Origin: Bdellovibrionota bacterium
Lineage (GTDB): Bacteria > Bdellovibrionota_C > UBA2361 > JBIKWN01
Reading direction: 5' to 3'
Length of the DNA: 64,000 nt
Assembly: GCA_044356295.1 (NCBI GenBank)
Contig: JBIKWN010000006.1
Location: 7,134 to 71,133 of the forward strand
The translations under genes were made by a program, and so were the position numbers. Shown here piece after piece: positions 1 through 64,000 of this stretch; position 1 is the first letter of the stretch, and each line of letters begins with the position of its first letter. The notes beneath the pieces are model-generated. The model was given only the letters and a program-made list of their open reading frames with translations. It was not told the DNA's origin and ran no database searches.

Positions 1-470
1 AGTTCAAAACCTATTCTAGGACGGAGCTCCCACCTATCAATGCGACTCGATCTATACTGCCTTTCAAACCTCATACGGTACGTATAGGTTAACCATTCAT
101 TCTGTTTAATACGACCAGTATGATCCAATAGTAATCGTTGTTGTTGTTCGACATCTCCTATTTTTTGTGACCTATTAAGATCTATCCATGTAGCAGTAAA
201 TCTATATTCTGGATAAAATTCATAGCCAAGATATCCACCTTGTCTCTCATCAAACAAAGTCCCACGCTCTCGTCCGATCCTGCTAACATTTATATATCCA
301 TAGTTAAAATTGGAACCGTATTGAGGTAATCCGATTAAAGTCTCTGTCCAGATTTGGCTATCTGTATTTCGCGTCTGGCTAGATGCTGAAGTGATATAGA
401 TAAAGAAGATCAATGCTATACATAAAAATCTATTGATGAATAAATTGAAATTGGAGTTTTGGTGCCGCAC
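1..470 (-). CDS. Hypothetical secreted protein, N-terminal part only (gene runs off the window start)
   Basis: The minus-strand frame is open from position 1 up to an in-frame stop at about 473. The likely start is GTG at 470, giving (M)RHQNSNFNLFINRFLCIALIFFIYITSASSQT, which looks like a signal peptide. This ORF is not in the supplied track because it has no stop inside the window. Confidence 0.4.
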   Translation of the reverse strand, partial: MRHQNSNFNLFINRFLCIALIFFIYITSASSQTRNTDSQIWTETLIGLPQYGSNFNYGYINVSRIGRERGTLFDERQGGYLGYEFYPEYRFTATWIDLNRSQKIGDVEQQQRLLLDHTGRIKQNEWLTYTYRMRFERQYRSSRIDRWELRPRIGFE

Positions 471-552
471 CTCCAAACTCTATAGGAAACAACACATCTA
501 TGTCCAATGCGGGATGATAAAGAACAATAATAGAATTATTTTCGTGTGGGGA

Positions 553-1155
553 CTAAGATGCGCTTACAGCAAGAACAACAGCAGCATTCTCTTCATCACT
601 TTCAACCCCTGCAACCATAGTCTCACCTTTCGCAAAGTTCATACGGGTATCAAGTAATGTTGAACCATTTAAATCCGACCAACGAAGCCACAACGTAACA
701 TTCTGGTCAGTCATATCAACGGCTCGTAAACAAAGTTTTTGTCCATTAGAGAGTCTTACTGAACTTTTCGCACGAAGCTCAATTGTATCTGACTCTTCCG
801 AGATTAATCGAAAATTTTGGAACGGCAGCAACTGAAGTTTTGAGCGAATATCTTCAAGACGCTGATCAAATAATGCGTCTTCACTACGAATTTCACCTTC
901 GTTTAAAGGCACCTGTGCATAAACGGCACGAATTGAGATCTGAATCTGTGGTGCTGCATTTTCAGGAGCTTCTGTCTCTGGAGAGGTTGATTGAAAAAGT
1001 GTTTGAGGATTAGGATTAACACTAACTTTAGACTGTAAGGATGCAGGATAGATAGATGTAGTGAGAGGATCCGCATCAACACGTTGTACAAAAGGACAAG
1101 CAAAAAGAAACGTAGCAATCAAACAAGACTGAGTAACGGTTACAACGTAGTTCAT
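553..1155 (-). CDS. Hypothetical exported protein
   Basis: 200-aa ORF with a hydrophobic N-terminus (CLIATFLFACPF). I recognise no conserved motif. Confidence 0.45.
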   Translation of the reverse strand: MNYVVTVTQSCLIATFLFACPFVQRVDADPLTTSIYPASLQSKVSVNPNPQTLFQSTSPETEAPENAAPQIQISIRAVYAQVPLNEGEIRSEDALFDQRLEDIRSKLQLLPFQNFRLISEESDTIELRAKSSVRLSNGQKLCLRAVDMTDQNVTLWLRWSDLNGSTLLDTRMNFAKGETMVAGVESDEENAAVVLAVSAS

Positions 1156-1157
1156 AT

Positions 1158-1787
1158 TTAACGATCCTTCATTACTATTCCGTGAGTATTTCTCTCAAGA
1201 ATAGGCATTGTAGTTAAACGTGATGATTTACGCTTTACATAAATTACAGGGGCACTTCCTTGTTCGCTTGGCATAACAGTCACTCGACGACCATTATTAC
1301 TGCGCATCCAATCGACCTCCATAGCCGTTGGAATTCGATTCACACTTGATCCAAAAGATATAAGAGATGAACCTTGGGGATTAAACTTTACGAAAGAACT
1401 TGTTTTTTCATGAGGAACAATCATAAAAAGTAACAATGCCATCACTGCGCCAGAGATTCCGTATTTCGCAAATGAAGGGATAACATCAAGAATTGAATGA
1501 AGTCCAACGCGCCCACGATTCCTTCTGCCACCAGATAACAATAAAGATTTATCCTCTTGGTGCAGCCTAGAACTAATACGAGACCATAAAGCGACCGGAG
1601 CAAAATCAAAATTTTCTCTTAAGATTCTTCTGGTAGATTCAAGAGATTCAAGATAGGTAATCGCTGACCGACTTTTTTCAACAAGGCGATAAACACGGTA
1701 TCGTTCAAAAAAATTACACTCTTCATCAAAATACTTCGAAAGAAGCATCTCTTCTTTTTCTGAAAGCGTTTTCTGGTTTTTATCCAT
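1158..1787 (-). CDS. Putative membrane-spanning anti-sigma factor partnered with the upstream ECF sigma factor
   Basis: Sits immediately downstream of the ECF sigma gene on the same strand. The ATG at 1787 overlaps the sigma stop by about 8 nt. Has a single TM helix (ISGAVMALLLFMIV). The track ORF extends to 1907 but then overlaps the sigma gene by 128 bp, so the internal start is preferred. Confidence 0.5.
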   Translation of the reverse strand: MDKNQKTLSEKEEMLLSKYFDEECNFFERYRVYRLVEKSRSAITYLESLESTRRILRENFDFAPVALWSRISSRLHQEDKSLLLSGGRRNRGRVGLHSILDVIPSFAKYGISGAVMALLLFMIVPHEKTSSFVKFNPQGSSLISFGSSVNRIPTAMEVDWMRSNNGRRVTVMPSEQGSAPVIYVKRKSSRLTTMPILERNTHGIVMKDR

Positions 1788-2433
1788 ACACTGCCTGCTT
1801 AACATTCGATTTCTCATTACTAAAATTTTTCTCTGGTATCTGAATACCAACTTCATGCGAATCCGGGCGAATCTCTTGGAGAGCCACTTGAAGCTTTTTC
1901 CTTGCATAGTGAAGTCGACTCATCACAGTTCCAAGAGTGGAGCCTGTCACTTTTGCAATCTCTTCATAACTTAAGCCATCTATCTCACGGAGCACAATAA
2001 CGGCACGATGTTCTTCTGTTAGCTGTGCAAGGGCAACATTAATTAACCTTGATTGCTCTTTTCGATACATCTGATCAGAAGGAGTTTCAGCTTCAGGAAC
2101 TGAAGCAGTCACCTTACCCTGTTCAATATCGGTCAGTTCATGTTTATCGCCTCCACGTCTGGCAGCTCTTCTTTTCCAATCAATCGCAAGGTTAAAAGAT
2201 ATACGATACAACCACGTATAAAATGAGGACTGTCCACGAAAACTTCCAAGTGATGAATATGCTTTCACAAAACTTTCTTGAACAATATCTTCAGCATCTT
2301 CTCGTGATCGTATTATTTGAGCGACAAGTCGCAACATCTTACTCTGGTATCTTTCAACCAAAACTCTAAAAGCCTCACGGTCTCCCTGAGAACTTTCTCG
2401 GATTAAATCCTGCTCGTCGTTAAATGCATTCAT
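1780..2433 (-). CDS. ECF (sigma-24/RpoE-like) RNA polymerase sigma factor
   Basis: Sigma-70 region 2 (IVQESFVKAY, FYTWLYRISFNLAIDW) and region 4 (LREIDGLSYEEIAKVTGSTLGTVMSRLHYARKKL) motifs. 217 aa. Confidence 0.85.
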   Translation of the reverse strand: MNAFNDEQDLIRESSQGDREAFRVLVERYQSKMLRLVAQIIRSREDAEDIVQESFVKAYSSLGSFRGQSSFYTWLYRISFNLAIDWKRRAARRGGDKHELTDIEQGKVTASVPEAETPSDQMYRKEQSRLINVALAQLTEEHRAVIVLREIDGLSYEEIAKVTGSTLGTVMSRLHYARKKLQVALQEIRPDSHEVGIQIPEKNFSNEKSNVKQAVYG

Positions 2434-2532
2434 CGTTAACTTTTGAATCTGACGTATAATTATACAGTAATATTCGATAATACTTTGATTTGTTGATAAG
2501 CATTGTAAGACACTAGAATTATTGACTAAATA

Positions 2533-3429
2533 TCACCCCTTAATGCCCCTATCTTTGCAAAATACTTCATATGCCTTCTGAATATCAAGAAATCGCTCAT
2601 TGGAAGCCTTAAGCATATGAGAGGGAATATCCTTCGGAAGAACATCTGGATGATACTGTCGAACGAGCTGTCGATATTTCCTTTTTATCGAAGACGTTGA
2701 ATCAGAGGCATCGACTCCAAGGGCTAATGCCCAGGCAAGATCTGAAAGAGGTTTATGTCTTGATTGATTAGACTTATTATTTTCGCTTTTTTTGTAATTT
2801 TCTTGTCGTTGTTTCGATTGTTGATCATATTTTGCTTTTTCAGATTCTCTTTGATTCTGTTCTGCATTTTGATGGAACTCTTTTTCTTTCTCTTGCTGCG
2901 TAGGGGCACCTTCGATCTTAGTTTTCCAATTATGATGGCGCGCTGTTAACCGAGAAATAGTTCTAGGAGAGAGCTGAAAAATAATCGCTGCTTCTGATAA
3001 TAATATCTGTTCAGACTTTGTAAGAATATTATCAACATACGCCATAGAGAGAAGCACATCAAAAGCATTTTCAATAAGGGCACGTTGATTTTTGAATCGT
3101 AAAAAAAATTCTTTCGCCAAATCGCTAAATGATTTTCGAGAGTGCTGTACATGAAATAAAACTTTGCGGGCAGACTTTTTCTGAGCAGACGTCAAGGAAA
3201 AATGTGTCTCTAATAGATCTAGAAAAAGTTTTAGTTCAGGTTGGCTAATTGCACCATCAACAGCAGCCATTTTAGCTGTCATCGAAATTATTCCATTAAA
3301 GAACCTTCTTCCCTGGAATGGGCGAAGCCTCAGTGATAGCACTGACCAAAAAGGCCAATCAACACTATCAAGCTTAGTGACTTCTTGTGGATCAAGTTTT
3401 TTGTTTTTCTTTCGAAACAGTCGAAGCAT
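2533..3429 (-). CDS. DjlA-like co-chaperone: TerB-like N-domain, charged linker and C-terminal J-domain
   Basis: C-terminal J-domain with HPD (SIKRKYRQLVRQYHPDVLP). The central Q/E/K-rich low-complexity linker explains the antisense junk ORFs here. Confidence 0.65.
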   Translation of the reverse strand: MLRLFRKKNKKLDPQEVTKLDSVDWPFWSVLSLRLRPFQGRRFFNGIISMTAKMAAVDGAISQPELKLFLDLLETHFSLTSAQKKSARKVLFHVQHSRKSFSDLAKEFFLRFKNQRALIENAFDVLLSMAYVDNILTKSEQILLSEAAIIFQLSPRTISRLTARHHNWKTKIEGAPTQQEKEKEFHQNAEQNQRESEKAKYDQQSKQRQENYKKSENNKSNQSRHKPLSDLAWALALGVDASDSTSSIKRKYRQLVRQYHPDVLPKDIPSHMLKASNERFLDIQKAYEVFCKDRGIKG

Positions 3430-3432
3430 ACA

Positions 3433-6165
3433 TTAATGTGCTTGACCCCAATTCTGCCCGACACCTACTTCAGCTTTTAACGGCACAAGAAATGTCACAA
3501 CATGCTCCATTTCTTTTTGAATCCTTACTTTCATAAGTTCCGCATGTTCTTTTGGTGCTTCGAAAACGAGCTCATCATGAACTTGAGAAATCATTGTTAA
3601 TGGAAGATTTTCTTCTCGGATAGCTTTATCAATAGAAATCATTGCAAGCTTTACTATATCTGCAGCAGTACCTTGAATTGGGGCATTCACAGCAATTCGA
3701 TTTTGAAACCCTTTGTCTCGTTCAGAAAATTCTGAAGGTTGTATAAATCTTTTACGCCCAAAAACAGTAGTAACACACCCAAGGGTAGCGGCATCGGATT
3801 CAAGTTTAGCGAACAACTTCTTTACACCAGGATACTGATTGAAATAATTTTGGATATACATCTCTGCTTCACGCATGGAAACTGAGAGCTCTTTCGATAA
3901 ACGAAATGCACCCATCCCATAAATAATTCCAAAATTAAGTGTTTTTCCGACCCGTCGTTGTTCAGTGGTAACATCAAAAAGCGGAGGAACTGCAAAGATT
4001 TCTCGGGCTGTTTTCGTATGAATATCAATACCCTGATGAAAAGCATCGATTAAATTTTTATCTTCACTCATATGAGCCAGCACTCTAAGCTCAATCTGTG
4101 AATAGTCAGCAGATAAGATGACAGAGCCAGGTTCTGCGATAAACGCCTGTCTAATCTTTGCGCCTTCTGTGGTTTGAATCGGAATATTTTGAAGGTTTGG
4201 ATCAGATGAAGAAAGACGTCCTGTGGCAGTTACGGTTTGATTAAACTTTGAATGAATTCGATCTGTTTTTTTATTAATAGATGTTGGCAGTGAATCAACA
4301 TAGGTGCTTTTTAATTTAAAAAGGGTTCTATGTCTTAAGATCTCTTTAGGAACTTCATGACGTTCCGCTAAAATTTCAAGGACACTAGCATCAGTTGAAA
4401 ATCCAGTTTTTGTCTTCTTTACACCTTTGGTAGATATCCCAAGTTTTGTAAATAAAACTTCGCCGAGCTGTTTTGGAGAATTAAAATTAAACTCTTCTCC
4501 GACCATTGCAATAATTCGCTCGCGAACTAATTCTAATTCAGCAGTTATTTCTTCACTCATCCCTGCGAGGAATTTTTCATCAACTTTTACTCCGGCTAAC
4601 TCCATTCTAGAAAGGACTGGCACTAGCGGCATTTCGATTGTTTTGAAAACATTTGTAAGCTCTTTTTCTTCCAGTAGCGGGAAAAGCACTTTATAAAGAT
4701 CATATGCAACGAGGGCATCCTCAGCAGAATACTCTGCTGCCGCTTCTATAGGGACAGCTTGGAATCCTTCCTCTACATTTTGCAGAGATTCATATTCAAT
4801 AACACCACGTGAAAGGTACTCAGCAGCAAGCGCTGTCATACCAAATCCATTTTTATCTGGATTTAAAAGATACGCTGCAACCATTGTGCAAAAAAGATTA
4901 CCTTCTACTTGTACACCCTGAGCTGCGAGAATACTTAGATCAAATTTAAGATTTTGTCCTATCTTCAAAGAAGTTTTATCGGAAAATACAGGGTTTATCT
5001 CTTTTTTAAAAAGTTCCCACGGAATCTGTTCTGATACTTTTTCACCATTGGTATGTGAAAAAGGAATGTAGAAGTTAGAATCACCTCCAAATGAGAAAGA
5101 CATACCAACAACGTCTGCACAGTGCGGATCAAGAGAAGTTGTTTCAATGTCGAACGCAAATTCCTTCTGTGAAGCTATTGAAGTAAGAAAAGAATTTAAA
5201 TCATTTTTATAGATTGTTTTATATAAAGATGAGCTTATCGTTGATGCAGGCTTTTCATATTTCAGAGAAAGCTCTTTTAAAAGAGAGGTAAACTCAAGTT
5301 TCGAAAAAAGAGTTTCTACTGCATCTTTGTCAGGACTTTTTCTTGCACAAAAAATTAAAAGCTCTTCATCTGATTTATCTCGAAGATCAATTGGAGCGTC
5401 GGTAAGTATCTCAACTAGTTTTTTACAGAGGCGCAGAGTTTCTTTATTTTCTGAAATATTCTCAGCAAGTTTCTCTCTACTTCGAATTGTTTTATCAACT
5501 TTAATCTGATCTACTGCAGCAATAATTGACTCGATCGAGCCGTACTGTTGAACAAGTTGAGTCGCAGTTTTAGGACCCACTCCGCTCAGTCCTGGTATAT
5601 TATCTGACGTGTCACCCATAAGGGAAAGGACATCGACAACTTGGGAAGGAGGCACACCAAACTTTTCAATAACGCCTTCCGCTCCAAACTTTTTATCCTT
5701 CATCGTATCCCAGATTGATACGTTATCATTAACTAACTGACAGATATCTTTATCACCAGTAATTATACAGACAGGATGTCCAAGCTCAGAAAATCTTTTT
5801 GAAAGTGTTCCAATAATATCATCAGCTTCAAATCCAGGAAGCTCAAGCACTGGCAATCCTAATACGGATGACAGTTCACGAAAAACTGGCATCTGTGGAA
5901 CCAATTCAGGGGGACACTCTGCTCGGTTTGCTTTATAAGCTTCATAAAGATCATTTCGAAATGTTTTTTTCCCTGCATCGAAAATCATAACGACATGTAC
6001 AGAATCTGAAAGCTTTAAAAGCTTTCCAAGCATTCGGGTAAATCCGTAAAGGGCGTTAGTCGGAAAGCCTTCCTTTGTAGATAAAGGAGCTACGGCATAA
6101 AAGGCTCTAAAAATGTAGCCACTGCCGTCAATGAGGTAAATCTTTTCTTTTTGGTTCTCGGTCAT
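3433..6165 (-). CDS. polA: DNA polymerase I
   Basis: 910 aa. 5'-3' exonuclease N-domain (LIDGSGYIFRAFYA), a 3'-5' exo domain and the polymerase motifs (DYSQIELR, QVHDELVFE). Confidence 0.95.
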   Translation of the reverse strand: MTENQKEKIYLIDGSGYIFRAFYAVAPLSTKEGFPTNALYGFTRMLGKLLKLSDSVHVVMIFDAGKKTFRNDLYEAYKANRAECPPELVPQMPVFRELSSVLGLPVLELPGFEADDIIGTLSKRFSELGHPVCIITGDKDICQLVNDNVSIWDTMKDKKFGAEGVIEKFGVPPSQVVDVLSLMGDTSDNIPGLSGVGPKTATQLVQQYGSIESIIAAVDQIKVDKTIRSREKLAENISENKETLRLCKKLVEILTDAPIDLRDKSDEELLIFCARKSPDKDAVETLFSKLEFTSLLKELSLKYEKPASTISSSLYKTIYKNDLNSFLTSIASQKEFAFDIETTSLDPHCADVVGMSFSFGGDSNFYIPFSHTNGEKVSEQIPWELFKKEINPVFSDKTSLKIGQNLKFDLSILAAQGVQVEGNLFCTMVAAYLLNPDKNGFGMTALAAEYLSRGVIEYESLQNVEEGFQAVPIEAAAEYSAEDALVAYDLYKVLFPLLEEKELTNVFKTIEMPLVPVLSRMELAGVKVDEKFLAGMSEEITAELELVRERIIAMVGEEFNFNSPKQLGEVLFTKLGISTKGVKKTKTGFSTDASVLEILAERHEVPKEILRHRTLFKLKSTYVDSLPTSINKKTDRIHSKFNQTVTATGRLSSSDPNLQNIPIQTTEGAKIRQAFIAEPGSVILSADYSQIELRVLAHMSEDKNLIDAFHQGIDIHTKTAREIFAVPPLFDVTTEQRRVGKTLNFGIIYGMGAFRLSKELSVSMREAEMYIQNYFNQYPGVKKLFAKLESDAATLGCVTTVFGRKRFIQPSEFSERDKGFQNRIAVNAPIQGTAADIVKLAMISIDKAIREENLPLTMISQVHDELVFEAPKEHAELMKVRIQKEMEHVVTFLVPLKAEVGVGQNWGQAH

Positions 6166-6371
6166 CGGGGTGATAGTACCAAGAAACGGTAAAAGGTTGC
6201 CAGAGCCTGTACGGCTAAATATAGCTCATATACAACTAAATAGGTTCCCTAAGCTCAGGGGCATCTTACTATCATTTTAAAAAATACTTTTCCTCTCTAA
6301 GAAAATATAGTTCAATACTATTGAAGTATTGAATAATAATACTTACATACTCGTCAAAGAACACACTCGTT

Positions 6372-6701
6372 ATGCCAAGAAAGTTTATACATCCTAAAAG
6401 CAAAGATTTCTCACTGGATGGAATCTTACATGCACTTTCTGACCCTTTTCGCAGGATAATCGTTCAAAATCTTTTAAAAGCAAAAGGTGTGAGTTGTAAT
6501 AAAAGCTGTGATTCACTTCCTGCCTCTACGCTCTCATTCCATTTTGGCATTCTTCGAGAATCTGGATTGGTATTATCCGAGAAAAAAGGAGTGAGTCTTG
6601 TAAATACACTCCGAAAAAAAGAAATAGATAAGAAATTCCCCGGACTTATCGAAACAATTTTACGTCATCACGAAACAAAAACTAAACCTAAAAGGAAATA
6701 A
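6372..6701 (+). CDS. ArsR/SmtB-family HTH transcriptional regulator
   Basis: ALSDPFRRIIVQNL ... LSFHFGILRESGLV fits the ArsR helix-turn-helix pattern. Lies 4 bp upstream of the flavin oxidoreductase gene, so likely an operon. Confidence 0.65.
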   Translation: MPRKFIHPKSKDFSLDGILHALSDPFRRIIVQNLLKAKGVSCNKSCDSLPASTLSFHFGILRESGLVLSEKKGVSLVNTLRKKEIDKKFPGLIETILRHHETKTKPKRK

Positions 6702-6705
6702 TTCT

Positions 6706-7782
6706 ATGAAACTGTTTGAACCATTTATGCTTGGAACTCTTCCATTAAACAACCACCTGATCATGGCGCCGCTCACTAGAAGCAGAGCATCCGCCGACGG
6801 CATTCATTCAGATATTGCTGTTACCTACTACACGCAACGTGCAAGTGCGGGGCTTATTATCTCTGAAGCAACAGCAGTCTCGAAACAAGGATCAGGCTAT
6901 CCACATATTCCTGGAATCTGGAACGATGCTCAAGAAAAAGCATGGTCAAAAATTACCTCTGCGGTTCACCAAGAAAACGGAAAGATATTTATTCAACTTT
7001 TTCATACTGGACGCATTGGGCATTCCTCGCTTTTAGCTGAACAACCTGTATCTGCAAGCGACAAAACTCCAGAAGGTGAAATAATGGCTTCAGATTTTTC
7101 AATGAAAAAATATGAAACACCTCGAGCCCTTCCAATAAATGAAATTCCAACCATTGTTGCTCAATTTAAAAACGCAGCAGTTCATGCAAAAAATGCAGGA
7201 TTTGATGGTATTGAAATCCATGGTGCTAATGGATATTTGATTGATCAATTCCTACGTGATGGATCAAACAGCAGGACAGATGATTACGGTGGGTCAATTG
7301 AAAACAGAGCAAGACTTCTAACAGAAATCATAACAGCAGTTATAGATGTTTGGGGCCCACAAAAAGTTGGTGTCCGCCTCTCGCCACATAACGCTTTTAA
7401 TTCAATGTCAGATTCAGATCCAGTGACTACATTTGTTGAAGTATCAAAAATTCTTAATCAATTTCCATTAGCGTATCTGCACCTGATGGAACCAATTGGC
7501 GAGCACCCTTTTGCGGCTCAAAAAGGATCAGTTCGTGTTACCAACCGAATTCGTGAAGTATATAAAAGCATCCTGATGGTTAATGGTGGAATCAACAAAG
7601 AGATCGGCGAAGAGTTTTTACAAGAAGGAAAAGCTGATCTGATCTGTATGGGTGTTCCGTTTATTGCGAATCCAGATTTAGTGACTCGTTTAAAAAACAA
7701 CCTGCCCCTTGCTGCGCCTAAGTATGAACTTTTTTATTCTGGTGGCGAAAAAGGCTATATTGATTATCCGAATGCGGGATGA
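6706..7782 (+). CDS. NADH:flavin oxidoreductase of the Old Yellow Enzyme / alkene reductase family
   Basis: OYE motifs: MAPLTRSRA, HGANGYLIDQFL, and a C-terminal GGYTDYP-like GYIDYP. Confidence 0.9.
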   Translation: MKLFEPFMLGTLPLNNHLIMAPLTRSRASADGIHSDIAVTYYTQRASAGLIISEATAVSKQGSGYPHIPGIWNDAQEKAWSKITSAVHQENGKIFIQLFHTGRIGHSSLLAEQPVSASDKTPEGEIMASDFSMKKYETPRALPINEIPTIVAQFKNAAVHAKNAGFDGIEIHGANGYLIDQFLRDGSNSRTDDYGGSIENRARLLTEIITAVIDVWGPQKVGVRLSPHNAFNSMSDSDPVTTFVEVSKILNQFPLAYLHLMEPIGEHPFAAQKGSVRVTNRIREVYKSILMVNGGINKEIGEEFLQEGKADLICMGVPFIANPDLVTRLKNNLPLAAPKYELFYSGGEKGYIDYPNAG

Positions 7783-7809
7783 CGTTGTGGATGAAAAGTT
7801 TACGCCCAA

Positions 7810-7942
7810 GGCCCCAATGTCATTAAGTTACGGATTTTCACCCGTGACCTTGACCGTAGGCGTGAGCGTGACCTGTTCTTTTTCGTTCACGCCTACGCTC
7901 ACGGTCACGGGGATCATGTGCTTAACTTAATGACATTGGCCC
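7810..7942. repeat. Palindromic intergenic element, copy 1 (MITE/REP-like)
   Basis: Terminal inverted repeats ccaatgtcattaagtta / taacttaatgacattgg flank an internal palindrome ccgtgaccttgaccgtaggcgtgagcgtgac // gtcacgctcacgcctacggtcacgg. A second copy lies at 22242-22377. Confidence 0.7.
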
Positions 7943-8040
7943 AAAGCCCTGCTAAGTAAGACAAAAGACCTCTAAGGGCGTAAATTTTTTCGATGTTTTT
8001 TGTTCTACGCGAGTCTGTGCAAAAATGATATAATCCCATT

Positions 8041-8271
8041 ATGACTCGCGATGCAAAACAACTTCTAGATGCAGCACTTGGATTATCTGAGCAAGATAGA
8101 GCTACTATTGCATCTTCACTCATTGAGAGCTTAGAACAACCCAGCGATATAGATGTCGAAGAAGCCTGGCAGGAGGAAGTAACAAAACGATTAAATGACA
8201 TTCAATCTGGTAACATAAAGCCAATCTCTTGGCTTGATGCTCGTAAAGCAATTACAGATACAATCAAATAA
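8041..8271 (+). CDS. Putative addiction-module antitoxin component (small alpha-helical protein with LSEQDRA motif)
   Basis: 76 aa. LLDAALGLSEQDRATIASSLIESL resembles the 'putative addiction module component' family usually paired with RelE/ParE toxins. A RelE/ParE-like ORF follows 6 bp downstream. Confidence 0.6.
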   Translation: MTRDAKQLLDAALGLSEQDRATIASSLIESLEQPSDIDVEEAWQEEVTKRLNDIQSGNIKPISWLDARKAITDTIK

Positions 8272-8276
8272 TAGCA

Positions 8277-8465
8277 ATGGAAGTATTTCTCCATCCTGAA
8301 GCGCTTAATGAAGCTCGGGCAGCGTTTCTGTGGTATTCCACTCGCAGATTTTTATTTCGGCGATTTCCTTTCAGCTTAATCTACTTTATTCAAGAAACAA
8401 GCATTCTTGTTGTAGCGGTTGCACACGGTCGTCGTAAACCAGGTTACTGGAATAATCGAAAATAA
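8277..8465 (+). pseudogene. RelE/ParE-family toxin remnant with an internal deletion
   Basis: The C-terminus RFPFSLIYFIQETSILVVAVAHGRRKPGYW matches the RelE/ParE core (RFPYSIIYRV...VLAVAHQRRRPGYW). The protein is only 62 aa against about 95 for the family. The N-terminal HPEA...AAFLWY is fused directly to RRFPFS, so roughly 30 aa are missing. Confidence 0.5.
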
Positions 8466-8588
8466 TTTCTAATGAACAACTATTACTTGGGCTGATTTCT
8501 CAAATAAATGCTAACGATAACCCCTTTTGATAATTACCCCTAAAAATGATAAAAATCACACCTGATTTAAAAATAATTAGGCTAATCT

Positions 8589-9146
8589 ATGAAAGCTAAA
8601 GACGTAAGAAAAGGAACTGTCCTTCTTTATAACAGCGCTCCGTATAAAGTTCTTGAATACAAACACATCACCCCTGGTAAAGGGAACGCGAAGTGTTGGT
8701 TCAAAATGAGAAACTTAATTAATGGACTCCAATCAGAGAACTCAGTGATGTCTGTTGAAGACTTAGAAACTGCTGATGTCTACAATTATAAAGCTACATA
8801 TCTTTATAATGATGCTGATGGATATCACTTCATGGGGATTGATAACTTTGAAGAAGTAGTTCTTACAGCTGATGCACTCGGTGATCATGTGTACTACCTT
8901 CAAGATCAGATGCAAGTTGATGTGACAACTTTTAATGAGCAACCAATTGGTATCAATATCCCTTCAACCGTTGTTCTCACCGTTGTTGAAACTGAGCCTG
9001 AAGTTAAAGGTGGAACAGTTACAAGCTCTGGAAAACCTGCAAAACTTGATACAGGTCTTACTGTTACGGTTCCAGCTTTTGTTAAAGAAGGTGATCGTAT
9101 CACTGTTAATACTGAGGAAGGCACTTACTTAGGACGGAGTGACTAA
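8589..9146 (+). CDS. efp: Elongation factor P
   Basis: 185 aa. KAKDVRKGTVLLYNSAPYKVLEYKHITPGKGNA covers the N-terminal KOW region including the lysine site. Confidence 0.95.
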   Translation: MKAKDVRKGTVLLYNSAPYKVLEYKHITPGKGNAKCWFKMRNLINGLQSENSVMSVEDLETADVYNYKATYLYNDADGYHFMGIDNFEEVVLTADALGDHVYYLQDQMQVDVTTFNEQPIGINIPSTVVLTVVETEPEVKGGTVTSSGKPAKLDTGLTVTVPAFVKEGDRITVNTEEGTYLGRSD

Positions 9147-9165
9147 TACATAACGCCGGCACTTC

Positions 9166-9604
9166 ATGAATAAAGGAAGATTAGAAGCACTTAGTGACGG
9201 CGTCATCGCAATCATGCTCACTATTATGGTGCTTGGTGCCCATTGGCTCAGAACTTTTCAGTCCTGAAACCCCTACTTCCAGTTTCCTCAGTTACATCTT
9301 AAGTTTTGTATTTATTGGAATTTACTGGAATAACCATCACCATATGCTTCAAGCTATTAAGCATGTCAATGGAAGTGTCCTGTGGGCGAACCTGCACCTT
9401 CTTTTTTGGTTATCGTTAGTACCATTTGTAACAGGATGGATGGGAGCAAATAATTTTGCTGCTGGACCACTTGCTCTGTACGGTATCGTTTTATGGTTTG
9501 CTGGTGTTGCCTATTTTATTCTTTCTCGAGCTCTTATAACTTTACACGGAAGAGAATCAACACTAGGCACAGCACTTGGCAACGACTTTAAAGGTAAACT
9601 TTAG
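9166..9604 (+). pseudogene. TMEM175/DUF1211-like membrane protein (putative K+ channel family) disrupted by a frameshift
   Basis: ATG at 9166 encodes MNKGRLEALSDGVIAIMLTIMVL, the RxxxFSDGVxAIxxTL signature. That frame hits a stop at 9265. The remainder of the family signature (SFVFIGIYWNNHHHML...LLFWLSLVPF) continues in another frame as the track ORF 9194..9604. Confidence 0.6.
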
Positions 9605-9729
9605 ATTGCAATCTATTCAGTTGCAATCATTACTGCATTTACAAATACTTGGATTGCTTGTGCTCTCTACATAGCAGTAGCCGTTATCTGGCTTATTCCA
9701 GATCGCCGAATCGAGAACAAACTTTCAGT

Positions 9730-9969
9730 TCATCCGTGATGATTTTTGAGTAATGTATACAGCTGCTCTTTGAGGCTCAAACGTTCTTTTCGCAACGTTT
9801 CAGCAGCAACTTCTGAGATAAGATCTATTCTTTGATCAGAGCGAACGATTGCTTTATCGACTTCTTGAAATTTATCAAAAAGCACTTTGAAGTGGGCATT
9901 TTCGGTTTTAAGAATATGAATTGTATCTTTATATTCTGGAAATTCGACTGCAAGATTGTGACTGTCCAT
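9730..9969 (-). CDS. DUF465/YdcH-like small protein
   Basis: FPEYKDTIHILKTENAHFKVLFDKFQEVDKAI fits the YdcH pattern. Confidence 0.55.
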   Translation of the reverse strand: MDSHNLAVEFPEYKDTIHILKTENAHFKVLFDKFQEVDKAIVRSDQRIDLISEVAAETLRKERLSLKEQLYTLLKNHHG

Positions 9970-10363
9970 ATGGTGATGTAAAAAAAAATATAATAAGTCA
10001 CCTTAGCATAAAACGAGATGACTGCGAGTTATTAATTCTTAATTTATTTGGATGATTATTGCTCAGCAAGCAACAGGTTTCTTTTGAAATATTGAATGCG
10101 CATTGCTGTATAGTTTTAATTTTCTGATAGTCTCGATTGTTGATTCGATCTTTCCACTATAAAACCCTGTTTTTAAAACTTATCTCGGATACGTTTCTAA
10201 CTTAACAGGTCCTCATCAACCTAAAAAAATTACTTTAGAAAAAAATTTAAATTGTCGACCATAAACAACGCTATTGTACAATAAATTTGGGTCGTCTTTG
10301 GTCAAAATTCAGTGCGTAAAAAAGCAGAATCAAAATAAACCATAAAAATGGGAGAACTCGTGT

Positions 10364-11494
10364 ATGCAAACATATCAACTTAAATGGGAAAATAATTCTT
10401 GGAAAAGCCTAGACTTAAATAATGATAATCAAGAACCAAATATGATTCTTGTTTTTTCAGATAGAGCATCACTACAAAACGGCATTGGACTAAAAAAGAT
10501 TTGTGAAAAGTTTCCAAATTCTATTATAACTGGTTGCTCTACTGCCGGCGAAATTCAAGAAGATCGTGTTTATGATGAATCATTAGTTGCTACGGCAATT
10601 TATTTTGAAAAAACAAAAGTTCGGTCATCACGACAAACTATTCAGGCTGATAGTTTAGAGACAGGAAAGCTTCTAGCAAAACAAATCGATCCTAACGGAT
10701 TAAAGCATGTTATTGTTTTTTCAGATGGCCTTAAAGTAAACGGAAGTGAATTGGTTAAAGGACTCAATGAATATATTCCTTCGGATATTGTTGTGACTGG
10801 AGGCTTAGCTGCTGATGGAGGTATTTTTCATCAAACGCTTACAATATTCGATGGAGAAGTGAGAGATGATAGTGTTGTTGCAGTAGGATTCTATGGCGAT
10901 GCAATTGATATCCGTTACGGTTCGTTTGGTGGGTGGGATAGTTTTGGGCCAGAGCGTTACGTATCTAAATCAACTTCAAACATACTTTTTGAATTAGACG
11001 GTCAACCTGCATTAGACCTCTACAAAACCTACCTTGGTGAACATGCCGCTGGCTTGCCTGCCACAGGTTTACTTTTTCCTTTATGCATTAAAATTGAAGG
11101 ACAAGAAAATCTAATCGTTCGTACGATTTTGGCAGTTGACGAGGCTGCCAAGTCCATAACTTTTGCAGGAGACGTTCCACAAGGGTGTACTGCTAGGCTT
11201 ATGAAAGCAAATTTTGATAGGTTAATTGACGGTGCCATGGATGCTGCGCGTATCATTCAAAAAGCAGAACAAATAAAAGGGAAAGGTTTAGCTTTGTTAG
11301 TGAGCTGCGTAGGTAGAAAAATGGTCCTAGGGCAAAGGGTCGAAGATGAAGTTGATGCTGTTAGAGAAATTTTAGGTGCTAATTTTGCTACTACCGGCTT
11401 TTACTCATATGGAGAAATTGCTCCGTTTAGAATGGGCGAAAGGTGTGAATTACACAATCAGACCATGACAGTAACAACATTTCACGAAAAATGA
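10364..11494 (+). CDS. FIST-domain sensor protein
   Basis: 376 aa. FIST N and C domains. The C-terminal GFYSYGEIAP motif is typical of FIST_C. Confidence 0.75.
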   Translation: MQTYQLKWENNSWKSLDLNNDNQEPNMILVFSDRASLQNGIGLKKICEKFPNSIITGCSTAGEIQEDRVYDESLVATAIYFEKTKVRSSRQTIQADSLETGKLLAKQIDPNGLKHVIVFSDGLKVNGSELVKGLNEYIPSDIVVTGGLAADGGIFHQTLTIFDGEVRDDSVVAVGFYGDAIDIRYGSFGGWDSFGPERYVSKSTSNILFELDGQPALDLYKTYLGEHAAGLPATGLLFPLCIKIEGQENLIVRTILAVDEAAKSITFAGDVPQGCTARLMKANFDRLIDGAMDAARIIQKAEQIKGKGLALLVSCVGRKMVLGQRVEDEVDAVREILGANFATTGFYSYGEIAPFRMGERCELHNQTMTVTTFHEK

Positions 11495-11520
11495 GTATTA
11501 ACTAAATATCCCAATCAAAC

Positions 11521-13002
11521 ATGCATCCTCTACTTCGGCGACAACTTAAAAGAAATGGCTTATCTTTAGAGACGCTCAGTCCTGAAGTGAATGCATTGTT
11601 GCGCGATATAGAATCTGCCTACGAACAATCAGAGACTGATAGAAAGTTATTAGAAAGAAGCCTTGAACTGAGCTCTAAAGAGCTCATGACTCAAAATTCG
11701 GAAATGAGAGCGATTCTGTCCTCTTTCCCGGATATACTTGCAACTTCGGGCGGGTCGCTCAAAGACCATACTTTTGAAGAAATTGTTTCAAAGTATGTTC
11801 AAGAACTAATTAACTCTAGAGCAGAATTGGCTGAAGCAAAACAAGTAGTAGAATCGGCTCTAGCTTCTAGAGGAATATTCTTGGCGAACATGAGTCATGA
11901 AATACGGACTCCTTTGAATGGAATTTTAGGAATGATTGCTCTATTACTAGAGTCACACAATCTTTCTGAAGATCATAGATCGAATCTTTTTTTAGTCAAT
12001 CAGGCTGCGCAAGACTTATTACGAATCTTAAACGATATTCTTGATTTCTCTAAAATAGAGACCGGCAAAGTAGAACTTGAAATTCGCCCTATAAATCTTA
12101 AGGAGCTTTTTCATAGAATTAACAAATTACTTGAAGTTAAAGCAAGTGAGAAAAATATCAATTGCTGTTTAGAAATAATTGGGGAAAACCCTAATATACA
12201 AATTTGCGGAGACGATACACGGGTAGGACAAGTGCTGATGAACTTAATTAGCAACGCAATTAAATTTACTTCACAAAACGGGACAGTTTCTATAAAATAT
12301 TCATTCACCTACGACGACAATTATTGCAAAATAATTACGAGTATCCGTGACACAGGAATTGGAATTCCCGAGAATAAAATCCATGATATTTTTGATCCTT
12401 TCAGCCAAGCTGATCAAAGCATTACTCGAAAATTTGGAGGAACAGGGCTTGGTTTAAATATTTCTAGAATGCTAGCTAGATTAATGAATGGAGATATCGA
12501 GGTTGAATCTTCGTCATCGACTGGAACAACATTTATATTCACTGCTATTTTTAGCATTGTCGATAATCAATCTGGAACAATTGAAATCCCCACTATCAAA
12601 ACAAAATCACAATATATCAAAAATGCATTGATAGTTGAGGATAATCCTCTGAATCAACTACTAGCCAGAAGATTCCTTGAAAATCGAGGAATTGAAGTTA
12701 AAGTCGCAGAAAATGGACTCAAAGCACTAGACATTATTTTGCAAAATGAAGAATTAGAATCAAAATTTGATGTAATCCTTATGGACTGTCAAATGCCGGA
12801 ATTAGATGGATACGAAACGACTAAAAGAATTCGATTGTGGGAAAAGGAAAAGTCCATTTCACCCGTTTATATTGTTGCTTTAACAGCTAATGCTTTCCAA
12901 GAAGACAGAGAAAAATGTCTAAATGCAGGTATGGATGACTTTTTAACTAAACCTATAGTTGTGACTGAGCTAAATAGGGTTTTGTTACTTCGAAAATCTT
13001 AA
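11521..13002 (+). CDS. Hybrid sensor histidine kinase (HisKA + HATPase_c + C-terminal receiver)
   Basis: H-box MSHEIRTPLNGI. N, G1 and G2 boxes (NLISNAIKFT, DTGIGIP, GGTGLGLNISR). Receiver with DVILMDCQMPELDG and LTA..K. Confidence 0.9.
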   Translation: MHPLLRRQLKRNGLSLETLSPEVNALLRDIESAYEQSETDRKLLERSLELSSKELMTQNSEMRAILSSFPDILATSGGSLKDHTFEEIVSKYVQELINSRAELAEAKQVVESALASRGIFLANMSHEIRTPLNGILGMIALLLESHNLSEDHRSNLFLVNQAAQDLLRILNDILDFSKIETGKVELEIRPINLKELFHRINKLLEVKASEKNINCCLEIIGENPNIQICGDDTRVGQVLMNLISNAIKFTSQNGTVSIKYSFTYDDNYCKIITSIRDTGIGIPENKIHDIFDPFSQADQSITRKFGGTGLGLNISRMLARLMNGDIEVESSSSTGTTFIFTAIFSIVDNQSGTIEIPTIKTKSQYIKNALIVEDNPLNQLLARRFLENRGIEVKVAENGLKALDIILQNEELESKFDVILMDCQMPELDGYETTKRIRLWEKEKSISPVYIVALTANAFQEDREKCLNAGMDDFLTKPIVVTELNRVLLLRKS

Positions 13003-13022
13003 AAATCTCCAGTACAGTGTCA

Positions 13023-14870
13023 TTACGTTAATAATCGCAACGCCAATCCAGGTGATTGATTAGCTTGAGCGAGCACTGATGTTGCAACTTGCTGTGAAAT
13101 TTTCAATCGCGTTGCCTCTGCAACTTCGCTACTGACATCACTATCCATAATTCTAGAATGAGCCTCTTTGTAGTTGATACTCGTCGACTGTACAACATTT
13201 ATGACTGCTGCCGCGCGCGACATTGTTGCTCCAACTCGTCCTAGTGTTTGTGAGATGCTTTCAATTAACGTACGAGAATTATCCAAAGACTGTCTAGCTC
13301 CTTGTTGAGTGAGAATATAATTTTTTGCAAGGTAGTTAGTTTGGGCCCCGTTTCCATAATTAAGATCAAGACGTCCACCTGTCAGCGAAGCCACTATTAC
13401 ATCTTTGACCCCATCACCAGTAAAGTCTGCAATTAAATTTGCATCCGATAATACCCCAGAGCTGTAGGCCCAAGTTTGAGAAATCTTAAATGTTCCATCG
13501 CCGTTACCTAAAATAATTCCTGCACCTGAAAAGCCTGTAATTAAGTAATCAGCAAAACCGTCATTATTAATATCCTGGGACGTCATGTTAGCTAATTGAC
13601 CTATGCCAGAAAAATTTATAGTTGTGTTTGCTCTAAAAGTTCCATCGCCGTTTCCTCGTAGGAAATTTACAGTTCCACCTCCTGGGCCAATTACAACAAT
13701 GTCTAAATTGCCATCCCTATCAAAATCTTGGGCGACTGATGCACCAGATACACTATTAACAAAATAAGTGCTCATGGCTCGAAGTGTCCCGTTGGAATTC
13801 GCAAGAATAACTCCGATTTGATTGCTGGAATTATCAGAAAGTTGGATGTCATCTTTTCCATCGCCGTTAAAGTCACCAACTGAAAGGGCGACACCATTGA
13901 AGGATGTGGCATAGCTCACTGCTGCCCTAAATGTACCATTTCCATTTCCACTGAGAACACTAATTGCGTTACCACCTGATGCAACGAGGTCAGCTATTCC
14001 ATCGCCGTTTATATCTCCAGTAGAAACTGACGTAACCGTAAATCCTTGCGCGTAAGTAACTGCCGAGGCAAAAGTATCATTGCCATTATTCAAAGCAATT
14101 CGAATATTTGTCGTATGATTGTTAACCCAATCCAGTTTACCATCACCATTTACATCAATGAGGCTTGCACCAGAGGGACCAGGCGCACCATTAGCGAATA
14201 TCGTCACACCACTACTAAAAGATCCATCACCGTTTGATAAGAATATCTGACCGTAGATACTTAATAGATCAGCTCTTCCGTCGCGGTTGTAATCGATGGC
14301 GTTAAAACCTCGCTGATTCGCCATTGCTTGTGTACTTGTTCCTGTAAATGTTCCATCCCCTGCAGCTCCGTTGATTCCAGAACCTTGTAAATATAAAAGT
14401 GAATTATCAAGACCACTTCCGAATTGGAATCTTACCCCTTGGGAATCTACGGAACTTAATAATTTTATGCCATTAAATGATGTGATCGAAACTATTCTGT
14501 TAAATTCTTCTGTAAGCCTATCAGACTCTTGCTGCATTGATTTTCGCTGCGACAATGAAAAAGATCCGTTTGCTGCTTGCTCAGCTAATTCAGCTTGGCG
14601 TTGTGCAATTTCTGACAACCCTCCAAGAGTCCCCTGAACAATATTGAGCATACTAACGCCATCGTTAATATTACGTAGCCCCTGCGAAAAAATTCTTGTT
14701 GAAGCATTAAGCTCTAACGCGATAGCGAGTCCTGCTGCATCATCGGCTGCTTTATTAATTCTCTGCCCAGACGCAAGTCGTTCAGAGATCGAAGCAAGCT
14801 TATTCGAGCTTTGCTCAAGTCCCCGCTGCGCGGTTAAAGAACTGATATTACTGCCTAATGTTATAGCCAA
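13023..14870 (-). CDS. Flagellin-family protein with a central FG-GAP beta-propeller insertion
   Basis: N-terminus (M)AITLGSNISSLTAQRGLEQSSNKLASISERLASGQRINKAADDAAGLAIA is the flagellin N-domain. C-terminus AHSRIMDSDVSSEVAEATRLKISQQVATSVLAQANQSPGLALRLL is the flagellin C-domain. Between them lie about seven DxNGDGxxD / GNGDGTF FG-GAP-type repeats. The start codon is TTG (revcomp of caa at 14868-14870). Confidence 0.85.
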   Translation of the reverse strand: MAITLGSNISSLTAQRGLEQSSNKLASISERLASGQRINKAADDAAGLAIALELNASTRIFSQGLRNINDGVSMLNIVQGTLGGLSEIAQRQAELAEQAANGSFSLSQRKSMQQESDRLTEEFNRIVSITSFNGIKLLSSVDSQGVRFQFGSGLDNSLLYLQGSGINGAAGDGTFTGTSTQAMANQRGFNAIDYNRDGRADLLSIYGQIFLSNGDGSFSSGVTIFANGAPGPSGASLIDVNGDGKLDWVNNHTTNIRIALNNGNDTFASAVTYAQGFTVTSVSTGDINGDGIADLVASGGNAISVLSGNGNGTFRAAVSYATSFNGVALSVGDFNGDGKDDIQLSDNSSNQIGVILANSNGTLRAMSTYFVNSVSGASVAQDFDRDGNLDIVVIGPGGGTVNFLRGNGDGTFRANTTINFSGIGQLANMTSQDINNDGFADYLITGFSGAGIILGNGDGTFKISQTWAYSSGVLSDANLIADFTGDGVKDVIVASLTGGRLDLNYGNGAQTNYLAKNYILTQQGARQSLDNSRTLIESISQTLGRVGATMSRAAAVINVVQSTSINYKEAHSRIMDSDVSSEVAEATRLKISQQVATSVLAQANQSPGLALRLLT

Positions 14871-14895
14871 ACTTAAATGATACTCCTCATCTTCT

Positions 14896-14925
14896 TGATC
14901 GGCTTTTTTTGAATATTTCTAAAAT
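14896..14925 (-). promoter_or_regulatory. Sigma-28 (FliA)-like promoter upstream of the flagellin gene
   Basis: Minus strand reads tTAGAaatattcaaaaaaaGCCGATCA. This gives a -10 of GCCGATCA against the consensus GCCGATAA, with a TAAA-like TAGA about 14 nt upstream. It lies about 25-55 nt upstream of the TTG start. Confidence 0.45.
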
Positions 14926-15128
14926 TTCTCTTTGTTTTTTTAGGAATAATTGAAAGGAAAATGTGCTAGTGTTTCGGTAAGTTATGAGGGATGCTTTAAA
15001 ATTGAAGATATTATTTATGTTTTTTGCAATTTGCGGCTAACAAAAATTCGTACGACCACGGCCATAAAGTTAAGGGACGTCGAAACTCTTTTTGGTACAA
15101 GATAACTTTCAATCTGATTTAAGCTAAT

Positions 15129-15170
15129 GAAGTACTATATAATCCAAGTTACCTTGTACCCATTATTTCT
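15129..15170. repeat. Direct repeat, left copy, flanking the 15.2-17.0 kb islet
   Basis: gaagtactatataatccaagttaccttgtacccattatttct. Compare gaaggcactatatattccgagttacctagtcccaattatttct at 16996-17038, about 88% identical. Confidence 0.6.
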
Positions 15171-15194
15171 TTTTTTAGAAAAATTGATTTGACC

Positions 15195-15605
15195 ATGCAT
15201 AAATCTTTTCCTATCAAGTCTTTTTTGATACTTGGAGTTATTTCTCTATGCATATTTATTAATAATATGGCTGACAGCTGCTTTGTTAAACTGAAATCCG
15301 CCGATAGTAAATTATCAGATGAGCTTAGTTATGAATTATTTGAATTATGGATGTCACCTCAATATGAAAATGTATCTGCAGAGAATCTTGTGAGAGAATT
15401 TCTTTCGAAATATAGCACCCCACAAGAAATTGCAGATCTGAATCCGGTATATAAATTATATCAAGAGAATATTGCTCTTGGTATCAATGATGGTGATTGG
15501 GATATACTTGCGCGGCGCAGTAAACTTAATGAACTTAATGGACGGGAGTTAATAAACGCTGCAGTTAAGAAATTTCTGTTACAAAATGAGATAGCTTGTA
15601 AATAG
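15195..15605 (+). CDS. Small exported/membrane-anchored hypothetical protein
   Basis: ATG at 15195. The track ORF begins at a TTG at 15189. Hydrophobic N-terminus SFLILGVISLCIFI. No recognisable domain. Confidence 0.5.
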   Translation: MHKSFPIKSFLILGVISLCIFINNMADSCFVKLKSADSKLSDELSYELFELWMSPQYENVSAENLVREFLSKYSTPQEIADLNPVYKLYQENIALGINDGDWDILARRSKLNELNGRELINAAVKKFLLQNEIACK

Positions 15606-15753
15606 AGTTCGTCCTTAATATGGCTATCTAAGATTTTTATTAGTGAAATTTTTGGTACGAGGTAACTTTTGATTCGATCTTAAACCACTGTAACTGTTAT
15701 ACAATAAGAGTTACAGTGTACCAGTTACATTTCTCCGCGTTATCTTGTACTAG

Positions 15754-16266
15754 TTATTTTTTGAGTGAATTATGCAAATAAGAAGAAAAAGCTCTTTCAA
15801 TAACTTCTGTTTCATCAATATTTTTTTCAATTGCACGACGTTTAATTTCGGCAAGTGTTGCAGGCTTTAATCTCCAATTAGTTCTGACTCGTCGTTCATT
15901 GACAGGAATAGATCGTTTGTCTGGTAACTCAATGTTCGCCCACCGCTTTAGATCTTTATAGGGCAATCCAGCGAGATCCGGACCAACATCTTTATTTTTT
16001 TTAATACATTCTAACACCAGGCTTAGTTTTTCTGGAATCTTATCCCAGTTTAGAAAAGATCGAGGGAATCGAAGCATTGCCGCTGGTAGAACCTCTAACA
16101 CTCTGGGTTCAATTTCTGTACCTATTTTGAGTGCTTCTAGAATATCGACTTTAATTGTAGGTAATGGTTTTACATCTTCAACTCCCAATAATCCTTTACC
16201 AACAAAAAATCCAAATATCCTTTCGGTTTTTTCGTCCCACTGATTGATATAATTATTTTTAGCCAT
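15754..16266 (-). CDS. Hypothetical protein; downstream gene of a two-gene cassette
   Basis: 170 aa, 9 bp after the upstream gene. The C-terminal 40 aa (RRVRTNWRLKPATLAEIKRRAIEKNIDETEVIERAFSSYLH) look like a ribbon-helix-helix segment and also contain an R-x6-H motif. These are weak motif-level hints only. Confidence 0.55.
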   Translation of the reverse strand: MAKNNYINQWDEKTERIFGFFVGKGLLGVEDVKPLPTIKVDILEALKIGTEIEPRVLEVLPAAMLRFPRSFLNWDKIPEKLSLVLECIKKNKDVGPDLAGLPYKDLKRWANIELPDKRSIPVNERRVRTNWRLKPATLAEIKRRAIEKNIDETEVIERAFSSYLHNSLKK

Positions 16267-16275
16267 ACTTTTAAT

Positions 16276-16782
16276 CTATAGCTTTATAGTCTTTGTAATT
16301 GTGAAATAGGTAATGTCCCCACCATTGCTTATTATCTTGCTCGCTAAAACATCACCAAAAAGTTTTAAAGCATCACTAACGAGATGTTTATTTTTTTCTT
16401 TAGCCTTTATTGCTTTACTGGTAATCGCAGAAATAGGATCTAAGTGACTCACTTTTACCCAGGTTGAATCGTAATACTGAATAAAATTAGAATCCTTTGG
16501 AATCCAGATCTCTGTACTGAGTTCATCAAAAGCTAAGCCATTTGATTTCAATACATCACGAAAAACTTGAGTCTCACCCCATTTTCCCTTTAGCAATGCA
16601 TCAACATCTTTGGTATATGCCAACCGAATCTTCGAGCTGACTTCTTCATTCATCAGCAAGCTCATCTGTCCTAGGACATTAATCTCTATCTTATTATCCG
16701 ACATTACAGAATCACCTAAATCTTCACGACGTAATCTGAGTGCTTCTTCAAGATCTTCTATGACTTTATTTATTAATTTCAT
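16276..16782 (-). CDS. Hypothetical protein; upstream gene of the two-gene cassette
   Basis: 168 aa. LGQMSL...(17 aa)...KDVDALL is faintly reminiscent of the hG[GS]...DxD nucleotidyltransferase-fold signature. This is unconfirmed. Confidence 0.55.
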   Translation of the reverse strand: MKLINKVIEDLEEALRLRREDLGDSVMSDNKIEINVLGQMSLLMNEEVSSKIRLAYTKDVDALLKGKWGETQVFRDVLKSNGLAFDELSTEIWIPKDSNFIQYYDSTWVKVSHLDPISAITSKAIKAKEKNKHLVSDALKLFGDVLASKIISNGGDITYFTITKTIKL

Positions 16783-16995
16783 CTTTCCTAAGCACTATTT
16801 TACATTAAAAAATATATGACGTACAGACATTATTAAGTATTTGATATTACTCATTATTATGTTGTAATTTATATATTTCTAGAGGATTAGTTGCTAGTTC
16901 GAAAATCAAAATAGATGACAACATTGTTACTGTAATCATAAAGCAAGCGAAGCTACCCTTTTCCAGAAATTTTCTTCAATATTATTTAGCCTACT

Positions 16996-17038
16996 GAAGG
17001 CACTATATATTCCGAGTTACCTAGTCCCAATTATTTCT
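16996..17038. repeat. Direct repeat, right copy, flanking the islet
   Basis: See the left copy at 15129-15170. Confidence 0.6.
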
Positions 17039-17135
17039 CCTTGAAAGAGTACTAGAAGCTGCATGTAAATTATAATTATAAAATTAAGGTGATTCCCATT
17101 GAGTGGAACACCTACTATGGGTAGGTAACTATTTA

Positions 17136-17621
17136 CTAATCCCTAAAATTCGTAAACTGCAATTCAATATCCTTAACTTCAGAGCGCAAAAACTGAATCA
17201 CTGCTTGCAGATCGTCCCTCTTCTTACCCATTATCCGTAATTGATTGCCCTGAATCTGAGAATTCACCTTCACTTTTTGACCTTTAATAAGTTTATTAAC
17301 TTTTTTCAGATCGTCATCACATAATCCCTGTTTGATCAATACTTCTTGTTTAATTGTATCGCCTCCGGCAGGGAATGGATCTTTAAATTCTACAGACTTC
17401 AAACTGACTTTCCGTTTTGCAAGTTTTTCCATCAACATCGTCTGCACTGCACTTAAACGCATCTGGTCATCAGCGTGGACATTAATCTGTTCTTCAACAA
17501 GTTCAACAGTAACGTTGGTTCCCTTAAAATCATACCGAGTTGCAATTTCTCGCTGCACCTGATCAACCGCATTACGAACTTCTTGCATATCAACTTCTGA
17601 AACGACATCAAAGGAAGGCAT
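17136..17621 (-). CDS. yajQ: YajQ-family (UPF0234) nucleotide-binding protein
   Basis: MPSFDVVSEVDMQEVRNAVDQVQREIATRYDFKG is the characteristic YajQ N-terminus. The start is set at the MPSF methionine; the track ORF begins 17 codons earlier. Confidence 0.8.
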   Translation of the reverse strand: MPSFDVVSEVDMQEVRNAVDQVQREIATRYDFKGTNVTVELVEEQINVHADDQMRLSAVQTMLMEKLAKRKVSLKSVEFKDPFPAGGDTIKQEVLIKQGLCDDDLKKVNKLIKGQKVKVNSQIQGNQLRIMGKKRDDLQAVIQFLRSEVKDIELQFTNFRD

Positions 17622-17761
17622 ACTCATATTCTCCAAAAAATTTTCATCTGGACTAGAAAAGCCAGAAGTCAATTAAATCTAAACATCTTTTATACCAAGA
17701 AAATGAGTTTCTGGTCGAATTTCTTTACCAACGAAATAAAAACAGGTAGCGTCATTTAAGA

Positions 17762-18934
17762 ATGGAATTTGATACGGTTGTAATAGGTGGTGGCGCGGCT
17801 GGGCTCATGTGCGCTATCGAAGCTGCAAAACGTGGACGACGTGTGGCTCTGCTTGAAAAGGCGGGACAACTTGGTAAAAAAATCCTAATTTCTGGTGGTG
17901 GAAGGTGCAATTTCACCAATATTCATGCAACCCCTGCAAACTATATCTCTCAGAATCCTCATTTCTGTAAATCAGCACTGTCTCGGTATACCCCATTTCA
18001 TTTCATCGAATTAGTTGAAAAATACAGTATCGCCTATCACGAAAAAACACTTGGTCAACAGTTTTGTGATGATTCTTCTCGTCAGATTGTTGCTCTACTA
18101 AAAAGTGAATGTGACGAACATGGTGTTCAGATTTTCCTCGACGAAACAGTGACTACGATCAATAAAGATGAAAAGTTTCATATCGAGTCTTCTAAAGGAA
18201 TTTTTCATTCAGAAACACTTGTTATAGCAACTGGTGGTCTTTCAATTCCAAAAATGGGTGCGACTGATTTTGGTCATCAGATTGCAAAACAGTTTGGATT
18301 ATCACTCGTAACGTGTCGTCCTGGACTTGTGCCACTGACTTTTAATGATACTGATTTAAAAATATATAGTTCTCTAAGCGGTGTTGCTCATCCGACCGTT
18401 GCAACTTGTAACGATGAATCTTTTAAAGAAAGCTTTCTTTTTACTCATAAAGGATTAAGCGGGCCAGCTATTTTACAGATTAGTTCTTATTGGAATTCTG
18501 GGGATACGATCTCATTGAATCTTTTACCTGAAATTAATCTATATAATGATTTAGTAAGACGTAAAAAGAATAGTGAGAGAAACGAATTAAAGACTGTTCT
18601 TGGAAATTTCTTCTCTAAAAAATTAGCAGAAACTTTGATTACTCAAATTGGAATTAATAAACCGATAAATGAATATGCAGACAAAGATCTAGAGGCTTTG
18701 TCAAAAAGAATTCACAACTGGGCCTATAAGCCAAATGGTACTGAAGGATACGCAAAAGCCGAAGTCACAATCGGCGGCGTTGATACAAATGAGCTTTCTT
18801 CAAAAACAATGGAATCCAAAAAAGCACCTGGGCTATTTTTTATTGGCGAAGCTGTTGATGTAACAGGTCATCTGGGCGGATTTAATTTTCAATGGGCTTG
18901 GGCTTCTGGATTTGCTGCTGGGCAATACTGCTAA
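17762..18934 (+). CDS. HI0933/BaiN-family FAD-dependent flavoprotein (aminoacetone oxidase-like)
   Basis: FDTVVIGGGAAGLMCAIEAAKRGRRVALLEKAGQLGKKILISGGGRCNFTN and C-terminal FFIGEAVDVTGHLGGFNFQWAWASG. Confidence 0.85.
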   Translation: MEFDTVVIGGGAAGLMCAIEAAKRGRRVALLEKAGQLGKKILISGGGRCNFTNIHATPANYISQNPHFCKSALSRYTPFHFIELVEKYSIAYHEKTLGQQFCDDSSRQIVALLKSECDEHGVQIFLDETVTTINKDEKFHIESSKGIFHSETLVIATGGLSIPKMGATDFGHQIAKQFGLSLVTCRPGLVPLTFNDTDLKIYSSLSGVAHPTVATCNDESFKESFLFTHKGLSGPAILQISSYWNSGDTISLNLLPEINLYNDLVRRKKNSERNELKTVLGNFFSKKLAETLITQIGINKPINEYADKDLEALSKRIHNWAYKPNGTEGYAKAEVTIGGVDTNELSSKTMESKKAPGLFFIGEAVDVTGHLGGFNFQWAWASGFAAGQYC

Positions 18935-18940
18935 ACTTAA

Positions 18941-19702
18941 TTAATGTGAAACCGAACCCTTGTGTACACGATTTAAAAAACGTTGGGCTACATTGACTTC
19001 TGCTAAAGCAGCAAGAGCAAGAACAAATATGGATATAACAAGAATTATAGCACTTGCTCTTTCAACTCTATAAAATTCACCCGATTTAAATTTATACTTT
19101 TTAAAAGCCTTAAACAAAAACGTTCCAGCCATGCCAGCTAAAACATATGCAAGCACTTCTAAAAAAAGATGCGGTAAGAAAATAAAAGGTGTGGTCGCCG
19201 ACGAACTAGTATCTGTAACTATATAAAGTATAACTTGTGACCAGTTCAGAGCATTCCAAGCTAAAATGAGCGTCAGCCCACCACTACCAAAAACAAAAGA
19301 ATAAAGTAGTCCAATAATCAGAATAGGATAATTAGTTTGAATAAGTGAAACAGTTGTATGCTCACCAAAAAAAGCACTATGCTTAAAAAGTAGTAATCCA
19401 GGGTAAAAAGAATAAAACAGAACTGCTGTCATAAAGATTCCAGCAAAAATCACTGCAATCTTTATCGATAAATCAAAATTTGCTATCCAAGGTGAATGAC
19501 CATTTGCCCATATATTTTCACGATTTTCTTCAAGTAACTCTGCTATCTGGTCGGACAGACCAAGTGCAATCAGCCCAGTACAAAAAATAGCTACATTCTC
19601 GCTAAAACAGACCCATGAAAAAATGAATGATAAAGCACTAATTATTATCGTTCTTAAGAAGATATTAGGCAGTGCACATCTATTAGCCAGAATCATATTC
19701 AA
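18941..19702 (-). CDS. Polytopic integral membrane protein of unknown function
   Basis: 253 aa with six or more hydrophobic segments. Confidence 0.5.
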   Translation of the reverse strand: MNMILANRCALPNIFLRTIIISALSFIFSWVCFSENVAIFCTGLIALGLSDQIAELLEENRENIWANGHSPWIANFDLSIKIAVIFAGIFMTAVLFYSFYPGLLLFKHSAFFGEHTTVSLIQTNYPILIIGLLYSFVFGSGGLTLILAWNALNWSQVILYIVTDTSSSATTPFIFLPHLFLEVLAYVLAGMAGTFLFKAFKKYKFKSGEFYRVERASAIILVISIFVLALAALAEVNVAQRFLNRVHKGSVSH

Positions 19703-19713
19703 TCTTTGCGATC

Positions 19714-20280
19714 TTATAATGGAGGTACGAATGAACCAACTTCACATGAAATTGATGAAGCCACATCAAGATATACAATAATATTTGCTGTATTCGCTGC
19801 ACCTAATTGTGATCGAAAGAATTGTCCAGGTCTTATTTTAATATTAAAACTATTTTTAATATTATTACCTCTGAAGATCAGCGCCTGTTCATAACAACGC
19901 CAAAACATATCATTCCTAGCTTTCTGTTTCTCAGGAGTCAACGCTGCGCCAGCAACTGAAGGCGTAAAATATATGGTAAATTTACCTGCACTGGGCTGTT
20001 CGCGAGCACCTGGGGCTAGCATCGGTTCAAAACAATACATAGGTCCATCGATAGCCATTCTGTAACTATTTTCTTCGACGTTATAGTCAAGTAAAACACT
20101 GGAAGCGAGGTGTCCGCTATTTGAACCAAACCCACAATGTATCATATCAGCTCTGTCTCGTGGCAATTGGCCTAGACTAAATTGCTCGTTTGCTTGATTT
20201 TGGCTGATACAAATACTGGTATAAAAAATTAATACACAGAATGATAAGATAAGTTGTAATTTGTTTTTAATTTTTAGCAC
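19714..20280 (-). CDS. Hypothetical secreted protein
   Basis: Signal-peptide-like N-terminus LILSFCVLIFYTSICISQ. 188 aa. Confidence 0.5.
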   Translation of the reverse strand: MLKIKNKLQLILSFCVLIFYTSICISQNQANEQFSLGQLPRDRADMIHCGFGSNSGHLASSVLLDYNVEENSYRMAIDGPMYCFEPMLAPGAREQPSAGKFTIYFTPSVAGAALTPEKQKARNDMFWRCYEQALIFRGNNIKNSFNIKIRPGQFFRSQLGAANTANIIVYLDVASSISCEVGSFVPPL

Positions 20281-20322
20281 GATAATTTCTCTCTATAAAT
20301 AAAATTTGATCACTAGTCATGA

Positions 20323-20754
20323 CTATAAAATTTGTTTTTTTATTGGTGGTATAGGAGTTGGCGTTTTTGCAATAGGAGGTTTGATAACTACAGTAGCTTT
20401 CTTCGTAGGCGTTGTAGTCGGTTTTTTAGTTGCAGTCATAGTGGCTTTTGGCGCTGGCGTTCTGGTTGGTGTCGGTACAGCTGTAGGTTGTAAAATATTT
20501 GCTTGTTGTGGATTGTTTTGCTCTTGAGGTGGTAAATTAAAAATTTCTCTTTGTCTTCTCTGCGAAATTATTATTAATGTTTCATCTTCATCATCTGTAT
20601 CAGTAAATCGATCCTGTATGGCTTTATTTTGAGGGTCCCCTGCTCCCCTTCCTATTGCGTTATGGGATCTATCTACAAGGGGGATAGCTAGAATAATAAG
20701 TACTACAATAACAAAGATTGGAAGGATAGTTTTAACCAAATTGGGATTATTCAT
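20323..20754 (-). CDS. Membrane-anchored proline/threonine-rich protein
   Basis: N-terminal TM (ILPIFVIVVLIILAIPLV) and a C-terminal PT-rich low-complexity tail (TPTRTPAPKATMTATKKPTTTPTKK). Confidence 0.5.
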   Translation of the reverse strand: MNNPNLVKTILPIFVIVVLIILAIPLVDRSHNAIGRGAGDPQNKAIQDRFTDTDDEDETLIIISQRRQREIFNLPPQEQNNPQQANILQPTAVPTPTRTPAPKATMTATKKPTTTPTKKATVVIKPPIAKTPTPIPPIKKQIL

Positions 20755-20883
20755 AGGTTAATGGCTAAGAGTGAACACCTGTAGAATTTTACAGGTTTAT
20801 AGCTTTAACGAAACAGATAATCTTCAAGAGCTAGCTAAAAAAGGGCATGTAAAACTAAGTGTTTACGATTAGCAAGTTATAAT

Positions 20884-21600
20884 CTAATTTTTAAAGTCTA
20901 ACACTTGAACCTCTCCTACTTGAAGGTCGTTCAATTGATATACTCCAAACGAAATCCTTTTAAGCTTTATAACTTCATGTCCGATTGCTTCACATAATTT
21001 CCGGATTTCACGATTCTTACCTTGTTGTAAGGTAATAAGCAGGATTGTTTCTTTCCCACTGGATTTTCGAACTACAACTTCTTTCGCTATCAGTTTGATA
21101 TTCTCGAATATGATTCCTTTTGTTAGTTTTTCAAGAGATGTTTTTGATGGTTCTCCTTTAACAGTCACAATATAGGTTCGTGGGATATTATTTTTTGGAT
21201 CTAACAGATCATTTGCAAACTGATTATCATTGGTAAAAAGTAGTAACCCAGATGTTGCCATATCGAGTCGTCCAATTGCTTTTAAATGTCGATACTGTTC
21301 TGGTAATAGATCATAAACAGTACCTCTCCCTTTCTCATCTGAAGATGTGGTAACGACTCCTTTAGGTTTATGAAAAGCAATCAGTATTTTTTCATTCGTT
21401 TGAAGTTTGCTTACTTCAATGCCATCAATTGAAACTTGAGAATCAATCGAGATATACGCCAGAGGATCTTTGACGGTTTTACCGTTGACTTTGACTTTGC
21501 CTTCTCTAATAAGAATGGATGCTTTACTGCGAGATGCAAGCCCACGCTTGGACAGTAACCTCTGGAGTTCAGTCCTTTTCTGGGTAACTTTTTTAAGCAT
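20884..21600 (-). CDS. RsuA/RluB-family rRNA pseudouridine synthase (S4 domain + catalytic domain)
   Basis: S4 domain RLQRLLSKRGLASRSKASILIREGKVKVNG. Catalytic motif GRLDMATSGLLLFTND. Confidence 0.85.
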   Translation of the reverse strand: MLKKVTQKRTELQRLLSKRGLASRSKASILIREGKVKVNGKTVKDPLAYISIDSQVSIDGIEVSKLQTNEKILIAFHKPKGVVTTSSDEKGRGTVYDLLPEQYRHLKAIGRLDMATSGLLLFTNDNQFANDLLDPKNNIPRTYIVTVKGEPSKTSLEKLTKGIIFENIKLIAKEVVVRKSSGKETILLITLQQGKNREIRKLCEAIGHEVIKLKRISFGVYQLNDLQVGEVQVLDFKN

Positions 21601-21725
21601 AGAAATGCATTATATAAGCTAATTGCGCTCAATTGTTAGTATCGGTTTTAATTTTCCAGCAATTGGAGGGTAGCTTGACTATCGTGCGGTCGAGTAGCTC
21701 AAAAAGAGGTTCTCATATCGACAGA

Positions 21726-22145
21726 TTAGTTCATTGAAATATTAATTGGCTTGAGCGTTAAGCCTAAACGCTCATTGAGTTTCTCACGAAGGCGATTCTC
21801 GATTTCAGAAGAAATAGAAACATCACAACGTAGTGTGCGTGCTAGTCGTATCGTTAAAAGATATGTACGTTTTGATTCCGCACACTCTTCACAACTACAT
21901 TCATGTGCTTCCATCATCGCTTTCATAGTCTTAGGAAGTTCACCGTCAGCATAATCGCAAAGCTGAGCTTCAAACTCATCACATGAAATCTGCCCTTTCT
22001 CAAGAATCATCACCTGCTCTTCTGTGTAAATCGTCACGTCGTCCCCTGTTTTGTTTACCTTGTCTTTCACCCCAGAAACGTCGGAAGAATCGTCCGTTTC
22101 ATTTAGCTTACAGGTTTGATTCTTTTTGATACAAAAACGGTGCAA
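21726..22145 (-). CDS. Putative zinc-finger (zf-HC2-type) anti-sigma factor
   Basis: ISCDEFEAQLCDYADGEL...HECSCEEC fits C-x(n)-H-x3-C-x2-C. No sigma gene is adjacent. The true start may be the internal Met at about 22010. Confidence 0.5.
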   Translation of the reverse strand: MHRFCIKKNQTCKLNETDDSSDVSGVKDKVNKTGDDVTIYTEEQVMILEKGQISCDEFEAQLCDYADGELPKTMKAMMEAHECSCEECAESKRTYLLTIRLARTLRCDVSISSEIENRLREKLNERLGLTLKPINISMN

Positions 22146-22241
22146 CTTTTTTACAATTTTGTTACGTATTCTATAACATATTGATATTACTAGCTTAAAT
22201 ACAAGAAACTTCCGCCCTTTTCTCTTCGACTAGTAGGTATA

Positions 22242-22377
22242 CCAATGTCATTAAGTTAAGAACTTAAGTACCGTGACCTTGAGCGTGAGCCTGAGCGTGA
22301 CCCAAATGATTTAAGGTCACGCTCACGCCTACGGTCATGGTCACGGGGTAGAAATGCCTTAACTTAAAGACATTGAG
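22242..22377. repeat. Palindromic intergenic element, copy 2
   Basis: ccaatgtcattaagtta...gtgaccttgagcgtgagc...gtcacgctcacgcctacggtca...taacttaaagacattg. Same family as 7810-7942. Confidence 0.7.
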
Positions 22378-22436
22378 TAGAACTACCTGCGATTTTTCGC
22401 ACAAACAACTATCAATTTATTTAGGAGAAACCCCCT

Positions 22437-22793
22437 ATGTCCAATAGCTTCACGAATCCAGCCACAACAAACCTTGGTAATACTGTCTATTCACAACTAG
22501 CAGCTAGCGACACCCAAAACCAATTAACAGATGCTCAACGGGTCAGCGGTAACCATATTAATAAGATCGAAACAGACCTTGCAGGAGCATCGAGCCTTGA
22601 GAATGACCCAGCAAAAGTGAGCGCTTGGGCAAAAGAGCATGGATACGGAGATGTCAAAAATCAAAACGCACTCATTTCAATGATTCAGTCAAAGTTAGAT
22701 AGATCTTCACAAGTATTTTTAACACTTCAAAAAGTAAGAGACCGCTCACACGATATGATGATGGAGATAATCCGTGCTTTAGGAAAAGTCTAA
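22437..22793 (+). CDS. Hypothetical polar protein without a Sec signal
   Basis: 118 aa. S/T/N/Q-rich N-terminus and a helical C-half. Good RBS (aggagaaaccccctATG). Confidence 0.5.
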   Translation: MSNSFTNPATTNLGNTVYSQLAASDTQNQLTDAQRVSGNHINKIETDLAGASSLENDPAKVSAWAKEHGYGDVKNQNALISMIQSKLDRSSQVFLTLQKVRDRSHDMMMEIIRALGKV

Positions 22794-22842
22794 CCATTCA
22801 CAACAAAAAACTATTATCTTTTAATTATTAATAAGGATTTTT

Positions 22843-23859
22843 ATGTCACTACAAACTTCATCAACATCACCATCAACTAATGTAACAACGACGACAAACA
22901 ATCAAACACAAAGCACACCTCCTGCCGTTCAAACAGGTTCTCTTGTTGCAGTACTTTCTAAGTTATCAGGTAAAAAAGTTACCGCTGATCAACTAACAAA
23001 CATGAAATTTTCAGAAGAAATTCTGTATGCATCATCTGTGCATAGCGAGCTGTCTAAAACATCAAAACCACTTCTGCAAACATTCATGAGTGAGCTCAAA
23101 GAACGATATGACCGCAGAATCAAACGAAACGATACACAACCTATCGCTAAAGCAATCAACGATATTCTAGATAATGGAGTAAAGGGTAAAAAAATAACCC
23201 AAAAACAGTACGAAACAATTCTTGCGAAAGCGCTCGGCAATTCTCAAGTTGATAAAAATAAAGCTGCGGTAGGAAATCAAATAAGAACTGGTGGTATGGA
23301 TAAAGCTACAAGTCTAACCAAAAATAATACAGCAGCCACAAAAAAAGCTGTGGATGCATTTGAAAAATCTGTTTCCACACTTAAGTTTCAGGCCCCTGCA
23401 ACAACACGAACTCAAGTTGCTAATATGCAAAAGATATTTGACTCTCTTAAGAAAGCGACTCCTAAAACTCCAAAACCTGAAACATCGACAAAACCTTCAA
23501 ACAGTGACGAAACTGGCACTGTCAAAACAAACACTCCGGATCCAACAAAAGATTCAAGTCCAAATCATTTTGATTTTAGGATTAAATCTGATGTTGATGG
23601 AAAACTCTTGGTTCGTTTACCGATTACTTTTAGACAAGACATAGAGTCAGTATCCTTAGTAGACAGCAATGGCAAAGTCCTCGAAGAACAACCGCTCAAA
23701 CAAAAAGGTGAAGACAATCGTTACTATTTTAGATTTACTAAAGCAGGCGATAAATACGCAGATAGCCTAGAGGTAAGAATTAATTATCAAAATGGCACAC
23801 AGATGCCAATCTCAATTAAAGATGCACGAAGCAATTACAGCCAAGAATATCAGGGATGA
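22843..23859 (+). CDS. Hypothetical protein with an S/T/N-rich disordered N-terminus and a beta-rich C-terminal domain
   Basis: 338 aa. N-terminus MSLQTSSTSPSTNVTTTTNNQTQSTPP. A K/T-rich linker. C-terminal domain with YYFRF and EVRINYQNG. Confidence 0.55.
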   Translation: MSLQTSSTSPSTNVTTTTNNQTQSTPPAVQTGSLVAVLSKLSGKKVTADQLTNMKFSEEILYASSVHSELSKTSKPLLQTFMSELKERYDRRIKRNDTQPIAKAINDILDNGVKGKKITQKQYETILAKALGNSQVDKNKAAVGNQIRTGGMDKATSLTKNNTAATKKAVDAFEKSVSTLKFQAPATTRTQVANMQKIFDSLKKATPKTPKPETSTKPSNSDETGTVKTNTPDPTKDSSPNHFDFRIKSDVDGKLLVRLPITFRQDIESVSLVDSNGKVLEEQPLKQKGEDNRYYFRFTKAGDKYADSLEVRINYQNGTQMPISIKDARSNYSQEYQG

Positions 23860-24260
23860 TGTGAAGCTACTTTTTCGTTTTCACTAACAACAGCGCTCAC
23901 TACTTTTTCAATCTGCTGCGCGAGTGATAACGTTTTTGTCGTGGTTTCAACGAGTGGAGCCACGACTCTTTCTGCGATAAGTTTATCTGGAAGCATCATT
24001 GCTCTTCTAGGCTTTACCAATGGTTCTCTCCATATATTAAGAAGATACTGGTCAATCTTCTGCTTATTGATCCACTATTGTTTTTAGTGCTGGTTGATAA
24101 TCAAAAAACCCTGTTTCAAACTTACTTAATTGCACAATCTGACTAGCAAAAAACCTCTGTTATTCTGACAAGATCTGGCTTAGTCTGAGCTTCGTAGTAT
24201 CTTAAAGTTATAGCGAGTCACGCTTTAATGTTAAGAGATTTAATTTATCGGAGATTATTC

Positions 24261-24548
24261 ATGCTCAACATCAAAACTGTTGTTCTTTTCGCTTCCCTTG
24301 CAACTTTAACTGCTTGTTCAGGAATTAGAACAAGTGGCAATTCATTTACTACTCATGCAGAATCATTTCGTATTCTAGGAATTCAAATTCCTGAAAACGA
24401 TCAAGCAAAAGCATTGTCAATGGTTCCTGCAGGAGCAAAAATTGACACTCAAACTACAACACCAACTGATTGGACATCACTTGTAGGAGCGCTGAGCAAT
24501 ATTCTTTGGTTCGGTGGGACTCAAATTAGTGGTACTACAAGCAAGTAA
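24261..24548 (+). CDS. Small lipoprotein
   Basis: Start MLNIKTVVLFASLATLTACSG gives a lipobox L-T-A-C. The track ORF starts 11 codons earlier. Confidence 0.55.
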   Translation: MLNIKTVVLFASLATLTACSGIRTSGNSFTTHAESFRILGIQIPENDQAKALSMVPAGAKIDTQTTTPTDWTSLVGALSNILWFGGTQISGTTSK

Positions 24549-24587
24549 TACCCCTAAAAAATATAGCTCATAAAATGAGTTATGCAT

Positions 24588-24619
24588 GGCGGATTGAGAA
24601 ATCAATCCGCCATTTTTTT
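24588..24619. terminator. Rho-independent terminator, probably bidirectional
   Basis: Stem ggcggattg, loop agaaat, stem caatccgcc, followed by attttttt. Sits between convergent genes. Confidence 0.6.
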
Positions 24620-24655
24620 ATTACTTTGAAAAAATGTATAAATTGATACAGATTA

Positions 24656-25345
24656 CTATGCGACGAACTTATACCCAACACCGTGAACGGTGAGAATATG
24701 TTTCGGATCCTCGCTATTGCTCTCAACTTTTTGACGAAGTCGTGCAATATGATTATCAACAGTTCGAGTAGATGGGTATGAATTATAGCCCCATACTTCA
24801 TCAAGCAACTCATCCCGAGTTACAACTGAACCATTTTTAGCAACAAGATATTTTAGTAATCGATACTCACGAGCAGATAGTTCAAGAGGTGTCTGATCCC
24901 TTTCAGCTTTATACGCTTTGAAATCTACAATCACATTTGAAAAAGTAACTTTTTCAACTTCTTTAGTTGAGAGTCCTCTTCGAAGCAGCGCCTTTGCACG
25001 AGCAACAAGCTCCATCATCCCAAACGGTTTTGCTAAATAATCATCTGCTCCAAGGTCGAGTCCAAGAACTTTATCTACTTCAGCAGAGCGAGCAGTTAAA
25101 AGAATTAACGGAGTTGAGATTCCAGAATTACGGATCTCTTTACATGCTTGAAGCCCATCCTTCACGGGCATCATGACGTCCATAATAATGAGGTCTGGTT
25201 TTTCGTCTTCGATAAGTTTTATACCCGCCTCACCGTCACCGGCTTCCACAACGGCAAATCCAGTATGTTCAAGATTGAGAGCAAGAGCCCGTCGAACGCT
25301 CTCATCGTCATCGATAATTGCTACTTTAAATCCGGCTATATTCAT
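24656..25345 (-). CDS. OmpR/PhoB-family response regulator
   Basis: Receiver domain (VAIIDDDESVRR, PDLIIMDVMMPVKDG, LLTARS) plus a winged-helix DNA-binding domain (LLKYLVAKNGSVVTRDELLDEVWG). No kinase gene is adjacent. Confidence 0.9.
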   Translation of the reverse strand: MNIAGFKVAIIDDDESVRRALALNLEHTGFAVVEAGDGEAGIKLIEDEKPDLIIMDVMMPVKDGLQACKEIRNSGISTPLILLTARSAEVDKVLGLDLGADDYLAKPFGMMELVARAKALLRRGLSTKEVEKVTFSNVIVDFKAYKAERDQTPLELSAREYRLLKYLVAKNGSVVTRDELLDEVWGYNSYPSTRTVDNHIARLRQKVESNSEDPKHILTVHGVGYKFVA

Positions 25346-25518
25346 ATTGATGACTGATGCTCCAAAGAAAAACCTACAATATCTTTAAGAGTAACAGATA
25401 CATAGCTCTTTTGCATCTAAAAAATGCCTGCCAAGCTATTGATTTCGCTAGTAGTTATCCGTATTCTTACCCCTCTAATTTTTATAATCCGACAATTTTA
25501 GTAGTTCGGGACATTCTT

Positions 25519-25839
25519 ATGAACAAGAAATACGCTGTTATTCGCGCTCAAGGTAAACAAATGACTGTGAGCGAAGGTGAGACTTTTGATATCGATATGA
25601 TCGAAGGAGAAGCTGGAACATCTGTAACTTTTGATGAAGTTTTGATGGTTTCAGATGAGGGAGCTTCTAAAGTTGGAACCCCTACTCTTTCTTCTGCTAA
25701 GGTTACTGCTAAAATCGTTAAGCAGTTCCGTGGTAAGAAACTTATCGCTTATCGAAAAAACATTACTCATGGTTTCACCAAAAAAATTGGTCACCGTCAG
25801 TATCGCACTCAACTTGTTGTTGAAAGCATCGCAGCATAA
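25519..25839 (+). CDS. rplU: 50S ribosomal protein L21
   Basis: MNKKYAVIRAQGKQMTVSEGETFDID is the L21 N-terminus. Start taken at the internal Met of the track ORF. Confidence 0.9.
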   Translation: MNKKYAVIRAQGKQMTVSEGETFDIDMIEGEAGTSVTFDEVLMVSDEGASKVGTPTLSSAKVTAKIVKQFRGKKLIAYRKNITHGFTKKIGHRQYRTQLVVESIAA

Positions 25840-25865
25840 TTTATTTTTTAAAGAGAGATTAAGTC

Positions 25866-26129
25866 ATGGCAACCAAAAAAGCCGGTGGTAGTACCAAAAA
25901 CGGACGAGACAGTGCAGGTCGTAGACTTGGTGTTAAACGTTTCGGTGGTGAAGTAGTTCGTGCGGGGAACATTCTTGTTCGTCAACGTGGAACCACATAT
26001 CACGCTGGAAAAAATGTTGGCATGGGTAGAGACCATACTCTTTTCGCTCTTATTGATGGTGTTGTTTCTTTCCGAAAAGGACTTAGACAATCTATCAGTG
26101 TACAACCTGCCGATGCAGTAGCTGCGTAA
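25866..26129 (+). CDS. rpmA: 50S ribosomal protein L27
   Basis: [43 protein letters not shown]. Confidence 0.95.
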
Positions 26130-26174
26130 GCTTTTAAGCAGTTTTTTACTGTTTAAAACGGTTAGCTTAATTGT

Positions 26175-26203
26175 AGGGAGCTTTTAATGCTCCCTATTTT
26201 TTT
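26175..26203 (+). terminator. Rho-independent terminator after rpmA
   Basis: agggagc ttttaat gctccct followed by a T-run. Confidence 0.6.
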
Positions 26204-26215
26204 AGGAATTTTTTT

Positions 26216-27229
26216 GTGAAATTTGTTGATACCGCACAGATAGAGTGTCGCGCTGGTAAAGGCGGTGCAGGATCACGCCATTTTCGCAGAGAAGCCATGG
26301 TTCAATACGGCGGTCCTGATGGTGGAAACGGCGGCAAAGGCGGATCTGTTATTCTGATTGCAGATAAAAACAAACACACACTTTTAGATTTTTCTTTTCA
26401 ACCAAAATGGAAAGCCCAAGATGGTGGCGGCGGTGAAGGCGGCAGACGCTCTGGGAAAAACGGCGAAGATTTAAAGATACTCATCCCTGTTGGTACAGAG
26501 ATTTTCAATTCTGAAACACAAGAGCTTGTATGCGACCTTGTCGAGGATGGACAAGAATTTATCCTTTGCAAGGGTGGTCGCGGCGGAAAAGGGAATGACT
26601 TTTTTAAGTCTGCTACGAATCGTGCCCCTGAACATGCACAACCTGGCGAAGAGGGCGAATTCGGAACTTACACGCTGTCTCTAAAATTAATGGCCGATGT
26701 TGGGCTTGTTGGATTTCCTAATGCTGGTAAATCTACCCTTATAAGTCGGATATCTGCTGCTCGTCCTAAGATTGCTGACTACCCGTTTACTACCCTCACC
26801 CCAAATCTTGGAGTTGTTCAAGGGAAGGGTGGCTTCTCTTTCGTTGTAGCTGATATTCCAGGACTTATTCCTGGCGCCTCAGAAGGCAAAGGTTTGGGGA
26901 TTCACTTCCTAAAACACATAGAACGAACTCGAGTCATTACGCATCTAATAGATATAGAGGGTCTCAATGAATTGGGTGAGCCAATTAATGTTGTGGACTC
27001 CTATGATAGTATTCGGACTGAGCTTCAAAATTTTTCTGAGGAACTTGCGAATCGACCAACTATAGTTGTTTTTTCGAAGGCCGACATTTCGCAAGACAAA
27101 GAAAAAATCCAAGAAGCCCAGAGAGCTTTTGAGGAAAGAGGGATAAAAACCCTTGTTATTTCAAGTGCTTCCGGTGAAGGTATTCAAGAACTAATAGATA
27201 CCCTTACCAAGCTGCTTCAAGTAACTTAA
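26216..27229 (+). CDS. obg: GTPase Obg/CgtA
   Basis: Obg fold with glycine-rich N-terminus (FVDTAQIECRAGKGGAGSRHFRREA...GGPDGGNGGKGGSV). G-domain motifs GFPNAGKST, DIPGLI, SKAD. Confidence 0.95.
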   Translation: MKFVDTAQIECRAGKGGAGSRHFRREAMVQYGGPDGGNGGKGGSVILIADKNKHTLLDFSFQPKWKAQDGGGGEGGRRSGKNGEDLKILIPVGTEIFNSETQELVCDLVEDGQEFILCKGGRGGKGNDFFKSATNRAPEHAQPGEEGEFGTYTLSLKLMADVGLVGFPNAGKSTLISRISAARPKIADYPFTTLTPNLGVVQGKGGFSFVVADIPGLIPGASEGKGLGIHFLKHIERTRVITHLIDIEGLNELGEPINVVDSYDSIRTELQNFSEELANRPTIVVFSKADISQDKEKIQEAQRAFEERGIKTLVISSASGEGIQELIDTLTKLLQVT

Positions 27230-27472
27230 ATATTGTGTCTGGCGAGCTTTATTCCGATATACTATTTATATAAGGGAGTGATGTTGTAACAGACACTACT
27301 CTTGGTTTTTGGAGATACATACTACGTTTACTAATTTGGTTCGCAGTAAAAAATTTCAAAGCACACACTGTAAAACAGTCAAATCTTCTTTGTGCTTCAT
27401 TTCTCAATCTAAAAATTTTCCTTTCTTAAGCAGTACAAACCTTACTTTTATTAACGGAGGACTTACCACTTC

Positions 27473-27886
27473 ATGACCTTACACATACAAAAAGAAATTC
27501 GCCCCGAGGTTGAACCATTTGACCTCGCATTGAAGATCTTAGAAGCATGCAGCGATGCAAAAGCTAGAGATTTAACACTTCTCGATGTCTCTGGAGTCTT
27601 CGACCTCGCTTCTTTCTTTGTTATTGTGTCAGGACGCTCTGATAGGCAAGTTCAAGGTATTTCAAACAGAATCGCTGCTACGATTCAAGAGGAATGTAAA
27701 GTTTCAACGATATCATGTGATGGATATGATCAAGGTCATTGGGTTCTGATGGATTATGGTGATGTAGTGGTCCATATATTCTATGAACCGATGCGAGACC
27801 ATTATAACCTTGAACGGTTATGGAAAGATGCCGCCCGAGTGCCCCTTCCTGAGGGTATTCAGGAAGCACGACGTGATGCTGCCTAA
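27473..27886 (+). CDS. rsfS: Ribosomal silencing factor RsfS (Iojap family)
   Basis: The rplU-rpmA-obg-rsfS gene order is conserved in many bacteria. DYGDVVVHIF is the Iojap core. Confidence 0.8.
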   Translation: MTLHIQKEIRPEVEPFDLALKILEACSDAKARDLTLLDVSGVFDLASFFVIVSGRSDRQVQGISNRIAATIQEECKVSTISCDGYDQGHWVLMDYGDVVVHIFYEPMRDHYNLERLWKDAARVPLPEGIQEARRDAA

Positions 27887-27965
27887 TATTAAATTTTTTC
27901 TTTAAGTTTGAAGCTTTCAGGTGCATTTTAATTGCGCGGTTTTTTACTGCATATATACTTGATGC

Positions 27966-29183
27966 ATGCCTCTTCGCATCCTAAAAATAACAATTCTTTT
28001 CATTGTATCTGCTTTAATTCTAGCTTTTGCAAATACTAATAGTACACCTGCGTCTATTTCGATTGGGGCTGGTAATACACTTTCTGCCTCTGTAGGAATT
28101 TTGGTGTTAAGTGCTTTTGCTTTTGGAGTTTTATTGGCACTGATTGGTGCCTCACTTTATGCAGCAAGAAGTTATTTTAGAGAGCGTTCAATGAAGAGTA
28201 CGCTCGCTAAAAAAGAGCTACTTCAAAAAGAGCTGATACAAGCCCAGCAATTACAACGTTCTACAAGCTCACTTCATGTTCAAAAAAAATATCGCCAGCT
28301 TATTCAAAAAAACTCTGACTCATTACTCCTTCGAATCGAATTTATCCGTGCATTGATTGCTGCTAATGACTTCTCATTAGCACTCAATGAAATTACTGCT
28401 GCTAAAAAAATTGAAGAAGCTGAAGAGCTGTTTTTTCTTGCTGCATGTTGTTATGAAAAACTAGGCAATAAGGTAGCAGAACTTGAGTCCTTGGTGATGT
28501 CTCTTTCACACTTTCCTCAATCGATTGCTACTCTCGAAAAAGCATCGCTATTAAGTTTTGAACTTGGAAGGTTTGATGATTGTCTTGTTTACCTTGATTC
28601 TTTAGCTGATCTTCAAAAGCCTTCAATACAACACCAAAGATTATCGATAGATGCCCAAGCATCAATAATTATTCGTGATACTACTGATGAAACATCTCGC
28701 GCTGAGAAACTATTAACACTCGTCATGCGACATGATAATTCAGCAGTTGCTTTAAAAGAGCTTGCTCGAATCAAACAGAAAGAGGGGCAATTTGATGAAA
28801 GCGCACAATGTTTGGTTCGTCTATTTCGGATAACTCACGAAATAGCACATATGAAAAATGCCATTTCACTTTGGTTGAAAAATGGAAAAAGCCAAGAAGC
28901 ACTATCGGCTCTTCATACGTGGCAACGAATGAGTGAAGTTTCACAGAAATCCTTAGTGAGTATTGAAATTGCAAAAGCACATATGCTGCTTGGTCAAGAC
29001 CATGAAGCTTTTGATGTCCTAGATGATCTTGATAAAAGTGGTTCTCTTCCTGAATTACAGAAAAAAGAAGTTGCCATTTTGCGTGCTCTTTTAGCACTCA
29101 GGAGGCGTGATTCTACTGGGACGGCCCTGGCTATTACAGAGATTGAAAAGATTAGTTTACGTGCTGGGAATGAGAAATTCTAA
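27966..29183 (+). CDS. Membrane-anchored TPR-like repeat protein
   Basis: N-terminal TM segments followed by helical repeats with TPR-like periodicity. Confidence 0.55.
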   Translation: MPLRILKITILFIVSALILAFANTNSTPASISIGAGNTLSASVGILVLSAFAFGVLLALIGASLYAARSYFRERSMKSTLAKKELLQKELIQAQQLQRSTSSLHVQKKYRQLIQKNSDSLLLRIEFIRALIAANDFSLALNEITAAKKIEEAEELFFLAACCYEKLGNKVAELESLVMSLSHFPQSIATLEKASLLSFELGRFDDCLVYLDSLADLQKPSIQHQRLSIDAQASIIIRDTTDETSRAEKLLTLVMRHDNSAVALKELARIKQKEGQFDESAQCLVRLFRITHEIAHMKNAISLWLKNGKSQEALSALHTWQRMSEVSQKSLVSIEIAKAHMLLGQDHEAFDVLDDLDKSGSLPELQKKEVAILRALLALRRRDSTGTALAITEIEKISLRAGNEKF

Positions 29184-29199
29184 AGCTTTAAAAATGCTA

Positions 29200-29541
29200 C
29201 TAAATCTTTTTTATAAACTCAGATTTTAATTTCATTGGTCCAATCCCATCGATTTTGCAGTCGATATCGTGATCTTCATCGATAAGTCTGATGTTTCGAA
29301 CTTTCGTTCCTACTTTTACGACCGACGAAGAACCTTTGATTTTTAAATCTTTTATAACGGTGACAGTGTCTCCATCTTGTAGCAGATTGCCATTAGCATC
29401 TTTATAGGTTTTTACTTGATCCTCGTGGGGTTTAGTTTCGACTTCTACCCATTCATGTGCACACTCTGGGCATACAAACATTAACCCATCAAGGTAGGTA
29501 TATTCTGAATTACATTTTGGGCAGTGTGGGAGCGTGGTCAT
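29200..29541 (-). CDS. phnA: PhnA-like zinc-ribbon protein
   Basis: [28 protein letters not shown] and C-terminal [18 protein letters not shown] match the PhnA/YjdC family. Confidence 0.8.
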
Positions 29542-30405
29542 TTACTTACTCTTATCATCAAAGAATTTTTTTTCACTGTCATCGACCCACTTCAAAATAA
29601 TCGGCTTATACTGTTCACTAATATCGGGAAAATCGTTGTGATCAATGTTTTGTAATTCTTTAAAGTGTTTTGGTTCAGATGCGGTTTGAAATACTTTTTC
29701 CCCTTCAGTAAATGGGATGATTGTATCCTTCCTAGAATGCATCAAGAGAAGCGGAGTCCTATTCAAACGATGCTGAACAAAATAGCCTGTTGGAAACTGA
29801 TCAAACATGAGTGATGGGAATACTGGAGCCCATGGATACTTATATCCTGCCATAGAAGGGATAGAGTAGAATGGCGCTTCCAAAATTAAACCATTCAATG
29901 GTCGTTGCAATGAAAGCCCAGCGCAAACTGAAGCCCCTAAAGAATGACCCCAAGCATAAATTTTTTGATTAGGGCGTTTCTGTTTTAATAGATCATAGGC
30001 TGCAACTGCATCGCCTATTACATTGAGTTCAGCAAGCTCACCTTGATCGCTACTGCCGTAGCTTCTATAAGTAAAAAAAAGTGTTTCAAACCCATAATTG
30101 TTAAAGATTTTTGTAACATTTGCTAAGCTAGATAAACTGCCGGCATTTCCATGGCAGTAAACCAATGAACGCTTTTCTTGTGTGGTTTGGTAGTCTGTTT
30201 TAGGAATAAACCATCCATGAAGGCTAACCTTATCAAATGAAGGAAAAGATAAGTCTTCATAAGTTAAAGAAAAATCTTTGGGTGTTAGAGTACCCTCTCC
30301 TACGGGACGAAAAATCAATGATTTTTGTCCTGCATAGATATATACGACTAAGGCAAAATAGATCGATAATACAGAAACTAATATTCGTTTTAACCAACGT
30401 AGCAC
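29542..30405 (-). CDS. Alpha/beta-fold hydrolase with an N-terminal membrane anchor
   Basis: GHSLGASV is the GxSxG nucleophile elbow. The track ORF extends to 30519, which would overlap the gpmI start. The likely start is the GTG at 30405 (MLRWLKRILVSV...). The start is uncertain. Confidence 0.65.
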   Translation of the reverse strand: MLRWLKRILVSVLSIYFALVVYIYAGQKSLIFRPVGEGTLTPKDFSLTYEDLSFPSFDKVSLHGWFIPKTDYQTTQEKRSLVYCHGNAGSLSSLANVTKIFNNYGFETLFFTYRSYGSSDQGELAELNVIGDAVAAYDLLKQKRPNQKIYAWGHSLGASVCAGLSLQRPLNGLILEAPFYSIPSMAGYKYPWAPVFPSLMFDQFPTGYFVQHRLNRTPLLLMHSRKDTIIPFTEGEKVFQTASEPKHFKELQNIDHNDFPDISEQYKPIILKWVDDSEKKFFDDKSK

Positions 30406-30415
30406 AGATATCCCT

Positions 30416-31939
30416 ATGAAAAAAATTCCAGCTATTCTTTGTATCCTTGATGGACTAGGAATAAATCCAGATCGAGAAGCAAATGCTGTACTGCAAGCCT
30501 CTATACCAAACTTTAACATGCTTTGGAAAAATTATCCTCACCAGCAGCTTATTACTCATGGTGAGCGGGTTGGATTACCAGCAGGTCAAATGGGAAATTC
30601 CGAAGTTGGTCACTTAAATATTGGGGCTGGCAGAGTAGTAGAACAGTGGCTCACTCGGATCTCAAGAATGCTTTCTGATGACGAAGTATCAAAACTTACA
30701 CCGTATAAAGATTTTATTTCTCATAATAAGAACAAAACTGTTCATATCATAGGACTCATCAGTAATGGTGGAGTCCATTCTCATATTGAACATATCATTT
30801 TAATGATTCAGCAATTAAGAAAAGATTTTTCTGGGAAAATTGTTATTCATGCCATTACTGATGGAAGGGATACGCCTCCTCAAAGTGGGCTTCAATTTGT
30901 TAAAACTCTGGAAAAGGAGATTAGCAAACATGCAAATGTATTTCTTGGGTCTGTGATTGGACGCCTGTTTGCAATGGACCGGGATACAAGATGGGAACGC
31001 ACTCAGAAAAGCTATGATCTAATGACAAAAGGTGTTGGCTCTTCATACACATCAGCCACTGAAGGTATTGAGGCAAACTATAAGTTAGGTATTAATGATG
31101 AATTTATAGAGCCTATAACTCTTTCGAATAATTATCTTACCGCTGATGATGCAGTAATTTTTTGCAACTTTCGCGAAGATCGAATGAGACAGATAGTTCG
31201 GGCTCTTACTCAAAGCTCATTTAAAGAGTTTGAAAGAACTGTCAGCATACCGAAAGAACAAGTTCTTTGTTTTACTGAATATGACGCTCAGTATCAGCTA
31301 CCAGTTCTTTTTATTCCTCAGTCTTTATCTCATCATCTGGGCGAAACGGTCAGTCGTGCCGGACGAACACAGATAAGGATTGCTGAAACTGAAAAATATC
31401 CTCACGTAACATTCTTTATGAATGGTAAAATCGAAGAGCCTTATCCTGGCGAGGAGAGAGTTCTTATCCCCTCACCTCGAGACGTCAAAACCTATAATTT
31501 AAAACCCGAAATGAGTGCTGCAGGTGTTGCAAAAGCAACAGTTGATGCAATAGAAAGCCTAAAGTTCGATCTCATTGTCGTTAATTTTGCTAACTGCGAT
31601 ATGGTTGGACACTGTGGTGATTTACATGCTGCAATTACTGCTGTTGAGGTCGTCGATACTGCTCTTGGGCAAATCGTTGCTGCGTCTAAAAAAGTTGGTG
31701 CAGATCTGCTTGTTATTGCTGACCATGGAAACGCAGAATTAATGATGGACTATCAAACCAAGCAGCCACATACAGCACACACTACTTTTGCTGTCCCAGT
31801 GATACTTGCCCAGTTTGGAAGTAATGTTATTCACAAACCGCTTCGCGATAATGGGAGTCTGTGTGATGTTGCTCCGACGTTACTTGGGCTTTTAGGAATT
31901 GATCTTCCGTCTGAGATGACTGGTAAAAGTTTAATATAA
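30416..31939 (+). CDS. gpmI: 2,3-bisphosphoglycerate-independent phosphoglycerate mutase
   Basis: ILCILDGLGIN. Metal-site motifs (GNSEVGHLNIGAGR, ITDGRDT, ADHGN). Confidence 0.95.
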   Translation: MKKIPAILCILDGLGINPDREANAVLQASIPNFNMLWKNYPHQQLITHGERVGLPAGQMGNSEVGHLNIGAGRVVEQWLTRISRMLSDDEVSKLTPYKDFISHNKNKTVHIIGLISNGGVHSHIEHIILMIQQLRKDFSGKIVIHAITDGRDTPPQSGLQFVKTLEKEISKHANVFLGSVIGRLFAMDRDTRWERTQKSYDLMTKGVGSSYTSATEGIEANYKLGINDEFIEPITLSNNYLTADDAVIFCNFREDRMRQIVRALTQSSFKEFERTVSIPKEQVLCFTEYDAQYQLPVLFIPQSLSHHLGETVSRAGRTQIRIAETEKYPHVTFFMNGKIEEPYPGEERVLIPSPRDVKTYNLKPEMSAAGVAKATVDAIESLKFDLIVVNFANCDMVGHCGDLHAAITAVEVVDTALGQIVAASKKVGADLLVIADHGNAELMMDYQTKQPHTAHTTFAVPVILAQFGSNVIHKPLRDNGSLCDVAPTLLGLLGIDLPSEMTGKSLI

Positions 31940-31940
31940 A

Positions 31941-32101
31941 GGGGACGCTCACCTTTATAAGAAGCCACTACGGTTTGTTAGAAATTAATTGAAGATATTT
32001 TAAGTAACGCGAAGGTCGCGAAGTACGCGAAGGGTTAATTTTTTCCTTCGGGTACTTCGCGACCTTCGCGTTATTTAATTAAGTCATAAAAGTGAGCACC
32101 C
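31941..32101. terminator. Long nested hairpin between convergent genes; also a member of a repeat family
   Basis: Outer arms ggggacgctcac / gtgagcacccc. Inner perfect hairpin taacgcgaaggtcgcgaagtacgcgaagg ...ccttcgggtacttcgcgaccttcgcgtta. A partial second copy lies at 37811-37858. Confidence 0.55.
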
Positions 32102-32102
32102 C

Positions 32103-32750
32103 CTACCTTTGGACAAACCGGTAATAGAGGGTGTCAAACGAAAGTGGGATATCTTTGCTATGCATATAGATAATCAACTCGGTTGCAGTTGATGCCAACT
32201 CTATAATGTTAATACTTTGAATCGCGAGTTCTTGGAGAATTTCGAAAAGAAATCCAGGTGTTTCTATGTATGATTTGTCAAAGTGGATACTTATTGCACT
32301 TACTTCTTCTCGAAGTCTTGGGCGTTGAGGGTGCATCATCTGTTTAATGAGCTCTTTATACTGCGAAGGGAATACTACTGTAATTTCTCCGGTCCCTGAG
32401 GTAACTGTAATATGAGATTTCTTATGGTGAAGTTTATTGTACAGTTGGTTAACGATGCGGTGATTTTGATCTGTTTGTTCAAGGGTCAAGACAGCAAGTC
32501 CTGATACAATTGATAATCCAAGAGCTTCGTATGATCTTCTTTTTGGGGCTTTTTTATATCTAACTTCATGAGACACACGAGAAAGTCCCATTTTTAAAGC
32601 TGCAGTCGATACCTTTTTTTCTATCCTGGCAGAAACTGCTGGCGCTATAAAATCAGCCAGCGCGGTCAAATTGAACAAACCATGATAAAACCCATATTCG
32701 AGGGCTGGTGTACTCGAAAGAACCGTTTTTATAGTTTCAGTAATTTTCAT
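32103..32750 (-). CDS. Hypothetical protein, possibly with ACT-like regulatory folds
   Basis: 215 aa. No firm motif. The ACT assignment is a weak guess from repeated beta-alpha-beta-like segments. Confidence 0.4.
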   Translation of the reverse strand: MKITETIKTVLSSTPALEYGFYHGLFNLTALADFIAPAVSARIEKKVSTAALKMGLSRVSHEVRYKKAPKRRSYEALGLSIVSGLAVLTLEQTDQNHRIVNQLYNKLHHKKSHITVTSGTGEITVVFPSQYKELIKQMMHPQRPRLREEVSAISIHFDKSYIETPGFLFEILQELAIQSINIIELASTATELIIYMHSKDIPLSFDTLYYRFVQR

Positions 32751-32837
32751 ATGTTACATTTGTAACATATTTTGAGATTTTTTGATATTATTTTATGATT
32801 CCTTAATTCAGATTTCTTTATATGCTACATATACAGG

Positions 32838-33821
32838 ATGTCGTCCATTGCAGTTGATGTTCTAAGAACTCGTCACCCTCTGTCTCTCTCTAGCGCTACT
32901 CTTACAACGCCGCTGGAAATCGCTGGGGCAAAAGTCAGAAAACCAAATCTTTTTGAATTGAGTTCAATACTTGATGCATGTGAGCAGAATCCTGAAACTG
33001 AGATTGGAAACTCAATTAAAACAATTCAAGAACTTGTTCGTGCAACTAAAAATCAGGAACAGTCCCCATTAATTCTTAGGACTGCAGAATATCAGGGATC
33101 AAGAGCGCACATCATTGCTAGCCAACAAGGAATGAGAGGTATGATTCATCACCTCTTCTTTGAGTCTGCTGGAAATGAACATCAAGCTATTCTAGGGAAT
33201 CGTCTTGTGAATCAAGTAATAGCTGAGTTTCAGGAACGATCTATTTTTAGGGCTCATGTCTTAGTTTCCAAAGAACATGCTCACAATCATCCTTTATCAA
33301 TTCATGGATTTAAAGAAGTGCAAGGTGAACGGCTTCAAGAATTCCAAATGAAAGAGCGACCAATACAGCCCGAGCAACTTCATCAAAAAGGTTTTCAAAT
33401 TGAAGAAGTGCTTTGGCAAGATCAACAAGAGCTTTTTGAAAGATTTTCAGAGGTTCCTGAACTCGCGATAGCTCCTTGGGAACAAGATGCTGCACATCGA
33501 ATACTACACTCAAACTCCAACGGATACATTTGTTTTGCTGTTCGCGAACAATCTTCTGGTCGACTCGTTGGTGCTTATTTCGGGGGCTATGCAGGAAGCC
33601 GTGGTACTTGTAATCATATTGTTATCGAACCAGAATATCGACATCATAAACTTGCAAGTGATTTAGTCGCTCACGCCCTGCCAAAACTTTATGATCATGG
33701 AGTCCGAACTGTACATATCATGACAACAGCAGGTAACGACCCTGCATTTAAATTTTGGGAAAAACAAGGATTTATTCAAAGTAGTAAGGGGACGTTCCTG
33801 GAAGCAGATATTTCTTATTAG
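32838..33821 (+). CDS. Protein with a C-terminal GNAT-family N-acetyltransferase domain
   Basis: HIVIEPEYRHHKLASDLVAHAL...FWEKQGF is an acetyl-CoA-binding-type motif. Confidence 0.6.
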   Translation: MSSIAVDVLRTRHPLSLSSATLTTPLEIAGAKVRKPNLFELSSILDACEQNPETEIGNSIKTIQELVRATKNQEQSPLILRTAEYQGSRAHIIASQQGMRGMIHHLFFESAGNEHQAILGNRLVNQVIAEFQERSIFRAHVLVSKEHAHNHPLSIHGFKEVQGERLQEFQMKERPIQPEQLHQKGFQIEEVLWQDQQELFERFSEVPELAIAPWEQDAAHRILHSNSNGYICFAVREQSSGRLVGAYFGGYAGSRGTCNHIVIEPEYRHHKLASDLVAHALPKLYDHGVRTVHIMTTAGNDPAFKFWEKQGFIQSSKGTFLEADISY

Positions 33822-33838
33822 GGCATGGTACATAGTAT

Positions 33839-34513
33839 ATGAATAGTGTGATGTCATTTTTTCCATCCCAGCAAATTTATCCAATACTTGGAAAATCTCT
33901 TCCTTTTCAAACATGGGCAAAACTAGATCTCAGCATTGAAAATCCAATTATGTTAGAGCGTTCATTCCACGATACTGCTGGGTTTGAAAAAATAATCTTC
34001 GAAATGATGGAAGAGAAAAATGCAGTCGTTGGATGGGGTGGCTATTTAGAAAACCGTGGGTGGTACCAAAGAGCAGAGCACTTTGGAGCCTCAGATGATG
34101 CACGTACAATACATTTAGGAATCGATCTTTGGGCGACAGGATTAACACCTCTTTTTGCACCTATCGATGGAGTGGTTCATAGCGTCAAAGATAACGCCCT
34201 CTATGGAGATTACGGCCCAACCATTATTTTAGAGCATGAAGATCCCAATAATAACTCCAAGTTCTATACTTTATATGGACACCTCTCAAAAGATTCTATA
34301 GAAGATAAAAAAGTTGGCGATACTGTTAAACAAGGCACTCAGTTTGCAAAAATTGGCACGCCTCCTACTAATGGAGACTGGCCCCCTCATCTACACTTTC
34401 AAGTCATTAAAGATATGGAAGGTATGATGGGTGACTATCCAGGAGTATCAAGTAAGAGCAAACTTCAATGGTATTCAGAGAACTGCCCTGATCCGATATC
34501 ACTCCTTATATAA
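33839..34513 (+). CDS. M23-family (LytM-like) metallopeptidase
   Basis: HLGIDLWA fits HxGxD. GHLS...PHLHFQV fits HxH. Confidence 0.75.
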   Translation: MNSVMSFFPSQQIYPILGKSLPFQTWAKLDLSIENPIMLERSFHDTAGFEKIIFEMMEEKNAVVGWGGYLENRGWYQRAEHFGASDDARTIHLGIDLWATGLTPLFAPIDGVVHSVKDNALYGDYGPTIILEHEDPNNNSKFYTLYGHLSKDSIEDKKVGDTVKQGTQFAKIGTPPTNGDWPPHLHFQVIKDMEGMMGDYPGVSSKSKLQWYSENCPDPISLLI

Positions 34514-34574
34514 TTCCTGAGTTTTACTGATCATAGTCAGGAAACTTTTCAATATAAAACATCGAAAAGTTTCA

Positions 34575-35234
34575 GTGTTAGCGCGTTCACTCATATTCCC
34601 ATGCTCTTGTGTCCTTTGTGATGCCCCTCTTTCTTTTTATCACAACAAAGATGATCTATGCAGAAAATGTTACCAATTGTTAACAGAACAAGTCGGATTA
34701 TTTCAAAGTAATTCTGGTCATCACTATTTATTTCATCATCAAACATACGTAAAATCTTTGATTAAAAAAGCAAAATCAAAACCATCATTTCGCACATTTC
34801 AAACGCTGATTCGAATAGCTACACCACATATATTCGAAATTAAGAATAATAATTTCGATATAATTATTCCCATACCTTCAAAATTTACTTCTCTTTTGCA
34901 AAGACAGTTTGCTCCTGCTTTCGAATTTGCTACGGCTTGTTCTGATGCGCTTGGGATTCCAATCTCATACCGATCGCTGATTCTTAGAAAAAACATTAAA
35001 AAGCAATCACGCTTATCAAGAGCTAAAAGAATAAAAAATACAGAAGATGCATTTTTGGCAGCAGCTCATGTTAGTAGTAAGCATATTCTCCTTGTTGATG
35101 ATGTAGTAACTACAGGAGCGACTATGTACGCCGCTCAAACAGAGCTTATTAAAAAAGGGGCCCTCTCTGTTTCGACTATAAGTCTCTCTGCTTCGGTGCT
35201 ACACTCTCGAGACCATGAAAAATATCCTCGATGA
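34575..35234 (+). CDS. ComF/GntX-family phosphoribosyltransferase-fold protein
   Basis: N-terminal Cys pairs (CSCVLCD...CRKC). PRTase motif ILLVDDVVTTGATM. Confidence 0.7.
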   Translation: MLARSLIFPCSCVLCDAPLSFYHNKDDLCRKCYQLLTEQVGLFQSNSGHHYLFHHQTYVKSLIKKAKSKPSFRTFQTLIRIATPHIFEIKNNNFDIIIPIPSKFTSLLQRQFAPAFEFATACSDALGIPISYRSLILRKNIKKQSRLSRAKRIKNTEDAFLAAAHVSSKHILLVDDVVTTGATMYAAQTELIKKGALSVSTISLSASVLHSRDHEKYPR

Positions 35235-36030
35235 AAAAATATTTAATCCAAAGACTCCTGCTTTTGAGCGAATCTGCCTGATTGTAAAACGTCTTAGAGA
35301 TCCTCATGATGGTTGCCCCTGGGATAAGGAGCAAACTCATGAATCGCTGACCCCTTATGTCATAGAAGAAGCTTTCGAAGTCGTTGAAGCCATCACGCAA
35401 AATAAAAATGATTTAAAAAAAGAGCTTGGCGACCTACTCCTTCAAGTTCTCCTCCACAGCGAAATTGCAAGTGAAACATCTGCTTTCAATATTAACGATG
35501 TGTGTGAAGCAATCTCTACAAAACTTATTACAAGGCATCCTCACGTTTTTGGTGATATTGACGCAAAAACATCTGATGTTGTTTTAAAAAATTGGGAACA
35601 GATCAAACAAAAAGAGCTCAAATCCGGCGAATCAATCCTTGATGGAGTACCAACAAGAATGCCTGCTTTATTAAGAGCTCAACGTGTCTCTGAAAAAGCA
35701 GCACGTGTTGGATTTGAGTGGTCGACACTTGATGATATTAAAGCGAAAGTGTTCGAAGAGATTCAAGAATTCCTTGCCGAAGTAAATGAATCTGCCCCCA
35801 AAGAAAAAATTGAAGATGAATTTGGTGATATTTATTTTGCTCTGACACAAGTAGCACGTCGAATGCACCTTGATGCAGAGAGCCTGCTCCATGCTTCAAC
35901 TGATAAATTTACAAGACGTTTTAAAGAAGTTGAAAAACGTCTTACAAAACCGATAAAAGATATGACGCTAAATGAACTTGATATTATTTGGGAGCAAGTG
36001 AAAACAGAGGAACGTCAGGGTGCAGCCTGA
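35215..36030 (+). CDS. mazG: Nucleoside triphosphate pyrophosphohydrolase MazG
   Basis: Tandem MazG domains (DPHDGCPWDKEQTHESL, EEAFEVVEAI, EFGDIYFAL). Confidence 0.85.
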   Translation: MKNILDEKIFNPKTPAFERICLIVKRLRDPHDGCPWDKEQTHESLTPYVIEEAFEVVEAITQNKNDLKKELGDLLLQVLLHSEIASETSAFNINDVCEAISTKLITRHPHVFGDIDAKTSDVVLKNWEQIKQKELKSGESILDGVPTRMPALLRAQRVSEKAARVGFEWSTLDDIKAKVFEEIQEFLAEVNESAPKEKIEDEFGDIYFALTQVARRMHLDAESLLHASTDKFTRRFKEVEKRLTKPIKDMTLNELDIIWEQVKTEERQGAA

Positions 36031-37001
36031 TCTGAATTGACAGTTAACTCTAAAAAAATACCTCGGTGGTCACTTCCTTCAACGGGCAGTACTTCAGCTT
36101 GATTAACAAAAATATTTTTATTAACAAATGCTCTATCGATCATAGTTTGCAGGAACCAAATATCTTGATTCCATGTTGATTGAAAACCAAACCCCCAAAA
36201 GACATCTCGAACTCGTGCTGCTTTCATAAAAGACCGAGTAATTCTTCCCGCCGGTGCTGAATTAAAATCACCAGCAATGAGCCAAGGTTCATGAGAGTGT
36301 CTTGCTTCGGTCGCAACTCGACGTGACATATTTCTTGCCTGTTCCCATCGGTAAGCCGAGATTGGAGGAGGAAGATGGAAAATAACAATGTTAAGAGGAG
36401 TAGTTTTTTGTAAAGCATCCTGACCACCTAGTAAAATTCTTGCATGAATATAGCCAGGAACATCTGGTCCAAGGTCGGTTTTAGGCTCTCTTTCAAATGG
36501 AAATTTCGAAAAGAGCTCTAACCCCCAAACTGATTGATCAAAAACTGTGGCACGGTAGGGATACAGGTTGATGAGTGTTGTTTTTTCAACCCACCGCAGG
36601 TCTGATTCCGCAATTGCAATTACTTGAGGTTGTTTGGTCTTAATAATTTCTGTAAGCCACTCTGTACCATCATTTCTTAAATATTTATTGGCAAAAACAA
36701 ATGAAATTTTTGATAGCTCAGTACTAGCATTATTTTTAATCGAAGATTGATTATAGAGATAATAAGGAAGATAGATTTGTACCGATCGTGCCAACGGGAG
36801 CAACAGTATAATCGTGAGGGCTACTTTTCTAAAAGGATGACTATGAAAGGGAATACTTCGAAAATGAGTGATTGCAGCAAAAATACAATAAACAAAAATA
36901 TAATGATGAAAGCCAGCCAATGCTTCTTGAAAAAAGAACCACTGACGAAAACTTGTTAGATAGAAAATAGAATAAGGTAACCAGAAGAAAAGTAGTGTCA
37001 C
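36015..37001 (-). CDS. Membrane-anchored endonuclease/exonuclease/phosphatase (EEP) family protein
   Basis: N-terminal TM helices, then GDFNSAP and a C-terminal SDHRGIFLEL. Confidence 0.7.
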   Translation of the reverse strand: MTLLFFWLPYSIFYLTSFRQWFFFQEALAGFHHYIFVYCIFAAITHFRSIPFHSHPFRKVALTIILLLPLARSVQIYLPYYLYNQSSIKNNASTELSKISFVFANKYLRNDGTEWLTEIIKTKQPQVIAIAESDLRWVEKTTLINLYPYRATVFDQSVWGLELFSKFPFEREPKTDLGPDVPGYIHARILLGGQDALQKTTPLNIVIFHLPPPISAYRWEQARNMSRRVATEARHSHEPWLIAGDFNSAPAGRITRSFMKAARVRDVFWGFGFQSTWNQDIWFLQTMIDRAFVNKNIFVNQAEVLPVEGSDHRGIFLELTVNSDQAAP

Positions 37002-37007
37002 TTAACT

Positions 37008-37370
37008 TTATGCTTCGTTCCAATCAAGAACACCTTTTTTCCATACATAGAGGAGCCCTCCTCCAAGAACAACAATGAAAGAAAGCATTGCATAGAAACC
37101 AGACCATCCAAGTTCTTTTAAATTTACTGCCCATGGGTACATAAATATGACTTCGATATCGAAAAGGATAAAAAGCATGGCGACAAGATAAAATCGAACA
37201 TTGAACCTTTGATCTTTGACTGATCCAACAGATACCGAGCCACACTCGAAGGGTAGTTGTTTTGTTTTAGTTTTGTTCTTCGGTCCAAGAATCGAAGAAA
37301 GCGCAAGCATAGTGATTAAAAAGCCAGCGCAAACAACGGTAAGGGCTAATATTCCTGCATATCCATTCAT
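37008..37370 (-). CDS. nuoA: NADH-quinone oxidoreductase subunit A
   Basis: LPFECG...FYLVAMLFILFDIEVIFMYPWA is the NuoA/ND3 signature. No nuoB follows it. Confidence 0.85.
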   Translation of the reverse strand: MNGYAGILALTVVCAGFLITMLALSSILGPKNKTKTKQLPFECGSVSVGSVKDQRFNVRFYLVAMLFILFDIEVIFMYPWAVNLKELGWSGFYAMLSFIVVLGGGLLYVWKKGVLDWNEA

Positions 37371-37500
37371 AGACTCAACATATTACTCCCGTGCCCCCAT
37401 CACGAACAAGAGCTACAAATTAGAGGCACATGCCGATGAAAAGTTTTATATGCTAAGAAAATGACAATCGCTTAAACTTTCGCTAAAATCCCCCCTCAAT

Positions 37501-37574
37501 GCACTCGTAGCTCAGTTGGATAGAGCAACCGCCTTCTAAGCGGTGGGTCGGAGGTTCGAATCCTCCCGAGTGCG
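37501..37574 (+). tRNA. tRNA-Arg (anticodon TCT)
   Basis: Cloverleaf folded by hand. Acceptor gcactcg/cgagtgc. D-arm gctc-agttggata-gagc. Anticodon stem accgc/gcggt with loop cTTCTaa. T-arm ggagg-ttcgaat-cctcc. Discriminator g. Confidence 0.85.
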
Positions 37575-37790
37575 ATTTTTAGATTTTTTAGTGCTTTAGT
37601 TAGAGGGAGGATTCGAACCTCAAAACAACAAGGTCGAATCGTTCTAAGGTTGCGGTGCGTAGCAGCGCAGCCTCCCGAGTGCGATTTTTAGATTTTTTAG
37701 TGCTTTAGTTAGAGGGAGGATTCGAACCTCAACAACAAGGTCGAATCATTCTAGGGGTACGATGCGTGGCAACGCAGCCTACCAATGCCA
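37562..37790. repeat. Tandem ~109-bp duplication made of tRNA-Arg 3'-end fragments
   Basis: cctcccgagtgcgatttttagattttttagtgctttagttagagggaggattcgaacctc occurs at 37562-37620 and 37671-37729. Each unit carries a direct copy of the tRNA 3' 13 nt and an inverted copy of the T-arm. Confidence 0.55.
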
Positions 37791-37810
37791 CTACTGTCCG
37801 GCAGCGAATC

Positions 37811-37858
37811 ATTGAAGACATTTTTAGTAACGCGAAGGTCGCGAAGTACGCGAAGGGG
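37811..37858. repeat. Partial copy of the 32005-32073 hairpin repeat
   Basis: attgaagacatttttagtaacgcgaaggtcgcgaagtacgcgaaggg matches aattgaagatattttaagtaacgcgaaggtcgcgaagtacgcgaaggg at 31990-32034. Confidence 0.6.
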
Positions 37859-37950
37859 GAAATTAAAAATTTATTCGTACCGGGTAATTGTGTGACGCTT
37901 CGCTGATGTAAAGATATATCTGAGTCATTCGATTTGCTAGAATTTTATCT

Positions 37951-38286
37951 ATGCAAGAAATCACCTGGTCAGATTTTGAAAAAGTTGAATTGCGAGTTGG
38001 AACAATTATTGAAGTGAATGATTTTCCACAAGCTCGAAAGCCTGCCTTGAAATTAAAAATTGATTTCGGAGAAATCGGCATCCTTCAGTCAAGCGCTCAG
38101 ATCACTGAACAGTATCCAAAAGAAGATCTTATTGGAAAGCAAATCCTTGCTGTGGTTAACTTTCCAAAAAAACAAATTGCAAACTTCTTCTCTGAGTGTC
38201 TTACGACTGGTGTAGCGAATCACGTGGGGGAAGTTATACTTGTTTCTCCTGATAAAAAAGTTCCTAATGGGGCTCGTCTATTTTAA
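37951..38286 (+). CDS. csaA: tRNA-binding-domain protein CsaA
   Basis: DFEKVELRVGTIIEVNDFPQARKPALKLKIDFGE is the Myf/tRNA-binding OB-fold signature. Confidence 0.85.
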   Translation: MQEITWSDFEKVELRVGTIIEVNDFPQARKPALKLKIDFGEIGILQSSAQITEQYPKEDLIGKQILAVVNFPKKQIANFFSECLTTGVANHVGEVILVSPDKKVPNGARLF

Positions 38287-38317
38287 TACTAATCAGTTGC
38301 TTTTGCGTCGTTAGCTC

Positions 38318-39289
38318 ATGTTTCAAGATCTACTGTTCGATCAAATCTCTAACTATAAAAATGAGTTCAAAAGCATCCTCTTGGTAAATGCTGAAGTTTC
38401 TAAAGAACTCACAGAACCTCAGTTCAAAGAATATCTTTCTGTAATACAATCTGAAAAAGCAGCTTTTGATGCATTATCTAAGATCTCTACTCATGCTTTC
38501 TCTTCCCTTTCACAGTTACGAGATATTCAATTTGATATAGTACTTTTTCAGGGGACACGATTTAAAGAAAGGAACCTTTCAGTACTTTCTGCGCTCCCAA
38601 ACATTCTTAAATCTGGAGGACTTTTTATTGAAGTACTTTCGAATATGCACGGAGCTTCTCGGTATGAAAAAATCCTGAAACAATCTTATCAAGCAGAAAT
38701 ATTTTCTGATTCAAAAAGAAAAGCAAGGGTTTTCGGTATAGCTGATTTCAATCCGACATTTTTTAATCTTTCAGAACCAGTACTAGATAAAAATCAATCC
38801 CGAGCAAGCTTTAATAAAGGCGAATTAGATAAAGGGTCTTTGTTGTTAGCAGAATGTTTAGCGGGAAAACTTTCTGGTGAAATTTTTGAATTCTGCTCTG
38901 GTAGTGGATTGTTAGCATCAAGGCTTACGAACGACTCTCCACTTATTACAAAATGCATTGGGTTTGAATCTGACTTCGACTCGTACGAACGATCAAAGGA
39001 GATTGAAAATGATAAGATCTCTTTCCAATGGCAAGATATTCTTTCACTTCCTGAGTCAGTAAAATTTAAAACAATAGTAGTAAATCCACCGTTTCACGAT
39101 GCTGACGGAGAAAATATAAAACTAGGATTGAAAATTATTCAGAAAGCATTGTCGCTTCTTAAAACAAATGGCAATCTTTACGTCGTTCAAAATTCGCATC
39201 TGCCTTATTTAAGGGATCTCAAACTTCCAAAGAGAGCAGAGATACTAAGTCAACAAAACGGTTTTATGGTATGGCATTATGAGGCTTGA
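38318..39289 (+). CDS. Class I SAM-dependent methyltransferase, RsmC/RlmG-like (rRNA m2G)
   Basis: SAM-binding motif EFCSGSGLLASRL and the amino-MTase motif IVVNPPFH. Confidence 0.7.
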   Translation: MFQDLLFDQISNYKNEFKSILLVNAEVSKELTEPQFKEYLSVIQSEKAAFDALSKISTHAFSSLSQLRDIQFDIVLFQGTRFKERNLSVLSALPNILKSGGLFIEVLSNMHGASRYEKILKQSYQAEIFSDSKRKARVFGIADFNPTFFNLSEPVLDKNQSRASFNKGELDKGSLLLAECLAGKLSGEIFEFCSGSGLLASRLTNDSPLITKCIGFESDFDSYERSKEIENDKISFQWQDILSLPESVKFKTIVVNPPFHDADGENIKLGLKIIQKALSLLKTNGNLYVVQNSHLPYLRDLKLPKRAEILSQQNGFMVWHYEA

Positions 39290-39995
39290 TAGATTACTCA
39301 GTAATCGAGGTTACTGCTCAAGGAGTGAAGTAAAGCGCTTTATTAGAGAAAATCGAATCCGAATCGATAATGAACCTGCTTACTCGCCTTCTCAAGCAAT
39401 TCATAATGAATCAGTCTTTATCGATGATGAACCCATCGATCCTGAAATCATTACGATAATGCTCCATAAGCCAATAGGATTTGTTTGTAGCCACCGCGAA
39501 CAAGGGCGATTGATTTACGAACTCCTTCCAGAACGTTGGTCTAATCTTAAACCACAACTCTCTTCTGTCGGTCGCCTCGATAAAGAGTCGAGTGGACTTT
39601 TAATCTTAACGAATGATGGTCAACTCAATCATCAACTCACTCAACCGAAAAAAGTCGGTAAGGTTTATGCTGTAAAAACAAGAGATCCGCTCTCTGGTAA
39701 TGAATCCTCCCTTTTTAGTAGTGGGACTTTTACGCTTCCTGATGAGGAGCAACCACTCCTTCCTGCAACTTTTTTAGAACAGAGCCCTCATTCCGGTCTT
39801 TTAACCATTCATGAAGGCAAATACCACCAGATTCGACGTATGTTTGCTGCAGTTGGTAATGAAGTTATCGAACTACACCGTACACAAATTGGGGATCTAC
39901 CTCTTCTACCTGAAGAGCCTGGTGCTTGGTGCTTTTTAACTGATGATCAGCTCAAGCTCGCGCTTGCACCTTCCTTCAGTCAAAAGCATAATTAG
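39279..39995 (+). CDS. RsuA-family rRNA pseudouridine synthase; second paralogue in the window
   Basis: S4 domain [31 protein letters not shown]. Catalytic motif [17 protein letters not shown]. Overlaps the methyltransferase by 11 bp, so likely an operon. Confidence 0.85.
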
Positions 39996-40002
39996 CCCCC
40001 TT

Positions 40003-40638
40003 ATGGAATATTTCATCGACCTCTTCTTACACCTCGACAAACACCTTGATACACTTGTTCTCTCTGCTGGGAATTGGACCTATGCAATACTCTTTCTCAT
40101 TATTTTTTGCGAAACAGGATTAGTTGTTACTCCGATTCTTCCTGGTGATTCACTACTTTTTGCCGCAGGAGCTCTTGCAGCATTAAGTTCATTAAATATT
40201 TACTTATTAATTGTTCTTCTCACTATTGCAGCGATACTTGGAGATGCCGTCAATTATGCCATTGGAAGAAAATTAGGCATGAAAGCATTTGATAATCCAA
40301 ATTCAAAGATTTTTAAAAAAGAGTACCTTGAAAAGACTCAAAGTTTTTACGAACGCTACGGTGGAAAAACAATCATCATTGCTCGTTTTGTCCCAATTGT
40401 CAGAACCTTTGCTCCTTTCTTAGCAGGAGTAGGCAAAATGCCTTATTCGCAGTTTGGGTTCTATAATATAACAGGGGCGATCTTCTGGATTACATCGATG
40501 ACATACGCTGGGTATATTTTTGGCGGTATTGAAATCGTCAAAAAGAATTTTAGCGTTGTTGTTATATTAATTGTAATCCTATCTATCCTTCCTGCTGTAT
40601 TCGAAGTAGTTCGATCGAGGAAGACAAAAAATAATTAA
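40003..40638 (+). CDS. DedA/SNARE-associated family membrane protein
   Basis: Start at the internal Met [11 protein letters not shown]. DedA core [26 protein letters not shown]. Confidence 0.85.
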
Positions 40639-40644
40639 AACTTT

Positions 40645-42615
40645 TCAGATCTCTTCAGCTTCAGGATACACCCGCTTTAATGAATATGTTCTTGGAGCTG
40701 AAATAACGAGCGGTACCTTTTCTGTCATGACAGAACTGGTGTCTAGTCCAAAGCCGCGCTCTTCTGATAGGGCAAAGCGTTTGAGTATTGAATAACCCAA
40801 CATTATAGTTTGTTCATAGAAAGGAAGATCATTTTCAGCAGCAAGTGATTTTTCAAGAACAATAAACCTAAAATCACCTGGGATGTTGTTTTTTCGAAGT
40901 GATTCGTATCGACTTAAAATATCAACTTCATTGTTATTTGAAAGCTCTTCAAGAACTTGTCTAAATAAAACATTAATTCTCGGTTCAAGTCGAAAACCAA
41001 GACTAAAATCGATTCTAAAAACTTTTCCAGGAACAAGTGGCACAACTTCATATTCGGTTGTGTAAGGTTCATCAACAACATCGACATGAATAAACCAATA
41101 TACATCTGCTTTCTTAGGGCGCTTACGAAAGATTGAATAAATAATTTTACTTTCAATCATTTCAGATACAGGGGCACCTGTAAGATAGACAAGATGGGTT
41201 GAGAATTTAGGAATTGAAGCGTCTTTGCTGAGGTCTTCTAACGAATCCAAATGATCGCTCAGTGCAACATATTCTGTATATCGACGTTTCAAGCGAGTTG
41301 CTTGATTCCAGATCCACATTGAGGCAAAAAGTGCTCCTCCAATAATGACCGTGACGTATCCTCCATGCATAAACTTAATGAGATTTGAAACGAGGAACGC
41401 ACCTTCAATCGGAAGATAGAAACCAAGAAACAACCAGATTAATAAAGGGGAAATTCTTTTTAGTCGTAAATAAAAACTAAACAGTACTGTTGTCATTAAC
41501 ATAGTAATTGTAATTGACAACCCGTATGCAGCTTCCATGTTGCTTGATTCACGGAAATACAGAACAACACCAACGCATCCTAAAAATAACATCAAGTTTA
41601 AAGCAGGAACGTAAATCTGACCTTTAACTTCCGTAGGATAAACAATTCGACTCTTCGGAAAGAAATAAAGTCGAATTGCCTCAGCTACCAAAGTAAAAGA
41701 GCCTGAAATTAATGCCTGGCTGGCAATAATTGCAGCACCTGTTGCAATGGCAATTCCAAACATTAAGAACCAGTCAGGCATCATTGCAAAAAAAGGATTT
41801 CTATCTTCAAGAGGTTGACCAATATTTTTAAGTAACCACGCACCTTGTCCGAAATAATTAATGAGTAATGCAAGTTTTACAAAACCCCAACTAAACCTAA
41901 TATTTGGTTTTCCGCAGTGCCCTAGATCAGAATAAAGAGCCTCCGCTCCAGTAGTACAAAGAAAAATTGCACCGAGCGCCCAAAAACCATGACTGTGATG
42001 AAACAGGAGTTGAAATCCATAGAGTGGATTTATAGCTCTAAGCACAGAAAAATTATCAACTAACTGATTCATACCGAGAACTGCGAGCATCGTGAACCAG
42101 ATAAACATTACTGGACCAAATAATTTCCCGACTGCTTTGGTTCCAAAATGCTGAACAGAAAAGAGCAACGTAATAATGACTAAGACAATTGGTACTGTTG
42201 GAATGTCTGGATAGATAATCCTCAATCCTTCAATTGCAGAGGATACCGATATAGGGGGAGTAATAATTCCATCCGCGAGAAGAGCACTACCACCAATGAT
42301 GGCAGGAAAAATCAACCATTTTGCTTGTCTTCTTGTTAGAGCAAATAGTGAAAAGATACCACCCTCACCTTTATTGTCCGCTTGAAGAATCAACCAAACG
42401 TATTTAATCGTCGTTAGGGATGTCAGAGTCCAAAAAATTAAAGACAGTCCACCCAGAACTACTTCTTCAGATATATGCTCTAACCCTATGACTGCTTTTA
42501 ATACATAGAGGGGTGAAGTACCTATATCTCCATATATGATACCTAATGCAACGAGAAACGTAGCGGCTGTAACCTTATTGTCATGCCCGTTATGATGAGT
42601 ACTTGATGATGCCAT
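40645..42615 (-). CDS. kup: KUP/HAK/KT-family potassium uptake transporter
   Basis: ALGIIYGDIGTSPLYV is the Kup signature, with about 12 TM segments and a cytoplasmic C-domain. Start Met chosen at MASSS; the track ORF is 12 codons longer. Confidence 0.9.
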   Translation of the reverse strand: MASSSTHHNGHDNKVTAATFLVALGIIYGDIGTSPLYVLKAVIGLEHISEEVVLGGLSLIFWTLTSLTTIKYVWLILQADNKGEGGIFSLFALTRRQAKWLIFPAIIGGSALLADGIITPPISVSSAIEGLRIIYPDIPTVPIVLVIITLLFSVQHFGTKAVGKLFGPVMFIWFTMLAVLGMNQLVDNFSVLRAINPLYGFQLLFHHSHGFWALGAIFLCTTGAEALYSDLGHCGKPNIRFSWGFVKLALLINYFGQGAWLLKNIGQPLEDRNPFFAMMPDWFLMFGIAIATGAAIIASQALISGSFTLVAEAIRLYFFPKSRIVYPTEVKGQIYVPALNLMLFLGCVGVVLYFRESSNMEAAYGLSITITMLMTTVLFSFYLRLKRISPLLIWLFLGFYLPIEGAFLVSNLIKFMHGGYVTVIIGGALFASMWIWNQATRLKRRYTEYVALSDHLDSLEDLSKDASIPKFSTHLVYLTGAPVSEMIESKIIYSIFRKRPKKADVYWFIHVDVVDEPYTTEYEVVPLVPGKVFRIDFSLGFRLEPRINVLFRQVLEELSNNNEVDILSRYESLRKNNIPGDFRFIVLEKSLAAENDLPFYEQTIMLGYSILKRFALSEERGFGLDTSSVMTEKVPLVISAPRTYSLKRVYPEAEEI

Positions 42616-42765
42616 AAACTTCCAAAACAACCCTCTAGAGGAGCAGATCATATACCGTTCACTTCAACCTTCAACCCCTAGAATCACTTCCAGCTCAAAA
42701 AGCGAAAAGAATCCTAAGTTTCCCAAAGACTTGACATAGACGAATTGGTAAGGAAAAGTTAGCCC

Positions 42766-44844
42766 ATGCAAGATATTACCCCTTTCCTTCTTTTCGTCCT
42801 TAAATGTTCAACTATAGGTCTAGGCGCAATTGCTCTGGTCCTTGCCCTTAAACTTTACAATGACATCAAAAAACTTCCTGCCGGAGAGGGCAAGTTATTT
42901 GATGTTGCTCTTGCAATACGAACCGGAGCCTTCGCGTACCTGAATGAGCAATTCAAGTATATTGCTCCTTTTGCAGGTGCCGCATTCTTACTCATATTTT
43001 TTACCATTGGGTTTGATTCAGCTATTTCGTATCTTGTTGGTGCTGGATTTTCACTTCTCGCAGGCTACCTTGGAATGAACGCAGCTACGATGGCAAACGT
43101 AAGAACTGCAGTCGTTGCTTCTCAAAATAAACCAAAAGAAGCTTTGATGGTTGCTTTCAATGGTGGAAGCGTCATGGGACTTATTGTTGCAGGACTAGGA
43201 ATCATTGGTCTTGGAGTTCTTTTCTTCCTTTACGGCAACCCTGAGCATCATGAAGCAATTATTGGATTCGGATTAGGCGCATCATCAGTTGCTCTTTTCG
43301 CAAGAATTGGCGGAGGTATTTATACAAAAGCTGCTGACGTTGGTTCAGATCTTGTTGGAAAAATGGAAGCAGGAATTCCTGAAGATGACCCTCGTAACCC
43401 TGGTGTTATAGCTGATAACGTCGGTGATAACGTTGGTGACGTTGCAGGAATGGGTGCTGATATATTTGAATCATTCGTAAGCATTACTATTGGTTGCGTT
43501 GCCGTTGCAGCAACTCTAAGCCTTACAGATTTAGGAACTATTACTACTTGGACACTTGATAATCCGACAACGATTCTTTTGGCTCAAAAAGTTGCAATGT
43601 TTACTCCAATATTTCAAGGAGTAATCGGACTTATCGCTTGTTTGATCGGAATGAAGATGATGTATGCGTTCAAAGAAGGTGAGCCTGCTGCTGCGCTTCG
43701 TAACGTTACAATTGCAACAACAGTAATTTATCTTGCTCTTGCATTTGCCTACTTCTTCTTTATGCCTGGTGTGAAATTCTCTTTATTCTTTACATTACTT
43801 GTTGGTGCTCTTGCAGGTTTAGGAATTGGGTTTGTGAGTGAATACTACACTGCATCAAAACCTATCTATGCAATTTGTAATGCTTCCAAAACTGGTGCTG
43901 CTACAAATATTATTGCAGGTATAGCTACAGGATTTAGTTCATGTGCGGTGCCAATCTTACTAATCGTTATCGCAACTGCTATTTCTCATGCAGTCGGTGG
44001 CGTATATGGTTCAGCATTAGCCGGTGTTTCAATGCTTGCAACTGTTGCAATCACTATGACAATCGATGCGTATGGTCCGATTGCAGATAATGCTGGTGGT
44101 ATCAGCGAGATGGCAGGACTTGGTGCCGAGACTCGTGCAATCACTGATAAACTTGACGCAATTGGTAATACCACTGCGGCAATAGGAAAAGGATTTGCAA
44201 TTGGTGCTTCTGGATTAACAGCTTTATCACTTTTTGCTGCCTATGCTCAGGTTGTTCAAAGTGGAACTCGTCACTTTGATTTAAGCATTACAAACTCTAA
44301 CCTTGTTATTGGAGTTTTTCTTGGTTCGATTGTCCCTGTTCTTGTAGCTGCATTCACGATGAGCTCAGTTGGTAAAGCTGCTGGACTTATGGTTGAAGAG
44401 ATACGTCGACAGTTCAGAGAAATCCCAGGTCTTCTTGAAGGTCATCCTGATGCAAAACCTGACGTTCAAAAGTGTGTTGCTATTTCTACAAGAGCTGCAC
44501 TATCTGAGATGCGCCTTCCTGGACTACTTGCTGTTGGCTCGCCAATAGCCGTTGGATTCATTCTTGGAGCTGAAGCTCTTGGTGGATTCCTTTTAGGTGT
44601 AACCGTTGTAGGAGTTGTCCTTGGAATCTTTATGGCAAACGCTGGTGGCGCTTGGGATAACGCTAAAAAATTCATCGAACAAGGACTTATTGCTGGTGAG
44701 AAAAAAGGAAGTGATGCTCACAAAGCTGCGGTTATTGGAGATACCGTAGGAGATCCTTTCAAAGATACTTCAGGACCTGCTCTTAATATCCTTATAAAAC
44801 TTGTTTCAATCCTTGCACTTGTTATTGCACCGTTACTGAAATAA
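42766..44844 (+). CDS. hppA: Membrane-bound proton/sodium-translocating pyrophosphatase
   Basis: [35 protein letters not shown] and a C-terminal [17 protein letters not shown]. Confidence 0.95.
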
Positions 44845-44867
44845 TTTTTAAAAGATTAAAATTATAA

Positions 44868-44906
44868 AAGCCGTTGTATTGATTAAACAATACAACGGCT
44901 TTTTTA
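44868..44906. terminator. Bidirectional rho-independent terminator
   Basis: Perfect 13-bp stem agccgttgtattg / caatacaacggct with loop attaaa. Flanked by an A-run on one side and a T-run on the other. Confidence 0.75.
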
Positions 44907-44924
44907 TATTACTTTACGGTCAGG

Positions 44925-45191
44925 CTATCCTCGTCTCATGACCTCACGATTGTCATTCACAAGCTCCTTAATATCTTCGACAGCATCCTTGGCTTGTTCA
45001 AAATAACTCGAAGCATTTTCAACATAGCGTTCAACCGCTGCTTTTGACCATGTATTATGTGTAGGAATCTGAACTTTCCTCACAGCTTCGTTTACATACG
45101 GAATAGCACTAGGGAAAACTAATGCAACTTCATTATATCCCCACTGCGCGACACTCGAATAAAAAATACATGCCAGAACAAAACGAATCAT
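44925..45191 (-). CDS. Small hypothetical exported protein
   Basis: 88 aa with a hydrophobic N-terminus. Confidence 0.45.
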   Translation of the reverse strand: MIRFVLACIFYSSVAQWGYNEVALVFPSAIPYVNEAVRKVQIPTHNTWSKAAVERYVENASSYFEQAKDAVEDIKELVNDNREVMRRG

Positions 45192-45378
45192 AGACTTCTC
45201 CCGCTTTTACTACTCTTTTTGGGGCTTTTGGATTCTTGAAGAACCACTATCCCTCGCAATGAATAAGCTATCGTTTTAGAGTCGAATTTATTTTAGCTTT
45301 GAGAGCTTTTTTTATTTTTTTCTAATAATTTTTTTGGGGAAATTGAAAAAGAGTACGTATTTTTATGAGACGAAAACC

Positions 45379-46131
45379 CTAAGACTTTTTAATAATTCGA
45401 ACGCCACCGGCCCTATTTTGGCGTGTTGGGTCAGAGTGAAGCCTTGCTAATCGCTCTTTTTCAGCATCTTTCTCTATGCGCTCCTTTTCTTTTTTCTTCC
45501 AAGAAATTAACTCGTGAGGTGGCTTCATCGCCTCTGATTCTTTGATAACAAGATTGAAATAATATGTTCGAAGTGACTCGTCTAATCCCTGAATCGCTTT
45601 TGCATAAACTTTTAAATCTCGAACTTTTTCACCTGGACTAGAGCCAGTAACTTTTGAAGTTGCAATTGCATCAAGCGTGTTGAGAGCAGATGGAACTAAA
45701 TGAGCAATTGCTGCTTCTTCTCTAGCACGACGTCTTTGTCGATGTGTAGAAGCAGCAAGAGTTGTGACTTCTACTAATGAATCAACAGAAAACGGCTCAA
45801 GAAGAACCCCATCACATCCATCTAAAATACTTGATGTAAGACCTGCTTTGCCAGTTTCCCCGCTTAGTAATATTAAGTACGCGCTATCTTGACCTTGAGA
45901 GGTTTGCTTGGCTTCATCGATAAAAGTTCGGATTGATTTCTCACCTGATTCAGGACCAACAAAAACTATAATTCTTTGGTCACCATCTTTTAAGACTTCA
46001 AGCCCTTTTTTAAATTCAGAACAAAGAGCTACAGAGCCAAAAGACAAGACTGAAGCAGTCGCGGCTTTAAGACGCATTCTGCGTTCACGGTTTGGATCCA
46101 CAACAAGAATGTCATATTTTTCTAATGCCAT
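45379..46131 (-). CDS. Hypothetical protein with a degenerate (pseudo-)receiver-like N-domain
   Basis: DILVVDPNRERRMRL resembles the receiver beta1. The phospho-acceptor position reads IIVFVG instead of LhhhDh. The C-terminal part is charged and coiled-coil-like. Confidence 0.45.
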   Translation of the reverse strand: MALEKYDILVVDPNRERRMRLKAATASVLSFGSVALCSEFKKGLEVLKDGDQRIIVFVGPESGEKSIRTFIDEAKQTSQGQDSAYLILLSGETGKAGLTSSILDGCDGVLLEPFSVDSLVEVTTLAASTHRQRRRAREEAAIAHLVPSALNTLDAIATSKVTGSSPGEKVRDLKVYAKAIQGLDESLRTYYFNLVIKESEAMKPPHELISWKKKEKERIEKDAEKERLARLHSDPTRQNRAGGVRIIKKS

Positions 46132-46165
46132 AAGTCTTCAAATACTAAACTAATCTTTCAGGATT

Positions 46166-47257
46166 CTACCACGATAATTTTGACCAAACGAGTGCATGAT
46201 CTGAGGCTTCTTGATAACCATTAATGATACCCGAGTTATAATTACCCTCTTTATCAATATTTTCGCGAAATAGAACAACAGCTTGTGGATTCACCAAAAT
46301 ATCATCGAGGAAAGAGAAAACTTTATTATATACAAAAGTCCCAGGTAGTTTAGCTGTTTCTGGATCATTGGTTATCACACTGAAAAATTTTACTGGTTGG
46401 CGAATATTTCCTTGGCAAATAGGTGTTCCCCGTTTTGTTAATCGACAACGACCTTTTTCTTTAAAATCTTCAATTACTAACGAACCCTCTAAGATACGAG
46501 CAGATGCAGTATCGAAGTGAGCGTTTCTATCACCAAGCAGTATCACAGGCTCTCCAGCTTCCATCTGATTTTTAAATCGATTTTCAAGCACGCGTCGAAT
46601 TCCCTCTGCCATTTCCATTCGATAGGTCTCCCACTGCAATGCCGCAGGGTCATCTTTTGATCCACTCTTTGATTTAAAATGTAAATTAAGGATTGATATA
46701 TTTTTATCTAATCTACCATCTTTGCCATCGACCGATATCTGAATCTCTAATGGTGAACGAGTAAACTGTCTTGGTTTTTGATTATTATCGAGTTTAGGAA
46801 GCAGCAGCCTTCGATATGTAACAGTATTTATAATTTGCGCCTTATCTGCAGCTACAAGAAATGCGTTCCTCTGAGAATTTTCATTTACATCACCGATCTT
46901 TGAAATAAAACGTCTACTTGTACTAATTTTTAAAATCTCTGCTAATCGATCGAGATTGAAAGCTGCAATTTCATTAGTTGAACCAACTAGTTCTTGAAGT
47001 CCAATGACATCACATTCAGCTTTCATGAAACGCTTAATAAGGTCTTTTTCTTTAGCGTTTGGTTCAGCTTGTACAAGTTTTCCTGCGATTTTTTTTAGTG
47101 GTTCTCCGCTATAATTTTTAAGATTTTGACTGCATACGACTAAACTGGTCTTACGAGAATCCAATGAGATATTTTCAAGATTGGTTCTGGATTGCGCTGA
47201 TAGAAGCGATGCAAAACAAAAAAATAACAGGTTAAATTTAAATAAAACAGCTCTCAA
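46166..47257 (-). CDS. Secreted endonuclease/exonuclease/phosphatase (EEP) family nuclease
   Basis: Signal peptide. GDRNAHFDT. C-terminal SDHALVWSKLSW, which is the EEP SDHxPV-type motif. Confidence 0.7.
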   Translation of the reverse strand: MRAVLFKFNLLFFCFASLLSAQSRTNLENISLDSRKTSLVVCSQNLKNYSGEPLKKIAGKLVQAEPNAKEKDLIKRFMKAECDVIGLQELVGSTNEIAAFNLDRLAEILKISTSRRFISKIGDVNENSQRNAFLVAADKAQIINTVTYRRLLLPKLDNNQKPRQFTRSPLEIQISVDGKDGRLDKNISILNLHFKSKSGSKDDPAALQWETYRMEMAEGIRRVLENRFKNQMEAGEPVILLGDRNAHFDTASARILEGSLVIEDFKEKGRCRLTKRGTPICQGNIRQPVKFFSVITNDPETAKLPGTFVYNKVFSFLDDILVNPQAVVLFRENIDKEGNYNSGIINGYQEASDHALVWSKLSW

Positions 47258-47804
47258 TCGAAACTCCAGTTTTTAATGCGTTCTTTAAACGAGACGTTGC
47301 AAGGTGACCAATTAATATCGCATCAATAATATCTTGATGTGACTTTACTACTGACAAACCAAAAGCTTTCAGTGAGTCCGCATAAAGCGTTTGCACAGTT
47401 TGTAATGCACTTTGCTTAACAACCGATCTCTGTAGCTGCTTACCTCTGAGCCCCATCACTTCAAACTGTACTGTCCGAGGAGAAATTCTTCCTGGAACTG
47501 AACAACCATGCTGCCTTCCTAATGTTTCGAATATACCCCTCACCCGTTCTACTTTGAAAGCAGCTTTTGGATCAATCATAGTCGTTTCTGATTCGCATAT
47601 AACGACATCAGAGTTTCCGAAATTAAAGTGATTAAAAAGTTCCACAATCTGCTTCTGTAAATCATCATATCGCTGAGACAACGAATGCTGAGACGCCGGT
47701 AAGCTCTTTATTTTACCAACTGCCTGCAAAGAATTCGTTGAAACCTCAAAAACTGCCCATCCCGAACAGGTAAGACTAGGATCGACCGCTAACACATACC
47801 GCAT
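47238..47804 (-). CDS. RuvC-like Holliday-junction resolvase-fold nuclease
   Basis: MRYVLAVDPSLTCSGWAV fits the RuvC N-terminal DPG...G motif. An acidic residue sits in ICESETT. The C-terminal DIIDAILIGHL resembles RuvC DAADALAIA..H. Confidence 0.55.
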   Translation of the reverse strand: MRYVLAVDPSLTCSGWAVFEVSTNSLQAVGKIKSLPASQHSLSQRYDDLQKQIVELFNHFNFGNSDVVICESETTMIDPKAAFKVERVRGIFETLGRQHGCSVPGRISPRTVQFEVMGLRGKQLQRSVVKQSALQTVQTLYADSLKAFGLSVVKSHQDIIDAILIGHLATSRLKNALKTGVSIESCFI

Positions 47805-47873
47805 GCTCCTATTTTTAACTGTTTAGGAAAGGTAGACAAAGCCCCTAAAAAGCTGAGAAACTCACCCCTCGTT

Positions 47874-48842
47874 ATGGATCAAGAATTAATTGCAGACCTC
47901 TATCGCCAAATGCTCCGAATTCGTCGTTTTGAAGAAGAAGCCGCCAGGCTTTACACAGAACGTAAAATTGGGGGATTCCTTCACCTTTATATTGGACAAG
48001 AAGCAGTAGCTGTTGGCTCTGTGTCAGTACTAGACCTTAAAAAGGACTACGTAATGACTGCCTACCGTTGTCATGGACACTACTTATCTTGTGGGGGCTC
48101 ATCCCGCGCTGGGATGGCTGAGCTCCTTGGGAAAGAGACTGGGTGCGCCAAAGGGCGTGGTGGCTCAATGCACTTTTATGACGTTGCAAACCATTTTATG
48201 GGCGGCTGGGGTATTGTTGGTGCCCAGTGTCCTGTTGCGGCTGGAATCGCTTTTGCTCAGAAATATCAAAACACTGATGGTGTTACTATTTGTTTTCTTG
48301 GTGATGGTGCTATCAATATTGGTCCTTTCCATGAAGCTATGTCTTTGGCTGCTCTCTGGAACCTCCCAGTGATTTTTATCATTGAAAACAATCAATTTGC
48401 GATGGGAACCCCTTTGCATAAAACCGCACCTGTTGAAGATGTTTCAATCCGAGCTATGGGATACCCAATGGCAAGAGATACTATGGATGGACATGATGTA
48501 TTTGCAGTACGTTCAGTCATGCATGCAGCAGTAAAACGTGCACGTGAACAAAAACTTCCTACTTTGATTGAAGCAAAAACATATCGTTACCGTGGTCACT
48601 CAATGGCAGACCCTGGAACCTACCGTACAAAAGAAGAAGTCGAGGAACGTAAGAAATTAGACCCTATCTTTTCACTAGGCAGTAAACTTGAGTCCTTAGG
48701 CATGAGTGCTGCAAAAACAAAAATTGATGATGCTATAGAAGCTGAGATTCAAGATGCAGTAAAATTTGCTGAAGAATCCAATTTCCCAGACCCATCAACC
48801 GCTGCACAGTATGTGTACTGTGATGACACTCCACTCATGTAA
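47874..48842 (+). CDS. 2-oxoacid dehydrogenase E1 component alpha subunit (pyruvate/acetoin dehydrogenase type, TPP-binding)
   Basis: Gx(n)N TPP-binding motif region (GDGAINIGPFHEAMSLAALWNLPVIFIIENNQFAMGT). YRYRGHSMADP covers the phosphorylation-loop region. Confidence 0.85.
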   Translation: MDQELIADLYRQMLRIRRFEEEAARLYTERKIGGFLHLYIGQEAVAVGSVSVLDLKKDYVMTAYRCHGHYLSCGGSSRAGMAELLGKETGCAKGRGGSMHFYDVANHFMGGWGIVGAQCPVAAGIAFAQKYQNTDGVTICFLGDGAINIGPFHEAMSLAALWNLPVIFIIENNQFAMGTPLHKTAPVEDVSIRAMGYPMARDTMDGHDVFAVRSVMHAAVKRAREQKLPTLIEAKTYRYRGHSMADPGTYRTKEEVEERKKLDPIFSLGSKLESLGMSAAKTKIDDAIEAEIQDAVKFAEESNFPDPSTAAQYVYCDDTPLM

Positions 48843-48856
48843 TAAAAAATATAGTT

Positions 48857-49861
48857 ATGGCAACAGCAATGAATAACATTCCACAAGTTCGAGAAATAGC
48901 AATCCGTGATGCTCTAAAAGAGGCAATGGATGAGGAGATGTCCCGTGATGAGCGAGTCTTTCTTATGGGTGAAGAGGTTGGTTCCTATAATGGAGCTTAC
49001 AAAGCATCAAAAGGTTTATTAGAAAAATATGGCGCGAAAAGAGTTATTGATACTCCAATCGCAGAGAATGGTTTTGCTGGTATTGGTGTTGGAGCTGCAA
49101 TGCTTGGGCTTCGTCCTGTTATTGAGTTTATGACTTTTAACTTTTCTTTGATTGCAATTGACCAAATTCTAAACTCTGCTGCAAAAGGTCATCTTATGTC
49201 AGCAGGTCAACTGAGTTGCCCTATTACATTTAGAGGTGCTGGTGGTGCTGCGTATCAACTTGGTGCACAACATGCGAGCTCGTTTGAACATTTCTATGCT
49301 TACACTCCTGGATTAAAAGTTGTTGCGCCTGCAACTCCGTATGACATGAAGGGACTTCTGAAAGCATGTATCCGCGATGATAATCCGTGCTGCTTTTTTG
49401 AAAGCGAATTAACGTATGGTTTGAAAGGTCCGGTACCTGAAGAAGAATATATAATTCCAATTGGTAAAGCTGATATTAAACGTGAAGGTACTGATATTAC
49501 TATTATTAGTTGGTCAAAGAATGTATTTATTGCGCTCGATACTGCAAAAGAATTAGAGAAACAAGGAATCTCGGCAGAAGTAGTAGATCTTCGAACACTT
49601 CGACCTCTTGATAAGGAAGCAATCTTTAAATCAGTTGCAAAAACTCATCGTTGTTTAATTATTCAAGAACAAAATCTTGTTGCTAGTTACGGTGCTTATA
49701 TTTCGCATTTAATTAATTCAGAGATCTTTGATGAGCTTGATGCTCCGGTTCGATTACTTTCTTCTTTAGAAATACCGATGCCATATTCAAAAACTCTTGA
49801 AGCAGTAATTCTGCCTAACAAAGATAAAGCTGTTGCAGAAGCATTAAGAGTGCTTGCTTAA
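48857..49861 (+). CDS. 2-oxoacid dehydrogenase E1 component beta subunit
   Basis: Transketolase-like pyrimidine-binding domain (VFLMGEEVG...AENGFAGIGVGAAM) and a C-terminal domain. Confidence 0.85.
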   Translation: MATAMNNIPQVREIAIRDALKEAMDEEMSRDERVFLMGEEVGSYNGAYKASKGLLEKYGAKRVIDTPIAENGFAGIGVGAAMLGLRPVIEFMTFNFSLIAIDQILNSAAKGHLMSAGQLSCPITFRGAGGAAYQLGAQHASSFEHFYAYTPGLKVVAPATPYDMKGLLKACIRDDNPCCFFESELTYGLKGPVPEEEYIIPIGKADIKREGTDITIISWSKNVFIALDTAKELEKQGISAEVVDLRTLRPLDKEAIFKSVAKTHRCLIIQEQNLVASYGAYISHLINSEIFDELDAPVRLLSSLEIPMPYSKTLEAVILPNKDKAVAEALRVLA

Positions 49862-49866
49862 ATTGT

Positions 49867-50394
49867 ATGGCAATAATCCCCTATCAAGGCAAAAAGCCCT
49901 CTATAAAAGAGAGTAACTTTATTGCTCCTGATAGCTGGATTATTGGAGATGTAACACTCGGAGAAAACGTCTCAATATTTTTTGGTAGCGTTCTTCGAGG
50001 CGATATTCAGACGATTTCAGTTGGTGATAATACCAATATTCAGGAGCACTCTCTGCTACACACCTCGCACGGCAGAACACCTTGTATCGTTGGTAAAAAT
50101 GTCACTGTTGGACACCGCGCAATACTTCATGGATGTTCTATTGGTGATAACTGTATTATTGGGATGGGATCCACAATATTAGATGAAGCAGTTATTCCTA
50201 ATAATTGTATTGTCGGAGCTAACAGTCTTGTGACTGAAGGTAAAACTTTTCCTGAGAAATCTTTAATCTTAGGAAGTCCTGCAAAGGCTGTTCGATCACT
50301 TACAGAAGAGGATCTCGAACAGATCCAACAATCACGAAATTTTTATGTTGAAACTGGGAAAACATTACACGAATTTTTCTTAGGACATCCATAA
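49867..50394 (+). CDS. Gamma-class carbonic anhydrase / hexapeptide-repeat (LbH) family protein
   Basis: Left-handed beta-helix hexapeptide repeats and the H..H of gamma-CA (HTSHG, VGHRAILHGC). Confidence 0.75.
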   Translation: MAIIPYQGKKPSIKESNFIAPDSWIIGDVTLGENVSIFFGSVLRGDIQTISVGDNTNIQEHSLLHTSHGRTPCIVGKNVTVGHRAILHGCSIGDNCIIGMGSTILDEAVIPNNCIVGANSLVTEGKTFPEKSLILGSPAKAVRSLTEEDLEQIQQSRNFYVETGKTLHEFFLGHP

Positions 50395-51503
50395 TGAGCA
50401 TTTTTCGATCGAGCTTATCTCTCTTCATTTGTATCACTTCTATACATATTCTGATTTTTTCTAAAACTGAATGTTATTCACAGCCTCAACAGCAAGTCAC
50501 AAAGATAGGTATTTCTGTATCCTTAACAGGTGATGGCGCAGTAATTGGAGCAGATATGAAATCTGCATTTGAATTTGCCAATAAAATGTATGGTAAAGAT
50601 AAATACGAGCTTATTTTTGAAGATGACCGCTGTGATGCCAAGACTGCATCCTCAATTGCACATAAATTCAGCGAAATTGATAAAGTACAGTATGTACTTG
50701 GCTTTACGTGCAGTAGTGCTGCCGCTGCAACAGTCCCAATATATGAAAAAGCAAAAGTACTGATGCTCGCAACTTCAGCTTCTTCACCACGTCTTATTAA
50801 TGTAAGTCCATATTTTTTTCGCCTATGTCCTAATGATCTTGATGCTGCAAAAATTTTAGGTTCCTATGCATCAAAAAAATTTAATCACATTGGTTTAATT
50901 GCAGAAGTAACTGAATACGCACAAGCTCTTGGGGACGAATTTGAAAAAGGTCTCATAGGCGCGGGTAAAAAAGTAGAGCGAGAAAATGTTTTGCCCAATT
51001 CAACAGATTTTCGTCCTATGATTTTTCGAATGATCAATAAGGGAATAGACGCATTATTTATCAATACTCAAGCTGAAAAAATATTCAGTGTCGTATTACT
51101 CCAAGCAAAACAATCTAAACCAACTATTCCTATCCTTGGGGCTTATTGGCCAGGTTCAAACGCAGTACTCGAACTTGCTCATAAAGAGTTAGAAGGTACT
51201 GTCTTTGTTGATACACCTTCCCTTGATTCGATTCTAAATGCTGAAGGTCAATCTATGTTGAGAGAGTTCTATAACCAAGGCGGAAGGATACTTGGAACAG
51301 AAGCTATGTTTGCGACGGCTTTTGAAGGGTTTCGATCACTCACACAGGCAATTGAATCTGGCATCGATCCCCGTGAATTTCTACAAAAAACAACTTTTCA
51401 TGGTGTGTTTGGTACATATACGTTCGATGAAAAAAGAGAGCTTCAAGGCCTACCATTAGCTCTAAAAATAATAAAAGATAGTAAAGCTGTTATTCTAAAT
51501 TGA
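50394..51503 (+). CDS. Periplasmic substrate-binding protein, LivJ/branched-chain-amino-acid type (type I PBP fold)
   Basis: Signal peptide, then KIGISVSLTGDGAVIGAD. No permease or ATPase genes are adjacent. Confidence 0.65.
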   Translation: MSIFRSSLSLFICITSIHILIFSKTECYSQPQQQVTKIGISVSLTGDGAVIGADMKSAFEFANKMYGKDKYELIFEDDRCDAKTASSIAHKFSEIDKVQYVLGFTCSSAAAATVPIYEKAKVLMLATSASSPRLINVSPYFFRLCPNDLDAAKILGSYASKKFNHIGLIAEVTEYAQALGDEFEKGLIGAGKKVERENVLPNSTDFRPMIFRMINKGIDALFINTQAEKIFSVVLLQAKQSKPTIPILGAYWPGSNAVLELAHKELEGTVFVDTPSLDSILNAEGQSMLREFYNQGGRILGTEAMFATAFEGFRSLTQAIESGIDPREFLQKTTFHGVFGTYTFDEKRELQGLPLALKIIKDSKAVILN

Positions 51504-51522
51504 TTTTTCTTGAAGAATTTAA

Positions 51523-51714
51523 GTGAATAATATTTTCAACCCATCAATCGCTGTACAAATAGAAAGCACTCCTGAAGATCGGGTATTAGAAGAATTATCA
51601 TTAGCTGTTGATTCTGGCTCGAAAAAAGTGATTACTCAGGCAAGAAATCTATTGAAGGAAGTGGAAACACTACTGGAAGAAATAACTCAAATTGACATAA
51701 AAAAAGCAGAGTAA
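51523..51714 (+). CDS. Small hypothetical protein
   Basis: 63-aa ORF with an acidic helical character. It has no support other than its spacing. Confidence 0.3.
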   Translation: MNNIFNPSIAVQIESTPEDRVLEELSLAVDSGSKKVITQARNLLKEVETLLEEITQIDIKKAE

Positions 51715-51737
51715 AAATTTACTCTGCTTTCGTTTTT
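51706..51737. terminator. Bidirectional terminator hairpin
   Basis: gcagagtaaa..tttactctgc followed by tttcgtttttt, between convergent genes. Confidence 0.6.
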
Positions 51738-51759
51738 TATACTATCTTGTTATCGACAA

Positions 51760-53064
51760 CTATTTTCTCTTATCGATAGGAACATAATCAGTAATGGTAT
51801 TCCCAATATAGACCTGACGTGGGCGGTTAATCTTATTACCAGGCTCACCTAAGTATTCCTTCGCATGAGCAATCCAACCCGGTAATCTGCCAAGTGCAAA
51901 CATAACAGTAAATGCTTTTGTAGGAATTCCAAGAGCTCTGTAAATTATTCCGGAATAGAAATCTACGTTTGGATATAATTTTCTATCAACAAAATAAGAA
52001 TCAGTAAGTGCTGCTTCTTCAAGACGTTTTGCAATATCGAGAAGTTGGTCGCCTCCTTTTACTTTCGTAAGAACCTTATGACACGCTTCTTTAATAATTT
52101 TTGCGCGTGGATCATAGTTCTTATATACACGGTGACCAAAGCCCATGAGTTTAACTTTCGAATCTTTTTGCTTTGCAAGCTCAACAAATTTCTTAACATC
52201 TCCACCGCCGTCTCGTATGGTTTGAAGCATCTCAATAACTTCTTCATTTGCTCCACCATGACGAGGTCCCCATAGCGCACAGATCCCAGCAGAAATTGAT
52301 GCATAAAGGTTTGCCATCGAGCTTTGAACCATTCGAACCGTTGAAGTCGAACAGTTTTGTTCATGATCTGCATGAAGGATTAGCAAAAGATTCATAATCT
52401 TTACTAACTCAGGATCAACTTCATAACCTTCAGAAGGTGTTGAGAACATCATGTAGATAAGGTTTTCGCAGTAACTTTTTCTGTTATCAGGATAGATGAA
52501 TGGCTGCCCGATAGCTTTCTTGTATGCATACGCTGTAATAGTTGGAAGTTTTGCTAAGAGACGAATAGCAGTTCTATCGAAAATCTCTGCTTCACTAGCA
52601 TCTTCATGTTGATAGAAAGTTGATAAAGAACAAACAACCGAGGAAAGTATCGCCATTGGGTGCGCATCTCGTGGGAATCCATCATAAAAACGTTTTACAT
52701 CTTCATGTAGTAAAGTTCTTCGACTAATTTTTTGTTCAAAATCTAACAGTTCGGCAGCAGTTGGAAGATTGCCGTACATCAAAAGATAGGCAGTTTCAAG
52801 AAATGTTGCCTTCTCTGCCAATGTATCAATTGGAATACCTCGGTAACGCAGAATTCCTTTCTCTCCATCAATGAAAGTAATTGCGCTTGAGCATGCACCA
52901 GTGTTCATATACCCATTGTCGAGGGTTATATAACCGGTCTTGGCTCGAAGATTACCAATATCAATTGCTTTTTCGTTTTCAGACCCGATAACAACAGGAA
53001 GTTCGATTTCGCCATCAGGGAGTTGTAATTTTGCTGTAGTCGTCATTATACTTTCTCGATTCAA
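51760..53064 (-). CDS. gltA: Citrate synthase
   Basis: GFGHRVYKNYDPRA signature. 434 aa. Confidence 0.95.
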   Translation of the reverse strand: MNRESIMTTTAKLQLPDGEIELPVVIGSENEKAIDIGNLRAKTGYITLDNGYMNTGACSSAITFIDGEKGILRYRGIPIDTLAEKATFLETAYLLMYGNLPTAAELLDFEQKISRRTLLHEDVKRFYDGFPRDAHPMAILSSVVCSLSTFYQHEDASEAEIFDRTAIRLLAKLPTITAYAYKKAIGQPFIYPDNRKSYCENLIYMMFSTPSEGYEVDPELVKIMNLLLILHADHEQNCSTSTVRMVQSSMANLYASISAGICALWGPRHGGANEEVIEMLQTIRDGGGDVKKFVELAKQKDSKVKLMGFGHRVYKNYDPRAKIIKEACHKVLTKVKGGDQLLDIAKRLEEAALTDSYFVDRKLYPNVDFYSGIIYRALGIPTKAFTVMFALGRLPGWIAHAKEYLGEPGNKINRPRQVYIGNTITDYVPIDKRK

Positions 53065-53174
53065 TAAGATTATTGTGATCTTTCATCAGTAGACCGACAA
53101 ACCGTCAGCTATTAGAATGATCATTCTAGTAGCTATTTTTATCATATTTGGTTCATTGTTAACAGAAAAAAGAA

Positions 53175-53510
53175 ATGTCAGATAAAGTCAAAAAAATTAG
53201 GCGGGTACACCCATTCGGCTTTAGAGTCTTAGTTCAGGTTCAAGACCAGCCGGGAGTAACGGATGGAGGGCTTTTTATTCCTGAAACAGCCAAAAATACC
53301 ATGGCAGAGAGCATCCTTGCCCAGGTTATTGAGGTCGCGAGCGCAATGGACGACCACGGTCAAGAAGAGACAAATATCAGTGGGATTCCTCTTGGGGCGA
53401 CCGTTCTTATAGAAAAAATGGTAGGGGTCAAGGTTCCATGGGACGACAGAATCAGAATTGTCGATAGTAAGGATATTTTGGGCATTGTTCACGAAATGAG
53501 CCTTTCATAG
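53175..53510 (+). CDS. Divergent GroES (Cpn10)-like protein with no groEL partner
   Basis: Alignable by eye to GroES: IRRVHPFGFRVLVQVQ...TDGGLFIPETAK...IPLGATVLIEK..G..V......IVDSKDILGIVHE compared with IRPLGDRVLVKR...TAGGIIIPDTAK...VKVGDKVLFSKYAG.EV.......IL.ESDILAVIE. Confidence 0.5.
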   Translation: MSDKVKKIRRVHPFGFRVLVQVQDQPGVTDGGLFIPETAKNTMAESILAQVIEVASAMDDHGQEETNISGIPLGATVLIEKMVGVKVPWDDRIRIVDSKDILGIVHEMSLS

Positions 53511-53909
53511 ACACGCCCCCCACTTCCATGCCATTATAACCTCAAGAGTCACCTTAATCTTCATGGTGTATTCCTTTGACTTCGCTATATTGATTCTACT
53601 AGCCGATAATTTATCTAGAAAAACAATATAGTCCTCTTGCGCTGGATGTCTTTACAAAGACATATGAAAAGAGTCCTGTTTGCAAAGAGAACTTTTAGTG
53701 AAGTTCACTGAGTATAGCTCCTTAGTTCGGATACATTCTCTTGAGCGGCATATCGACTCTTGTAGGAATTCAATCCCTCACTCGGAGAATATATTTTATT
53801 TGTATTCACTTAACTTTCCCCATAAAGACCTAAGTGATGCAAAAGATAGATTTTATTTAATCATAACAAATTTAACCTGAGTCTTTATTGACTCTACCAA
53901 AGGAAAAAA

Positions 53910-55190
53910 ATGGCAAACAGCAAACAAACCGTTTCACACGTCTATTATGAAGTTGGAAGTGAGCTCCTCGCTAAACCAACTGCATTAACTCAACTTATTG
54001 AAGGAAGTGATGCTAGAACTACAATCGTATTTTGCAATTCAGCATCTGATACTGACCTCGTCGAAGTGCTACTTAAAAAACGTGGTGTTTCTGCTCAGAA
54101 ACTTATCGGCTCTGTAAGCCCAGAGAAAATCGCTCGTACTATTGAACAATTAAACAGCGGCGAAATTACAACAATTGTTGCAACTGATGCTTCTGCAAAA
54201 AATATCCCAATCGACTCTTTTAATCTTCTTATTAGCTATACCTCACCTACAGATGGTGATACTTATAAAAATCGATATGCTTCTGAAGATGGTTTAAAAA
54301 ACTTGTTAACAATTGCAACACTTGTAAGTCCTAATGATGCAGGTAACTTTGAAATCGTACAGCAAGCATTAGATGGTAAAATCACTAAAGCAGATCTTCC
54401 AACTGCTGATACATTACAAAAAGCAAAACTCAATCGAATCAAAGCTCAAGCACAAACTAAAACTGGTGCTGAAGAGAAGTATAAAGCTCTTATCGAAGCA
54501 ATCTTAGCAGATAAAGAAAAAGGATTGGTTATTGGATACTTGCTCGCTAACACTTTAGAAGTACTTCCTTCTCTTCAAGCTGCCCAGTCACGTGAAGAAG
54601 AGCATTACGACGATGAAGATGCTCAACCAAACTTTAATAGCTCACATCATGATAGAAATGGTGGAAACCGATACGGAAATGGTCGAAATGATCGTAACGA
54701 CCGACGTGGCAACAACGACCGTGGCAGAAATAACGGAAGAAATACCCGAGACAATCGTGGTGGACGACAACAATTTAATGACGCAGGTGATGATAGCGAA
54801 GCAAGTCTTCAAGCAAGAGAGGCAATGGCTCGAAATAAAAAACGTGCATTTACTCCTCCTCTGAAAGAAGCTCGAATTTACCTTGGTAAAGGGTCTGCTT
54901 CAGGAATCAGCGAAGCAACTATTAAAAAAATGGTTCAAGAACAAGGCGCGCTTACTGAAGGTGATGTTCGTCGTGTCATCGTTCGTAAGAACTATGCTTT
55001 CTTTGATGTACTTGAATCACAATCAGAAGACCTCATCAATAAAATTGATGGAACTTCATTGATGGCAAAAAAAGCAACTGTTATCTCTACACAGATTCGT
55101 GACCGAGGTGAAGATGACAATGAATTTGCTCCAACACTTGAAGAAGCAACTGCTCAGGCATCTGGTGGCATCGCTGCTAACGCCGAGTAG
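53910..55190 (+). CDS. DEAD-box helicase-related protein lacking the N-terminal ATPase domain: RecA2-like domain, R/N/D/G-rich linker and DbpA-like RNA-binding domain
   Basis: It begins exactly where helicase domain 2 begins: VSHVYYEV...TTIVFCNSASDTDLVEVLLKKRGVSAQKLIGSVSPEKIARTIEQLNSGEITTIVATDASAKNIPIDSFNLLISY. Motif VI is degenerate (YKNRYASEDG in place of HRIGRTGRAG). The C-terminus ARIYLGKGSASGISEATIKKMVQEQGAL...VRRVIVRKNYAFFDV resembles the DbpA RBD. Confidence 0.65.
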   Translation: MANSKQTVSHVYYEVGSELLAKPTALTQLIEGSDARTTIVFCNSASDTDLVEVLLKKRGVSAQKLIGSVSPEKIARTIEQLNSGEITTIVATDASAKNIPIDSFNLLISYTSPTDGDTYKNRYASEDGLKNLLTIATLVSPNDAGNFEIVQQALDGKITKADLPTADTLQKAKLNRIKAQAQTKTGAEEKYKALIEAILADKEKGLVIGYLLANTLEVLPSLQAAQSREEEHYDDEDAQPNFNSSHHDRNGGNRYGNGRNDRNDRRGNNDRGRNNGRNTRDNRGGRQQFNDAGDDSEASLQAREAMARNKKRAFTPPLKEARIYLGKGSASGISEATIKKMVQEQGALTEGDVRRVIVRKNYAFFDVLESQSEDLINKIDGTSLMAKKATVISTQIRDRGEDDNEFAPTLEEATAQASGGIAANAE

Positions 55191-56859
55191 ATCTTTTCTT
55201 TAATGAACTAAATGCACTCTTGATAGCATTCAAGAGTGCTTTTGATGATTGGCTTGTTTTTTTCGAAATTGAATCGAGAGCTACATTCTTTGTTAAAGAC
55301 CCTGAAGAGTCTAATTCACACTCGTACTCACCATAAAACGATAGAAAACTTCCTCTAGACCGTGGATCTCTTAAACCAGCTAATCGAATTATTGATGTTG
55401 GATTACTTGGTGAGAATCTATAAATTTCTGAGCCTTGTCCGTTTCTTCTCGCGGCACCGTATAAGACAACCTCACAACCAGATTGCACTTCACTAACATT
55501 GATTTTTAAAGTCAGCGATCCAGATCGAGACACTGAAGCTCCAAGAGAGATTGAACCAGCAGACTCATTTGGATTATCTGGACCAGGTGTTACTGTTGGT
55601 ACTGGACTCGGTGTTACTCCGTCTGATGGATTATTATCTACATCAAAGCACGACGGAGAAGAATTTAAATGATTTACTACGTCGGCAATACTCGCTGCAG
55701 AAAAATAGGTGCTGCCTGGAATATTTATGTAAGGCGCCATTAAACTCGATCCATCAGTTGTATCATGTCCAGCACCAAAGTTGTGCCCAATTTCGTGTGC
55801 AACTATTGAAGCATCAGCTGCAGGATGGAATTTTTGAGTTATACCAAAAGAGTAATCTTGGTTACTACAAACGACACCAACCCAAGCAAGACCAATAACA
55901 CCACCATCAAAGTCTTTCCCTGAAAATAAATGATATAAATCTGCTTGACCGAGTTGGTTATTATTTAATGTATAATTTTTAAATGATCCTAACAGCGTAC
56001 CAGAATTTGTACTGTTGAAAGGATTACCCACTGAAGATGAAAATCCATGTTGAGCTGAAATGACCAGTCGAATTCCTAATTGATTTTGATAAATTGCACT
56101 TGCTGCTGCTACAAGTGTTGCAATTTGCGCATTCGAATTAGCGCCGTATGTTTCATACCATTGTGGGTCAAATTCCGTTGCTATAGTAGCGTACTGCGGA
56201 TTTGATGGGCTAATCTCTCTTGAAGCGACAGCTTGAGGCTCCATCTGTGAACTTGAACGAGCTTGCTCTTGTTGTTCCATAGCAGCAGTTTGATGATCAT
56301 TATCGTGATTATCATTTCCACATGCTAATTCTTTCAGGGCAACAGTTGGAACAGATGATACCTTTGCATCTTTAAGTTGATGACCACTAATATAAGACTT
56401 AAGATAAAGTGCTCTACCCTTACCACGTGAAGCGTTCATGATTAAGTGCAAAACTGGTTTCCCATTCTTGGTTTTGCTATAGATACTGCCACCGAGAGAT
56501 AACTTCTTTCCATTTGAGCGAGCATACCCTTCAACAAGGGCGATATCTTTATCATCTTTCTTTGAAAATCCAGAATAATCTTGAATCGATGAATCCCAAG
56601 ATTTAAAAGTAATTTTATTTAAATAGATTGAATATCTTCCTGAACCTACAATGTGCGCTGAAAGCCTAATAGATTTTTTTAAATTTGAAAGTAACGGATT
56701 ACTTCTTCTGTGACTACCATCCTTAACTTCTGAAGCAATAAGCCTTAATCCATCAGTATCACCACTTATATTTGTTCTATACGGTGAAGCGTGGGCTGAA
56801 GATAAAGAAATCACTATTCCTAAAGCAATTCCAATTATATGGGAAACTTCTTTCTGCAT
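55177..56859 (-). CDS. Secreted zinc metalloprotease, reprolysin/adamalysin (M12B)-like
   Basis: Signal peptide. VAHEIGHNFGAGHD fits HExxHxxGxxHD. Confidence 0.75.
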   Translation of the reverse strand: MQKEVSHIIGIALGIVISLSSAHASPYRTNISGDTDGLRLIASEVKDGSHRRSNPLLSNLKKSIRLSAHIVGSGRYSIYLNKITFKSWDSSIQDYSGFSKKDDKDIALVEGYARSNGKKLSLGGSIYSKTKNGKPVLHLIMNASRGKGRALYLKSYISGHQLKDAKVSSVPTVALKELACGNDNHDNDHQTAAMEQQEQARSSSQMEPQAVASREISPSNPQYATIATEFDPQWYETYGANSNAQIATLVAAASAIYQNQLGIRLVISAQHGFSSSVGNPFNSTNSGTLLGSFKNYTLNNNQLGQADLYHLFSGKDFDGGVIGLAWVGVVCSNQDYSFGITQKFHPAADASIVAHEIGHNFGAGHDTTDGSSLMAPYINIPGSTYFSAASIADVVNHLNSSPSCFDVDNNPSDGVTPSPVPTVTPGPDNPNESAGSISLGASVSRSGSLTLKINVSEVQSGCEVVLYGAARRNGQGSEIYRFSPSNPTSIIRLAGLRDPRSRGSFLSFYGEYECELDSSGSLTKNVALDSISKKTSQSSKALLNAIKSAFSSLKKRSTRR

Positions 56860-57001
56860 TAAAAAAAGCTAACGTCATTTCTTGTTCTGCAGTATAGGTT
56901 CTGTGTCTAAATCATAGTTTGAAAAATGCAAAAAATTTGTACCAACGGTATGTAAACATCGTACGAGAATTTCGTAGATGTAGCCTGTTCTGTCGATAAA
57001 G

Positions 57002-58387
57002 CTATTTTGAATTGTTTGAGACTTTTTTATTCACCGGCGGACTAGATTTTTTCTTATTAACTTTTTTCTTATTAACAGATTTCTTTACAGACTTAGGCTT
57101 AGCCCCTTTCGGTTTTTTCTTAACAACAACGGGCTCTGTAACAGGTTGTATTCTTTCTTTTAATAAACTCTTTTTGTATGCAGGATCATCTTTAACAAGT
57201 TCAGTAACTTTCCCTGTTGGAATACGTAATGTATACCCAGCTGGGATTGCTTTTCTTCCTGTAACGACTGGTTTTAATAATGCATAGTTAGCATCTATAA
57301 GAGCTTCAGTTGAAACTCCAAACGTTTTTGAAGCTTGCACCAGTGTGACTGGTTTTGTGACATGGTGATCTCTTACCGTAAGCTCAGGCAGTAGTGATAC
57401 GTTAGGGTAATACTTTCGATAATTATCATATATCTCGACTGCAGCAAGGAACTCTGGCCAAAAATTCTGAGAGGCAAATCCAAAAACTGGTTCACCTGAA
57501 GCTCGTTCAATCATTTCTGAAATATCATTTGTACCCGCTGCAACAGTTTTTTTATAGACACCGGAAACGCCGTGATTATAAGAAGTAACGGCTAGCCCCC
57601 AGTTCCCTAAAGATTTATATGCTTGTTTAAAATACTTAGCAGCTGCGCGAGTTGCAGTAAATGGATCTAACCTTTCATCTACGGTGCTTCCAACCATCAT
57701 AAATTTACGTGCAGTAGCAGGCATAAACTGCCAAATACCTGCCGCTCCAACAGAACTATAGGCAGTATAGTTAAAGGAGCTCTCTATAAATGGAAGCCGA
57801 GTCAGCTCAACTGGTAAATTCTCTTCTTCGATAAAGATTCTTTCTATTTGTGGTAAGTAACGACCTGTACGCCGAACTGCTTCTTCACATTTCTCTTTGA
57901 TACCTGTTTGTGTTCGTACCCAGTCATTATCAAGGACATCTTGGTATTTTTGTTTACCACTCGGCAAGGATTTCATTTGAGAAACAATATACTGCTCCAT
58001 CGAATTTCTTGGCGTCCCCGTCTTGGCAAGATTCTCAAGATAACCTTCAATTTCACCAACCTTTTCTGCCTCGATACGCTTCACAAGTGACTCATATCCA
58101 GCTGGACTAAGTTCTTCAGCCGCTTTGCTAAAATCTAAAACTTTAAATGAAATCTGAGGAAACCTTCTGTGATGTATGACCTTTTGATATTTTCCATACT
58201 TACCAAATATAGCTTTCCAGAAATCTACTCTACCTCGAAGGCGCTCTGGAGTTTCTAAGCCAGCAGGTCGAGAGTTATCTTTTTTGCGGGTCTGCGCACT
58301 ACAATCATCATTAATCAAAACAATAAAAGTAAATAAAAACGGTAAAAAAATCAGTGATATGATCCTAAAACTAAGAATTTTTTTCAT
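57002..58387 (-). CDS. Lytic transglycosylase (MltD-like: SLT domain + LysM-like domain + lysine-rich C-terminal tail)
   Basis: SLT motif ESSFNYTAYSSVGAAGIWQFMPATAR. LysM-like VTLVQASKTFGVSTEALIDAN. C-terminal KKKPKGAKPKSVKKSVNKKKVNKKK. Confidence 0.8.
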   Translation of the reverse strand: MKKILSFRIISLIFLPFLFTFIVLINDDCSAQTRKKDNSRPAGLETPERLRGRVDFWKAIFGKYGKYQKVIHHRRFPQISFKVLDFSKAAEELSPAGYESLVKRIEAEKVGEIEGYLENLAKTGTPRNSMEQYIVSQMKSLPSGKQKYQDVLDNDWVRTQTGIKEKCEEAVRRTGRYLPQIERIFIEEENLPVELTRLPFIESSFNYTAYSSVGAAGIWQFMPATARKFMMVGSTVDERLDPFTATRAAAKYFKQAYKSLGNWGLAVTSYNHGVSGVYKKTVAAGTNDISEMIERASGEPVFGFASQNFWPEFLAAVEIYDNYRKYYPNVSLLPELTVRDHHVTKPVTLVQASKTFGVSTEALIDANYALLKPVVTGRKAIPAGYTLRIPTGKVTELVKDDPAYKKSLLKERIQPVTEPVVVKKKPKGAKPKSVKKSVNKKKVNKKKSSPPVNKKVSNNSK

Positions 58388-59579
58388 AAACATAATTAAT
58401 TAAATTTTCTTCCCAGCGCTTTGCGCTTTCTGGATCATTTACGCCGTTCAAGATAATAACAACAATTTTATCCTTTTTACCCACTGTTCGCACAATACCA
58501 GCAATTGAAATAACTCCTGATAAAGACCCAGATTTACCACGAAAAAATATTTTGGGATTAAAATCCCTCGTTTTAAGAGTTCCGCTCATATTTCCAATAG
58601 ACAGAGAAGAAAGAAATTCAGAGGAAATATGTATACTACCCATAGCAAATTGTAATGTTTGGAATAATGCTTTTGGAGTTATCCGATTTTTTTCTGATAA
58701 CCCGGAACCATCGTACATTCGAACACCTTTGATGTTATGAGCTTGTAACCAAAGTTCAATACGTTTTAACCCCCGCGTAAATGAAAATAGAATTCTATCA
58801 TCCTTAGAATCTTTATTATCTGCTCCAAGTGCATATACCAAGCTATCTGCAAGCACATTTGTAGAATAGTGATTCAGATCAAAGAGGATCTTAGGAAGAG
58901 GCTCTGATAGGTGCCTATATACCAAGCGAGCATTCGTGCTAATAGATTGAAATGATATTTTAGGAGCCCCCATTCCAAGATCAAAGAGCACTTGCTTCCA
59001 AATAGATGCAAACTCCGCTTCTGGATTTTTAAGACTTTGATACTGAATGCTGCACTCATAAGGTGGATTTTTACATACTACTTTTTCTTGTGAATTGTAA
59101 TTAATTGAAGTGGCATGTGTTGTTGAATTATATGCCCTATCACCAGTTGTTTTTCGTTCTTCTTCATAGGAAGTACTATCAATTAGAAGAGTATCAACTG
59201 AGGATATACCTTGCGCTTTAAGCTTACGAACTATTTCATATACCTTTTCGGTTGTTAGAGTTGGGTCTCCTCCACCGCGAACCATGAGAACATTTTTATG
59301 ATTAATTTTTTCATAGTACATGTGAGTAAAAAATCTAAAATCATTCCCAAGTTGATCAAGAGCAACTACGGACGTGATAATTTTTTGAGTGCTGGCAGGT
59401 ATGAGCTCTTCCTCGGCAAGTGAAGCATCATCAAAATGAGCTTCATTGGAATCTGCAACAACTAAACCAACTTGAGATGCTGGAGCCTTTTTTATTAATT
59501 GCTCAACTGTTTGAGCTTCACAAACAGCTACAACACTGAAACCGATGAAAAGTACCAGTGAAATAATAGAGCGGTTCAT
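58371..59579 (-). CDS. dacB: D-alanyl-D-alanine carboxypeptidase/endopeptidase, PBP4 (DacB) family
   Basis: Signal peptide from MNRSIISLV. SxxK motif PASTQKIIT. The start is set at 59579, which gives a 1-nt overlap with the ferredoxin stop. Confidence 0.8.
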   Translation of the reverse strand: MNRSIISLVLFIGFSVVAVCEAQTVEQLIKKAPASQVGLVVADSNEAHFDDASLAEEELIPASTQKIITSVVALDQLGNDFRFFTHMYYEKINHKNVLMVRGGGDPTLTTEKVYEIVRKLKAQGISSVDTLLIDSTSYEEERKTTGDRAYNSTTHATSINYNSQEKVVCKNPPYECSIQYQSLKNPEAEFASIWKQVLFDLGMGAPKISFQSISTNARLVYRHLSEPLPKILFDLNHYSTNVLADSLVYALGADNKDSKDDRILFSFTRGLKRIELWLQAHNIKGVRMYDGSGLSEKNRITPKALFQTLQFAMGSIHISSEFLSSLSIGNMSGTLKTRDFNPKIFFRGKSGSLSGVISIAGIVRTVGKKDKIVVIILNGVNDPESAKRWEENLINYVYEKNS

Positions 59580-59929
59580 TAACCTTTTGATGTGCAACGG
59601 CACTCATCCAATTCTGCGTCAGAGAGCTGTGCTGTTTCTTCAAGATTATATTCAATAAAGACAGTTAGATCCGATGGCACTCCTGAATCTTCATAGATAG
59701 CTTCAACTGGACATTCTGTTTCACACGCACCGCACGTAATACACTCATCGGGATTAATCATGAGCATGTCTGTATCGTTGTCAGATTTTGGATTGATACC
59801 GAAATCCTTATTATAATTTCTCTTCTTTTTTTTGCTCTTTCCAATATCGTAGAAACAATCAACAGGACACACTTCAACACAGGAACGATCTTTAGTACCA
59901 ATACAAGGTTTTGTAACTACGTAAGCCAT
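59579..59929 (-). CDS. fdxA: 7Fe-type ferredoxin (FdxA-like) with a lysine-rich insertion
   Basis: [26 protein letters not shown] and [19 protein letters not shown], separated by a roughly 30-aa K-rich insert. Confidence 0.8.
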
Positions 59930-60290
59930 TTCAAATTTATTTATAAATTAAAGAAAAATTTCGGAGTAAGAATATCAGGGTCGAGCAAAAGAAAAAAGGG
60001 ACGCCTCTTTAAACTAAAAGAGAACGCCCCCACTCGCAGAAAGGATGGTGTGTCATGCCTTATGAAGTTCACTTCGACCTATTAGGCTGATGTCTGTATG
60101 CTTTGAGCCTAAAATTTATAATTTTTTTTGTCATAAAACTTGAGGAAAATCTTTGGTTTTTTATTCAATAATTTCAATATGTTACAAATCTATTATTTAA
60201 AGCCAGTTCCTTTTTCTTCTGGTGAATCCTCTTAAAACATCAGAGAATCACACTTCGTACTATCAAACTTCCCATTGGAGATTTTAATCT

Positions 60291-61064
60291 ATGAAAAAAA
60301 CCATCCTAAGCCTTGTTGCACTTGCTTCTTTGGCATTTATGTCAACTGGTTGTGCAAAACCACAACTTGATGCTCGTGCAGAAGCTGGTCGACCTGCCTC
60401 AGCGGAAGTATCACTTATCTCAATTCCATATAATCCTTCGATGCCTAAATTTGTTTTAGTTGTTGAACCTTTTACGACAAGCTCAACAGTTTACAGCTTT
60501 ACTTCAGGAGAAGCAGGACAAGTTCCAGTTGGAGATAAAATGGCTGCTCAGTTAATAACTGCACTTTCAAGAGTTGGAAACTTTGTTCTGTACGATAGTC
60601 GCTCTGCTAATAAAATCACTTTAAGAAAAGGCGAAAAGGGCCCTTTCTTAGTCAAAGCAACTCTTACTGAGTTCAATGAAAACGCAGAAGCATCTGAAGA
60701 AGATAATGGAGTTTCCCTTGGTGGAGTTGGAGCTGTACTAGGTATTGCAGGTGCAGTTTCAAGCAGACCTGGTCTTATGTGGACAGGAGCTGGGCTTGCA
60801 GCAGCTAATCCTACTTACGAAAACTCACAAGCTGAGCGTAAAGGTATGGTAGCTTTTGATGTGCAACTTACCGAGAAAGGAAGTGGAAGAATTGTGGGTT
60901 CTTTTGAAGCATCAGGGACATTCAAAGCTCAAAGTGCTGTTAGTGGTATGAGCCTATTTGGTATTGGAAACCGCAAAGCTCAATTTGCTTCAAGTGCGAT
61001 TGGGCAAGCTCTGCGTGTTGCAATGAACGACGCAGTGCAACATACCGTTGATACATTGCGCTAA
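60291..61064 (+). CDS. Lipoprotein, possibly of the CsgG/LpoB-like periplasmic family
   Basis: Lipobox MSTGC. Glycine-zipper segment GGVGAVLGIAGAVSS. The family assignment is uncertain. Confidence 0.5.
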   Translation: MKKTILSLVALASLAFMSTGCAKPQLDARAEAGRPASAEVSLISIPYNPSMPKFVLVVEPFTTSSTVYSFTSGEAGQVPVGDKMAAQLITALSRVGNFVLYDSRSANKITLRKGEKGPFLVKATLTEFNENAEASEEDNGVSLGGVGAVLGIAGAVSSRPGLMWTGAGLAAANPTYENSQAERKGMVAFDVQLTEKGSGRIVGSFEASGTFKAQSAVSGMSLFGIGNRKAQFASSAIGQALRVAMNDAVQHTVDTLR

Positions 61065-61074
61065 ATCAACCGTT

Positions 61075-61145
61075 AAATGCTGATTTATTCAGCATTTATT
61101 TGCTTTTGGGAGGAGATGACTTTGTCGTCTCCTCCCTTTATAATT
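61075..61145 (+). terminator. Two tandem hairpins after the lipoprotein gene
   Basis: First hairpin aaatgctga tttatt tcagcattt. Second hairpin gggaggaga...tctcctccc, followed by tttataattt. Confidence 0.55.
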
Positions 61146-61150
61146 TCTGA

Positions 61151-62023
61151 ATGCCAGATAAATTAATCAAAGTTGATGCCTGCGACGATGGTGTTGAACA
61201 TCATTACGAACTCATTCAAGAAATAGCGCACGTACAAACTGCCCGTCAAAAAATTGAGATTGATAATTTTAAACGTTTCGGAGTTGGTGTTTGGATTGAT
61301 GGCTGGCCTCAGTGTGCTGAATTTGATTCAGACCGTTATCACGAAGCACTTGTACATCCTTCCTTAATTCACCGAGCTAGCAGTTCAACTCCATTTACTG
61401 CTTGTATTTTAGGTGGTGGTGATTTTGGAGTAGTCAATCAATTAGTTAAATATAAAAATTTGCAATCTGCTCATATGATTGATTGGGATTTAGAATTTAT
61501 TGAACTAACAAAAAAACATCTTACGCCAATCCATCATGATTCATGGAAAGATCCTCGTGTTACTGTTGAAACAAAAAATCCAGATGTCTTTCAATTTTTC
61601 GAAGTCAACAAAGAGCAGTTTGATATTGTATTTGGAGATTTAACTGATCTGACTTCAATGGGCTCTGGGGTAAAAAGTTTTATTGAGCAGATTAAAACTC
61701 TTGTAAAAAGTGATGGTGTATTTGTGTCTCAAAGCTCGGAATATCCAACAATGCCCAGCCAATACGAGGAATTTATCTCAATGGTGAAAATGGTAGGTTC
61801 TATTTTTAAGAAAGTCTGGATTTATAAAACATATGTCCCCTCTTTTGCCTATGAGCAGGCTTTTATTCTTGGGACTGATTCATTAACCTTTAATCCTCTC
61901 GCATCCTCTGCTTCTGTGATTGATGAGAATATTTCAGCCTTGAATAAGCCCCTGACTGAGTATTCTGGTGCAATTCATCACGGAATGTTTGCACTGCCTC
62001 CATCCCTTACATCTCGACTTTAA
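61151..62023 (+). CDS. Spermidine synthase-like aminopropyltransferase-fold protein
   Basis: CILGGGDFGVVNQLVKY and FDIVFGDLTDL resemble the SpeE GGGDGG and D-h-DSTDP motifs. Confidence 0.65.
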   Translation: MPDKLIKVDACDDGVEHHYELIQEIAHVQTARQKIEIDNFKRFGVGVWIDGWPQCAEFDSDRYHEALVHPSLIHRASSSTPFTACILGGGDFGVVNQLVKYKNLQSAHMIDWDLEFIELTKKHLTPIHHDSWKDPRVTVETKNPDVFQFFEVNKEQFDIVFGDLTDLTSMGSGVKSFIEQIKTLVKSDGVFVSQSSEYPTMPSQYEEFISMVKMVGSIFKKVWIYKTYVPSFAYEQAFILGTDSLTFNPLASSASVIDENISALNKPLTEYSGAIHHGMFALPPSLTSRL

Positions 62024-62065
62024 AGCTAGTTTCGAATAGCATAAGAGTCTTCAGTTCAGTTCTAA

Positions 62066-62138
62066 GGCCCGGTAGCCAAGTGGCTAAGGCAGCGGTTTGC
62101 AAAACCGTCACGCGCCGGTTCGACTCCGGCCCGGGCCT
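62066..62138 (+). tRNA. tRNA-Cys (anticodon GCA)
   Basis: Acceptor ggcccgg/ccgggcc. Anticodon stem gcggt/accgt with loop tTGCAaa. T-arm gccgg-ttcgact-ccggc. Discriminator t. Very close to the E. coli tRNA-Cys arms. Confidence 0.9.
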
Positions 62139-62281
62139 ATTTCTTTTGTTTTTCTTACTATATTTTGTCCCGGGACGGAGGCGAACCTGCATTGCCGTAT
62201 GGCAATGCAAAATAACACTGTGACTCCGGATTACTGCGGAGCAGTAATTTTACCCGGGCCTATTTCTTTCAAAATGATTGT
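62130..62281. repeat. 17-nt direct repeat of the tRNA-Cys 3' end (cccgggcctatttcttt) at 62130-62146 and 62253-62269, with a degenerate tRNA-like segment between
   Basis: The second copy is preceded by gactccgg (a T-arm half) and a 19-nt palindrome attactgcggagcagtaat. Confidence 0.55.
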
Positions 62282-62299
62282 TGCCCCTGAGTTTCTAAT

Positions 62300-63442
62300 T
62301 TGATGTACTTTGAAGTCATGAAAAAAATTCCACTCTATTGTACTTTGTTCCTTCTATTAATTACCTCCTCAATCGCGCATTCGCAAACAGTACTCTGCGC
62401 CAGGAAAACAAATGGAATAATTACATTAAGAAATAAAAAATGTACTTCTAAAGAAACGAAAATCAGTAAGTTATCCCAGCTTAAAGGTGAAACTGGATCT
62501 GCTGGTACTAATGGCACAAATGGAACCGATGGCGATATTAAAGTTTGGGGCGACGGCTCTGCTGGATCTGTTACTTTTTCTTCATCGTATTCTGATAGCA
62601 ATCCACAATTTACTAATATTACTTTTGAATCAGGATCTGCTTTTGCCAGTGGAGCTGTAATTCGAGCAACTGGTACATGTACAATCAATGGTGCTATTAG
62701 TATCGAAAATAGTGGTTTTGGCGGACGTTATGAAACAATTACAGCTACGACTCTGAGCCCAGCGACCAGATTATCAACAACAGGAGTTTCCTTTACCAAC
62801 GCAGGTTTTGGTGAATTTGGAACAAACGCAAATACTTTATCCGCAGGCAGATTTGGCATCGGATTATCTCCTGCTGAACTAACTTCGCTAAAAATAACTT
62901 CTGGTCATAGTTCTGGAGGAGCTGGCGGCCCTGGATATCTAGCTTCTGCTGGTGCAGCAGGTGGTGCATTTGCGCTTTATTGCAAGCTTGGAATTGTGAT
63001 TAACGCTTCAGGCTCTATAACCGCAAACGGGGGTAGTTCTGCTGGCGCTGTTGGTGGTGGTGGTGGTGGCGCTGGTGGCTTTATTTTTCTGGCATCATCG
63101 GGTTCTATAGTTAATTCAGGAACCATTAGCGCAAATGGTGGCGATGGCGGAGCTTCATCAACAAGAATAGGTGCTGGAGGAGGTGGCTCTGGAGGTGTTG
63201 TTAGAGCAATTGCCCCTGTCATTACGATTGGAACAACATCAGTCACTGGAGGAACCGCAGGCTCTAATTTAAGCCCTGTCACATCCAGCCCTAGAGTTGG
63301 TGGTAGCGGAGGCGGTGGGTTTGGTGGCGACGGAGGTTTAGGTGGCGCAGTATCCTCAGATAATATGGCATTTCCAGCAGGAAGTGGTGCAAGCGGGGCT
63401 GTAATTACTACGATTGCTGATCCTACATCACTAATATTCTAA
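62300..63442 (+). CDS. Secreted glycine-rich protein with a short collagen-like G-x-x run and a Gly/Ser/Ala-rich beta-helix-like body
   Basis: Signal peptide LYCTLFLLLITSSIAHSQT. GETGSAGTNGTNGTDGD. Long GGxGG tracts. Confidence 0.6.
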   Translation: MMYFEVMKKIPLYCTLFLLLITSSIAHSQTVLCARKTNGIITLRNKKCTSKETKISKLSQLKGETGSAGTNGTNGTDGDIKVWGDGSAGSVTFSSSYSDSNPQFTNITFESGSAFASGAVIRATGTCTINGAISIENSGFGGRYETITATTLSPATRLSTTGVSFTNAGFGEFGTNANTLSAGRFGIGLSPAELTSLKITSGHSSGGAGGPGYLASAGAAGGAFALYCKLGIVINASGSITANGGSSAGAVGGGGGGAGGFIFLASSGSIVNSGTISANGGDGGASSTRIGAGGGGSGGVVRAIAPVITIGTTSVTGGTAGSNLSPVTSSPRVGGSGGGGFGGDGGLGGAVSSDNMAFPAGSGASGAVITTIADPTSLIF

Positions 63443-63552
63443 ATTAGTACTTTATAAAAATTAAAAAAGCCTCTTTGCTATTTAAGCTTAAACAATTACT
63501 GTTTTAAAGTAGTTACTCTCATTAAAAGAACATTACCTTTTTGGAGCTCTTT

Positions 63553-64000
63553 ATGAATACATCTCAAACTACAACAGGAATTTGTTGTCCATTAACTGGT
63601 TTTAATTTTTTTCTTAATCGAGAATTTATAACCGGATCTTTGGTAATGGTAATTTGGTCAAATCTTTTTTCTTTTTTTTGGCATTCAAAAATAATGGGTG
63701 AAGCATATCAAGCTACTGCTTCGCTTTGGAGGGGTCCTCAAGATATGGATACGCTGGCTCTGAACTCAGGGATTAGCCTTATGGCAATCATCGCAACATA
63801 TATCTTTATGAAAGGTTATGAGGGTACAGGATGGAGAGAAGGTTTGCGTTTTGGAATTTTAATCTCTTTGCTTTTTCTTGGTATGGGATTGATTACTTTT
63901 GCTACTCAACCAATGCCAGCGGATATAATTAAAATGTGGGGACTAGGTGATTTAATTATGTTCTCTGTTGGAGGAATTATCTTGAGCACTATGGTAAAAA
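63553..64000 (+). CDS. Hypothetical membrane protein; C-terminus runs beyond the window
   Basis: ATG at 63553 opens a frame that stays open to position 64000. At least two hydrophobic segments. It is absent from the track because it has no stop inside the window. Confidence 0.45.
   Translation, partial: MNTSQTTTGICCPLTGFNFFLNREFITGSLVMVIWSNLFSFFWHSKIMGEAYQATASLWRGPQDMDTLALNSGISLMAIIATYIFMKGYEGTGWREGLRFGILISLLFLGMGLITFATQPMPADIIKMWGLGDLIMFSVGGIILSTMVK

Follow-up and report, generated by a model that had tools for sequence, protein, structure and literature searches.

The stretch of DNA analysed here, 64 kb in length and called the window throughout, contains two copies of a palindromic element. 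The earlier note had placed two palindromes of about 130 bp in intergenic DNA of this stretch, and both were recovered. Based on analysis of their ends and flanks, the limits were refined to 7815-7938 (124 bp) for copy 1 and 22243-22375 (133 bp) for copy 2, with a spacing of 14.4 kb. Copy 1 is located 32 bp past the stop codon of a gene encoding an old-yellow-enzyme (OYE) protein and 102 bp ahead of an Unstab_antitox gene. The latter is followed by a truncated ParE toxin gene, in agreement with the degraded toxin-antitoxin pair described previously for this site. Copy 2 is located between a zf-HC2 gene and an unannotated gene of 118 aa, which are divergently oriented. Two open reading frames at copy 1, 7709-7930 and 7914-8201, had been regarded as spurious; neither matches a Pfam family, and they run through the repeat or lie antisense to the antitoxin gene, so that we also consider them likely to be spurious. 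The parts of the two copies are listed below.

7793-7807, forward strand: left half of an outer, terminator-like stem around copy 1, AAAAGTTTACGCCC
7804-7814: left target-site duplication of copy 1, GCCCAAGGCCC, matching 7939-7949 at 10/11 positions
7815-7832, forward strand: left terminal inverted repeat of copy 1, CAATGTCATTAAGTTACG, 17/18 to the family consensus
7841-7874: core arm A of copy 1, 6-bp periodic (GTGACC TTGACC GTAGGC GTGAGC GTGACC), 97% complementary to 22314-22347
7875-7883: central T-rich loop of copy 1 (the unpaired loop in the MFE fold is 7869-7883)
7884-7912: core arm B of copy 1, an imperfect reverse complement of arm A
7921-7938, reverse strand: right terminal inverted repeat of copy 1, 18/18
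7939-7949: right target-site duplication of copy 1, GCCCAAAGCCC
7976-7990, forward strand: right half of the outer stem around copy 1, GGGCGTAAA, with the T-run TTTTTT
22232-22242: left target-site duplication of copy 2, AGTAGGTATAC, matching 22376-22386 at 8/11 positions
22243-22260, forward strand: left terminal inverted repeat of copy 2, 18/18
22271-22302: core arm of copy 2, B type (GTGACC TTGAGC GTGAGC CTGAGC GTGACC)
22303-22314: central loop of copy 2
22315-22346: core arm of copy 2, A type in reverse complement, with 1 mismatch to the 29-mer of copy 1 arm A
22358-22375, reverse strand: right terminal inverted repeat of copy 2, 17/18, with A to T at position 8
22376-22386: right target-site duplication of copy 2, AGTAGAACTAC

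Neither copy has coding capacity, and the two share one layout, in which an 18-bp inverted repeat is followed by a spacer of 8-13 bp, a GC-rich imperfect palindromic core, a spacer and the second inverted repeat. The terminal inverted repeats reported in the earlier note were readily retrieved. The 17-mer CCAATGTCATTAAGTTA matches the window four times with at most two mismatches, once at each element end, and seven times with at most three mismatches, where 0.32 matches are expected from shuffled sequences. The 29-mer of the core occurs twice, compared with 0.00 expected from shuffles. The copies are 75-79% identical (102/136 to 107/135), and their best alignment is antiparallel, copy 1(+) being aligned with copy 2(-). 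The GC content of the element is 46-48%, compared with 38% for the genome. The hairpins formed by the two copies have folding energies between -68 and -76 kcal/mol and z-scores between -9 and -15; for the folds at -71 to -76 kcal/mol, the z-scores are -9.3 to -14.6. The predicted stability of the hairpin is thus confirmed, whereas its stem comprises 47-48 pairs in each copy and not about 60 as first proposed.

Two further readings of the palindromes were considered. A fold-back origin, with one IS end doubled head to head, was ruled out because the left and right spacers between the ends and the core are non-palindromic, being complementary at 5/12 positions. An attC-like reading was dropped; attC sites have the order RYYYAAC...GTTRRRY, and the order GTTAAG...CTTAAC found here is the reverse. 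In the independent Logan assembly SRR11638223, two contigs end inside copy 1 and copy 2. Such contig ends are compatible with a repeat, and a drop in coverage at a strong palindrome would look alike.

Target-site duplications, a feature raised in the earlier note, were identified at both copies. Copy 1 is flanked by the 11-bp direct repeats GCCCAAGGCCC and GCCCAAAGCCC, which are identical at 10 of 11 positions. Repeats as good as these at the same spacing are found at two of 63,854 window positions, one of which is the site itself (frequency 3e-5). The 11-bp direct repeats flanking copy 2, AGTAGGTATAC and AGTAGAACTAC, agree at 8 of 11 positions, with an empirical window frequency of 0.0026.

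Copy 2 arrived at its site by insertion. Through a variant of the nearby response regulator (>90% identical, same 90% cluster), we reached two relatives, L072 and L073, in which the flanking genes show ~79% nucleotide identity to the window. The gene order is kept in both relatives (response regulator, GLF-domain gene, 350-aa gene, 118-aa gene), and in these as in the window the 118-aa and zf-HC2 genes are transcribed away from each other, with RluB next after zf-HC2. The intergenic region between the 118-aa and zf-HC2 genes is 147 bp long in the relatives versus 291 bp in the window, and the 144 bp by which they differ correspond exactly to the element (133 bp) and one duplication (11 bp). 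Blastn homology to the relatives ends at window position 22241, at the left end of the element, and restarts at 22435. When the element and one repeat are removed, the window is collinear with the relatives (...CGACTAGTAGGTATAC|CTGCGATTTTTCGC in the window vs ...CGATTACCAGGTATA--GGCGATTTTTTCGC in the relatives), and the relatives therefore have a single copy of the target, ACCAGGTATAG, at the insertion point. This is the classical filled-versus-empty-site proof and the decisive result of the analysis. The same test of filled and empty orthologous sites was used to validate Nezha, a cyanobacterial MITE (PMC3184786). No empty site was found for copy 1, where the closest OYE homologue (75% identity) has different genes downstream; synteny with the relatives is lost on the downstream side of OYE, which leaves copy 1 with no orthologous site for comparison.

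Because gene callers at times call open reading frames inside such repeats, the search for further copies was also performed at the protein level, using translations of the element as queries against a protein database. A spurious open reading frame of 57 aa, P0020, on a 2554-bp contig from the same metagenome sample, is 88% identical to the translation of copy 2 from end to end (IVIKLR...VNLMTL). Its neighbours, a cupin gene and a 182-aa gene, differ from those in the window, and it is flanked on both sides by the residues RRG, as a duplication read in frame would give. From this protein-level match, P0020 appears to represent a third locus of the element. In addition, P0021 (29 aa), a one-residue variant of the copy 1 open reading frame, was found on other contigs, and P0022 is located on L067/L068, which are described below. 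Scans for the end together with the start of the core were run on genome and metagenome contigs among which the source genome is absent. They gave one unrelated match, in a Verrucomicrobia MAG, among the genome contigs, and three unrelated elements with the same ends among the metagenome contigs. Blastn of the element against plasmids and phages gave no match.

The element appears to be dispersed, judging from the two window copies with unrelated flanks and from the P0020 locus. When the 300-bp flanks on each side were compared between copy 1 and copy 2, local alignment scores of 11-14 were obtained, which is the level of chance. A segmental duplication that includes the flanks, named in the earlier note as the alternative to a dispersed element, is excluded because the flanks are unrelated. 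That the window contains only two copies, 14.4 kb apart, might be taken to favour local duplication over transposition in a more general sense, but the copies are in opposite orientation, are no more than 75-79% identical and have a separate direct repeat each, and both the empty site in the relatives and the third copy in another context speak against it. We consider the probability of such an origin to be close to nil.

The ends were used to assign the element to a transposase family. The 18-bp end of the element is CAATGTCATTAAGTTAAG, and the four window ends match it at 17-18 of 18 positions. The exact 18-mer was found in 54 stretches of IMG/VR viral contigs. Many of these stretches lie at the end of a contig, which would be expected if the repeat is present in multiple copies. 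Facing pairs of ends bound elements of 1.6-2.1 kb in L006, L018, L019, L024, L027, L053, and L054, and non-coding elements of 143-215 bp in L001, L010, L029, L034, L041, and L052. Direct repeats of 9-10 bp, perfect or with at most two mismatches, flank 14 inverted pairs in 12 of the retrieved loci as well as IS1675; they were present at every pair with two readable flanks, which applies to all but L054, as this begins at a contig end. Among elements sharing the end, similarity stops after 18 bp, or after ~24 bp in a subset. The 1.65-kb element of L019 encodes a 435-aa protein that matches the NCBIfam IS4-family transposase model NF033592 with 164 bits (cutoff 115) and also Pfam PF01609 (DDE_Tnp_1). 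Its closest annotated plasmid relatives are Lactococcus genes for an 'IS4-like element IS1675 family transposase'. The copy of IS1675 in L056 (Lactococcus) is 1604 bp long, with the exact CAATGTCATTAAGTTAAG at both ends, a perfect inverted repeat of 26 bp and a 10-bp duplication. The ends of IS4 from Escherichia coli K-12, TAATGCC(A/G)(G/A)TCAGTTAAG, match at 15/20 positions, and its duplication is 12 bp.

The IS4 subgroup is characterized by the end signature -AATR--------WTW-, direct repeats of 10-13 bp and a size of 1400-1650 bp (PMC2266710, Table 1). CAATGTCATTAAGTTAAG agrees with this signature, having AATG at positions 2-5 and TTA at positions 14-16. The 11-bp direct repeats of both window copies fall within the range of the subgroup and are 1-2 bp longer than the 9-10 bp of other IS1675-like elements. 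Judged by their sequence, the ends belong to an IS1675-like clade within the IS4 subgroup of the IS4 family, IS1675 being the closest. A tblastn search with an IS1675-like transposase as query identified no transposase homologue in the 64-kb window, and the window elements are therefore non-autonomous. A full-text literature search for the end sequence found nothing.

This assignment differs from the IS200/IS605 or IS630 type suggested in the earlier note. Elements of the IS200/IS605 type have subterminal hairpins and, to our knowledge, neither inverted repeats nor a target duplication, while IS630 gives a TA target duplication. An IS200/IS605-derived palindromic element was therefore rejected based on the inverted repeats and duplications present here, and an IS630/Tc1-mariner-type MITE based on duplications that are 11 bp long and not TA. 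It is true that the elements are intergenic, palindromic and GC-rich within an AT-rich genome, as could be expected from REP/BIME-like palindromes moved by RAYT (an IS200/IS605-type Y1 transposase) or from an IS630-type MITE. The combination of 18-bp inverted repeats identical to those of the IS4 family, 11-bp duplications and an empty site is, however, contrary to all of these. The REP-like label did not hold either. REPs are 20-40-bp palindromes with a GTAG or CGTC head (PMC3733652) and have neither inverted repeats nor a target duplication, whereas the window elements are 124-133 bp long, start with CAATG and have 18-bp inverted repeats and 11-bp duplications. Taken together, these classes have only a minute probability.

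We thus find it very probable that the element is a non-autonomous MITE with IS1675-like IS4-family ends, moved in trans by an IS1675-like transposase. It is small, MITEs being usually under 200-400 bp, has no transposase gene and combines inverted repeats matching those of an IS with a duplication and a stem-loop, which are the features used to recognize MITEs (PMC3184786). Mobility, for which an empty versus a filled orthologous site is the evidence, is seen for copy 2, where L072 and L073 are without the exact 144 bp. The description as MITE-like in the earlier note is hence supported by the IS-identical inverted repeats, the duplications, the empty site, the apparently dispersed copies and the absence of coding capacity. 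From what is known of the family, both ends would be bound by an IS1675-like DDE transposase whose gene is, or once was, at another place in the genome. The enzyme would cut and paste the element, and the staggered cuts would be repaired into the 11-bp target duplication. Copy 2 would have entered the divergent promoter region after the split from the ~79%-identical relatives, and copy 1 the loop of a terminator-like hairpin 3' of OYE, a frequent type of target for this IS clade. Counting against the MITE reading are copies of the core without ends (L067/L068 and L072/L074), which fit decay at an equal rate only awkwardly, the slightly longer duplication compared with other IS1675-like elements, and the missing homology of the core to full-length IS elements.

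Hairpin targets were common among related elements. The empty sites reconstructed for L006, L010, L019, L024, and L052, and for a mini-element of 29 bp in L026, have the form of terminator-like hairpins flanked by runs of A and T, in which the duplication spans the loop and part of the stem. Copy 1 is enclosed by an outer stem, AAAAGTTTACGCCC ... GGGCGTAAATTTTTT (7793-7807 and 7976-7990), just 3' of the OYE stop codon. This outer stem probably once served as the OYE terminator and was the target into which copy 1 inserted. The site of copy 2 is the middle of a divergent promoter region and is poorly conserved.

The location of copy 1, directly 3' of a gene and inside a stem ending in a T-run, and the very stable folds of both copies would be in line with hairpins co-opted as regulatory RNA for the neighbour genes, serving as terminator, mRNA 3' stabiliser or sRNA; MITE-derived terminators and sRNAs have been reported in reviews (PMC10969869). 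The T-run TTTTTT, however, ends only the outer stem around copy 1. Neither MITE hairpin is followed by a T-run, and the terminator scan found no terminator-like site in either copy on either strand, which argues against the terminator role put forward in the earlier note. Termination would also be senseless for copy 2, as it is located in a divergent promoter region, and the relatives do without this copy. Neither copy was found to give rise to a promoter-like site. Rfam searches of the window gave only two tRNAs at the gathering threshold, and relaxed scans of both loci gave chance matches only (E >= 0.45). Co-option as regulatory RNA therefore seems very unlikely. Both copies are old, given that their duplications hold one and three mismatches and that the copies differ by ~21-25%, and they are now most likely neutral passengers, that is, relics of old transposons. 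As a side effect, termination 3' of OYE or the activity of the divergent promoters may be altered.

The core of the element has a periodicity of 6 bp and is composed of the units GTGACC, GTGAGC and GTAGGC. Each arm consists of five units, GTGACC (T/A)TGACC GTAGGC GTGAGC GTGACC, with a loop of 12-15 nt between the two arms. Arms within one element have 3-5 uncompensated mismatches per 30 positions, and perfect pairing is thus not maintained. Arm A hardly differs between copy 1, copy 2 and L067, unlike the B arms, which are variable. In L067/L068 (37% GC, from two other JGI samples) the core is located between lpxB and a 750-aa gene and is 93% identical to the copy 1 core over 70 nt, including 32 nt of arm A (7843-7874) that are identical to L067 3078-3109. 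Searches beside the L067/L068 core identified no inverted-repeat remnant that was significant compared with shuffles (p > 0.3 for the window ends), the sole marginal match in the L067 flanks being to the E. coli IS4 end (p = 0.015, uncorrected for 16 tests). L072/L074, the ~79% identical relatives with 45% GC, contain a half-core (26/32) without ends. A core-only scan of viral contigs gave one chance match in a GC-rich coding region, and a scan for the 9-mer core gave nothing. A second palindrome, with a periodicity of 9 bp and unrelated to the GTGACC-type core, is located at 31964-32090 of the window.

The core shows no detectable homology to any full-length IS among those seen. In autonomous relatives, an inward-facing hairpin and then a T-run directly follow the inverted repeat at the transposase-proximal end. 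This arrangement was observed in IS1675, in L019, at many other ends and in E. coli IS4. In addition, the MITEs of L041, L052, and L062 consist of two inverted repeats around a GC-rich hairpin. Considering these end hairpins and hairpin-cored MITEs, the simplest origin would be an internal deletion of a parental IS by which the subterminal hairpin was kept.

Alternatively, the core could be an independent repeat or functional module, such as structured DNA or RNA or a protein-binding array, that was captured between IS4-type ends or selected after insertion, the ends serving as the vehicle. The 93% identical core of L067/L068, with flanks devoid of a significant inverted repeat, points in this direction, as do the end-less half-core of L072/L074, the near invariance of arm A compared with the B arms, and the presence of an unrelated 9-bp-periodic palindrome in the same window. 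Against this, both ends and duplications are found on all three copies of the source population, and just two end-less examples are known, either of which may have decayed or been truncated. The uncompensated arm mismatches noted above also speak against it, and the core has neither an Rfam match nor a terminator or promoter consensus. Furthermore, MITEs of unrelated hosts (L041, L052, and L062) have different GC-rich hairpin cores enclosed by the same ends, which suggests a generic by-product and not a specific module. An independent module of this kind is considered unlikely. The end-less cores may be decayed or truncated MITEs in which the core survived, or cores with an independent life, to which we give a low probability. 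A similarly low probability is given to the proposal that the core represents a separate class of repeats in this uncultured lineage, whose maintenance or spread does not depend on IS4-type ends. If the core were independent, the MITE would consist of IS ends mobilising a pre-existing structured element, and the palindrome at 31964-32090 would belong to the same phenomenon.

With regard to annotation, the MITE accounts for two spurious open reading frames and marks two intergenic regions as bearing insertions; it would also account for breaks in short-read assemblies at both loci. One exact 18-bp end of the IS4 subgroup is common to autonomous and miniature elements in very different hosts, including Lactococcus plasmids, many viral or prophage contigs, a Verrucomicrobia MAG and the present bacterium with 38% GC. 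As the end is common to such diverse hosts, the 18-mer is of practical use for probing for members of the IS clade and for MITEs derived from it. Since many elements of the clade occupy terminator-like hairpins, they could often disturb or rebuild transcription ends. The current understanding of MITEs is not challenged by these results; as a bacterial repeat the element is real, but of an ordinary kind.

Among known systems, IS1675 of Lactococcus lactis plasmids resembles the window element in that the outermost 18 bp at either end are the same (CAATGTCATTAAGTTAAG) and in a duplication of about one helical turn (10 bp in L056). It differs in its size of 1604 bp and in having its own transposase, the window element being non-coding, 124-133 bp long, different in its interior and flanked by an 11-bp duplication, and in its host, a Firmicute plasmid as opposed to an uncultured bacterium with 38% GC. 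E. coli K-12 IS4 (insG), the type element of the IS4 subgroup, shares 15/20 end positions and the signature -AATR--------WTW-, and has a duplication of 12 bp of its own and a hairpin with a T-run beside the inverted repeat at one end. Unlike the window element, it is autonomous and 1426 bp long; its transposase is ~20-21% identical to the IS1675-like ones. The MITEs with the same ends, which measure 210 bp (L010/L029/L034), 215 bp (L041), 143 bp (L052), 153 bp (L001, Verrucomicrobia MAG) and 80 bp (L062), are likewise non-coding elements with the 18-bp inverted repeat, several of them with GC-rich internal hairpins. They have 9-10-bp duplications wherever these are readable, none being identified for L062, and differ from the window element in their hosts and in interiors unrelated to the GTGACC-type core.

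Nezha of Anabaena/Nostoc (PMC3184786) and MIC231, the cassettes with IS231 ends in Bacillus cereus (cited in PMC2266710), are also non-autonomous; each has inverted and direct repeats in common with an IS, and movement in trans is presumed for both. They differ from the window element in IS lineage and in the sequence of the ends, and MIC231 differs further in its passenger genes. Finally, an interior of short tandem units is also known from the minisatellite-containing MITE of Porphyromonas gingivalis (PMC4596501); its IS family is a different one, and in the window element the 6-bp units are arranged in a palindrome.

Terminator-like hairpins were found to be recurrent sites of IS1675-like elements and of their MITEs, as seen in the viral contigs L006, L010, L019, L024, L052, and L026, where a 9-10-bp duplication spans the loop and some of the stem. 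In the window, copy 1 of the MITE likewise lies within a terminator-like hairpin (window 7793-7990). Two contigs of an independent assembly (Logan, SRR11638223) terminate within the MITE copies, one in each, at the border of the core; this could reflect repeat-induced breaks or a drop in coverage at the palindrome:

L059, position 1: window 7910, in copy 1
L061, position 1: window 22338, in copy 2

Near copy 1, only 62 aa remain of a ParE-like toxin whose truncated gene (window 8277-8465) adjoins an Unstab_antitox gene; the match to PF05016 is confined to the C-terminal half of the family and falls under the cutoff. At the corresponding position in a contig carrying an identical EF-P gene, the ParE gene encodes 96 aa. 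Downstream of copy 2, two genes of 118 aa and 338 aa (window 22437-23859) could be assigned to no Pfam family. Both genes keep their position in the syntenic relatives L072 and L073, with ~66-70% nucleotide identity. Because of this conservation, they are real genes and not orphans of the source genome.

The 18-bp end shared by the window MITEs and IS1675 was also identified in the following places, one of them a Verrucomicrobia metagenome-assembled genome (L001):

L001 3684-3836: 153-bp MITE with a 9/10 duplication
L001 85-122: copy at the contig end
L062 1608-1687: 80-bp MITE carrying a GGGCCCCGTG...CACGGGGCCC hairpin; the contig has 58% GC

The presence of the same end in L001 and L062 shows that its host range is very wide. 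In L026, a 29-bp element (2019-2047) is made up of a complete inverted repeat plus 11 bp of its partner, with nothing else, and a 10-bp direct repeat (CGTTGGCAGC) flanks it on either side. The element lies within a terminator-like palindrome and is either a minimal MITE or what an excision or deletion left behind. L068 carries at 271-360 (at about 312 in L067) an element of ~90 bp with IS4-like ends (CAATGGCAGTAAGTTATCGGATTTTTT), nested within another palindrome (GCGGATAAAAACTTTTTAGT...); L067 and L068 differ at this element, and a run of N is present in L068. In L041 (1002-1664), a 215-bp MITE has been duplicated in tandem together with its flank, with a period of 448 bp and with identical 10-bp direct repeats at both copies.

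Another palindromic repeat in the window, unrelated to the MITE, has a core periodicity of 9 bp (CGCGAAGGT CGCGAAGTA CGCGAAGG). IS-type ends were not recognised in either of its copies, and its core had no match in the viral contigs. The half copy lies close to a tRNA gene followed by tandem units:

31964-32090: full palindrome with 34-nt arms, 94% complementary, past the gene end at ~31940
37787-37866: half copy located past the tRNA-Arg region, matching at 82% over 78 nt
37500-37783: tRNA-Arg(TCT), then two tandem units, D2 and D6, of ~107-109 bp each

The 3' end of the tRNA (CGAATCCTCCCGAGTGCG) is repeated in both D2 and D6, each of which also contains an inverted T-arm-like segment (GAGGTTCGAATCCTCCC). 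Possible origins of these units are att sites left over from integrated elements, or a repeat derived from a tRNA.

In autonomous members of the group, including IS1675 and IS4 of E. coli, an inward-facing hairpin followed by a T-run was observed directly behind one inverted repeat, as in these examples and at many further ends:

L056 (IS1675 of Lactococcus) 207-290
L019 (1.65-kb transposase-encoding element) 2450-2529
L066 12091-12130

In IS1675 and in the L019 element, this is the transposase-proximal end, and the hairpin and T-run of the autonomous members resemble a terminator carried by the element itself, which would block read-through entering from its flanks.

Follow-up and report, generated by a model that had tools for sequence, protein, structure and literature searches.

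A Bdellovibrionota flagellin whose outer domain is a predicted seven-bladed FG-GAP β-propeller

Introduction

Why would a flagellin carry a propeller of the integrin-α type in place of its hypervariable middle, and is the protein that does so a genuine filament subunit? The outer domain of flagellins is known as a hot spot at which functions are gained, and very few such domains have been tied to one. Both questions are raised by an open reading frame on the minus strand of a 64,000-nucleotide stretch of DNA from a Bdellovibrionota bacterium (the whole stretch is referred to here as the window). A first-pass annotation, made from the sequence alone, had read this frame as a flagellin with an inserted FG-GAP propeller, and had proposed that the propeller might serve in adhesion to prey or surfaces. 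The observation and its architectural interpretation are correct, and the functional idea is a reasonable hypothesis.

The 615-residue protein is one of a large, experimentally uncharacterised family of propeller flagellins that is visible in the databases, and this family is an instance of a known phenomenon, the co-option of flagellin outer domains. In the literature we found no experimental work on propeller flagellins, and a search for flagellins with FG-GAP, VCBS or β-propeller domains returned nothing relevant except a "WD40" cluster in one structural survey (PMC11532411).

Results

A complete gene encodes a 615-residue protein

The gene occupies positions 13023..14870 of the window on the minus strand and is complete, as judged from the list of open reading frames, the Pfam matches and an identical protein in two other assemblies. 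Its uninterrupted frame encodes 615 amino acids, running from a TTG codon at 14870, which is the earliest start possible in the frame, to a stop codon at 13023–13025, and its GC content is that of its surroundings. Residue 1 of the protein (MAITLGSNISSL...; MAITLGSN...) pairs in alignment with residue 1 of solved flagellins, and a ribosome-binding site, GAGGAG, lies 12 nt upstream of the TTG start (14883–14888, minus strand).

A possible σ28 (FliA)-type promoter, TAGA-N14-GCCGATCA, is located 26 nt upstream of the start (14896..14921, minus strand), and similar motifs, of the form TA(A/G)A-N14-16-(G/C)(C/G/T)CGAT(C/A)(T/A), lie upstream of four homologues. A loose σ28 pattern gave four matches in the window against 2.2 expected, which alone is not statistically significant, so the motif can be taken as suggestive only.

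The identical protein is found in NCBI GCA_041443045.1 and in Logan SRR11638223, and since these are independent assemblies an assembly chimera is ruled out. A further database protein, P0001, is equal in length to the query and 95% identical to it. The 615-residue protein has no signal peptide and no Cys, a residue also absent in 77 of the 90 family members that we aligned (see below), and the outer region in the family is rich in Asp (9%) and poor in Glu and Lys.

The terminal regions are those of a flagellin

The N-terminal D0/D1 helices (residues 1–140; 14451..14870, minus strand) match Flagellin_N (PF00669) over residues 7–140 and profile positions 3–136 of 139, with 108.9 bits (E = 2.7e-31) against a curated cutoff of 26.6 bits. 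At the opposite end, the C-terminal D1/D0 helices (residues 522–615; 13026..13307, minus strand), which terminate in ...LAQANQSPGLALRLLT, match Flagellin_C (PF00700) over residues 533–614 and profile positions 5–86 of 86, with 52.5 bits (E = 6.2e-14; curated cutoff 23 bits). The N-terminal helices are followed by the D1 β-hairpin (VRFQFGSG...LLYLQG) and the entry into the propeller, both assigned from the structure model and the alignment (residues 141–170; 14361..14450, minus strand).

In the structure model (pLDDT 86, pTM 0.80), the ND0 helix spans residues 6–33, ND1a residues 45–100 and ND1b residues 106–129. The hairpin strands, at 146–149 and 157–160, correspond in the alignment to the region of the FQVGA hairpin in solved flagellins, and a long helix covers residues 522–614, with the C-terminus of the protein aligned to the C-termini of solved flagellins. 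The modelled order of elements, ND0-ND1a-ND1b-hairpin-(β domain)-CD1/CD0, resembles that of solved filament subunits, and Foldseek ranks structures of flagellar filaments (9N59, 9AU6, 7SN4 and 9GNZ) highest.

By sequence, too, the highest-ranking matches in NCBIfam and the PDB are all flagellins, the PDB alignments spanning the protein from its first to its last residue. NCBIfam flagellin models score 141–147 bits and match both termini, and only the termini. All curated NCBIfam flagellin subfamilies (LafA, polar flagellin, FliC/FljB and others) stay below cutoff, the top match, NF038071 LafA, reaching 147.5 bits against 365. By these profile scores the protein is a flagellin, and a member of no curated NCBIfam flagellin subfamily. 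An identity as FlgL was also considered and rejected: the FlgL model TIGR02550 matches residues 9–123 only, with 65.5 bits against a cutoff of 127.2.

The outer region is a predicted FG-GAP propeller

Between the termini, residues 171–511 (13338..14360, minus strand) form a predicted seven-bladed FG-GAP β-propeller. Pfam FG-GAP_3 matches in seven stretches (E = 1.6e-40) and FG-GAP in five (E = 1.6e-19), whereas WD40 repeats gave no Pfam match in the 615-residue protein. Seven Ca-loop motifs of the form Dx[ND]xDGxxD recur with a period of 46–51 residues, namely DYNRDGRAD at 193, DVNGDGKLD at 239, DINGDGIAD at 286, DFNGDGKDD at 333, DFDRDGNLD at 382, DINNDGFAD at 433 and DFTGDGVKD at 482. All seven blades carry such a motif, from which Ca2+ binding is predicted. 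GNG(D/N)GTF turns are found at 308, 406 and 455, with degenerate copies in the remaining blades, and the closing blade is probably built jointly from the "GDGTF" segment at 171–192 and the last half-blade at 482–511. The fold is predicted to be a closed seven-bladed propeller; because both of its chain ends lie in one blade, it can be accommodated as an insert on the D1 hairpin.

The gene contains no tandem repeat at the DNA level, and the blades are 26–48% identical to one another at the protein level. The repeats are therefore ancient, and we rejected a recent repeat expansion. We also rejected an enzymatic flagellin, as the HExxH zinc-peptidase motif occurs in 0 of the 90 family members and residues 141–521 of the query contain no Glu and a single His.

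Together, these results bear out the architecture that the first-pass annotation had described: the flagellin D0/D1 ends, the FG-GAP middle and all seven of the DxNGDGxxD-type motifs that it quoted (193–482) are present, and the model places the flagellin elements in order around a β domain. The profile matches to the flagellin ends and the FG-GAP repeats are far stronger than chance would give. Its flagellin reading also holds against the FlgL-like alternative that it had named.

Propeller flagellins form a large family in Bdellovibrionota

Among the best 120 matches in a 5.8-billion-protein database, approximately 85 are 593–656 aa long and have the architecture of the query, Flagellin_N + FG-GAP(_3) + Flagellin_C, aligning to it at 36–43% identity with 100% query coverage. 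Within these best 120 matches the family thus comprises at least about 85 distinct 90%-identity clusters, and since the match at rank 120 still scores 343 bits, it must be larger than this set. The source annotations read "flagellin", "flagellin-like hook-associated protein FlgL" or [quoted passage not shown]. The uniqueness implied by the first-pass annotation consequently falls away, some members having already been annotated as flagellins. Nor was a propeller-bearing flagellin entirely new, since an AlphaFold survey of flagellin outer domains includes a propeller cluster, #55, labelled "WD40-repeats" (Fields et al., 2024; PMC11532411).

Wherever a family member is listed with an organism name, its source is one of the metagenome-assembled genomes (MAGs) of Bdellovibrionota. 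A scan of species-representative genomes with query-specific peptide patterns recovered full-length relatives in three MAGs only, one assigned to Bdellovibrionales, one to Bdellovibrionota and one unclassified. The PolA protein encoded in the window is at most 53–55% identical to its named relatives, which are from Oligoflexia and Bdellovibrionales MAGs, so that the window derives from a Bdellovibrionota-like lineage that is uncultured.

In an alignment of 90 members, the outer region measures 375–403 aa in all 90. The core averages 50% identity to the query and the propeller 34%, and column conservation is 0.63–0.69 in the termini versus 0.46 in the propeller, as would be expected if selection acts on the polymerisation contacts. 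Within the propeller, the Asp residues of the Ca-loops are invariant and the GNGDGTF turns are conserved, and the hypervariable part amounts to approximately 20 residues per blade, located between the conserved motifs.

Genomic context differs between the window and its relatives

No other flagellin turned up when the 64-kb window was searched by tblastn with the two ends and the middle of the protein, and Pfam, run on 30 neighbouring ORFs, recognised housekeeping genes only and no flagellar gene. The neighbours include a convergent FIST protein and hybrid histidine kinase, hypothetical genes and a YajQ c-di-GMP-binding protein. No conserved partner gene emerged, the small ORFs beside homologues being unrelated to the neighbours in the window and matching no family. 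The position of the gene among housekeeping genes, with no flagellar gene within 64 kb, speaks against a filament role.

Elsewhere, one homologue lies directly after a che operon and another 5 kb from fliD. Canonical short flagellins, about whose presence in the genome the initial reading had left a question, are missing from the window but occur in a relative, where a single 601-kb contig (L086) carries two of them, each of 287 aa, together with three propeller flagellins, of approximately 880 aa, 637 aa (P0102) and, approximately 45 kb away, 656 aa (P0073). Against these 287-aa flagellins, the core of the query shows 51% identity on the N-terminal side and 39% on the C-terminal side, which places the propeller exactly at their linker of approximately 60 aa. 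Propeller flagellins score 105–127 bits against Flagellin_N and 43–67 bits against Flagellin_C, versus 135–139 and 84–86 bits for the co-resident short flagellins. These weaker terminal-domain scores could reflect specialisation, or a function away from the filament.

Discussion

A propeller probably displayed on the flagellar filament

We consider it reasonably likely that the protein is a filament flagellin that displays its propeller, probably as a binding surface, and it would probably be an accessory or alternative flagellin used alongside short canonical flagellins. Such a protein would leave the cell unfolded, by way of the flagellar type III channel, and would polymerise by its conserved D0/D1 helices beneath the FliD cap, with the single outer domain then folding extracellularly into the seven-bladed FG-GAP (integrin-α-like) propeller. 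Folding would probably be aided by extracellular Ca2+, and Ca2+ predicted to occupy the seven Dx[ND]xDGxxD loops would stabilise the propeller. Judging from flagellin topology, the propeller should be exposed on the filament surface, which would be decorated with approximately 11 copies per 5 nm. From the volume of 381 residues, with an axial rise of 4.7 Å per subunit, a core radius of 55–60 Å and a packing of 0.5–0.7, we estimate a filament diameter of 18–20 nm, inside the known filament range.

The conserved scaffold, the hypervariable loops, the presence of several paralogues per genome and the kinship with integrin and lectin propellers together point to a variable surface module. The propeller would most likely provide a ligand- or glycan-binding (adhesive) coat, while also changing the surface and thickness of the filament. 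A function in adhesion or as a lectin is plausible, and if the propeller is indeed displayed, we regard the chances for and against a specific adhesion or lectin activity as evenly balanced. A bolder proposal, which we think rather unlikely, is that in Bdellovibrio-like and possibly predatory bacteria the filament, lined with thousands of integrin-like propellers, would also work as a lectin or adhesin that is polyvalent and Ca2+-dependent, in which the hypervariable loops of the different paralogues would confer different specificities for prey or surface glycans; if this were true, the choice of flagellin would help set attachment or prey range. The flagella of cultured Bdellovibrio are membrane-sheathed. 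Should the same hold for this lineage, the propeller would be turned towards the sheath instead of the medium, a point against external adhesion.

Other roles for the propeller flagellin

A filament flagellin could also carry a propeller that binds no ligand and acts mechanically, through thickness, stiffness, an outer-domain lattice or contact with a sheath, or by altering supercoiling or performance in viscous or structured environments, and its hypervariability could reflect escape from flagellotropic phages or grazers. The outer domains of solved filaments are reported to dimerise or form lattices, affecting motility in viscous media (PMC8931119, PMC10256154). The uniform size of the outer region across the 90 members suits such lattice packing, and hypervariable loops on a conserved scaffold are equally expected from selection for escape. 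However, ligand binding is typical of characterised FG-GAP propellers (integrin α, PVL-type lectins, CRTAC1 and Tc toxins), and several divergent paralogues per genome fit a diversified specificity better, and we view a ligand-free propeller as unlikely, though deserving of some weight. We find it improbable that the protein is flagellin-like and uses the type III apparatus for export only, acting, by analogy with Campylobacter FlaC, as a soluble lectin or adhesin or as a part restricted to the tip or a junction, outside the filament body. Such a role would agree with terminal domains that fit the Pfam consensus less closely than do the termini of co-resident short flagellins, with a gene that lies apart from flagellar loci in the window, and with a relative whose canonical short flagellins could build the filament alone. 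On the other hand, every D0/D1 element is intact over the full profile length, among them the D1 hairpin and the ...LAQANQ.P.LAL.LL motif at the C-terminus, conservation within the family is highest at the termini, and flagellin genes often lie scattered across genomes.

The identity of the protein itself could be doubted on two counts. JGI calls several members "flagellin-like hook-associated protein FlgL", and FlgL matches Flagellin_N too, as would suit a hook-associated junction protein (FlgL/HAP3-like) instead of a flagellin, but the label appears to be a generic family name given to flagellins as well, and with TIGR02550 below its cutoff, flagellin models well ahead of it and Flagellin_C matched to its full length, we hold this to be very improbable. 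To an artefact, whether a chimera of assembly or a flagellin gene spuriously joined to a VCBS/FG-GAP gene, we attach a next to negligible probability. Many non-flagellin FG-GAP/VCBS proteins do match the middle equally well (33–41% identity over approximately 50% of the query), yet the frame is uninterrupted and matches its surroundings in GC content, and an artefact is effectively refuted by the identical protein in two independent assemblies, together with the near-identical P0001 and approximately 85 further clusters of the same architecture and length.

Significance

If the protein is, as we favour, a filament flagellin with a displayed propeller, then a large family of uniform size, often multi-copy in Bdellovibrionota, would place a complete integrin-type Ca2+-loop propeller on the filament. 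Being large, uniform and often multi-copy, the family offers a well-defined test case for two questions, namely how a repeat domain of approximately 380 residues folds after type III export, and whether bacteria that are predatory or surface-associated use their filaments as adhesive organelles. In terms of annotation, the entries in these MAGs called "VCBS repeat-containing protein" or "FlgL-like" are flagellins. No established concept is changed, as both the general principle and a propeller cluster have already been reported computationally (PMC11532411).

Comparison with known systems

The query has the same D0/D1 helical core as Salmonella FliC (1UCU, 3A5X) and the flagellins of E. coli O157:H7 (7SN4) and Geovibrio thiophilus (9AU6), and the same topology as solved flagellins, in which the ND1 hairpin and CD1 flank the inserted outer region. 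At approximately 380 aa, its outer region is inside the size range of canonical flagellins, but it consists of one FG-GAP propeller, whereas solved filaments have Ig-like, β-folium and other small domains. The PDB flagellin matches from Foldseek cover the core only (TM ~0.3), and none among those listed covers the propeller.

Cluster #55 of the AlphaFold survey may correspond to this family, but it is labelled WD40, whereas the query is FG-GAP by sequence, and the survey gives no sequence-level, taxonomic or functional description of the cluster (PMC11532411). The principle of a complete, independently folding foreign domain replacing the hypervariable region is shared with flagellinolysin (flagella_HEXXH) and with pectate-lyase-like flagellins, whose co-opted domains are displayed thousands of times on a filament (PMC11532411). 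Enzymatic flagellins are catalytic, whereas the query has no catalytic signature and its insert would be a binding or scaffold propeller.

Among lectins, the PVL type matches the query with E = 1.8e-9 over residues 238–324, and with 22–23% identity and TM 0.55, which represents an overall similarity only. The group includes the fungal GlcNAc-binding lectins PVL, PAL and AAL2 and the bacterial BP39L, CV39L and PLL, and the likeness may be one of repeat scaffold alone; similarity to lectins stems mainly from this generic scaffold. We advance lectin activity of the query propeller as a hypothesis. Members of the integrin α/FG-GAP superfamily (among them also ITFG2, CRTAC1 and the Tc-toxin TcB propeller) are only 12–17% identical to the query. 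Unlike integrin α, the query propeller is embedded in a flagellin and has no β-subunit partner, and whereas integrins carry the Ca-loop motif in three or four blades, the query carries it in all seven.

Multiple and Enlarged Propeller Flagellins in a Relative

In a relative's 601-kb contig (L086 3004-17405 together with L081), three propeller flagellins, of ~880, 637 and 656 aa, are encoded along with two canonical flagellins of 287 aa each, arranged in tandem, and an SLT transglycosylase sits between flagellins of this contig. Two more propeller flagellins, the homologues P0047 and P0022, come from the same sample as L086, where they lie on other long contigs, and may derive from the same genome. 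The largest of the three (L086:3004-5721, minus strand; contig k127_73338109, sample ERZ22682847), whose ~880 aa are counted from the likely GTG start, has flagellin termini and an FG-GAP propeller of six to seven repeats, with ~270 additional residues separating ND1 from the propeller. This extra region, a second outer domain, matches no Pfam family and includes recurring segments that resemble YYVWYTIDG / YIVWFDYEG.

Gene Starts and Outer-Region Composition

Part of the apparent variation in length among family members is a product of gene calling. Alignment to the N terminus of the window's flagellin suggests that the starts of the homologues P0073 (called at L081:10001) and P0047 (called at L083:10001) are both miscalled: the former appears to be 27 codons too early, with the true start near L081:10082, and the latter 11 codons too late, with the true start near L083:9968. 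The outer region of the window's flagellin (residues 141-521; window 13308-14450, minus strand; 381 residues) contains 33 Asp, a single His and no Glu. Across the family (n = 90), the outer region is likewise poor in Glu (1.3%, against 5% in the core) and rich in Asp (9.1%).

Genomic Neighborhood

The plus strand (window 10364-13002) encodes a 376-aa FIST-domain sensor protein and, after it, a 493-aa hybrid histidine kinase that includes a receiver domain. The kinase gene and the flagellin gene are convergent, with 20 nt from the end of the former to the stop codon of the latter, and a terminator scan around the flagellin gene found no terminator-like hairpin between them. Further away, a reprolysin-like (M12B) zinc metallopeptidase of 560 aa adjoins an SLT lytic transglycosylase of 463 aa (window 55177-58393, minus strand); both are secreted-hydrolase types, which would be consistent with predation or the degradation of surfaces as a way of life. 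A nearby 426-aa ORF (window 53910-55190, plus strand) carries a DbpA RNA-binding domain besides Helicase_C (residues 22-122) and lacks the DEAD/helicase N-terminal domain; this may be a split or frameshifted gene, or one whose start is misassigned.

A YajQ-family c-di-GMP-binding protein is encoded 2.3 kb upstream of the window's flagellin (window 17136-17672, minus strand), and a YajQ gene (L083:1-406, minus strand) lies ~9.6 kb upstream of P0047. For the polA homologue P0128 and the propeller flagellin P0094, the longest contig reported is in each case 25.5 kb, and the two may therefore share one contig. Together, the occurrence of YajQ near two propeller flagellins and the P0128/P0094 pairing could reflect a loose conserved synteny.

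Follow-up and report, generated by a model that had tools for sequence, protein, structure and literature searches.

The islet described here is ~1.9 kb long and has a flagellin gene on one side and yajQ on the other; its surroundings in the window, the whole 64,000-nucleotide stretch of Bdellovibrionota DNA that was analysed, are otherwise housekeeping. It contains an orphan gene (ORF138), a minus-strand cassette encoding a nucleotidyltransferase and its DNA-binding partner (P168-P170), and three related non-coding units (A, B and C). The three genes and AT-rich flanks are as the first-pass annotation described them. The features, in window coordinates, are:

15074-15087, minus strand: weak additional motif site of unit A
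15089..15170, no strand: unit A, including the left repeat of the first-pass annotation (15129-15170)
15093-15107 (minus) and 15147-15161 (plus): motif sites of unit A, an inverted pair
15138-15143: TATAAT of unit A
15195..15605, plus strand: ORF138, small orphan protein
15649..15732, no strand: unit B, a third, diverged copy between ORF138 and the cassette
15653-15667 (minus) and 15709-15723 (plus): motif sites of unit B
15686-15718: inner palindrome of unit B
15739-15751, plus strand: weak additional site of unit B, overlapping the end of P170
15754..16266, minus strand: P170, helical N-terminal domain and C-terminal ribbon-helix-helix (RHH)
16276..16782, minus strand: P168, nucleotidyltransferase-fold protein
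16797..16857, minus strand: predicted proximal promoter/operator block of the cassette, from an upstream alignment of 7 loci
16797-16802 and 16820-16825, minus strand: proximal promoter hexamers, -10 TAAAAT and -35 TGTACG with a 17-nt spacer, assigned by reading the sequence; AATAATGTC precedes the -35 within the block
16972..17038, no strand: unit C, including the right repeat of the first-pass annotation (16996-17038)
17015-17029, plus strand: the one strong motif site of unit C
within unit C, minus strand: promoter-like match TTGGGA-17-TATAGT, directed toward the cassette

ORF138 is 136 aa long from its ATG, or 138 aa from a TTG at 15189, with a hydrophobic N-terminus and gene-like codon usage; it is an orphan seen in this species only. 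Codon usage across the islet is host-like, so any acquisition was not recent. An Rfam search of 14500-17500 gave no credible RNA family, no tRNA was found at the islet site, the Pfam calls across ~14 kb around the islet include no recombinase, and across the 64-kb window an integrase probe found neither an integrase nor intI and no transposase was detected.

The islet had first been singled out for a pair of ~42-bp direct repeats, described as ~88% identical and interpreted as an insertion or recombination scar. The repeats are real, and none are expected by chance: a degenerate 37-mer search of the 64 kb returned exactly 2 sites, against 0 in 100 shuffles. Their identity is somewhat lower than had been given, at 86% over 37 nt in a repeat search (15134-15170 versus 17002-17038) and 36 of 43 columns by eye (~84%). 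Similarity between A and C reaches leftward to ~65 bp (roughly 15106-15170 versus 16972-17038), with a longest exact match of ~9-10 nt. The count of two was incomplete, the diverged unit at 15649-15732 and the inverted partner sites having been missed; among themselves the three units are 65-86% identical. All three share one directed 15-bp motif, AGTTAC-N3-GTACCA, which can alternatively be read as tandem heptads (GGTACnn-GGTAACn). The exact motif core occurs four times (0.11 expected), sites scoring at least 17 bits against the position weight matrix fall at five positions only, all within 15093-17029 (the next best score in the 64 kb being 13.4), and a profile of the whole unit matches just three places in the window. 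Units A and B each have an inverted partner site, 54-56 bp leftward, which is lacking in unit C.

What is conserved within the units is a pair of 5-bp boxes, each site showing the same asymmetry (one half GTTAC, the other GGTAC), whereas the interior and the 3-bp spacer differ between copies, the central triplets reading CTT, AGT and CTA (CTT in A, CTA in C). On folding, the arms of units A and B pair as a 14-15 bp outer stem around an unpaired interior of ~37 nt, and no fold was found for unit C. Because the boxes are conserved while spacer and interior vary, and because in unit B these varying parts are not complementary, the units fit sites bound by a protein rather than stems formed by RNA or DNA. 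The motif sites also overlap promoter-like hexamers. These observations go against the scar: there are three units, their binding-site-like core has been kept while the rest drifted, the flanking copies do not share the identical core of an attL/attR insertion, the same core accompanies the closest cassette homologue elsewhere, and no recombinase was detected in the window. The remark that the right copy has no gene to serve holds for the plus strand only; on the minus strand it lies, with its TTGGGA-17-TATAGT match, ~215 bp upstream of P168-P170. Since the cassette has its own proximal promoter block, conserved family-wide in the 7 loci aligned, unit C would be an additional regulatory element and not the sole promoter.

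Two other readings of these sequences were discarded. By eye, the motif is not a sigma-54 or sigma-28 promoter, since the units have neither a GC at -12 nor GCCGATAA. An invertible switch was suggested by 24-nt inverted repeats flanking ORF138 (15146-15169 and 15645-15668), yet there is no recombinase, and identical gene orientation in three independent same-strain contigs (the window, L001 and an NCBI/JGI contig) counts against it.

P168 and P170 each belong to a small family without a Pfam model. None of the three islet proteins had a significant match in Pfam, NCBIfam, PADLOC or PHROGs, PDB profile searches gave no match, and plasmid, phage and IMG/VR searches returned no P168 homologues; the P168 family comprises 231 representative clusters among 1.84 billion. 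P168, of about 165 aa, has the alpha-beta-alpha-beta-alpha-beta core fold common to the ANT, MenT and MNT proteins, with the signature residues G38-Q39, D59-x-D61 and S122-K123. Down to ~20% identity, G38-Q39 and T57 are invariant in the family, while conservation of D59 and D61 is 90% or higher. The protein thus carries the hG[GS]...D-x-[DE] catalytic signature, but with Q in place of G/S after the G. Against DUF1814/AbiEii/MenT (PF08843) it gave no Pfam, NCBIfam or PADLOC match, and its hhalign probability against the AbiEii encoded at L011, one of the compared loci, is 0.2. P170 consists of a helical N-terminal domain of ~115 aa without a fold match and a predicted RHH DNA-binding domain at about residues 125-165; it has neither a conserved Rx4-6H motif nor a match to the HEPN fold. 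The two genes are co-oriented, 9 bp apart and paired in all loci examined, and a 323-aa protein is a natural fusion of both partners (hhalign probability 98.4). Tight linkage of two small co-oriented genes and a DNA-binding domain of RHH, HTH or AbrB type in one partner, here the RHH of P170, are among the features of type II toxin-antitoxin (TA) systems.

The proposal that the cassette was laterally acquired is supported. The P168-P170 pair is intact in eight unrelated neighbourhoods, the GC content of the cassette is 1-7 points under that of the host in all 7 loci measured, and ORF138 is confined to one species. One neighbourhood (L004-7) is an element with a MobA relaxase, TraG and an integrase that holds the pair, and another (L011) is an islet bounded by tRNA fragments and adjoining AbiE systems. 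As judged from sequence, such recurrence in unrelated neighbourhoods together with low GC is the behaviour of toxin-antitoxin or defence-type cargo. Direct repeats bracket the cassette at L035 (67 bp, 93% identical, spacing 1367) and at L011 (161 bp, 88%, spacing 1415), the latter with a tRNA 3' fragment, which is typical of integrase att sites. These repeats are unrelated in sequence to the units of the window, and the cassettes at L004, L008 and L014 have no flanking direct repeats.

Exact-protein look-ups of YajQ, flagellin and P168 recovered the same arrangement only, L001 and L002 being the same strain as the window (1 SNP), and the closest partial homologue, P0040, is 89% identical. Scans of genome contigs and metagenomes found no empty flagellin-yajQ allele, the nearest YajQ relative being only 78% identical and without shared synteny, which accounts for this result. 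The closest cassette is that of L003/L034 (74% and 81% amino acid identity), between a radical-SAM gene and fur-katG. L003 has three strong motif sites, two of them no more than 330 bp upstream of the cassette and the third 2.9 kb from it, just upstream of an EamA gene, all as solo sites without an element body; no strong site was found in ~400 kb of the other compared loci. The window, L003 and P0040 alone share the predicted RHH recognition strand VRTNWRLKPATL unchanged; it differs in all other family members, whose compared loci lack the motif.

The best explanation of these data, which we hold tentatively and at slightly less than even confidence, is that a TA-like module was acquired here and that the repeats around it form arrays of operators, with P170 as the most likely protein to bind them. 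A small islet would have been gained horizontally, with the orphan gene and a two-gene toxin-antitoxin-like module as cargo. The likely toxin is P168, a minimal nucleotidyltransferase that belongs structurally with MenT, AbiEii and ANT; it would nucleotidylate an RNA or protein target. P170 is proposed to be both antitoxin and repressor, its N-terminal domain neutralizing P168 and its C-terminal RHH binding DNA. The 'direct repeats' would then be three copies of a ~80-bp regulatory unit built around AGTTAC-N3-GTACCA, whose sites are proposed operators, most likely for P170 dimers; the site of unit C would overlap distal promoter-like hexamers directed toward the cassette, and the sites of unit A the ORF138 promoter region. 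Local duplication, and not insertion, would have given rise to the units.

The arrangement of the sites is unusual for a TA autoregulator: unit A is ~600 bp from the cassette and the third L003 site 2.9 kb away. Orientation and distance to the cassette also differ, the motif standing in one orientation at -235 in the window and in the opposite orientation at -107 and -326 in L003, and both points speak against P170 operators. As the autoregulatory operator of P170, the palindrome of the family-wide proximal promoter would be at least as good a candidate, and the motif may be common to the window and L003 only through a shared host transcription factor.

Some RHH repressors, among them omega of pSM19035, ParG, CopG and Arc/Mnt, act on arrays of short repeats. 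The islet resembles their operators in having several copies, some direct and some inverted, of a short site that can be divided into tandem 7-bp sub-sites (GGTACnn GGTAACn), and, by analogy, in the overlap of candidate binding sites with promoter hexamers beside an RHH gene. In contrast to these repressors, the RHH of P170 sits C-terminal to a 115-aa domain, and some islet-type sites are 0.6-3 kb from the cassette.

The most probable of the alternatives, though still unlikely, extends the scar reading of the first-pass annotation: the three units would be att-type sites at which one or two non-autonomous cassettes integrated in tandem through a recombinase encoded elsewhere that recognizes the GTTAC-N3-GTACC boxes. 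The three directly oriented units do delimit two modules (ORF138 and the nucleotidyltransferase-RHH pair), in L003 directly oriented copies of the motif stand on both sides of the cassette together with fur-katG, and the same cassette adjoins an integrase and relaxase in L004-7 and lies between direct repeats at L035 and L011. Direct repeats around cargo without a recombinase inside also recall att-bounded CIME-like islets and tandem accretion at tRNA att sites, a pattern that the tRNA-fragment repeats of L011 reproduce exactly around the same cassette; the window site, however, has no tRNA, no identical core and no integrase. The bracketing repeats of L035 and L011 differ in sequence from the units, so there is no common site, and L004, L008 and L014 have none at all. 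Tyrosine recombinase cores have a 6-8 bp overlap and serine recombinase cores one of 2 bp, neither of which fits a site laid out as 5-3-5 or 12-3-12, its centre being an odd 3 bp. The copies are moreover only 65-86% identical and differ in their central 3 bp, which disfavours a recent crossover, for which identical cores would be expected. Neither an empty site nor a circle was found, the nearest relative being 78% identical, and the window contains no integrase or transposase.

A little less probable still is that the host's LexA (the SOS repressor), or some other regulator of the host, binds the motif, the islet being a damage-inducible TA module. The LexA box reported for Bdellovibrio bacteriovorus is TTAC-N3-GTAA (PMC8565304), and TTAC-N3-GTAC has the same length and 3-bp spacer and agrees at 7 of 8 specified bases, although the consensus is that of B. 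bacteriovorus and may not be the host's; among named relatives, the nearest is an unclassified deltaproteobacterial MAG. Mobile TA modules under SOS-box control provide a precedent, for example higBA of IncC plasmids (PMC8265657), the sites overlap promoter-like hexamers, and one L003 site stands upstream of the unrelated EamA gene. The right half in the islet is, by contrast, consistently GTAC(C) and not GTAA, an asymmetry unexpected for a symmetric LexA dimer, and 5-7 boxes in 2 kb with none in the other 62 kb would be atypical. Neither the window nor the compared loci gave a hit when probed for lexA, recA and dinB.

We give low probability to the idea that the AGTTAC-N3-GTACCA units are recombination sites of an undescribed integron-like, non-attC cassette system with its recombinase in trans, in which tandem modules would be joined (ORF138 and the nucleotidyltransferase-RHH pair in the window, the pair plus fur-katG in L003) and the pair would act as an array-stabilizing addiction module. 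Less probable again is that A and B are ~77-bp miniature inverted-repeat elements with 15-bp terminal inverted repeats, C being truncated and their position around the cassette incidental: A and B are homologous over their full length and end in the inverted repeats TGGTACRAGRTAACTT and AAGTTACNNNGTACC, but the window contains no more than three copies, clustered in one 2-kb stretch and absent from the remaining 62 kb, which is not the dispersal of a MITE or REP family, no target-site duplication is visible, and in another genome the same core stands beside the homologous cassette as solo sites without an element body. Typical cargo of integrons includes TA cassettes that bring their own promoters. 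That the units are integron-type attC sites of a two-cassette array without an integrase (CALIN) is very improbable, for while a structured repeat follows each module, the cassette resembles such cargo in having its own promoter and the inner boxes read ...TAAC / GTTA..., these AAC/GTT boxes lie on the inside where RYYYAAC / GTTRRRY boxes should be outer, GTTACCT is incompatible with GTTRRRY, an outer stem around an unpaired interior (with unit C not folding at all) is not a near-fully-paired hairpin with extrahelical bases, and no intI is present in the 64 kb.

Under the preferred reading of an acquired TA-like module, the islet belongs to a common type, that of small TA or defence-type modules gained by acquisition. 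The nearest described systems are the MenAT/AbiE nucleotidyltransferase TA systems with DUF1814 toxins (MenT1-4, AbiEii; PMC7450476, PMC10435456). P168 differs from these toxins in lacking a sequence-level match to DUF1814/AbiEii and in its length (about 165 versus 190-300 aa), the islet has the nucleotidyltransferase gene first, and P170 combines a C-terminal RHH with a novel N-terminal domain, unlike the AbiEi and MenA types. In comparison with type VII HEPN-MNT systems, P170 lacks both the Rx4-6H motif and the HEPN fold and has an RHH, which is absent from HEPN toxins. For scans of genomes, the locus is a caution that direct repeats around a small islet may be arrays of regulatory sites and not necessarily insertion scars. 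The 15-bp site is a concrete operator candidate common to two genomes and one base off the Bdellovibrio LexA box, and P168 and P170 form a rare family pair, a MenT-like nucleotidyltransferase fold with a new RHH-bearing partner, that would add a branch to the nucleotidyltransferase toxin systems.

The islet comprises ORF138 on the plus strand (15195-15605) and a minus-strand cassette of two genes, encoding P168 (16276-16782), a nucleotidyltransferase (NTase)-fold protein and proposed toxin, and P170 (15754-16266), a C-terminal ribbon-helix-helix (RHH) protein and proposed antitoxin. The three genes and their AT-rich flanks are as the first-pass annotation described them. The pair of direct repeats that it reported around them is also present (15134-15170 versus 17002-17038, 86% identity over 37 nt), although over the original 42/43 nt we count about 84% identity rather than 88%. 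A degenerate 37-mer built from both copies matches twice in 64 kb, exactly at those copies, and never in 100 shuffles. Their similarity extends leftwards, over about 65 bp, and a third, more diverged unit (unit B, 15649-15732) separates ORF138 from the 3' end of the cassette; an nhmmer profile of unit A (15089-15170, containing the left repeat), unit B and unit C (16972-17038, containing the right repeat) has exactly three matches in the window, the units themselves. The right copy had been thought to have no gene to serve, which holds for the plus strand only, since on the minus strand unit C carries TTGGGA-17-TATAGT about 215 bp upstream of the cassette.

All units have in common a directed core, (A)GTTAC-N3-GTACC(A), each site consisting of one GTTAC half and one GGTAC half; the exact core occurs four times against 0.11 expected (maximum 2 in 200 simulations). 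An inverted partner of the core lies 54-56 bp leftward in units A and B and is absent from unit C.

Strong motif sites in the window (position weight matrix score of at least 17 bits)
15093, minus strand, strong motif site
15147, plus strand, strong motif site
15653, minus strand, strong motif site
15709, plus strand, strong motif site
17015, plus strand, strong motif site

Beyond these five sites the top matrix score in 64 kb is 13.4, with weaker motif copies at 15074 and 15739. Both 5-bp boxes are kept, unlike the 3-bp spacer and the unit interiors, which drift, and on single-strand folding only the outer 14-15 bp of units A and B pair, the interior being large and open, a pattern that points to protein-binding sites and not to RNA or DNA structure. 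The arm spacers of unit B are non-complementary, no fold was found for unit C, and an Rfam search of the region gave no credible RNA family. An alternative reading of the site is a tandem pair of heptads, GGTACnn-GGTAACn, an architecture bound by RHH repressors such as omega. Unit B, where ORF138 and P170 converge, contains a near-perfect 15-bp palindrome at 15686-15718 (CACTGTAACTGTTAT / ATAAGAGTTACAGTG) that might be a bidirectional terminator, though it has no T-run.

The flagellin gene to the left (13023-14870, minus strand, 615 aa) encodes normal N- and C-terminal flagellin helices around a central insert of about 390 residues of FG-GAP/VCBS-type repeats (Pfam FG-GAP_3, 1.6e-40, 7 stretches), so that the filament would bear a beta-propeller-like domain on its surface. 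A sigma-28-type -10 element (14896-14903, minus strand GCCGATCA), matching the consensus GCCGATAA at 7/8 positions, precedes the gene's GAGGAG ribosome-binding site by about 25 bp; the gene thus probably has a proximal class-III promoter of its own and no need of unit A. To the right, the start of yajQ (17136-17672, minus strand) is ambiguous: the longest ORF runs from TTG (178 aa), the NCBI protein from ATG at M18 (161 aa), and relatives begin to align only at residue 16-17. A small two-gene pair near efp (about 8041-8465; L001 8884-9308), encoding a PF09720 (Unstab_antitox) product and a 62-aa neighbour, may be another toxin-antitoxin (TA) module in the window.

In a search of 5.8 billion proteins, homologues of ORF138 were confined to this species; its codon usage is gene-like (in frame +0.34, out of frame -0.48 and -0.89). 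P168 and P170 have no match in Pfam, NCBIfam or PADLOC and no significant one in PHROG, and their families are small (30 and 19 clusters at 90% identity). A profile search with P168 reached 231 representative clusters among 1.84 billion. At the level of fold, P168 matches the toxins MenT1 (5.3), MenT4 (4.8) and TglT (4.4) as well as JHP933-like proteins, TM1012 and LnuA. Down to about 20% identity, G38, Q39, S122 and K123 are invariant in the family and D59 and D61 nearly so; membership of DUF1814/AbiEii was rejected at the sequence level. The N-terminal part of P170, about 115 residues, is a helical domain for which a fold search gave no match, whereas its last 40 or so residues match antitoxins and DNA-binding proteins of the RHH type (TacA2, MazE4, ParD/PrpA, FitA, TraM); against Pfam, RHH_1 is hit in 6/18 family members and NikA-like in 4/18 (best E-value 6e-5). 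A functional link between the partners is supported by P0193 (323 aa, from the representative set), a single protein, either a natural fusion or a read-through, whose residues 6-120 resemble the P168 family and 167-314 the P170 family (hhalign probability 98.4). The pair would be a new member of the NTase-toxin kind of system, as a family that has no Pfam or NCBIfam model.

Over evolutionary time the cassette has moved, in agreement with the lateral acquisition proposed earlier: the pair is intact in eight different neighbourhoods, and in each of the seven loci measured its GC content is 1-7 points under that of the remaining sequence (35.1% versus 38.7% in the window).

Neighbourhoods of the intact P168-P170 pair
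Window: flagellin / yajQ
L003/L034: radical-SAM gene / fur-katG
L004-7: MobA/MobL relaxase, TraG/TraD, tyrosine integrase
L008-10: adjoins AAA_14/DUF4143 ATPase
L011-13: two AbiE systems and phage capsid gene
L014-16: OmpA / DXP synthase
L035: DUF423
L036: acetyltransferase

Searches of sequenced plasmids, phages and IMG/VR contigs with P168 gave no homologue. The mobile element in L004 also carries, at 2612-4044, a SMODS nucleotidyltransferase and a Mob_CxxC_CxxC protein adjoining TraG, TraD and the relaxase, which makes it cargo of the defence type on an element that is conjugative or mobilisable. Across loci, the sequence from about -75 up to the start codon of the cassette is conserved, and in the window it is promoter-like (TGTACG-17-TAAAAT, 16797-16825, minus strand), so the cassette would have its own proximal promoter. 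The adjacent 16826-16840 (AATAATGTCTGTAC) resembles units A and C on the minus strand (AATAATGGGTAC, AATAATTGGGAC), and the units may, on this resemblance, be diverged duplicates of the cassette's promoter/operator.

Our preferred reading, held tentatively, is that the islet consists of an orphan gene and an acquired TA-like module, and that the 'direct repeats' are duplicated regulatory units with candidate operators, of which P170 would be the likeliest binder. Three strong motif copies also accompany the closest cassette (L003/L034, amino-acid identities of 74% and 81%), whose surroundings and host GC are different. Two are upstream of that cassette, at 107 and 326 bp, within a 33-bp repeat (91% identical); the third follows katG and stands 52 bp upstream of an EamA gene. 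The other fetched loci (roughly 400 kb) have none. The window, L003 and the fragment P0040 have the same predicted RHH DNA-reading strand, VRTNWRLKPATL, which differs in all other family members, whose fetched loci are without the motif. A promoter-like element directed at the cassette is present in the window and in L003, its -35 hexamer and spacer overlapped by one site (TTGGGA-17-TATAGT in the window; TTGTTA-17-TTTAAA in L003, read by eye). The model is weakened by motif orientations and distances to the cassette that differ between the two genomes, by some sites being far from the cassette, and by a family-wide proximal palindrome that is a competing candidate P170 operator.

That the repeats are instead att-type recombination scars or tandem accretion, we consider unlikely. 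Elsewhere the cassette is indeed bracketed, by 67-bp direct repeats in L035 (93% identical, spacing 1367) and by 161-bp repeats with a tRNA 3' fragment in L011 (88%, spacing 1415), a classic integrase att signature, with tRNA-Arg(cct) 3 kb away (13499-13574). These repeats are, however, unrelated in sequence to the window units, and no flanking repeats were found in L004, L008 or L014. The islet has no tRNA at the site, its neighbours are housekeeping genes, no recombinase appears in domain calls around it or by integrase probe over the whole window, and the copies have no identical core in common, their central triplets differing. No empty site was found: the nearest YajQ relatives (78%; the MAG 'Deltaproteobacteria bacterium UBA2409' and one metagenome contig) lack synteny, and exact-protein look-ups returned the same arrangement only, effectively from one strain. 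The L035 repeats (1-67 and 1368-1434, exactly around the cassette) contain a 9-bp GC stem (GGCCCGCCC...GGGCGGGCC, fold z -4 to -5) and could be a REP-like element or that genome's recombination site. L011 9164-10750, with three tRNA 3' fragments in all, two AbiEi/AbiEii systems and a phage capsid gene alongside, has the look of an integration hotspot where islets lie in tandem.

Somewhat less probable again are host LexA boxes: the motif matches the Bdellovibrio box, TTAC-N3-GTAA (PMC8565304), at 7/8, and mobile TA modules under SOS control are known (PMC8265657), but the sites are consistently asymmetric, and probing the window and loci found no lexA, recA or dinB. We doubt that the units are sites of a non-attC, integron-like cassette system, and a MITE-like element is more improbable still; attC sites proper, the least credible reading, were rejected on the grounds of folding and of the order of the boxes.

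A small TA or defence-type islet is in itself ordinary; the motif array is a neat regulatory candidate, open to testing.

Follow-up and report, generated by a model that had tools for sequence, protein, structure and literature searches.

A horizontally mobile gene pair of Bdellovibrionota and relatives, encoding a predicted nucleotidyltransferase and a partner with a predicted ribbon-helix-helix domain, as a candidate toxin–antitoxin module

Nucleotidyltransferases (NTases) that act as toxins (MenT, AbiEii) or as antitoxins (MntA) are recent additions to toxin–antitoxin (TA) and abortive-infection biology. The MenT and AbiEii toxins stop translation by adding nucleotides to the 3′ ends of tRNAs. 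The defining motif of MenT has been described, and MenA antitoxins make use of auto-phosphorylation at a Ser or Thr that precedes the catalytic Asp by two residues (PMC7450476, PMC11375011). In MenT1 this motif reads T39-x-D41, and in MenT3 it reads S78-x-D80 (PMC11375011). Other NTases of the DUF1814 superfamily are usually encoded upstream of their regulators (PMC11375011), and AbiEi binds inverted repeats (PMC7319586).

The locus described here lies in a 64,000-nt stretch of a Bdellovibrionota contig (JBIKWN010000006.1), which we refer to as the window. Two ORFs of similar size, located 9 bp apart on the same strand, had been read from the letters alone as a possible TA or defence cassette, and this layout was recovered at 15754-16782 on the minus strand. 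Gene A (16276..16782, minus strand, 168 aa) encodes a protein that we read as a divergent polymerase-beta-type NTase related to DUF6036 and propose as the toxin or enzymatic effector. Gene B (15754..16266, minus strand, 170 aa) encodes a basic two-domain partner, which is the proposed antitoxin and autorepressor. The stop codon of A and the start codon of B are separated by a 9-nt spacer (16267..16275, minus strand) within a bicistronic arrangement, and translation of the two genes is probably coupled. A putative Shine-Dalgarno sequence, AGGAAAG (16783..16789, minus strand), abuts the ATG of A. To judge by sequence comparison, A and B are real genes and not chance ORFs, because conserved relatives exist for both of them (30 from a word-indexed search and 229 cluster representatives for A, and 206 from a profile search for B).

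The neighbours of the pair in the window are genes for YajQ, an HI0933-like flavoprotein, flagellin and a hybrid histidine kinase. When YajQ relatives were used to look for an empty site of the pair, the closest one among the metagenome contigs was 57% identical. A third ORF (ORF138, 15189-15605) was considered as a further component of the module and rejected, as no homologue of it was found near any other A-B pair. Its match to the PADLOC model of SspE (E 0.0011) was taken as chance, as it spanned 60 residues whereas the model has 800 positions.

The word-indexed search gave E-values down to 1e-75 for the relatives of A, and the 229 cluster representatives were retrieved at E<=1e-3 by a profile search of 1.84 billion proteins. 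Every relative of A, as well as every relative of B, was unannotated or labelled ‘hypothetical’. No direct match to A itself was found among the Pfam (E<=1), NCBIfam, PADLOC and PHROG models. Four of 103 relatives of A matched Pfam DUF6036 (PF19502), whose Pfam label is ‘Nucleotidyltransferase of unknown function’, at E<=0.1, and the other 99 and the window protein had no match. One of these four, P0293, scored 31.9 bits against DUF6036, which is above the gathering threshold of 23.6 bits, and the A profile found it with an E-value of 2.9e-14. An hhalign comparison of the A family with P0293 gave a probability of 98.8% and E 8.5e-17 over 154 columns. Thus, the protein A of the window stays below the DUF6036 gathering threshold, yet has profile-level homology to a true member of that family. 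At the level of sequence profiles, DUF6036 is the only curated family reached by the A family; in the literature searched, no mention of it was found. Neither A nor any of the 103 relatives matched AbiEii/DUF1814 (PF08843) at E<=0.1, and the AbiE models of PADLOC likewise had no match among them. PDB sequence searches with the queries A1, A2, A3, A5 and P0293 returned nothing informative beyond weak matches to NikA and CopG.

A faint NTase-like pattern, LGQMS...KDVDALL, had been noticed in A before any search was made, and both peptides were located (aa 37-41 and aa 58-64, respectively). The conservation of this pattern was counted in 103 relatives that are 20-56% identical to A. Motif I, G38-Q39-M-S41 (16660..16671, minus strand), is at the position of hG[GS], at the b1/a2 junction of the predicted model; G38 and Q39 were each present in 102/103 relatives, and at position 41, S occurred in 49 of them, A in 43 and G in 8. 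Motif II, T57-K-D59-V-D61 (16600..16614, minus strand), lies on strand b2 and comprises the presumed metal-binding DxD, preceded by a Thr that corresponds in position to the phospho-acceptor of MenT; T57, D59 and D61 were found in 102, 101 and 102 of the 103 relatives. The predicted model has an NTase fold with an a-b-a-b-a-b core, in which hG[GS] falls between b1 and a2 and [DE]h[DE]h is part of strand b2, and its best structural matches include MenT1, MenT4 and TglT/MenT3. The NTase suspicion was thereby strengthened by the fold of the model, by residues G38, D59 and D61 kept in at least 101/103 relatives, and by the link to DUF6036. As far as alignment can tell, the pattern is a true active-site signature, because the residues fixed across the 103 relatives occupy the catalytic positions of NTases.

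Other positions of A are conserved to different degrees. In the Lys-rich C-terminal helix, S122-K123-A-I-K-A-K-E-K130-N131 (16390..16419, minus strand), S122 was present in 97/103, K123 in 102/103, and K130 and N131 in 98/103 relatives each. K123 is a candidate for the catalytic Lys of a motif III-like element, which is plausible from its conservation, and it would be equivalent to K137/K189 of MenT. Residue D86, which precedes b3 in the predicted model, was D in 96 and E in 6 of the 103 relatives, and the b3 position (D105), where a third NTase carboxylate would be expected, was E in 27, D in 21 and another residue in 55. Downstream of K123, there was no invariant Asp that would correspond to motif IV of MenT (position 131 is N in 98/103, and D156 was found in 64/99). 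Based on the alignments and the model, we suggest that A is a small, catalytically competent NTase of a clade that joins DUF6036.

Protein B consists of two domains. The AF2 model (pLDDT 81.7) showed a well-predicted helical domain at aa ~10-110, a low-confidence linker at aa 111-130 and two C-terminal helices. For the N-terminal helical domain (15937..16239, minus strand), neither the PDB nor any of the profile libraries yielded a relative. Although it is an orphan, it is strongly conserved, with the motifs EPR55VLEVLPAA, FPRSF, GPDLAG and W109-A110, and R55 was found in 116/116 relatives. A similarity of residues 69-131 to a ubiquitin variant (E 0.33) was taken as chance, since the model is helical there. 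The inter-domain linker (aa 111-127; 15886..15936, minus strand) has the consensus LPDKR[ST]xP; its pLDDT was 51-67, yet D116 and R118 were each present in 116/116 relatives. This part of B may contact A.

The C-terminal domain of B (aa 128-170; 15757..15885, minus strand) is a predicted DNA-binding ribbon-helix-helix (RHH) domain. In the model, it had a b-a-a fold matching solved RHH proteins. In searches against sequence models, the B of the window matched the Arc-like model of PHROG alone (E 0.22). The homologue P0133 matched Pfam RHH_10 at 29.6 bits (cutoff 27), another one, P0054, matched a NikA-like model at 25 bits, below the cutoff of 27, and, in the PDB, the B family profile had matches to NikA and CopG with E-values of 0.36-0.88. 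Two alternatives had been offered for the C-terminus of B in the sequence-only reading, namely an RHH domain (RRVRTNW...ERAF, located at aa 125-160) and a HEPN-like R-x6-H motif (RAFSSYLH, at aa 158-165). The first is supported by the fold match and by the RHH_10 match of the homologue, and the second was given up, as this motif is not conserved: R158 occurs in 24/116 relatives, and none of the other sequences has H165. No HEPN protein was among the structure matches, and no conserved Rx4-6H was found at any position of the 116 relatives. Apart from this HEPN alternative, each part of the cassette reading that could be checked held.

To describe the association of the two genes, each locus was counted once, whether the search was seeded from A or from B. 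In 31/31 independent loci, B was located directly 3′ of A on the same strand, and the two ORFs were separated in the other loci by a few nucleotides or overlapped. In a scan of one genome per species, 25 loci were found, nearly all of them in Bdellovibrionota, including Halobacteriovorax marinus, Bacteriovoracaceae and Oligoflexia MAGs. The order of A followed by B on the same strand was observed in all 25 of these loci, as well as in metagenomic contigs found by exact-protein look-up, and loci seeded from B also had A upstream. It had been proposed that the cassette reading be dropped if the pair were not co-conserved across genomes or if both proteins fell into ordinary families; the opposite of the former was found in the 31 loci, and the profile searches placed neither A nor B in a housekeeping family. 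The protein P0294 was considered as an A-B fusion of the Rosetta-stone type and rejected, since a frameshift forms the junction and A has its true C-terminus in another frame; it was kept solely to document that the genes are adjacent and that A is disrupted. The bona fide DUF6036 gene of P0293 is overlapped by a downstream gene of 162 aa with the same layout of a helical domain and RHH, which aligned to the B profile collinearly but weakly (E 0.0036).

The genomic surroundings of the pair vary. The GC content of the loci ranged from 0.32 to 0.71, including one genome with 71% GC. Flanking genes were not common to the loci, except for an AAA_14/DUF4143 ATPase in a few of them. One copy of the pair (L003-L006) has a MobA/MobL relaxase on one side and a tyrosine integrase on the other, with TraG/TraD and a SMODS gene near. 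When three genes per side were scanned in 27 loci, a relaxase was found in 1 and integrases in 2. The 147 flanking proteins comprised a few linked to defence or TA systems, namely Fic/SoFic (2), AbiEi (1) and PDC-S01 (5), and were mostly housekeeping proteins. These observations show that the A-B pair is horizontally mobile. It is a small adjacent co-directional pair, strictly co-conserved and placed in variable contexts, as in the generic genomic description of type II TA systems (Makarova et al. 2009). In PADLOC-DB v2.0.0, A and B of the window had no match, and 103 A and 116 B relatives gave isolated matches only, at E>0.001. No relatives of A or B were found among PLSDB plasmids, and the A profile, the only one used there, found no relatives in IMG/VR viral contigs.

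A palindrome, TAGTG-N3-6-CACTA, was present upstream of A in 10/27 loci, and a TAGCG variant in 4 more. It was first spotted by eye and then tested without presupposing the motif: all GC-containing 5-mer palindromes with a gap of 3-6 nt and <=1 mismatch were counted, and TAGTG was the most frequent. The restriction to GC-containing palindromes was needed, as the unfiltered search was swamped by AT-rich patterns. The maximum for 5-mer palindromes in any of 200 shuffled or 200 random-window control sets was 5. The sites are mostly located 35-47 nt before the start of A, and L009 has a perfect copy, TAGTGCTATGCACTA. In the window, the candidate operator region (16817..16862, minus strand, 5′ of A) contains a degenerate copy with 3 mismatches, the 16-nt imperfect palindrome TAATGTCTGTACGTCA (16817-16832), and two direct copies of TAATAATG located 24 nt apart (16828-16835 and 16852-16859). 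A half-site, ATAGTGC, overlaps a TAAAAT box upstream of A, and a weak sigma-70-like match was found at 16881..16853. The upstream palindrome fits a candidate operator for autoregulation by the predicted RHH domain.

The pair of the window had also been described as isolated inside a repeat-bounded islet, and copies of a palindromic element of ~80 nt were indeed found on both sides of A-B (copy 1 at 15094..15160, copy 2 at 15653-15722 and a half copy at 16990-17038). This palindrome has an arm motif that occurs 4 times in the window, each time at the islet, versus 0.04 expected. The GC content of 15089-17038 is 0.332, the lowest among window stretches of equal length (the window mean is 0.386). 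These repeats were confined to contigs of the same species and were found at none of the other A-B loci. They are local intergenic palindromes and belong to the context, outside the module, because they are absent from all other A-B loci. The possibility that they delimit a mobile cassette or represent attC sites of an integron was rejected for the same reasons and because there is no integrase nearby. The integron core is GTTRRRY, and the palindrome arms, AGTTACC, do not fit it. A hairpin with 15-nt arms (inverted repeat I7, 15686..15718, 93% complementary) lies 3′ of the stop codon of B, between convergent genes, and forms the core of the predicted fold. It is possibly a terminator, although it has no T-run and a terminator scan made no call there. 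Rfam and tRNA scans of the islet gave no matches.

Based on the above results, we suggest that A-B is an autonomous, autoregulated TA-type module with A as a MenT/AbiEii-like toxin and B as an antitoxin and repressor, and we put the probability of this reading at about one half. In such a module, A would be the NTase effector, with the MenT/AbiEii-like signature [ST]-x-D-x-D and a downstream Lys. The C-terminal RHH domain of B would dimerise and bind the palindromic operator 5′ of A, so that the operon is repressed, and the N-terminal domain of B or the linker with D116 and R118 would bind A and neutralise it. A could be inhibited by being sequestered or, following the example of MenA-MenT, by being induced to auto-phosphorylate Thr57 beside the catalytic Asp. 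We infer the toxic partner, its substrate and the contact between A and B, and the module could serve element maintenance or phage defence.

By analogy with characterised systems, several features would speak for A as the toxin: proven NTase toxins are among its nearest structural relatives, it carries the MenT-type [ST]-x-D and an invariant Lys, and B appears to have a DNA-binding domain of the antitoxin type. In addition, A was disrupted in two loci (by a frameshift that merges A with B in L035 and by a frameshift together with G38D in L041) and B was intact in all 31, which is an asymmetry expected if A is the harmful partner; the 2-versus-0 count is small, and metagenome assembly errors could explain it. 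Charge points the other way. The median pI is 5.35 (acidic) for the A family and 10.0 for the B family, with 9.6 for the N-terminal domain of B, which is the reverse of the usual combination of a basic toxin and an acidic antitoxin and counts against A as the toxin. An acidic A would also be unexpected for a tRNA-binding enzyme, though A has a local Lys-rich helix.

The first of the other explanations reverses the roles. The charge pattern resembles that of an MntA-like neutraliser with a nucleic-acid-binding effector and, by this analogy, it may be A that neutralises; the order of the genes, with the NTase first as in mntA-hepT, likewise argues against A as the toxin, although an upstream position is also usual for other DUF1814-superfamily NTases (PMC11375011). 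In a type VII module of this kind, the acidic A would be an antitoxin that nucleotidylates or otherwise neutralises B, and the orphan N-terminal domain of the very basic B would be a toxic effector directed at nucleic acids. The conservation of this domain agrees with such a role, the invariant R55 and D116/R118 could form an active site or be the target of a modification, and fusions of HEPN with RHH have been described (Makarova et al. 2009, PMC2701414). The partner in MntA-HepT is a HEPN protein, whereas B has neither Rx4-6H nor a HEPN structural match and carries an RHH domain, and the fold neighbours of A are NTases of the MenT/ANT type and not MntA. We consider the reversal of roles unlikely.

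The same low probability is given to an explanation outside TA biology, according to which A is a small-molecule NTase for resistance or detoxification, similar to ANT(2'')-Ia or LnuA, with B as the RHH transcription regulator or sensor dedicated to it. Resistance enzymes do not normally occur in a strict, translationally coupled 1:1 pair with a partner that has a large conserved domain outside its DNA-binding part, and the A family is absent from plasmids, where resistance NTases abound. An hhalign comparison of the A family with an approximate AadB sequence aligned the DxD only, with a non-significant probability of 0.25%, and a broken A next to a retained B is not predicted by this explanation. 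Finally, it is very improbable that the pair is a housekeeping accessory of a mobile element (relaxosome or partition), with B as a NikA/TraY-type RHH protein on a DNA site of the element and A as an accessory enzyme, given the relaxase at 1/27 scanned loci, the integrases at 2, the mostly ordinary chromosomal neighbours and the absence of conjugation or mobilisation genes beside the pair in the window. It should be noted that the RHH fold alone cannot tell NikA from antitoxins.

If the reading of A-B as a TA-type module with A as the toxin is correct, the pair would be a third arrangement of NTase-based TA systems, in which a minimal DUF6036-related NTase comes first and is followed by a partner composed of an unknown domain and RHH. 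This would give a first functional context to the DUF6036 clade and to ~200 ‘hypothetical’ gene pairs of predatory bacteria. The invariant Thr beside the catalytic Asp would make the recently proposed model of antitoxin-induced auto-phosphorylation testable beyond DUF1814. We also offer, tentatively and with the odds leaning against it, the more specific proposal that the pair represents an undescribed NTase-based TA or defence family, largely of Bdellovibrionota and relatives, in which an antitoxin of a new fold, namely the orphan N-terminal domain of B with R55, D116 and R118, controls a minimal 168-aa NTase via auto-phosphorylation of Thr57 or through nucleotidylation of the antitoxin itself. 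On this proposal, the inverted charge, with an acidic enzyme and a basic partner, would indicate a mechanism or a substrate unlike that of the tRNA-extending MenT. The architecture would not surprise a specialist in TA systems; the orphan domain of the partner, the DUF6036 context and the inverted charge make the pair a tractable experimental target. A regulated small-molecule NTase would be of minor interest.

The described systems close to A-B include MenAT and AbiE, which are type IV/VII-like TA and abortive-infection systems. They share with A the Pol-beta NTase fold, G-x-x-[SA], [ST]-x-D-x-D and a downstream Lys, for which the conserved K123 is the candidate in A, and A carries the DUF1814/MenT motif as G38-Q-x-[SA]41 and T57-x-D59-x-D61. 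As in the pair, their genes form a bicistronic operon, the NTase is accompanied by a DNA-binding protein, and the operator, which in A-B is a candidate, is palindromic. The differences are in size, charge, gene order and partner: A has 168 aa versus ~195-300 for MenT/AbiEii and is acidic; the NTase gene comes first in all 31 loci, whereas the toxin of MenAT and AbiE is encoded downstream of the antitoxin; and B is unrelated to MenA1, COG5340/AbiEi and COG4861, with a C-terminal RHH domain in contrast to their N-terminal wHTH. The lack of a model match and the reversed gene order place A-B outside the DUF1814/MenAT group.

MntA-HepT resembles A-B in the order of the genes, the similar-sized basic partner, the acidic NTase and the mobility of a two-gene module. 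Nevertheless, A-B is not a member of MNT-HEPN, because B is not a HEPN domain protein. The reverse-order type II TA systems HicAB, BrnTA and MqsRA are likewise compact, probably translationally coupled pairs in which the effector gene comes first and the product of the second gene combines a neutralising domain at its N-terminus with a C-terminal RHH or HTH domain. Their toxins are RNases, whereas A is a predicted NTase, and the N-terminal domain of B has no known sequence or fold relation to theirs. ANT(2'')-Ia (AadB) and LnuA show 12% identity to A and no profile-level relation, and they do not depend on a partner gene; the A family, for its part, was not found in the plasmid collection. For DUF6036, no function has been described; its member P0293 resembles A also in being accompanied by an overlapping gene for a partner composed of a helical domain and RHH.

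Within the window, ORF138 and the A–B pair (the nucleotidyltransferase-like gene A and the gene for its RHH-domain partner B) are bracketed by copies of a palindromic element of about 80 nt, with the sequence GGTACRAGRTAACTT ... AAGTTACnnnGTACC. The element is complete at window positions 15094–15160 and 15653–15722, whereas only a half copy is present at 16990–17038. A search of the 64-kb window showed that it is confined to one 2-kb stretch, and outside the window it occurred only in contigs of the same species. It possibly acts as a terminator or belongs to the REP-like elements. ORF138 (15189–15605, forward strand) is convergent with B and encodes a 138-aa orphan protein, the N-terminus of which resembles a signal peptide/lipobox. 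Family searches with this protein gave no match, and a homologue was found in none of the other fetched loci. The source organism is poorly sampled, since relatives of its YajQ, encoded by an ordinary neighbour gene of the pair (17139–17621, reverse strand), did not exceed 57% identity among the best 80 matches in the metagenome collection.

The reverse-strand gene at 13023–14870 of the window encodes a 615-aa flagellin, in which Flagellin_N and Flagellin_C are located at the ends and FG-GAP/VCBS-type repeats form the central variable region. Such an insert is unusual for a flagellin.

Among the 31 independent loci, two carry a disrupted A together with an intact B. In one of them (L035:2921–3892), A is fused to B by a frameshift, and in the other (L041:3583–4020), a frameshift after helix 1 is accompanied by a change of the motif I residue G38 to D. 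These disruptions might be genuine, with a toxic gene decaying, or they might be artefacts of metagenome assembly.

In the locus L004 (1–10749), the gene order is as follows: a SMODS nucleotide cyclase, TraG/TraD coupling proteins, a MobA/MobL relaxase, a 157-aa ORF, A, B and a tyrosine integrase, after which heavy-metal efflux genes are found. Here, the pair looks like part of an integrative mobilisable element; such a putative element was also recorded in L003, L005 and L006.

In several Bdellovibrionota loci, the pair is adjoined by an AAA_14/DUF4143 ATPase (L007:6752–7876; L010:6749–7870; L014:1952–3118, which is the same as L036:457–1623; and two genes in L008, 6539–7705 and 9870–11084). 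In three loci, the ATPase gene lies on the same strand directly upstream of the pair. The three genes may be associated with one another in one subclade, or the ATPase gene and the pair may share an insertion hotspot. The ATPase corresponds to the PADLOC candidate single-gene system PDC-S01.

Furthermore, the A–B locus in L036 has two flanking genes that are both linked to phage–host conflict. One (5098–5925) encodes a metallo-beta-lactamase fold and matches the Anti-Pycsar Apyc1 family, and the other (1–169) encodes a Schlafen/AlbA_2 ATPase.
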